The notes under the pieces: model-generated
What the model was told of the DNA's origin: nothing
Seen by the model: only the letters and a program-made list of their open reading frames with translations
Databases searched by the model: none
Shown: positions 1 to 14,227 of the stretch, one piece after another
Numbering within the stretch: the first letter of the stretch is position 1
Layout of the letters: each line of letters begins with the position of its first letter
Program-made: the position numbers and the translations under genes
Source of the DNA: Acidobacteriota bacterium
Lineage (GTDB): Bacteria > Acidobacteriota > UBA4820 > DSQY01
NCBI GenBank assembly: GCA_049967655.1
Contig: JBMFSH010000053.1
Coordinates: 1 to 14,227 of the forward strand
Reading direction: 5' to 3'
Length of the DNA: 14,227 bases

Positions 1-169
1 CCCAGCCTCATCGAATACGAACCGTCCCCCCACCCTCCACGGGAGCGCCGGCGGCGACGGACCTCCTGCCGCGTCAGGTTTCGGCGCCCACATCCTCAGC
101 GTACAGGGAGTACGCTTGCGGTGTGGTCGCCTCACCTTCCTTACATGAGGCCCATCGGCGCCGGAACGC

Positions 170-194
170 CGCTTTTCGCTTGCAGCGAAAAGCG
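170..194. repeat. Perfect 11-bp inverted repeat with 3-nt spacer (candidate operator or hairpin)
   Basis: CGCTTTTCGCT (170-180) + TGC + AGCGAAAAGCG (184-194); the arms are exact reverse complements. Lies about 80 nt upstream of a candidate -10 box. Confidence 0.6.
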
Positions 195-269
195 AAGCCA
201 ACTGCGCAAGCGCATGCTAAAGTTGTTTCGGACAGGAATGCAAAGAGCAATGCCTGAGGGGGCCCGTCG

Positions 270-278
270 TGCTATATT
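270..278 (+). promoter_or_regulatory. Candidate extended -10 promoter for the PHP/radical SAM genes
   Basis: TG-c-TATATT (270-278), an AT-rich patch in GC-rich DNA. The -35 position (ATGCCT, 250-255) is a poor match, so this would be an extended -10 type. Confidence 0.4.
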
Positions 279-447
279 AGGCGGAATTGGACGGAGGCCG
301 GCGAGAGGGCGGCTTCCGTGCTCTCCGGCCGGGCCGGAGGTCCGTGAGGGGTCTGAATGGCGCCATGGCGCAGTTCCCTGGAACGCGGTGAGAGCGGTCT
401 TTGCCGAGAGCCGGGCCAACCCGGCGGCGCTGGAGTGCCGATCGATC

Positions 448-1407
448 ATGAGTGAGGCCCCCCCTGTTCGAGCCGACCTGCACGTGCACACCCGCTACTC
501 GGGCTGGAGGCACCTGCGGTTCATTCATCCCCGCGACTGCTACAGCGAGCCCAAGGCCGTCTACGACGCCGCCCTCGCGCGGGGCATGCGCTTCGTGGCG
601 ATCACCGACCACGACGCGGTGGAGGGGGCCCTGCGTCTCCTCGACGAGCCCGGCGTGGACCCCCGGCGGGTCATCGCGGGCGAAGAGGTGGAGACCCTCT
701 TCCCCGAGACGGGGCAGTGGGTCCACGTGAACGTCCTGGGCATCACCGAGGAGGACCACCGGCGGCTTCAGGCGCTCAAGGCCGACGTCCGGGACGTGGC
801 GGCCTACTGCCGCGAGCGCGGCCTCCTGTACGTGCTGAACCATCCCTTCCAGTCCTACCTGGGTCAGAAGCCCCTGGAGGCCTACATCGAGGATCTGCTG
901 GGCCTCTTCAGCCACGTGGAGGGGCTCAACGGCGGCGTCCCCGAGCTGCAGAACAGGGCCGTCACCGAGCTCTGCCGGGCCGCCGCGGCGCGGGGCATGG
1001 AGCTGACGCAGGCGGGCGGGTCGGACGCGCACCGGCTCGGCCGGGTGGGCGCGGCGTGGACGCAGGCGCGGGCCGAAACGGCACAGGAGTTCCTGCGTGA
1101 GGTGCGGGCGGGCCGCTGCAAGGTCGGGGGGCGCACGGCGGGCACCCTCGGTCTCCTCCGGGACGTCTACGCCGTGGTGGCCACCTACTACGGGCGCCTC
1201 TATTCGGGGCGCGGGGAGGCGCCCGGCGCGGCGGCCTACGCGCTGGACGCTGGCTTCGCCACCCTGAGCCTGCCCGCGGCCCTTCTCGGGCTGCCCGCCG
1301 CCATCGTCGTGGGCAGCCAGATCCGGCAGAAGGTGGTCTCCAGGCACGTGCTCGCCCGCCTCTCCGGGTTGGACTGGCCCAGGCTCCTGGCCGCGGCCGG
1401 CGCCTGA
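448..1407 (+). CDS. PHP-domain metal-dependent phosphoesterase with a C-terminal hydrophobic segment (319 aa)
   Basis: Canonical PHP motifs DLHVHTxYS, AITDHD, GEEV, NHPF, EGLNG and GGSDAH. ATG 448 lies just before the first motif; the 121-447 extension in the ORF track looks non-coding. C-terminal FATLSLPAALLGLPAAIVVG is hydrophobic. Confidence 0.85.
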   Translation: MSEAPPVRADLHVHTRYSGWRHLRFIHPRDCYSEPKAVYDAALARGMRFVAITDHDAVEGALRLLDEPGVDPRRVIAGEEVETLFPETGQWVHVNVLGITEEDHRRLQALKADVRDVAAYCRERGLLYVLNHPFQSYLGQKPLEAYIEDLLGLFSHVEGLNGGVPELQNRAVTELCRAAAARGMELTQAGGSDAHRLGRVGAAWTQARAETAQEFLREVRAGRCKVGGRTAGTLGLLRDVYAVVATYYGRLYSGRGEAPGAAAYALDAGFATLSLPAALLGLPAAIVVGSQIRQKVVSRHVLARLSGLDWPRLLAAAGA

Positions 1408-1530
1408 ACCGCTGGTGCCTTACTGTACCGTGGACCGAGACCGGCGAGGAGGGCGCGGAGAGGTTCCCCGAATGGTTCCCCCGAGGGTCCGGCCGGCCGA
1501 GTCCTTGAAGGCGAGAAACGAGGCGCGACG

Positions 1531-2796
1531 ATGAAGATGCAGCTCATCTACCCGAGCTGGCCGAAGCTGGAGCGACAGACGGAGTTCCACCTGCCGCCAC
1601 ACGGCCCCGTGGTCTTCGCCGCCGAGGTGCCCGAGGAGGTGGAGCTGAGCTTCACCGACGAAAACCTCCAAGAGGTGGACTACTCCGAGGGAGCGGACAT
1701 GGTGGCCCTCAGCGTCATGCTCACGAGCCAGCTCCCGCGCGCCTTCGCCATCGCGGACCGCTTCAGGGCACAGGGTGTGCCCGTGATTTTCGGCGGCATC
1801 GCCGTCATGCTCCACCCGGAGGAGGTGGCGCTCCACGCCGACTCGGTCTTCCTGGGCGAGGTGGAGGGGCGCTTCGCGGCGGTCGTGGAGGATTTCAGGG
1901 CGGGCCGGCTGAGGCCGCTCTACGACTACATGGACGATCCGCCGGACATCGCGCTGGTGGGCACGGCGCGCCGCTCCATTCTCAAGCGCGAGCTGTACAA
2001 CTACAGAGGCACGCAGATGCTGGACCTGGTCCACGCCTCGCGGGGGTGCAAGTTCAACTGCTTCCCCTGCTGCACGGGCTACCTCGGCGGCCGGCGATTC
2101 CGGCCGCGGCCCATCGACAGGGTCATCGAGGAGATGGAGTCCATCCCCAACAACCGGATGTTCGTCGTGGACAACTCCCTGGCGCAGGACCGGGCGTGGC
2201 TCGTGGATCTCTTCACGGCCATGGCGCCGCTCAAGAAGAAGTGGGTCTCCCATCCCATCCTGGACGACGACGAGATCCTGGACCTGGCGGCCAAGGCCGG
2301 GGCCTGGTACGTTTACCAGGCGGTCTTCGACACCTCGGACTTCATCCGCAACCGGATCCGGCGGCTCAAGGAGCACGGCATCGCGGTGGAGGGGACGATC
2401 ATCCTGGGGACGGACGAGCAGGACGAGGACTTCATCAAGCAGCTCGTGGACTTCCTCCTGGAGATCAAGCTGGACGTGGCGGAGTTCACGGTGATGACGC
2501 CCTTCCCGCACTCTCCGATCCGCGCGCGGATGGAATCGGAGGGCCGGATCCTCTGCAACGACTGGCGGCTCTACACCTGCGACAAGGTCGTCTTCAGGCC
2601 CAAGCGCATGAGCCCGGAGAAGCTTCGGGAGATGTACTTCTACGCGTGGGACACCTTCTACCAGGGCAGCGGCCACGCGCTCAAGATGGCCGACCTCTTC
2701 AAGACCGTGGTCCGGCGGGAGATCGAGGACGGGACCTACGGGCGCTATAGTCCCGACGGGTGCCGCGTCTTCCCCAAGGAGAAGGCTCCGGACTGA
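1531..2796 (+). CDS. Radical SAM protein with N-terminal cobalamin-binding-like domain (class B / YgiQ-like), 421 aa
   Basis: N-terminal DEN...ADMVALSVM...PVIFGG...PEE...ADSVFLGEVE pattern typical of B12-binding radical SAM proteins. SRGCKFNCFPC is a CxxxCxxC motif. Also RPRPIDRVIEE, FVVDN and TPFPHSP. Strongly GC3-biased codons. Confidence 0.85.
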   Translation: MKMQLIYPSWPKLERQTEFHLPPHGPVVFAAEVPEEVELSFTDENLQEVDYSEGADMVALSVMLTSQLPRAFAIADRFRAQGVPVIFGGIAVMLHPEEVALHADSVFLGEVEGRFAAVVEDFRAGRLRPLYDYMDDPPDIALVGTARRSILKRELYNYRGTQMLDLVHASRGCKFNCFPCCTGYLGGRRFRPRPIDRVIEEMESIPNNRMFVVDNSLAQDRAWLVDLFTAMAPLKKKWVSHPILDDDEILDLAAKAGAWYVYQAVFDTSDFIRNRIRRLKEHGIAVEGTIILGTDEQDEDFIKQLVDFLLEIKLDVAEFTVMTPFPHSPIRARMESEGRILCNDWRLYTCDKVVFRPKRMSPEKLREMYFYAWDTFYQGSGHALKMADLFKTVVRREIEDGTYGRYSPDGCRVFPKEKAPD

Positions 2797-2804
2797 AGGG
2801 ACGG

Positions 2805-3074
2805 ATGCCCCAACATGAGCCATGCGAACAGGTTGCCTGGAGACACGGAGTGCAGGGAGAGAGGCTGGATGGGAGATGCAAGGGGAATTCACGGGTGAAT
2901 GGTGCAGCCCTCCGTACAGCACCTGCTTCCAGCGGGCAAGGCCCCCTGGTTGCATCCCACGAACCGTCACTTTATATATTTTCCTCTGCGGTAGGGCTGA
3001 TCTTTCGCTTCACCACCTACCACGTCGGGAGGTGGTTCCGTTACCGCTTTTCGGGAGTCCTTGGGGCGAAGTGA
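2805..3074 (+). CDS. Possible small hypothetical protein (89 aa from ATG 2805, or 59 aa from GTG 2895)
   Basis: Open frame across the gap. The C-terminus LYIFSSAVGLIFRFTTYHVGRWFRYRF is hydrophobic, aromatic and basic. AAGGGG at 2880-2885 precedes GTG 2895. No recognised domain. Confidence 0.25.
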   Translation: MPQHEPCEQVAWRHGVQGERLDGRCKGNSRVNGAALRTAPASSGQGPLVASHEPSLYIFSSAVGLIFRFTTYHVGRWFRYRFSGVLGAK

Positions 3075-3126
3075 AGTCCTCCCAGGCGTGAGTCGAGTCT
3101 GTAGGGGGGGCAAAGGAGATGGCGCC

Positions 3127-4752
3127 ATGCAGAAGGTCGTGCTCAAGCCGTTCTTCGTGGGGGAGGCGGAGCAGATTCCCCTGGGGTTGCCGCGCCGGGT
3201 CGAATCACTTTGTCCGGAGTGTCGGCGGGTTATCAGCGGTGAACTCCTCGTGCGCGACGGTCGGGTCATCATGCAGAAAAGCTGCCCGCTCCATGGCTCC
3301 TTCGAAGAGGTCGTGGCGGGCAACGCCAACGTATTCGCTCACGTAGAGCGGTACGCTGTGGATGGCTCGGCCAAGCTTCAGAATACGCCCGTAGAGAAAG
3401 TGGGCATCTGCCCTACGGACTGCGGCCTCTGCCAGGGTCATCTCTCCAGTGCCAGCATGACCATCCTCGATTTAACCAACCGGTGTAACCTACGATGCCC
3501 CTATTGCTTCGCCAATGCGAACGTACAGCCCTACGTCTACGAACCCACTCTGGAGCAGATCCGCACCATGATGGACCGGGCCCTCGCCATAAGGCCCAAG
3601 CGCATGCAGGCGATCCAGTTCTCAGGCGGCGAGCCGACGCTCTCTCCGCATTTCTTGGATGCCTGCCGGTTGGCCAAGGAACGGGGCATCAAGATGATCC
3701 AGGCGGCCACCAACGGCATCCGCTTCGCGCAGGAGCCCGGCTTTGCCCAAAAGGCCGCCGAGGCCGGACTGAACGCCGCCTATCTGCAATTTGATGGGGT
3801 GAGCGACGATATTTATGAGATCACCAGGGGTGTCAAGGGCCTCTGGCCGCTCAAGCTCCAAGCCATCGAAGCGTTTCGGCGGGCCGGCATACGGGTGACC
3901 CTCGTGCCGACCGTGATCAAAGGAGTCAACGACCACCAGGTGGGGGATATCCTCCGGTTCGCTATCCGGAATCTTGACGCGATCGTCGGGGTGGCACCGC
4001 AACCCGTGTCCTTCACGGGGCGCGTGGATGAAGCCGCCAGGGTGGCGCAACGATATACATCGAGCGATCTAGCCGTGGATATCGAACGGCAGACGGGGCT
4101 TCTAGTCGCGGAGCGGGATTTTTTCCCCTTCTCCATCACGGCACTCTTCGGTCGGATCGTGGACAACGTCCTGGGCGAGGACGCCAATGGATTCCTCCCC
4201 ATGGTGTGCAATTCCCATCCGGATTGCGGTGTCTCCGCCTACCTGCTGGTCAATCAAGACACGGGTGTGAGCGTCCCCGTGAACGAGCTCTTCGACATCG
4301 ACAGCACCCTAAGACTCATTCAGGAACTGGGGGTCAAGAGCGCCGAGCACCCCTCTCGCCTCTACTCCACGGCTCAGTTTTTCTCAATCCTCCTGAAGAC
4401 CTTCCGGCCGGAACGGGCACCCGAGGGACTGAACATCGTCCAACTGGCCAAGACGATCGACGCCATTTCCGGCAAGCGCATCATGGGTATCGCTAAAAGG
4501 AGCCGCTACCCGTGGCGGTTGCTCCTGATCGCTTCGATGCACTTCATGGATGCCTATAATTTCCAGGTGGATCGGGTTAAACGATGCACCATCCACTACT
4601 CCGCTCCCGACGGCCGCATCTACCCCTTCTGCACCTACAACTCGGGCATGGTATTTCGGACAGGCGTAGAAGAGGCCTTCAGCGTGCCCAAGGAGGAGTG
4701 GTTGAAGAGCCGGGGCGGAAGGTACGTGACGGAAGGGTTCGTGGGGGAGTAG
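3127..4752 (+). CDS. tes: Radical SAM enzyme of the tetraether lipid synthase (Tes / GDGT-MAS, MJ0619) family, 541 aa
   Basis: AAGGAG RBS 8 nt before ATG 3127. Motifs in family order: SLCPEC...KSCPLHG (rubredoxin-like), CPTDCGLCQGH (N-terminal auxiliary cluster), DLTNRCNLRCPYCFANA (SAM cluster), IQFSGGEPT, ATNGI, YLQFDG, LVPTVIKGVND, QPVSFTGR, HPDCG, MHFMDAYNF, RCTIHY, DGRIYPFCTYN. Family assignment is strong; actual activity is inferred. Confidence 0.8.
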   Translation: MQKVVLKPFFVGEAEQIPLGLPRRVESLCPECRRVISGELLVRDGRVIMQKSCPLHGSFEEVVAGNANVFAHVERYAVDGSAKLQNTPVEKVGICPTDCGLCQGHLSSASMTILDLTNRCNLRCPYCFANANVQPYVYEPTLEQIRTMMDRALAIRPKRMQAIQFSGGEPTLSPHFLDACRLAKERGIKMIQAATNGIRFAQEPGFAQKAAEAGLNAAYLQFDGVSDDIYEITRGVKGLWPLKLQAIEAFRRAGIRVTLVPTVIKGVNDHQVGDILRFAIRNLDAIVGVAPQPVSFTGRVDEAARVAQRYTSSDLAVDIERQTGLLVAERDFFPFSITALFGRIVDNVLGEDANGFLPMVCNSHPDCGVSAYLLVNQDTGVSVPVNELFDIDSTLRLIQELGVKSAEHPSRLYSTAQFFSILLKTFRPERAPEGLNIVQLAKTIDAISGKRIMGIAKRSRYPWRLLLIASMHFMDAYNFQVDRVKRCTIHYSAPDGRIYPFCTYNSGMVFRTGVEEAFSVPKEEWLKSRGGRYVTEGFVGE

Positions 4753-4754
4753 CG

Positions 4755-4775
4755 GGGGACAGGGGACAAGGGACA
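4755..4775 (+). repeat. Three tandem 7-bp units (GGGGACA GGGGACA AGGGACA) directly after the tes stop
   Basis: Read directly at 4755-4761, 4762-4768 and 4769-4775. Confidence 0.6.
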
Positions 4776-4865
4776 GGAAAGGCCGACGGGCTCCTTTCGG
4801 CATCTCCTCATCACGACCAGCGTCGCCGCCTACCCCCACCCGGAATGAAGGGCCCCTAAACCGTG

Positions 4866-4894
4866 TTGACACCCTCCTGGCGGTATGCTAGGCT
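4866..4894 (+). promoter_or_regulatory. Sigma70-type promoter of the nuo operon
   Basis: Perfect -35 TTGACA (4866-4871), 17-nt spacer, -10 TAGGCT (4889-4894) with extended TG at 4886-4887; 60 nt upstream of the nuoA ATG. Confidence 0.8.
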
Positions 4895-4954
4895 CCTCGA
4901 CTGAGTTTCAGACTCGCGGGGGGTCTTCGGGACAAGTGAAGTCAGGGGGTGCAG

Positions 4955-5326
4955 ATGCTTCCCACTTACCTGCCCATTCTGATCATGATCGTGGTGGCCG
5001 CCGCCATGGCTGCCGGGCTCATGCTCGGTTCCTGGCTGCTGGGCAAGGTCCGGGGCTCCCGAACGGAGCTCATGCCCTATGAGTGCGGTCTGGACCCCAT
5101 GGACGAGCCCTTCAAGCGAGTGTCGGTGCGCTACTACGTCGTGGCGCTGCTCTTCCTGCTCTTCGACGTGGAGACGCTGTTCATGTTCCCGGTGGCCGCG
5201 GTCTTCCGCGACAAGATCCGCATGGGCTGGGGCCTCTTCGTCTACGGGGAGCTCCTGCTCTTCATGGCGATCCTCTTCATCGGGTACGTGTACGTTTGGA
5301 AGAAAGGGGCACTCCGATGGGAGTAA
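4955..5326 (+). CDS. nuoA: NADH-quinone oxidoreductase subunit A
   Basis: [20 protein letters not shown] and [10 protein letters not shown]; three hydrophobic segments. AGGGGG RBS favours ATG 4955 over GTG 4949. Confidence 0.96.
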
Positions 5327-5991
5327 AAACCCTCGATCAGCCGGACCAGGAACTGGACCGGCAGACCCGTGAAGACCTCCAGATGGTCAAAGGCGGGGTC
5401 ATCTTCGGGTCCCTTTCCAAGCTCGTGGACATGGCCCGGAAGAACAGCCTGTGGCCCATGCCTTTCGGCCTGAGCTGCTGCGCCATCGAGATGATGGCCA
5501 TGGTGGCCAGCCGGTACGACCTGGCCCGCTTCGGCGCCGAGGCCATGCGCTTCACCCCCCGCCAGTGCGACCTCATGATCGTGGCGGGCACCCTCACCAA
5601 GAAGATGGCCTACGCGGCCAAGCGCATCTACGACCAGATGCCCGAGCCCAAGTGGGTCATTGCCATGGGCGTCTGCACTACCACGGGCGGCATGTTCAAT
5701 GCCTACTCGGTGGTGCAGGGCATCGACCACATCGTCCCCGTGGACGTCTACGTGCCCGGCTGCCCGCCCAGGCCCGAGGCGGTGATCTACGCGGTGATGA
5801 AGATCCAGGACCAGGTCATGAAAGAGAAGTGGGCCCCGCTGGGCAAGCGCTCGCACCACGGGCACTACCGCGGACGGGACCCCAAGTACGGAGCGCTTCC
5901 GCTGCTGGACACGGGCGTCAAGGTGGAGGTCAAAGGCTATCCAGAGGAGCCCGGCTCTCCCACGTGGAGGAAGGGCTACTATACCGGTTGA
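5317..5991 (+). CDS. nuoB: NADH-quinone oxidoreductase subunit B (N2 cluster)
   Basis: [39 protein letters not shown] and [18 protein letters not shown] 5317 overlaps the end of nuoA. Confidence 0.96.
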
Positions 5992-6091
5992 AGGGGCGGA
6001 TCGGCGGCGGTCCAGCACGGACGAGGCGAATCCGGGGGAGCAAGTTAGCCGTGCCCGAAATCGGGCCGAGCACCGAGGCGCAGAGGCAGCG

Positions 6092-6574
6092 ATGGCGGAC
6101 GTGATCCAGGCGGTCCAATCGAAGTTTCCCGGAGCGATCCTCGAGATCGTGGAGTACCAGGGCGAGCGCACCCTCGTGGTGCAGCCGGGACGGGTCAAGG
6201 CCGTGCTCGGCCACCTCAAGCAGGCCGAGGGATTCAACTTCCTCGCCGACATCAGCAGCGCTCACTGGCCCGAGGAGGGGCGCATCGACGTGGTCTACAT
6301 CGTGCGGAGCCTCAAGAGCCGGGAGCAGCTGCGCATCAGGACGCCCCTGCCCATCGAGGACCCCGCCGTCGAGACGGTCTGTGACCTCTGGGGCACCGCC
6401 GACTGGCTGGAGCGGGAGGTCTACGACCTCATGGGGGTGCAGTTCACGGGCCACCCCGACCTTCGCAGGATCATGCTGCCGGAGGATTTCGAGGGGCATC
6501 CCCTCCGCAAGGAATATCCCATGGAGGGCGACGACGAGTGGCGGAACTACCTCCCCCCCGAAAAAAGGGAATAG
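6092..6574 (+). CDS. nuoC: NADH-quinone oxidoreductase subunit C
   Basis: ADWLEREVYDLMGVQFTGHPDLRRIMLPEDFEGHPLRKEYP signature. Confidence 0.96.
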   Translation: MADVIQAVQSKFPGAILEIVEYQGERTLVVQPGRVKAVLGHLKQAEGFNFLADISSAHWPEEGRIDVVYIVRSLKSREQLRIRTPLPIEDPAVETVCDLWGTADWLEREVYDLMGVQFTGHPDLRRIMLPEDFEGHPLRKEYPMEGDDEWRNYLPPEKRE

Positions 6575-6697
6575 ATCACAGAGGCACGGAGACGCAGAGG
6601 AAGAATCAGGAGGGTGTGGCGGGTGACCCCCTTAGGCGTGAAATACCTGTTTTTCAATATGGAGGCTTTTTTCTCTGTGCCTCTGTGTCTCTGTGGT
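6575..6697. repeat. Hairpin element 1 (CACAGAGR subfamily) between nuoC and nuoD
   Basis: Left arm CACAGAGG CACGGAGA CGCAGAGG (6577-6600) pairs with right arm TCTCTGTG CCTCTGTG TCTCTGTG (6672-6695): 19 Watson-Crick, 4 G-U and 1 mismatch in 24 positions, extendable by several pairs on both sides. Confidence 0.85.
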
Positions 6698-6720
6698 GAA
6701 TCTCGCGTGGGGACCTTAGC

Positions 6721-7935
6721 ATGACCGAGATGAACCGGGAACGGCTCGACCTCAACACGGACGTCATCACCGTCAACATGGGTCCGCAACATCCCTCCAC
6801 CCACGGCGTGCTCCGCGTCATCCTGAAGCTGGACGGGGAGGTAGTGCTTTCGGCCGTGCCCGACGTGGGCTATCTGCACCGGGGGATCGAGAAGATCGCC
6901 GAGAACAAGACCCTCCACCAGGTGATCCCCTACACCGACCGGATGGACTACCTCTCCCCCATGTCCAACAACATCGGCCTGGCCATGGCGGTGGAGAAGC
7001 TCATCGGCTTCCAGATCACGGAACGCTGCCGGGTGATGCGCGTGATCTGCATGGAGCTGGCGCGCCTGTCGAGCCACCTCCTCTGGCTGGCCACCGACGC
7101 GCTGGACGTCGGCGCGGGCACGGTCTACTTCTACGCCTTCACGGAGCGCGAGAAGATCTACGACATATTCGAAAAGATGAGCGGGGCGCGCTTCACCGTC
7201 TCGTACGGGCGCATCGGCGGCCTGGCCAGGGATTGGCCCGAGGGGCTGGAACGCGAGATCGACACCTACGTGGCTCAGGCGCACAAGACCATCGACGAGT
7301 GCGACAAGCTCCTGACCCGAAACAAGATCTGGATCGACCGCAACCAGGACGTGGGTGTGATCTCGGCGGAGAAGGCCATCGACATGGGCCTCACGGGGCC
7401 GCCGCTTCGGGCCTGCGGCGTGGAGTGGGACCTCAGGAAAGCCTACCCCTACCTGGGTTACGAACGATACGACTTCGAGATTCCGGTGGGCGAGCACGGC
7501 GACTGCTACGACAGGTATCTCGTCCGGATGGAGGAGATGCGCCAGAGCATCCGGATCATCCAACAGGCGGTCAAGGAGATGGATCGCTCCATTCCGCTCT
7601 TCCCAGAGGATCCTGAATCGCGCAAGGTGTTTCTGCCGCCCAAGGATCGGGTCCTCACGAAGATGGAGGAGTTGATCCACCAGTTCATCGTGGCCACGGA
7701 GGGTCCCAAGACCCCAAAGGGCAAGGAGATCTACTTCGCCATCGAGGCCCCCAAGGGGGAGCTGGGCTTTTACCTGGTGGGATCGGGTACGAACGTGGCC
7801 CATCGATGCCACTTTCGCGCCCCCTCCTTCATCAACCTTCAGGCCCTGCCCATCCTGCTCAAGGGGGCCATGGTGGCGGACTGCGTGGCCACCATTGCCT
7901 CGCTGGATCCCGTCATGGGCGAGTGCGACCGGTGA
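6721..7935 (+). CDS. nuoD: NADH-quinone oxidoreductase subunit D
   Basis: NMGPQHPSTHGVLR, GYLHRGIEK, DRMDY, EAPKGELG and DPVMGECDR. Confidence 0.97.
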   Translation: MTEMNRERLDLNTDVITVNMGPQHPSTHGVLRVILKLDGEVVLSAVPDVGYLHRGIEKIAENKTLHQVIPYTDRMDYLSPMSNNIGLAMAVEKLIGFQITERCRVMRVICMELARLSSHLLWLATDALDVGAGTVYFYAFTEREKIYDIFEKMSGARFTVSYGRIGGLARDWPEGLEREIDTYVAQAHKTIDECDKLLTRNKIWIDRNQDVGVISAEKAIDMGLTGPPLRACGVEWDLRKAYPYLGYERYDFEIPVGEHGDCYDRYLVRMEEMRQSIRIIQQAVKEMDRSIPLFPEDPESRKVFLPPKDRVLTKMEELIHQFIVATEGPKTPKGKEIYFAIEAPKGELGFYLVGSGTNVAHRCHFRAPSFINLQALPILLKGAMVADCVATIASLDPVMGECDR

Positions 7936-7978
7936 GGGCCGAGAGGGGACGGCGGCGGATTTCTTCTGAGGTGACAGG

Positions 7979-8470
7979 GTGAGCGAGCAGGGCGTGGCGG
8001 AGCTGATCAAGAACCCCGAGTTTCTGGCCAAGGTGGACCGCCTCGTGAAGTCCTATCCGAGGCCCCAGACGGCGCTCATCCCCATCCTCCACCTGTGCCA
8101 GGCCGAGCTGAGGCACGTGCCCGTCGAGTTCCAAGCCTTCATCGCCGAAAGGCTCGGCCTGACCCCGGCCCACGTGAGGGGCGTGGTCACCTTCTACGAG
8201 ATGTTCTCCGAGGAGCCCCACGGCCGGTATCTCTTGCAGGTCTGCAAGACGCTGCCCTGCATGCTGAGGGGATCGGAGGCTCTGCTAGAGCACCTCCAGA
8301 ACAAGCTCGGTATCAAGCCGGGCGGAACCACCCAGGACGGACGCTTCTCCCTCATCACGGTGGAGTGCCTGGCCTGTTGCGACGGGGGGCCCTCGCTCAT
8401 GGTCAACGAAGTGCTGCACAAGAATGTCAGCCTGGCCGACGCGGACCGCATCCTCTCGGAGCTGGAGTGA
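7979..8470 (+). CDS. nuoE: NADH-quinone oxidoreductase subunit E (2Fe-2S)
   Basis: GVVTFYEMF, VCKTLPCMLRG and VECLACCD. GTG start preceded by GAGGTG. Confidence 0.95.
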   Translation: MSEQGVAELIKNPEFLAKVDRLVKSYPRPQTALIPILHLCQAELRHVPVEFQAFIAERLGLTPAHVRGVVTFYEMFSEEPHGRYLLQVCKTLPCMLRGSEALLEHLQNKLGIKPGGTTQDGRFSLITVECLACCDGGPSLMVNEVLHKNVSLADADRILSELE

Positions 8471-8475
8471 GAGAA

Positions 8476-8558
8476 ATGAACCACCAAGACACCAAGGCAC
8501 CCATGATCTTGTTTTCCCGCAGAGATCACTTCTTGGTGTCTTTGTGCCGTAGTGGTGG
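8476..8558. repeat. Hairpin element 2 (CACCAAGR subfamily) between nuoE and nuoF
   Basis: Left arm CACCAAGA CACCAAGG CACCCATG; right arm CTTGGTGT CTTTGTGC CGTAGTGG. AAGACACCAAG (8486-8496) is the exact reverse complement of 8532-8542. Colinear over 83 nt with element 3. Confidence 0.8.
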
Positions 8559-8582
8559 GTTTTTACCCACAGAGGGCGCGAG

Positions 8583-9878
8583 ATGACGCAAGTGCTGAAG
8601 CTGCTGACGAGGAATGTGGGGAAGCCCAACTCGACTCACGTCGATGCCTACATGGGCTCGGGGGGCTACGAGCCCCTCATGACCGTGCTACACAAATGGA
8701 CGCCCGAGCAGGCGCTGAACGAGGTGAAGGCGGCCAATCTGAAGGGCCGAGGCGGCGCGGGCTTCCCGGCGGGCCTGAAGTGGTCCTTCCTTCCCAAGGG
8801 CAAGGAGGTCCTCAAGTATCTGGTCTGCAACGCCGACGAGAGCGAGCCGGGAACCTTCAAGGACCGCCTGCTCATCGAGAACGACCCCCATTCCATACTG
8901 GAAGGGATCATCATCGCCGGATGGGCCACGCAGGCGGCCGGTTGCTTCTTTTACATCCGGGGCGAGATGCCCGCCGGAGCGCGGATCTTCCAGAAGGCGG
9001 TGGACCAGGCCTACGCCAAGGGCTTCCTCGGCAAGAACATCCTGGGTTCGGGCTTCAACTTCGACGTCTGGGTTTCGAGGGGGGCGGGCGCCTACATCTG
9101 CGGCGAGGAGACGGCCCTCATGGATTCGCTGGAGGGCAAGCGGGGCCAGCCCAGGCTCAAGCCGCCGTTCCCGGCGGGCTACGGTGTCTACGGCGTGCCG
9201 ACCAACATCAACAACGTGGAGTCCTATGCCAACGTCCCGCTCATCATCAAGAACGGAGCCAGCTGGTACACGGCGATCGGCAGTCCCAGCGCCCCGGGTA
9301 CGAGGCTCTTCGGCATCTCTGGCCACGTGAAGCGGCCTGGCGTCTTCGAGCTCCCCTCTGGCGTGACCCTAAGGGAGCTCATCTACGAGCACGCCGGGGG
9401 GATCCTGGGCGACCGTCCCCTCAAGGCCGTTATCCCGGGCGGCTCTTCCGTGCCGGTCCTGCGCGCCGATCAGATCGACGTGACCATGGACCCCGACGGC
9501 CTCAAGACCGTAGGGACCATGCTGGGCTCGGCCGGCGTCATCGTCATGAACGACAGCGTCTGCATGGTCAAGGCCCTGCTGAATCTGATGGAGTTCTACG
9601 CGCGCGAGTCCTGCGGGCAGTGCACCCCCTGCCGGGAGGGAACGCACTGGCTTGAACTAATCGTGAGGCGCCTGGAGGAGGGCGGCGGGAGGCCGTCGGA
9701 CTGCGACCTCATCCTGGACGTGGCAGGCAACATCATGGGCCGCACCATCTGCCCCCTCGGGGACGCCGCCGCCATGCCGGCCATCTCCTTCGTGCAGCAG
9801 TTCCGGGAGGAGTTCGAAGCGCACGGCCGGGCGGGCCGCTGTCCCATGCGCGACGTCCGCATGACCGCGGCGATTTAG
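8583..9878 (+). CDS. nuoF: NADH-quinone oxidoreductase subunit F (FMN/NADH-binding)
   Basis: LKGRGGAGFPAGLKW, CNADESEPGTFKDR, GAGAYICGEETAL and ESCGQCTPCREG...ICPLGD. Confidence 0.97.
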   Translation: MTQVLKLLTRNVGKPNSTHVDAYMGSGGYEPLMTVLHKWTPEQALNEVKAANLKGRGGAGFPAGLKWSFLPKGKEVLKYLVCNADESEPGTFKDRLLIENDPHSILEGIIIAGWATQAAGCFFYIRGEMPAGARIFQKAVDQAYAKGFLGKNILGSGFNFDVWVSRGAGAYICGEETALMDSLEGKRGQPRLKPPFPAGYGVYGVPTNINNVESYANVPLIIKNGASWYTAIGSPSAPGTRLFGISGHVKRPGVFELPSGVTLRELIYEHAGGILGDRPLKAVIPGGSSVPVLRADQIDVTMDPDGLKTVGTMLGSAGVIVMNDSVCMVKALLNLMEFYARESCGQCTPCREGTHWLELIVRRLEEGGGRPSDCDLILDVAGNIMGRTICPLGDAAAMPAISFVQQFREEFEAHGRAGRCPMRDVRMTAAI

Positions 9879-9891
9879 GAGGTAAGAGAGC

Positions 9892-9974
9892 ATGAACCAC
9901 CCAGACACCAAGACACCAAGAGCTTCTTTTGTCATGCAGAATCGTTTCTTCGTGCCCTTGTGCCTTGGTGGTGG
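9892..9974. repeat. Hairpin element 3 (CACCAAGR subfamily) between nuoF and nuoG
   Basis: Left arm ACCACCCAGACACCAAGACACCAAG (9896-9920) against right arm CTTCGTGCCCTTGTGCCTTGGTGGT (9948-9972): 19 of 25 positions complementary. Begins ATGAACCAC and ends GTGGTGG, exactly as element 2. Confidence 0.8.
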
Positions 9975-9992
9975 ATCTTTCTTGAGGTTTGC

Positions 9993-11639
9993 ATGCCGCT
10001 GATCCGGATTGACGACCAGGAAATCGAGGCGCCCCAGGGCGAGACCATCCTCCGGGTGGCCCTCAAGCACGGGATCGCCATCCCCTACTACTGCTACCAC
10101 CCCGCCCTCTCCATCGTGGGCCAGTGCCGTATGTGCCTCGTCGAGGTGAAGGGCGCGCCCAAGCCGCTCACGGCCTGCTCGACCACCATAACGTCCCTAC
10201 CGCCGGACAAGAAGATCGAGGGCAAGTACGACATGGTGGTCTCCACGAAGAGCGAGACGGCCAGGAAGGCCCAGCGCGGCGTGCTCGAATTTCTCCTCCT
10301 GAACCACCCCCTGGACTGCCCCATCTGCGATCAGGCGGGGGAATGCCAACTGCAGGAGTACTCCTACACCTTCGGCGATCCGGCCAGCCGCCTGGAGTTC
10401 GAGAAGGTCCACGCCCCCAAGCGCGTGGACATCGGGCCGCACGTGGTCTTCGACGTGGAGCGCTGCATCAAGTGCACCCGCTGCATCCGCTTCTGCCAGG
10501 AGATCAGCAAGACCGGCGAGCTAACCCTCTCGGAGCGCGGCGTCTACACCCGCGTGGATACCTTCCCCGGCCGTAAGCTCGACAACCCCTACTCCGTCTG
10601 CACGGTGGACATCTGTCCCGTGGGTGCGCTGACGAGCCGGGAGTTCCGCTTCAAGGAGCGGGTCTGGTTCCTGAAGTCGGTGAACTCCGTCTGCCAGGAG
10701 TGCGCGAGGGGCTGTTCCGTCCGCGTGGATGCTTACAAGGGCGAGGTCCTGCGCCTGGTGCCCAGGGACAACCCGCAGGTAAACGGGCCGTGGATGTGCG
10801 ATTACGGGCGCCTCATCACGGAGCGCATGAAGGGGCTCGATCTGGTCGCCAGGCCCCTGCTCCGCTCGGGCTCGGCCTGGCAGGGCTATGAGTGGAAGGA
10901 ATTCGGGGCCGCGTTGGTGGAGAGGATGGCGGCCTCCCCGGCCGCCAAGTCCGATTCGTGGGCCCTGGTCTTCTCGGGCCGCCTCTCGCTGGAGGAGATG
11001 GCCGGCGCGCAGGCCCTCTCCCAGGCCTTTTTCAATCGCTCGGTGGGTTCGGCGCCCGATGTGGCCTGGGGGGAGGACGACGAACTCCTCATCCGCAAGG
11101 AGCGGCGGCCCAACCTCACGGGAGCCCGGCTGATGGGCATCCCCGTGGGGGAGCAGAACGTCCCCCTCTCGGGCCTGTTCGCCGGGAAAAAGGCGGCCCT
11201 GATCCTCCGCGAGGACGTGGTAGGAGACGCCGAGGGGGCGGAGAAGGCCGCCATCCAGAAGGCGCTGGGCGCCATGGACCTGGTGATCGTGGCCGACTCG
11301 TCCTTCACCGAGACCGCGCGGTTGGCTCACGTTTTCATCCCGCTCGCGGGCTGGCACGAGATGGAAGGGGTCATGGTGAACTTCCTGGGCGTCGCCCAGA
11401 AGACCGCCCGAGCGGTGGTTCCCCCGAGGGACCGCCGGCCCTTCTACGAGGTGGCGAGTCTCTGGCTCACGGCGGCCGGGCACGACGCCCCCGAGCCCAC
11501 CTTCCTGAGCTGGCACGCCAGGGCCAAGGAGTCGGTGCCGGGGCTGGCGGGAACCTCCATCAAGGACCTGCTCCCGAACGGGCTGCAGATCCTCGACGCC
11601 CCGGCCAAGGAGAAGGCCAAGAGGGGCGAGGGGGCATGA
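9993..11639 (+). CDS. nuoG: NADH-quinone oxidoreductase subunit G (short form, 548 aa)
   Basis: CYHPAL...GQCRMC...AC (N1b), NHPLDCPICDQAGEC (N5), RCIKCTRC...CPVGAL (N4) and CQECARGC...C (N7-type). GAGG RBS before ATG 9993. Confidence 0.92.
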   Translation: MPLIRIDDQEIEAPQGETILRVALKHGIAIPYYCYHPALSIVGQCRMCLVEVKGAPKPLTACSTTITSLPPDKKIEGKYDMVVSTKSETARKAQRGVLEFLLLNHPLDCPICDQAGECQLQEYSYTFGDPASRLEFEKVHAPKRVDIGPHVVFDVERCIKCTRCIRFCQEISKTGELTLSERGVYTRVDTFPGRKLDNPYSVCTVDICPVGALTSREFRFKERVWFLKSVNSVCQECARGCSVRVDAYKGEVLRLVPRDNPQVNGPWMCDYGRLITERMKGLDLVARPLLRSGSAWQGYEWKEFGAALVERMAASPAAKSDSWALVFSGRLSLEEMAGAQALSQAFFNRSVGSAPDVAWGEDDELLIRKERRPNLTGARLMGIPVGEQNVPLSGLFAGKKAALILREDVVGDAEGAEKAAIQKALGAMDLVIVADSSFTETARLAHVFIPLAGWHEMEGVMVNFLGVAQKTARAVVPPRDRRPFYEVASLWLTAAGHDAPEPTFLSWHARAKESVPGLAGTSIKDLLPNGLQILDAPAKEKAKRGEGA

Positions 11640-11685
11640 CCAGCATGAAGCCGAACAGCGAGCCGATCCAAGGGGAGGGGAGCAA

Positions 11686-12732
11686 GTGAACGCCTACTGG
11701 CCCATCGTGGTGCCCGCCCTCATCAAGATCGTCGTGATCCTAGGGATCGTCCTGACGGGCGTGGCCTACAGCACGCTCGCCGAGAGAAAGGTCTCCGCCT
11801 GGATGCAGGACCGGCGCGGGCCCAACCGGGTGGGCCCCTTCGGGCTCCTCCAGCCGGTGGCCGACGGGATGAAGTTCTTCTTCAAGGAGGACATCACGCC
11901 GAGGGAGGCCTACCGGCCCCTCTACCTGTTGGCGCCGTTCCTGACGCTCTTTCCGGCCCTCATCACCTTCGCCGTGATCCCCTTCGGGACCCAGATCAGC
12001 GTGGGCGGGCAGACCTACCCCCTCATCATCGCGCCCGGCATGGACGTGGGGGTCATCTTCCTCCTCGCCGTGTCCTCCATCGGGGTCTACGGCATCCTGC
12101 TGGCGGGCTGGTCCAGCGGCAACAAGTACTCCCTCATGGGCGGGCTAAGGAGCGCGAGCCAGGTCATCTCCTATGAGCTGGGTATCGCCCTGGCGGTGAT
12201 GAGCGTGGTGCTCTGGACGGGCAGTTTCGATTTCCGGCGCATCGTGGAGGATCAAACCGGGTGGGGCCACTTCTGGTTCGTCGGCCCGCAGTTCCTGGCC
12301 TTCATCGTCTTCACGGTGGCCGTCTTTGCCGAGACCAACCGCCTGCCCTTCGACCTTCCGGAGGGCGAGAGCGAACTCGTGGCCGGCTACCACACCGAGT
12401 ATTCGGGCCTCCGTTTCGCCATGTTCTTCATGGGAGAGTACGCGAACATGATCACGGCTTCGGCCTTCGTGGTGCTCCTCTTCCTGGGCGGGTGGAATCT
12501 CCCCTTCGTCAACTACGCTTGGTTCGGGCCGCTGTGGGGAGGTCTGCTCTCGGCGGTGGTCTTCTTCGCCAAGGTGGCAGTGCTGCTCTTCGTTTTTATC
12601 TGGGTGCGCTGGACGCTGCCCCGCTTCCGCTATGACCAGCTCATGTCGCTAGGGTGGAAGCGGCTCTTCCCGCTCGCCTTATTGAACCTCGTGCTCATCT
12701 CGACCCTGCTGGTACTGAGAGGCCGCCCATGA
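11686..12732 (+). CDS. nuoH: NADH-quinone oxidoreductase subunit H
   Basis: ERKVSAWMQDRRGPNRVGPFGLLQPVADGMK, AETNRLPFDLPEGESELVAGYHTEYSG and RFRYDQLMSLGWK. Confidence 0.97.
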   Translation: MNAYWPIVVPALIKIVVILGIVLTGVAYSTLAERKVSAWMQDRRGPNRVGPFGLLQPVADGMKFFFKEDITPREAYRPLYLLAPFLTLFPALITFAVIPFGTQISVGGQTYPLIIAPGMDVGVIFLLAVSSIGVYGILLAGWSSGNKYSLMGGLRSASQVISYELGIALAVMSVVLWTGSFDFRRIVEDQTGWGHFWFVGPQFLAFIVFTVAVFAETNRLPFDLPEGESELVAGYHTEYSGLRFAMFFMGEYANMITASAFVVLLFLGGWNLPFVNYAWFGPLWGGLLSAVVFFAKVAVLLFVFIWVRWTLPRFRYDQLMSLGWKRLFPLALLNLVLISTLLVLRGRP

Positions 12733-13226
12733 AAGTGACCAGGCCCGAACTGAGCTGGTGGGAGCGCACCTACTTCCCCGCCATCCTCAAGGGGATGAAG
12801 CTCACCTTCAGCCACATCTTCCGTAAGCGGGTGACCCTCCAGTACCCCGAGGAGCGCTGGACCCTGCCGCCCGGCTACAGGGGTCAGCCCGTGCTCCTCA
12901 CGGGGCTGGACGGGCACGAGAAGTGCACCTCCTGCAAGCTCTGCCAGTTCATCTGCCCGCCCGAGGCGATCCGCATCGTGGCGGGCGAGACGGAGCTGGC
13001 GAAGGAGAAATTCCCCAAGGAGTTCGACATCGACATGGGGCTCTGCATCTTCTGCGGTTACTGCCAGGAGGTCTGCCCCGTGGAGGCCATCTGGCTCAAG
13101 GATGCCTACGAGCTGGCGGACTACGACCGCACCAACCTGATCTTCGACAAGGAGAAGCTGCTGGCCATCGGCCGCAAGCCTCCGTACCTCCCCGGCAGGG
13201 AGAAGCCTTTGGAGGAGGGAAGATGA
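12729..13226 (+). CDS. nuoI: NADH-quinone oxidoreductase subunit I (2x 4Fe-4S)
   Basis: VTLQYPEE, CTSCKLCQFICP and CIFCGYCQEVCPVEAI. ATGA overlap with the nuoH stop. Confidence 0.96.
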   Translation: MKVTRPELSWWERTYFPAILKGMKLTFSHIFRKRVTLQYPEERWTLPPGYRGQPVLLTGLDGHEKCTSCKLCQFICPPEAIRIVAGETELAKEKFPKEFDIDMGLCIFCGYCQEVCPVEAIWLKDAYELADYDRTNLIFDKEKLLAIGRKPPYLPGREKPLEEGR

Positions 13227-13750
13227 TAGCCTCTGTCGTCTTCTTCGCGGTGGCCTTTCTAGCCTTTCTGGGGGCGCTCGCGCTGGTTTTCCACCGGCAT
13301 CCCATGGTGGCCGGCCTGGGCATGGCGCTCTCCACGCTCTCCATCGGCGTGCTCTACGTGTTGCTGAGGGTTCCGTTCCTGGGGCTGTTCCAGGCCATCA
13401 TTTACGCGGGCGCGGTCATGGTGATCGTGCTCTACATCGTCATGGCCCTAGGCCAGGAGGAGACCGGCCCGAGGGTCGGTGCGGTCCAGACGGGGTTGAC
13501 CTACGTGGCTGCCGCCCTGTTGCTGCTGCAATTCTACTGGGCCATCGTCCGATCGGGGGCGGGGCCGTTCCCGGAGGGAGCCGCACTGCCGCCCGTGACC
13601 GCGGGGGGGACGAGCTACCCCTTCGGCACCATTCAAGCTTTCGGGAGTCTGCTCGTGAGCCACTACTCCGTCCCCTTCGAGGTGGCCTCCCTCCTGCTGG
13701 TGGGCGCCATGGTCGGGGCGGTGATCCTCTCCCGCAGGAGCTGGTCATGA
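13223..13750 (+). CDS. nuoJ: NADH-quinone oxidoreductase subunit J
   Basis: Multiple TM helices; QAIIYAGAVMV and PFEVASLLLVGAMVGAVIL. GGAGG RBS and ATGA overlap with nuoI. Confidence 0.94.
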   Translation: MIASVVFFAVAFLAFLGALALVFHRHPMVAGLGMALSTLSIGVLYVLLRVPFLGLFQAIIYAGAVMVIVLYIVMALGQEETGPRVGAVQTGLTYVAAALLLLQFYWAIVRSGAGPFPEGAALPPVTAGGTSYPFGTIQAFGSLLVSHYSVPFEVASLLLVGAMVGAVILSRRSWS

Positions 13751-14052
13751 CCATTACCCTCGGCCACTACCTCATCTTGGCGGTGTTTCTTTTCGCGGTG
13801 GGCGTCATCGGCGCCCTGACGCGCAAGAGCGCCATCATCGTCTTCCTCTCTATCGAGCTCATGTTGAACGCGGCCAACGTGGTCTTCATGGCCATGGGGC
13901 GCTATTTCGGCCAGCTCGATGGGGCCGTTTTTGTGCTCTTCATCCTCGCCGTGAGCGCCGCCGAAGCGGCCGTGGGGGTGGCCATCGTGGTGGCCTTCAT
14001 CCGCCGGCGGGGAACGACCGACATCGATGCCGCCAACCTCATGAAATGGTAA
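13747..14052 (+). CDS. nuoK: NADH-quinone oxidoreductase subunit K
   Basis: LSIELMLNAAN and AVSAAEAAVGVAI. ATGA overlap with nuoJ. Confidence 0.96.
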   Translation: MTITLGHYLILAVFLFAVGVIGALTRKSAIIVFLSIELMLNAANVVFMAMGRYFGQLDGAVFVLFILAVSAAEAAVGVAIVVAFIRRRGTTDIDAANLMKW

Positions 14053-14060
14053 TGGGGTCT

Positions 14061-14205
14061 AACCACAGAGGCACAGAGACACAGAGAGTCAGAGGAAGAG
14101 GGGATTTCATGGCTTGCAATTGGGACAAGAGAGAGGGGAGGATCGGAGCAAAAGGCTTCCTTGAGCCAGAAGGCCTTTTCTCTGGGCCTCGCTGTCTCTG
14201 TGGTT
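14061..14205. repeat. Hairpin element 4 (CACAGAGR subfamily) after nuoK
   Basis: Left arm AACCACAGAGGCACAGAGACACAGAGAG (14061-14088) against right arm TTCTCTGGGCCTCGCTGTCTCTGTGGTT (14178-14205): 22 Watson-Crick, 2 G-U and 4 mismatches; the outer 10 bp are perfect. Arms closely resemble element 1; the loop differs. Confidence 0.85.
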
Positions 14206-14224
14206 TGCTGCTTTGGGGGTTGCC

Positions 14225-14227
14225 ATG
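14225..14227 (+). CDS. Probable start codon of nuoL (truncated by the window edge)
   Basis: ATG preceded by GGGGGT. The identity rests only on canonical nuo gene order. Confidence 0.45.

Follow-up and report, generated by a model that had tools for sequence, protein, structure and literature searches.

Short open reading frames across insert-filled nuo junctions of an Acidobacteriota bacterium as candidate ribosome relays

Do the short open reading frames that span the gaps of a nuo operon pass ribosomes from one gene to the next, or do they arise by chance? We addressed this question in a window of 14,227 nt from an Acidobacteriota bacterium, which comprises the whole of contig C53. On its forward strand, nuoA to nuoK of the complex I operon extend over positions 4955..14052, as assigned by NCBIfam matches and coordinates. 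The last 77 nt of the window are shared with contig C99, on which nuoL, starting on the same strand at window position 14225, continues with a NuoL-like translation, judged by eye. As a preliminary description of this DNA had noted, four junctions are direct gene overlaps (A-B, 10 nt; H-I, I-J and J-K, 4 nt each). The other seven are spacers, none of which (0/7) contains a sigma-70-like promoter in a strict scan or a terminator-like site, and no Rfam match was obtained in the window. The genes downstream of the gaps retain SD-like motifs of their own.

Seven mini-ORFs between the nuo genes

The seven mini-ORFs previously described for these spacers, all on the forward strand, have the positions and lengths given for them and are free of internal stops (7/7). 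The broader claim that every gap is linked toward the next gene stands in part, as direct overlap with both neighbouring genes is confined to D-E, E-F, G-H and K-L (4/7). In the B-C gap, the 38-aa mini-ORF (5988..6104) starts with TTG on the nuoB stop and ends 13 nt inside nuoC. This gap lacks a hairpin (fold z +0.59), the frame is open in three of the four genomes of the genus, G001 having an in-frame stop, and the mini-ORF is probably a chance product. The 16-aa mini-ORF at D-E (7932..7982) shows a GTGA overlap at both ends. Most other genera have a D-E gap of -4, and in G002 and G003 it is 1 nt longer than in the window (44 nt), with loss of the ATGA end; judged from sequence, this frame, too, is probably a chance product, left by an ancestral 4-nt overlap that was pushed apart. 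At G-H, the 17-aa mini-ORF (11636..11689; ATGA and GTGA overlaps) occupies a genus-specific 46-nt spacer where the ancestral overlap is 4 nt and other genera show -4 to -14. It is retained in all four genomes of the genus and open in 0.79-0.93 of equal-length shuffles. Both D-E and G-H carry NTGA at either end where relatives overlap by 4 nt, suggesting that such ends come free when an ancestral overlap of this kind is pushed apart. Overall, B-C, D-E and G-H are indistinguishable from chance.

At C-D, the frame is a half bridge (6614..6724): it starts with GTG at 6614 or 6623 after AGGAGG at 6608-6613, 39-48 nt beyond the nuoC stop, leaving the 5' end unlinked, and ends in ATGA on nuoD. None of the four genomes of the genus (0/4) is bridged here from the upstream stop. 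The E-F bridge (8467..8586) encodes 36 aa from ATG 8476, with GTG 8467 as an alternative start in the same frame that overlaps the nuoE stop, and ends in ATGA on nuoF. The 36-aa F-G bridge (9892..10002) begins with ATG 13 nt past the nuoF stop and ends 10 nt into nuoG; the junction is bridged in 4/4 genomes of the genus, in one of them via a different 178-nt shell. The AGGAGG sites proposed as ribosome-binding sites at C-D and F-G are confirmed at 6608 and 9877, respectively. The 58-aa K-L bridge (14052..14227), which overlaps nuoK in TAATG, had been described as open for 58 codons to the window end; because nuoL on C99 begins at window position 14225, it closes in an ATGA overlap with nuoL, its final stop base being read on C99. 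Orthologous gaps, suggested earlier as a check, gave a divided answer: G-H and F-G are retained throughout the genus (4/4), whereas B-C has a stop in one genome, D-E loses its ATGA end in two, and C-D is never bridged from the stop.

Cassette shells in four of the gaps

Four of the seven spacers, C-D, E-F, F-G and K-L, are gene-less shells of an octad inverted-repeat cassette. The preliminary description had correctly seen hairpins and insertions, long stems being present in these four gaps, but had missed their content, namely shells of GxxExxY-type cassettes. Each shell has a pair of arms built of tandem 8-nt units (a 9-nt unit was rejected), the purine arm coming first and the left arm lying 0-17 nt past the stop codon. 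Octads of the CACAGAGR type form the forward-strand shells at C-D (6575..6697; arms 6575-6599 and 6673-6697) and K-L (14062..14204; arms 14062-14086 and 14180-14204), and CACCAAGR octads form those at E-F (8480..8556; arms 8480-8504 and 8532-8556) and F-G (9896..9972; arms 9896-9920 and 9948-9972). Shells in the window thus measure 77-143 nt and fall into two arm types; relatives contain several repeat families. The C-D shell folds into a long hairpin of -59.4 kcal/mol (z -2.81) and the E-F shell reaches a fold z of -3.14, while two of the four, K-L (-62.7 kcal/mol, z just -0.96) and F-G (z just -0.57), fold no better than shuffles. By eye, no tetranucleotide direct repeat is apparent around the four shells. 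Among 94 octad arms, we counted 21 T in 2350 nt, and a stop triplet in 5-6 arms. Outside the shells, positions 6075-6088 in the B-C gap are similar to one degenerate octad arm in short BLAST matches.

Filled and empty forms of one and the same gap exist, indicating that the cassettes are gained or lost with or without cargo. In G002, the orthologous E-F gap of 515 nt holds a GxxExxY gene (TIGR04256, 152.9 bits; cut-off 35) between CACAGAGR-type arms, an arm type that differs from that of the window shell (CACCAAGR). The G003 gap corresponds to the G002 gap minus 394 nt, with a common 24-nt prefix and a suffix match of 95/97. In the filled G002 cassette, a 29-aa ORF starts at the cargo stop, traverses the right arm and ends in ATGA on nuoF, and such a 3' relay is present in 5/17 filled GxxExxY cassettes with a called downstream gene (20 examined; one extra call with a wrong start was dropped). 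The genome of the window, G000, contains no PF13366 match, and purine and pyrimidine tandem arms are found at at least four of its six PF05635 loci. Insert turnover at gene junctions is seen across relatives. In the literature, we found no paper on the GxxExxY/PF05635 tandem-arm cassette.

Frame phase in the window and beyond

The preliminary description regarded seven of seven as the signal, to be refuted if shuffled gaps gave bridges at a similar rate. In dinucleotide shuffles of fixed length, loose bridges were indeed common, appearing in 0.56-0.91 of shuffles per gap (six gaps tested). Because shuffles destroy the stop-poor purine/pyrimidine layout and thereby exaggerate significance, we relied on a frame-shift permutation as main null, which retains arms, ends and composition and is near-calibrated on chimeric gaps (0.057 vs 0.050). 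Applied per gap, this null gave 5.0 expected loose bridges in the window against 7/7 observed (p 0.053), and 3.0 expected frames linked at both ends against 6/7 (p 0.008), both p-values being optimistic because the window was chosen for the pattern. Seven of seven is thus a weak signal taken alone; the stronger one comes from long gaps.

We then considered long gaps (80-300 nt) in relatives, counted as similarity clusters against the frame-shift null. In the relatives' nuo operon (nuo1), with window clusters dropped, 11.3/23 clusters were bridged compared to 4.1 expected (p 0.00025), and in a second nuo operon, for which the rule had been fixed beforehand, 9.7/17 compared to 4.2 (p 0.007), corresponding to a two- to threefold excess over chance in both sets. 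By a wider rule, 44/78 long nuo gaps are bridged. The excess persists when starts are limited to ATG and when genera g1, g3 and g4 are taken one at a time, and after removal of the window clusters it holds in 8/10 clustering settings (p 0.0001-0.037). In genus g6 it is absent (1.3/4 vs 0.8), and under single-linkage clustering at ≤0.55 the set collapses and significance is lost (p 0.11-1.0). Short gaps of 28-79 nt likewise lack an excess (11.2/22 clusters vs 8.7, p 0.14). Inserts of different repeat families at one junction converge on one stop: five E-F inserts of genus g4 (138, 159, 129, 90 and 85 nt; four clusters) share a single stop at +8, and 9/10 K-L gaps of 72-175 nt in the second operon end at +4. 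Bridging was found in 3/16 second-operon I-J gaps, in 0/4 L22-S3 gaps of this genus and, across the few long gaps of the ribosomal protein operon, in 2.2/8 clusters (1.1 expected, p 0.06).

Elsewhere in G000, outside nuo, gaps of 80-200 nt with NTGA at both ends revealed a dependence on the downstream start. The -4 frame, which overlaps the upstream stop, was open in 18/23 cases if it met the next start and in 9/32 if it did not, compared to 8.3 and 9.4 in shuffles of the same gaps (Fisher p 0.0003). Genome-wide, 65/378 gaps were bridged, with 30.7 expected under the frame-shift null. Loose bridges spanned 19/24 arm-bearing gaps of 101-200 nt (79%) and 126/325 others (39%). Gap length modulo 3 was flat genome-wide and weakly skewed in NTGA gaps (23/55, p 0.12). 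Shell-bearing gaps outside nuo were bridged in 6/20 cases (3.0 expected, p 0.07), and the five shells of the aconitase/citrate-lyase operon (C14) in none (0/5). In other phyla, the cassette arms occur at at least 120 loci; among the matches listed, 73 were co-directional by rough calls and 30 operon-like loci were tested, of which 6/30 perfect-arm shells were bridged at crude start calls (4.0 expected, p 0.18). Bridging as a general cross-phylum trait of the element is not supported by this count.

A candidate relay, its rivals and known systems

Based on the frame-phase data, we consider it rather likely that inserts at coupled nuo junctions have been selected for a stop-free frame that hands ribosomes to the next start. 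Many nuo junctions are tightly coupled in relatives, that is, before the insert. Small cassettes with purine-rich and pyrimidine-rich tandem-unit arms come and go at gene junctions of this lineage, with or without cargo such as GxxExxY. With no further change, an insert would have a start-like NTG where the upstream gene stops and a TGA overlying the downstream start; given these ends and the nearly stop-free octad arms, about one insert in three should lie in phase by chance alone. At junctions that depend on coupling, selection would favour a frame open from upstream stop to downstream start. Ribosomes would begin anew on the mini-ORF, melt the hairpin on their way, stop at the next start and reinitiate there, a hand-over that we infer from known termination-reinitiation. 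At the level of sequence, the explanation holds for E-F, F-G and K-L, and at C-D for the 3' half only. The earlier idea that ribosomes are relayed across insertions has thus gained comparative support, in two data sets that played no part in finding it, for long, hairpin-filled gaps, but not for every gap. Its extension, an mRNA translated almost without gaps, is unsupported, given the lack of an excess at 28-79 nt, the broken B-C and D-E frames of congeners and the unlinked C-D.

The same frames could be a by-product that owes nothing to selection, arising from a GC-rich composition, arms without stops, NTGA ends inherited at the junction and the former start codon of the cargo; the phase excess would then reflect common descent or remnants of coding frames, and each nuo gene would rely on its own SD. 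The frequency of loose bridges in arm-bearing compared to other 101-200-nt gaps (79% vs 39%), the scarcity of stops in octad arms (21 T in 2350 nt; a stop triplet in 5-6 of 94), the frame breaks in congeners, the C14 operon (0/5) and the lack of enrichment in other phyla all fit this reading. The null, however, retains arms, ends and composition, and still the observed phase lies two- to threefold higher in two nuo sets and above expectation genome-wide (65/378 vs 30.7). Moreover, inserts of different repeat families meet at one stop, and openness is limited to the connected frame. These points make a by-product unlikely, if worth keeping in mind. The frames might instead be kept just as ribosome cover of the mRNA, protecting it from termination by Rho or from cleavage of the hairpin by RNase, with no hand-over involved. 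This would suit the long stems in four gaps, the persisting SD-like motifs of downstream genes and the ability of RNase III to act on MITE hairpins, described in passages of PMC10969869. Were cover all that counts, any frame open from the stop should do, yet the openness of frames that miss the next start is at shuffle level (9/32 vs 9.4), as opposed to 18/23 for connected ones. Although a stop at the next start might even so keep naked RNA minimal, we regard cover without hand-over as quite improbable, and the suggestion that ribosome cover by itself avoids polarity is disfavoured on the same grounds.

Finally, the mini-ORFs could be genuine small proteins or regulatory leader peptides of complex I, as hinted at by a 130-nt K-L ORF of equal length in five genomes from two genera (59-89% identity) and by the coding score of G-H (+0.24 per codon). 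Against this, the 130-nt family shows no codon-position bias (15, 19 and 19 variable columns by codon position) and an amino-acid identity of 42-84%, the other six of the seven window ORFs score negative as coding, and the five mini-ORF peptides tested have no NCBIfam match at E 1. The arm frame also varies between bridges, and inserts are replaced by unrelated ones. None of the tight bridges in G000 (0/54) scores as coding; missed real genes as the origin of bridges were rejected by this score. A protein function is accordingly very improbable, and by these measures the bridge peptides are waste, free of protein constraint.

The relay model can be tested junction by junction, K-L and E-F being predicted to depend on it and second-operon I-J and L22-S3 to be independent. 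Numerous inserts, acquired independently at the same junctions, constitute a natural experiment, in which the bias toward a connected frame is measurable without protein constraint. Relay frames offer a possible reason why complex I operons tolerate an uncharacterised cross-phylum cassette, and they call for caution in annotation, as such bridge ORFs are not small proteins. More speculatively, GxxExxY-type cassettes and their shells may be translation-transparent parasites, whose stop-free arms and relay frames allow them to colonise coupled junctions of essential operons; the throw-away ORFs, readable from frame phase, would then mark the hand-over-dependent junctions of the genome in this lineage. 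We hold this extension to be possible but doubtful.

So far, the survival of repeats in operons via a relay ORF has rested, in the reviews consulted, on MIRUs and attC sites. The source work on MIRUs, the mycobacterial interspersed repetitive units, is reportedly that of Supply et al. from 1997. Sections of two later accounts describe them as short multicopy intergenic repeats in operons, of 40-100 bp; they have tetranucleotide direct repeats and contain an ORF of their own, which overlaps the neighbours and has been suggested to maintain translation of the downstream gene (PMC12548453, PMC3184786). The inserts studied here share the intra-operon position; an ORF overlaps both neighbours directly in 4/7 window gaps, and 44/78 long nuo gaps are bridged by the wider rule. 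In contrast to a single family of 40-100 bp, the shells measure 77-143 nt with two arm types, and inserts derive from unrelated repeat families, vary in length, can carry a gene and are bridged in about half of the cases. Given this variety and the partial bridging, the frame seems to have been sifted at each junction separately and not to be an inherent part of the insert. Terminal inverted repeats, similar size and intra-operon position, and these features only, liken the shells to MITEs such as Chunjie of Geobacter uraniireducens, in parts of its description an inverted-repeat-bounded gene-less insert inside an operon (PMC10969869). In Geobacter metallireducens, four to five tandem 7-8-nt units, paired on opposite strands with variable spacing in intergenic regions, were read as regulator binding sites; the consensus words quoted for them differ from those of the octad arms (PMC2700814). 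The GxxExxY (TIGR04256, PF13366) and four-helix-bundle (PF05635) cassettes have the same arms and the same junction position. The window copies are empty, and two hallmarks of an empty GxxExxY form are present: inverted tandem-octad arms after the stop and a filled TIGR04256 form at the same junction in G002. At integron attC hairpins and ORF-11 of attI1, excerpts of one account state that the hairpin impedes the ribosome, that downstream translation is restored through termination-reinitiation once a short ORF spans the hairpin, and that the sequence of its peptide is of minor importance (PMC8876359). This serves as a working analogy; here, the arms consist of tandem octads and lie in an essential operon of the chromosome. 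By analogy, the shells of this operon would resemble MIRU and attC relays in the way they work, the translational hand-over itself being what the model predicts.

Mini-ORFs and their chance level in the window

The window carries nuoA-K of a complex I operon, and the preliminary description had placed a bridging mini-ORF in every intergenic gap. All seven mini-ORFs (B-C, 5988–6104; C-D, 6623–6724; D-E, 7932–7982; E-F, 8476–8586; F-G, 9892–10002; G-H, 11636–11689; K-L, from 14052) were found as described, and the remaining four nuo junctions are direct overlaps, as claimed. The window is the entire contig C53, whose final 77 nt coincide with the beginning of contig C99 in minus-strand orientation. 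A NuoL-like protein starting at window position 14225 continues on C99, so the K-L ORF comprises 58 aa and terminates in an ATGA overlap. Linkage at both ends held for part of the set: the D-E, E-F (via GTG 8467), G-H and K-L ORFs overlap both neighbours, whereas the B-C and F-G ORFs extend into the next gene by 13 and 10 nt before stopping and the C-D ORF starts 39–48 nt past the nuoC stop. Between 6575 and 6724, the frame ending on the nuoD ATGA is open right back to the nuoC TAG, so that amber readthrough would bridge C-D; the C-D gap of the congener G003, 2 nt shorter, would break such a bridge. Elsewhere in the window, a radical SAM protein (3127–4752) scores 484 bits versus the NCBIfam cut-off of 450 for the tetraether lipid synthase Tes, its gene adjoining a B12-binding radical SAM-like gene (1531–2796) in this bacterial genome.

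Loose bridges of this kind arise easily by chance. When six window gaps were dinucleotide-shuffled at fixed length, a bridge satisfying the preliminary, loose rule appeared in 0.56–0.91 of trials per gap. We also used a frame-shift null, removing one or two nucleotides from the middle third of a gap and thereby changing phase while keeping ends, arms and composition; the comparative and pooled-clustering tests below used insertions as well. Under this null, the seven-of-seven count once taken as the signal compares with 5.0 expected (p 0.053). A rule constraining both ends (ORF start within -11 to +15 nt of the upstream stop, end within -12 to +15 nt of the downstream start) yielded 6 bridges versus 3.0 expected (p 0.008). 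As the window itself had been picked for showing the pattern, testing was moved to other data.

Cassette shells in the gaps

In the C-D, E-F, F-G and K-L gaps, a purine-rich arm built from 8-nt tandem units lies 0–17 nt past the stop, and its inverted copy ends 20–26 nt ahead of the next start. Folding was better than in shuffles for C-D (z -2.8) and E-F (z -3.1) and no better for F-G (z -0.6) and K-L (z -1.0); in the B-C, D-E and G-H gaps, folding revealed no structure. In the congener G002, the E-F gap measures 515 nt and contains an intact GxxExxY gene (TIGR04256, 152.9 bits versus a cut-off of 35), and the G003 E-F gap equals that of G002 less 394 nt. Given the arms, the filled form and the deletion form, the four gaps represent shells, lacking a gene, of a cassette turning over at gene junctions. 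By our own gene calls, 149 of 160 arm matches in the source genome (126 octad, 34 heptamer) are intergenic. PF13366 found no match in this genome and matched in 16 of the 25 family genomes.

Several related arrangements were observed. A lone purine arm of the second, heptamer family (34 arm matches in the genome) sits at 4756–4775, directly past the stop of the Tes-like gene. Four PF05635 four-helix-bundle genes of the source genome (loci L001, L003, L004 and L005) are flanked by tandem arms (purine and pyrimidine) built from other repeat words; the cargo frame runs through the left arm from beside the upstream stop at L004 and L005, and L003 has an internal TAG. By eye, the GxxExxY coding region at L255 of the relative G019 is apparently split by an inserted GC-rich palindromic stretch, and the 283-nt K-L gap of G002 (L039) holds a window-like shell followed by a degraded duplicate of the 5' end of nuoL, another pyrimidine arm and a new start for nuoL.

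Tight spacing of the junctions is ancestral. Across 36 fetched loci and the window, D-E and G-H are 4-nt overlaps in most other genera, C-D overlaps by 4–20 nt in many, and E-F has versions of -1 to 3 nt, F-G of 3 to 18 nt and K-L of 14 to 31 nt. Junctions that measure at most 14 nt in a relative were bridged in 21.7/37 clusters versus 8.2 expected, and those never under 27 nt in 4.2/15 versus 1.9; as both classes are in excess at similar ratios, the split alone fails to single out once-coupled junctions.

Connected frames across both nuo operons

For the comparative test, gaps were clustered per junction at 62% identity. The first-operon set excluded seven other-family loci, one row with an N-run, the filled G002 gap and rows with frameshifted flanks (two, B-C and F-G; one, J-K), and four nuoL starts were set by hand. 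Among gaps of 80–300 nt, 15.1 of 28 clusters were bridged versus 4.8 in other phases, and 11.3/23 versus 4.1 with window-containing clusters dropped (p 0.00025, approximate like all p-values here, since related genomes are not independent and the counts were made without a tree). Short gaps (28–79 nt) gave 11.2/22 clusters versus 8.7 (p 0.14). With the rule fixed beforehand, the second nuo operon, retrieved from 20 of 26 relatives, gave 9.7/17 versus 4.2 (p 0.007), a set including the source-genome copy, which has its K-L right end in common with the window; a tighter rule, picked after the gaps were seen, had a similar outcome. With window clusters dropped, the pooled excess holds in eight of ten clusterings across junctions (p 0.0001–0.037) and is lost when the set collapses under single linkage at 0.55 or 0.50; shuffled pairs reach 0.54. 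The two operons of the source genome, one (A-N) including EFG and the other lacking EFG, meet on one collapsed nuoL contig, C99, with two left and two right flanking contigs (C53 end, C7 start, C16 start, C52 end). This convergence implies near-identical nuoL copies, perhaps through gene conversion; contigs of many relatives likewise end near K-L.

The claim that every gap is bridged fails. In the pooled operons, 44 of 78 long gaps are bridged, and exceptions occur within the genus. An in-frame stop breaks the B-C frame in G001, the D-E gap is 44 nt in G002 and G003, none of four genus members bridges C-D from the stop, no bridge crosses the G003 E-F shell in one step (a two-step path of 13 and 29 aa remains), and the G002 K-L gap is unbridged. 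The second-operon I-J gap is bridged in 3/16. In ribosomal operons (20 of 27 relatives plus the source genome, five junctions dropped), 2.2 of 8 clusters were bridged versus 1.1 (p 0.06), with L22-S3 bridged in 0/4 congeners. The relative G022 has two copies of the first operon, L061 (nuoB seemingly frameshifted) and L062; the C-D shells of the two copies are roughly one octad apart, and L061 is bridged, L062 not.

A probable ribosome relay, its alternatives and known systems

We consider a relay the probable and best explanation, combining the observations with steps that follow termination-reinitiation and RNA-unfolding coupling as treated in a review (PMC12548453). A ribosome would reinitiate on the mini-ORF past the upstream stop, unwind the hairpin while translating it, and reinitiate at the next gene after the mini-ORF ends; selection would then have caused the connected-frame excess. 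Bridges could instead be a neutral by-product. One side of the octad arms is almost devoid of T and the other of A (21 T per 2350 nt in 94 arms), and 5–6 of the 94 contain a stop triplet, which alone suffices to make loose ORFs frequent in arm-bearing gaps (19/24 such gaps of 101–200 nt in the source genome, 18.1 after frame shift). Moreover, insertion at an NTGA overlap sparing both genes would yield NTGA at both ends without selection; informative are only phase and lack of stops. At L194 (source contig C14, 51034–57094; HD-domain, aconitase-family and citrate-lyase-like genes), octad shells occupy five consecutive gaps, 0/5 bridged, and perfect-arm shells from many phyla (at least 120 loci, 73 called co-directional, 30 tested) were bridged in 6/30 versus 4.0; a 3' relay after cargo occurs in 5/17 filled cassettes having a downstream call. 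We nevertheless judge a by-product unlikely, considering how frames connect across replaced inserts. E-F inserts of 138, 159, 129, 90 and 85 nt in one genus of relatives (g4), with differing repeat words, all stop at +8, four of five starting at -4, and 9/10 second-operon K-L gaps of 72–175 nt end at +4. A different 178-nt shell occupies the G002 F-G gap; it is read in another arm frame, and the bridge is still present. In the filled G002 E-F cassette, the cargo starts 7 nt past the nuoE stop, and between the cargo stop and an ATGA on nuoF runs an ORF of 29 aa.

Outside nuo, 55 source-genome gaps of 80–200 nt carry NTGA at both ends; their -4 frame is open in 18/23 when it meets the next start (shuffles 8.3) and in 9/32 when it misses it (shuffles 9.4; Fisher p 0.0003 for the contrast). 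All other co-directional gaps of this size were bridged in 65/378 versus 30.7. That the frames only give the mRNA cover appears slightly less likely than a by-product. Functional peptides are very improbable: none of 54 tight bridges looks coding by coding score, and in a 130-nt K-L family from five genomes, variation is even across codon positions, revealing no protein constraint.

The relay principle is already known, the new part being the phase statistic across replaced inserts; a literature search, mostly without subscription papers, turned up no publication describing relays across these cassettes. The bridges would work in like manner to those of MIRU (PMC12548453, PMC3184786) and to short ORFs across attC hairpins (PMC8876359); in size and family the shells are not a MIRU. 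The paired tandem repeats listed in Geobacter (PMC2700814, PMC2996986) are similarly built, with other consensus words.

Follow-up and report, generated by a model that had tools for sequence, protein, structure and literature searches.

Hairpin elements of an acidobacterial nuo operon as candidate gene-less alleles of an intercistronic GxxExxY cassette

Four hairpin elements occupy intercistronic spacers of a nuo operon in an Acidobacteriota bacterium. We consider the chances even that they represent the gene-less state of a selfish GxxExxY cassette of intercistronic sites that would spread by recombinational spacer replacement and be tolerated in operons. In the proposed cassette, a 125-aa GxxExxY gene of predicted PD-(D/E)XK fold is enclosed by inverted arms built from tandem 8-9-nt units. 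Several observations lie behind the proposal. The same arms occur with and without the GxxExxY gene at one junction, and cassette lineages cross genera at one junction while the flanks track the host.

Results

Four elements with three-unit inverted arms were found in the window, which is the whole 14,227-nt stretch of DNA that was analysed, each at the position given by the preliminary description. The surrounding genes nuoC, nuoD, nuoE, nuoF, nuoG and nuoK were named by NCBIfam match.

Element 1, 6575..6697, no strand assigned: nuoC-nuoD; CACAGAGR arms 6575-6604 and 6669-6697; unique loop
Element 2, 8476..8558, no strand assigned: nuoE-nuoF; CACCAAGR arms 8480-8501 and 8528-8556
Element 3, 9892..9974, no strand assigned: nuoF-nuoG; CACCAAGR arms 9896-9921 and 9944-9972
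Element 4, 14061..14205, no strand assigned: nuoK-nuoL; CACAGAGR arms 14061-14097 and 14176-14205
Solo two-unit arm, degenerate, 6071..6086, + strand: 5' of the nuoC start; present in 4/4 genomes of the genus

The division into two subfamilies, CACAGAGR in elements 1 and 4 and CACCAAGR in elements 2 and 3, was confirmed, with degenerate right arms in elements 2 and 4 and a left end without ATG in element 1. As had been described, the elements begin near a stop codon (arms 0-17 nt 3' of the stop), and none lies in a gene. The claim of a common orientation holds for the arms, which face inward, and fails for insertion orientation, because a palindrome shows its CAC arm first on both strands. Elements 2 and 3 are not assembly artefacts, because contigs of relatives from DNA runs X2 and X6 cross both gap-free. 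The right 77 nt of element 4 recur without change where a second nuo operon ends on contig C7 and where the nuoL contig C99 begins.

The arms belong to a genome-wide family. Perfect three-unit arms number 73 in the 3.14-Mb genome (completeness 99.3%) versus 0 in three shuffles, and 0/73 lie within strongly scored genes predicted with a purpose-made gene caller. About 94 spacers bear arms. In co-directional spacers, the purine arm lies 3' of the stop codon at a median of 17 nt (47 arms), the pyrimidine arm lies 5' of the start codon at a median of 28 nt (33 arms), and the arms thus face inward.

The elements share with MITEs the traits of being short, non-coding and multi-copy with terminal inverted repeats. 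In a MITE- or REPIN-like explanation, which we regard as rather unlikely, the GxxExxY protein or another trans-acting enzyme excises or copies the element into new intergenic sites, and selection keeps the junction inserts. Numerous dispersed copies and a [G/T]AA conserved outside both arms favour this explanation, as do two adjoining elements on contig C14 with a common loop (89% over 62 nt); the common loop fits copying within one genome and counts against a swapping of junction alleles. However, the loops are mostly unique (one pair and one shared half are the exceptions), and the copies lack the near-identity over their full length that is typical of MITEs. The earlier report of no clear target-site duplication was borne out, as direct repeats are not enriched in the 25 nt next to the arms (filled cassettes, n = 50: 4.26 versus 4.22 nt; empty ones, n = 20: 4.25 versus 4.38 nt) in a test that duplications of up to 4 nt escape. 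Moreover, 0/17 loci of Y1 transposases (PF01797) in four genomes, some cut by contig ends, have arms within about 1.5 kb. The REP/MITE-like label of the preliminary description therefore suits the short multi-copy inverted repeats and not the missing duplications or the unique loops, and the behaviour of the elements is closer to that of replaceable junction alleles.

Inverted arms flank 65/76 GxxExxY loci from many phyla (80 loci, 4 of which were dropped for short flanks) versus 1/67 control windows, and 58 of the 76 loci carry the arm type of the window elements. GxxExxY genes are found in 57/151 sampled genomes of the phylum and in many further phyla, with up to 27 matches per genome; searches with TIGR04256, PF13366 and a purpose-built HMM detected none in the genome of the window despite its roughly 94 arm-bearing spacers, which counts against the cassette proposal. 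The cassette cargo of the congener G002 is a family member (TIGR04256, 153 bits; cut-off 35). The protein has a single domain of 125 aa, and E39, D69, E79, K81 and Y97 are invariant. Its structural model (pLDDT 93) has Cas4 SSO0001 as the best fold match (Z 9.3, rmsd 4.7, 100 aligned residues), with no Foldseek match at E <=0.001; a PDB sequence search for the protein of G002 was likewise empty at E 1. The family (GxxExxY/PDDEXK_3; TIGR04256, PF13366) is tabulated as of unknown function, with multiple transfers, in the consulted parts of PMC3424549; another paper mentions the domain near an RT. Arms and gene-less copies go unmentioned in the consulted parts of the source accounts, and no description of an arm-flanked GxxExxY cassette was found in a search of mainly open-access literature, so that the word undescribed is provisional.

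At the nuoE-nuoF junction, G002 carries a 515-nt arm-GxxExxY-arm cassette, and G003 carries a 121-nt form that equals this cassette minus 394 nt internally, joined at a 3-nt microhomology. The 112-nt empty element of G000 and G001 is unrelated to the G002/G003 cassette, and the junction is also seen without an element in other genera. The suggestion that the hairpins are cargo-less cassettes is supported for GxxExxY, which is filled in G002 and deleted in G003 at the same junction, and falls for four-helix-bundle genes, which have other arms. G003 is the one clear deletion derivative of a filled cassette, and G012 is a likely one. No coding remnant was detected in 94 own and 51 congener arm-bearing spacers, so that a deletion origin of most empty copies is conjectural. 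The 1-2 GxxExxY genes of the congeners sit at four different junctions, a point in favour of MITE-like movement.

The other nuo junctions vary as well. At nuoC-nuoD, the left half of element 1 is present in G001-G003 together with a right arm of the CACCAAG type, in agreement with DNA runs, and the persistence of these mismatched arms counts against junction swapping. An unrelated 178-nt CACAGAG element replaces element 3 at nuoF-nuoG in G002, and a different repeat family occupies the site of element 4 at nuoK-nuoL in G001 and G003. In G002, a degraded duplicate of the beginning of nuoL, 51 nt long, lies 3' of element 4. This duplicate may be foreign, as it first seemed, or native, since other genera match it (34-41/51) hardly better than its own genus (37-39).

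Junctions C-D, E-F, F-G and K-L are occupied again in several genera, and the overlapping junctions H-I, I-J and J-K are empty at every nuo locus examined. This pattern, along with bridging ORFs (see below) as a sign of host-level selection, could be expected of host regulatory RNA hairpins that tune nuo operon expression. We nonetheless consider such hairpins improbable, given that congeners differ in sequence, length and repeat family, that several genera have no elements, and that arms of the same kind lie at 94 spacers and around a nuclease-fold gene. Furthermore, no Rfam family corresponds to the elements, and a terminator scan yielded 8 sites versus 4.6 expected, none of which coincides with the four elements. 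Two weak miRNA matches in the Rfam scan of the window were far under the gathering score and were discarded. The preference of the preliminary description for a mobile family over operon-specific RNA is upheld by copies that are neither confined to nuo nor fixed among relatives.

The states and the tree conflict at the leuC/leuD-like junction are those of a homing-like cycle, as far as sequence comparison can tell. Among 23 genomes, 6 have no insert, 11 have a GxxExxY gene (3 broken) and 6 are gene-less. The GxxExxY tree unites G004, G017 and G018 (100/98) and G020, G006 and G014 (93/95) across genera, with one arm type per group. Host genera are rejected as clades on this tree (AU p 0.00014 and 0.010), and both cassette groups are rejected on the tree of the flanking leuD (p 0.00004 and 0.0024). 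Three results count against this reading: a single clade for all 11 leu-junction GxxExxY genes is not rejected (p 0.29), the leuC-side test for G004 and G017 is not significant (p 0.064), and the cassette tree leaves 11/14 inner branches unresolved. In the protein tree, the nuoE-nuoF gene of G002 clusters with those of the leu junction (90/84), as a MITE- or REPIN-like element moving between sites might.

Between congeners, spacer identity falls below 0.6 in 19/40 arm-bearing comparisons versus 3/20 arm-free spacers of at least 20 nt (76 distinct comparisons, with 22 dropped for want of syntenic flanks, from the first 30 listed arm matches of each congener, out of 72, 48 and 33), and the flanking proteins are mostly 90-99% identical. 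The stop codon is changed at 8/19 swapped versus 5/58 kept junctions. Alleles substitute for each other without nesting, and the stop codon and the ribosome-binding site are exchanged with them, which argues against MITE-like insertion. No long foreign tracts were observed beside swapped spacers, where the mismatch excess is gone within about 15-30 nt; this excess (p 0.027) depends on a handful of gapless alignments in which the C-termini had changed, and it is not relied on. The leuD gene of G018 is host-like from the first comparison window, and together with the lack of long foreign tracts this gives no sign of cross-genus recombination over long homologous stretches, a point against the proposed swapping.

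Allele turnover continues in the genome that has no GxxExxY gene, as it would if the cassette were an IVS-like passenger. According to this explanation, the arms form an RNA stem (for example, one cut by RNase III, with the cargo silenced), and the elements drift through host recombination or hairpin breaks with the nuclease uninvolved. The predicted RNA stems are stable, with folding z-scores of -5.3, -2.4, -2.1 and -1.8 for elements 1-4 (0, 3, 3 and 9 of 200 shuffles equally good), and the layout resembles that of ORF-bearing 23S rRNA IVSs, whose 28-bp terminal stem is cut by RNase III according to the consulted parts of PMC4990558. In addition, all six matches to four-helix-bundle genes (TIGR02436), the IVS cargo, in the genome of the window have arms of their own, built of different 7-8-mers. 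We still find the passenger explanation unlikely. Arms match their own partners at 0.87 versus 0.55 for shuffled partners (50 cassettes), and G.T and A.C mismatches are equal in filled cassettes (46:46), a combination that indicates a strand-symmetric, DNA-like signal. Two counts of G.U bias in the own copies, 46:34 (p 0.22) and 50:32 (p 0.06), are both non-significant. Moreover, the predicted catalytic residues are invariant, and four cuts in an essential polycistronic mRNA would demand tolerance.

Bridging mini-ORFs, which the preliminary description did not contain, are found at three of the four window elements.

Mini-ORF of element 2, 8476..8586, + strand: 36 codons; begins at the left-arm ATG; its stop and the nuoF start overlap (ATGA)
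Mini-ORF of element 3, 9892..10002, + strand: 36 codons; reaches 10 nt into nuoG
Mini-ORF of element 4, 14052..14227, + strand: 58 codons; ATG overlaps the nuoK stop (TAATG); stop overlaps the nuoL start

The first of these is in frame with a GTG that overlaps the nuoE stop, and G001 has the same frame. The second is present in G001 and G003, and the different allele of G002 has a mini-ORF with an identical stop. The third, whose last base lies on contig C99 and was joined via an exact overlap, is absent from the G002 allele. Bridging ORFs occur in 8/19 elements of the genome (after removal of 7 spacers that were long or only loosely paired) versus a null of 2.6 (0/2000 shuffles) and 14/304 ordinary spacers, and in 11/27 alleles of relatives versus a null of 2.6 (0/1000), unrelated alleles of one junction included, with the counted elements being non-independent through related alleles and shared halves. 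Element 1 and 11/19 genome elements have no bridging ORF, which counts against a general role. The mini-ORFs of empty copies probably carry ribosomes on to the next gene.

Discussion

We propose that the GxxExxY cassette spreads when an entire stop-to-start spacer is swapped, likely through recombination. The trigger would probably be cuts by the putative nuclease at the arms or at arm-bearing alleles, with the GxxExxY protein acting as a DNA nuclease, and repair from incoming DNA would perform the swap. The resulting cycle would be homing-like and lead from invasion through decay and loss to re-invasion. Our guess is that a junction is first colonised through illegitimate recombination, as a rare event, or when one paralogous operon is copied from another. 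The elements are likely tolerated in essential operons because the downstream ribosome-binding site is left free and a bridging mini-ORF is frequent; the mini-ORFs may be translated and help coupling.

Free-standing homing endonuclease genes undergo a cycle of invasion, decay and loss. The cassette resembles them in its small nuclease-fold gene, its conserved site, its empty, intact, broken and gene-less states and its cross-genus transfer to the same site. However, the cassette has inverted arms of tandem units, many gene-less copies and occupied sites that are replaced, and its putatively cleaving cargo is a single 125-aa domain without a separate DNA-binding part.

Three further systems can be compared through the consulted parts of their descriptions. 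ORF-bearing 23S rRNA IVSs with S23/four-helix-bundle cargo likewise place a gene in a stem (~430-600 nt), occur sporadically, transfer horizontally and show ORF decay (PMC4990558), whereas the cassette lies between protein genes and has nuclease-fold cargo, periodic arms and no G.U bias. REPIN/RAYT systems also comprise many intergenic palindromic doublets, copies of which border a partner gene, but the cassette partner has a PD-(D/E)XK fold instead of being a Y1 tyrosine transposase. By published accounts, RAYTs are single-copy genes with mostly vertical inheritance, unlike GxxExxY, which moves horizontally among varied loci and reaches multiple matches per genome. Mycobacterial MIRUs resemble the cassette as short junction repeats with an ORF coupled to the downstream start at -4 spacing (reviewed in PMC12548453); only part of the cassette copies carry such an ORF, with long inverted arms and a gene-bearing form in addition.

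More tentatively, and in our view somewhat doubtfully, the cassettes may constitute a new class of mobile element, built on a minimal Cas4/RecB-like nuclease with specificity for the tandem-unit arms around its gene. Such elements would evict each other across genera from the spacers of conserved operons by "junction homing", their gene-less remnants would serve as ribosome bridges and landing sites, and four-helix-bundle cassettes would be a competing sister system.

The cassette reading would account for an intergenic repeat class that is absent from Rfam, and the comparisons show that spacers of essential operons turn over wholesale as the genes stay in place. Within one genus, a single nuo junction offers four alleles as ready test substrates, and a 125-aa putative nuclease aimed at a short periodic hairpin could serve as a tool. 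A very common GxxExxY family of unknown function would thereby gain a candidate substrate and life cycle.

Arm-bearing elements in the window and genome

The window encodes nuoA-nuoK of a complex I operon, and the four hairpin elements lie where the preliminary description placed them, at the nuoC-D, nuoE-F, nuoF-G and nuoK-L junctions. Exact doublets of the CACAGAG and CACCAAG units occur 32 and 20 times in the genome (G000), respectively, and three-unit arms occur 73 times, with none in three shuffles. In line with the earlier remark that the elements never interrupt a gene, none of the 73 perfect arms falls inside a strongly scored gene predicted by our own gene caller. The 94 arm-bearing spacers are co-directional (53), convergent (22), divergent (12) or located at contig ends (7), and many of their arms are solo. 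The common orientation attributed to the elements does not hold as an insertion orientation, since the element is palindromic, but the arms do point inward, with the purine arm 3' of the stop codon and the pyrimidine arm 5' of the start codon. The stem of paired co-directional elements mostly ends 18-31 nt upstream of the start codon and thus leaves the ribosome-binding site outside. Further features of the window are:

1-241: end of another dispersed repeat, represented genome-wide by about 30 blastn pieces (85-94% identity, at most 235 nt), also found within arm-bearing spacers of the congener G003
4753-4815: solo arm belonging to another 7-mer repeat family, 3' of the radical-SAM-like gene, in a spacer of 202, 236, 319 and 455 nt across the four congeners
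9993-11639: short NuoG (548 aa), under NCBIfam cut-offs, with a reduced C-terminal part

Probable gene-less relatives of GxxExxY cassettes

What are these hairpins? They are very probably empty relatives of cassettes that carry the small GxxExxY gene (TIGR04256), a conclusion far firmer than the mechanism discussed below. No GxxExxY gene was found in G000 (99.3% complete). The gene is present in 19 of the 41 genomes searched, including all three congeners (G001, G002 and G003), and in 57 of 151 genomes of the phylum. Comparison of the nuo junctions of relatives, as previously suggested, identified filled, deletion and empty alleles at nuoE-F. In G002, CACAGAG arms enclose a GxxExxY gene (TIGR04256, 153 bits) in a 515-nt spacer. 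G003 retains the first 22 and last ~99 bases as in the G002 cassette, with 394 nt lost and the ends joined at a 3-nt microhomology. G000 and G001 contain a 112-nt CACCAAG element unrelated to the G002 and G003 alleles. The same junction is thus filled in G002 and gene-less in G000, which supports the proposal of a cargo-less cassette. Three other genera (g3, g5 and g6) have short nuoE-F spacers without arms, and g4 has other arms again. The distant G039 harbors a GxxExxY cassette with 9-nt units at nuoD-E.

A set of 80 GxxExxY loci drawn from many phyla included 76 with enough flank, and inverted arms occur at 65 of these (58 with the window's arm type) versus 1 of 67 controls. Both flanks are co-oriented in 44 of the 76 by a cruder ORF test. 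Of 22 loci in relatives, 21 showed no oppositely oriented neighbor among the homologues found, with several loci lacking one flank. In the complete genome G153, GxxExxY gave 27 scored matches; many are fragments of half length that score identically, which may point to a recent expansion.

In G000, the window's arms do not flank four-helix-bundle genes; the six matches (L001-L006) have their own, different purine/pyrimidine 7-8-mer arms, each between co-oriented genes, and two look broken. Repeat remnants of the four-helix-bundle type occur in the same spacers as window-type arms.

GxxExxY protein and arm pairing

E39, D69, E79, K81 and Y97 are invariant in 20 GxxExxY sequences, and Q93 is nearly so. 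These residues constitute a predicted PD-(D/E)XK site; it includes a QxxxY motif, which is typical of RecB/Cas4-type nucleases. Using the predicted structure (pLDDT 93), Foldseek ranked Cas4, RecE and AddA first, none at E 0.001; on structural re-alignment, Cas4 SSO0001 is best (Z 9.3, rmsd 4.7, 100 residues; next 7.7). One paper describes the family as one of unknown function with multiple transfers (PMC3424549).

Arms pair much better with their own partner than with others in 50 cassettes (0.87 vs 0.55) and in 22 G000 copies (0.75 vs 0.68, p 0.006). Folding of the four elements yields long stems (z -5.3 to -1.8). Such stems could be passively drifting IVS-like RNA, which we consider quite unlikely, or host regulatory RNA, which is highly improbable. 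Because arm mismatches in the cassettes are balanced (G.T 46, A.C 46), the data favor a strand-symmetric DNA role of the arms over an RNA stem.

Spacer turnover between congeners

Junctions beside the first 30 listed arms per congener and the nuo operons were each compared with G000. In 40 non-independent comparisons (25 junctions, picked for having arms), arm-bearing spacer identity is below 0.6 in 19, between 0.6 and 0.7 in 7 and above that range in 14; the corresponding numbers for 20 arm-free spacers with a length of 20 nt or more are 3, 1 and 16. Swaps reach from the stop codon through to the start codon: stop codons differ at 8/19 swapped versus 5/58 kept junctions, and excess divergence inside the flanking genes fades within 15-30 nt. 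At nuoC-D, the right half alone differs in the congeners, and DNA-run contigs from several studies carry the congeners' state.

Could the elements move by transposition in trans? We regard this as unlikely. The loops are mostly unique, testing detected no target-site duplication, in line with the earlier description, and arms occur at 0/17 Y1-transposase loci. At G000 C17:49244, a 2-nt gap corresponds to arm-bearing spacers of 191 nt (G001) and 419 nt (G003), a clean gain or loss.

The right half of element 4 and nuoL are common to the window and a second nuo operon of G000 (L147, C7:167-6062). This operon lacks nuoE-G and has arm elements at three junctions. Its final 77 nt are identical to the window's and lead to the same nuoL contig, C99, marking a collapsed duplication with its boundary within element 4. 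In G002 (L008, C7, ~200-330), element 4 is separated from the true nuoL by a degraded duplicate of the first 17 codons of nuoL and by what is left of a right arm from a different family; this arrangement may be a replacement intermediate that was never resolved.

A possible homing-like cycle at the leuC/leuD-like junction

This junction was located in 23 of 29 genomes from the order: it is unoccupied in 6, carries a GxxExxY gene in 11 (broken in three) and has gene-less arms in 6, including G000. Arm units vary among alleles and match within each allele. The 465-nt G002 allele (L153) has 9-nt-unit arms around a multi-copy non-coding repeat of ~330 nt and no gene. The GxxExxY DNA tree unites G004, G017 and G018 from three genera (100/98) and G020, G006 and G014 from two (93/95). 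With the same data, monophyly of the host genera g4 and g3 is rejected (AU p 0.00014 and 0.010). These cassette groups, named from the cassette tree, were then tested on the flanks. The leuD tree keeps g4 intact and rejects both groups (p 0.00004 and 0.0024); the leuC side rejects one (p 0.001) and not the other (p 0.064). This conflict indicates that cassettes moved between genera and entered one and the same junction, bringing no visible flanking DNA with them. The shared junction may reflect one old insertion with later exchange or repeated hot-spot insertion; a single clade of leu-junction GxxExxY genes is not rejected (p 0.29).

Bridging mini-ORFs

Elements 2, 3 and 4, and not element 1, contain an ORF that opens with a left-end ATG and whose stop codon falls on the downstream start codon. 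Such ORFs occur in 8/19 paired co-directional G000 elements versus 2.6 under a null with shuffled loops and randomized frame (0/2000 shuffles), and in 14/304 ordinary spacers. In relatives, 11/27 distinct alleles (11/17 with ATG) bridge versus a null of 2.6 (0/1000). These counts are inflated by related alleles. Unrelated alleles of unequal length at one junction each show the coupling (nuoF-G, 114 and 178 nt; nuoE-F, 112, 138 and 159 nt). The mini-ORFs may be translated, which could help to explain how essential operons put up with the elements. MIRUs insert at start codons with their ORF coupled at -4, according to a review (PMC12548453).

Proposed mechanism and novelty

We propose, with even confidence, a selfish cassette. 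It would take the place of the intercistronic spacer by recombining close to the flanking stop and start codons, a step likely promoted by the putative nuclease cutting at the arms. Cassettes would then decay into gene-less hairpins, filtered by selection that may retain a free ribosome-binding site and the bridging frame. Against this proposal, long conversion tracts were not found beside swapped spacers, most loops lack coding remnants, and the nuclease gene is now absent from G000. The element does not pass tests that define a MITE, REPIN, rRNA IVS or four-helix-bundle cassette. Homing elements and MIRUs each work partly in the same way as the arm cassette. The literature searched, which was incomplete in coverage, contained no description of the element. 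What this analysis adds is the series of alleles at a single nuo junction, the count of spacer turnover and the conflict between the cassette and flank trees.
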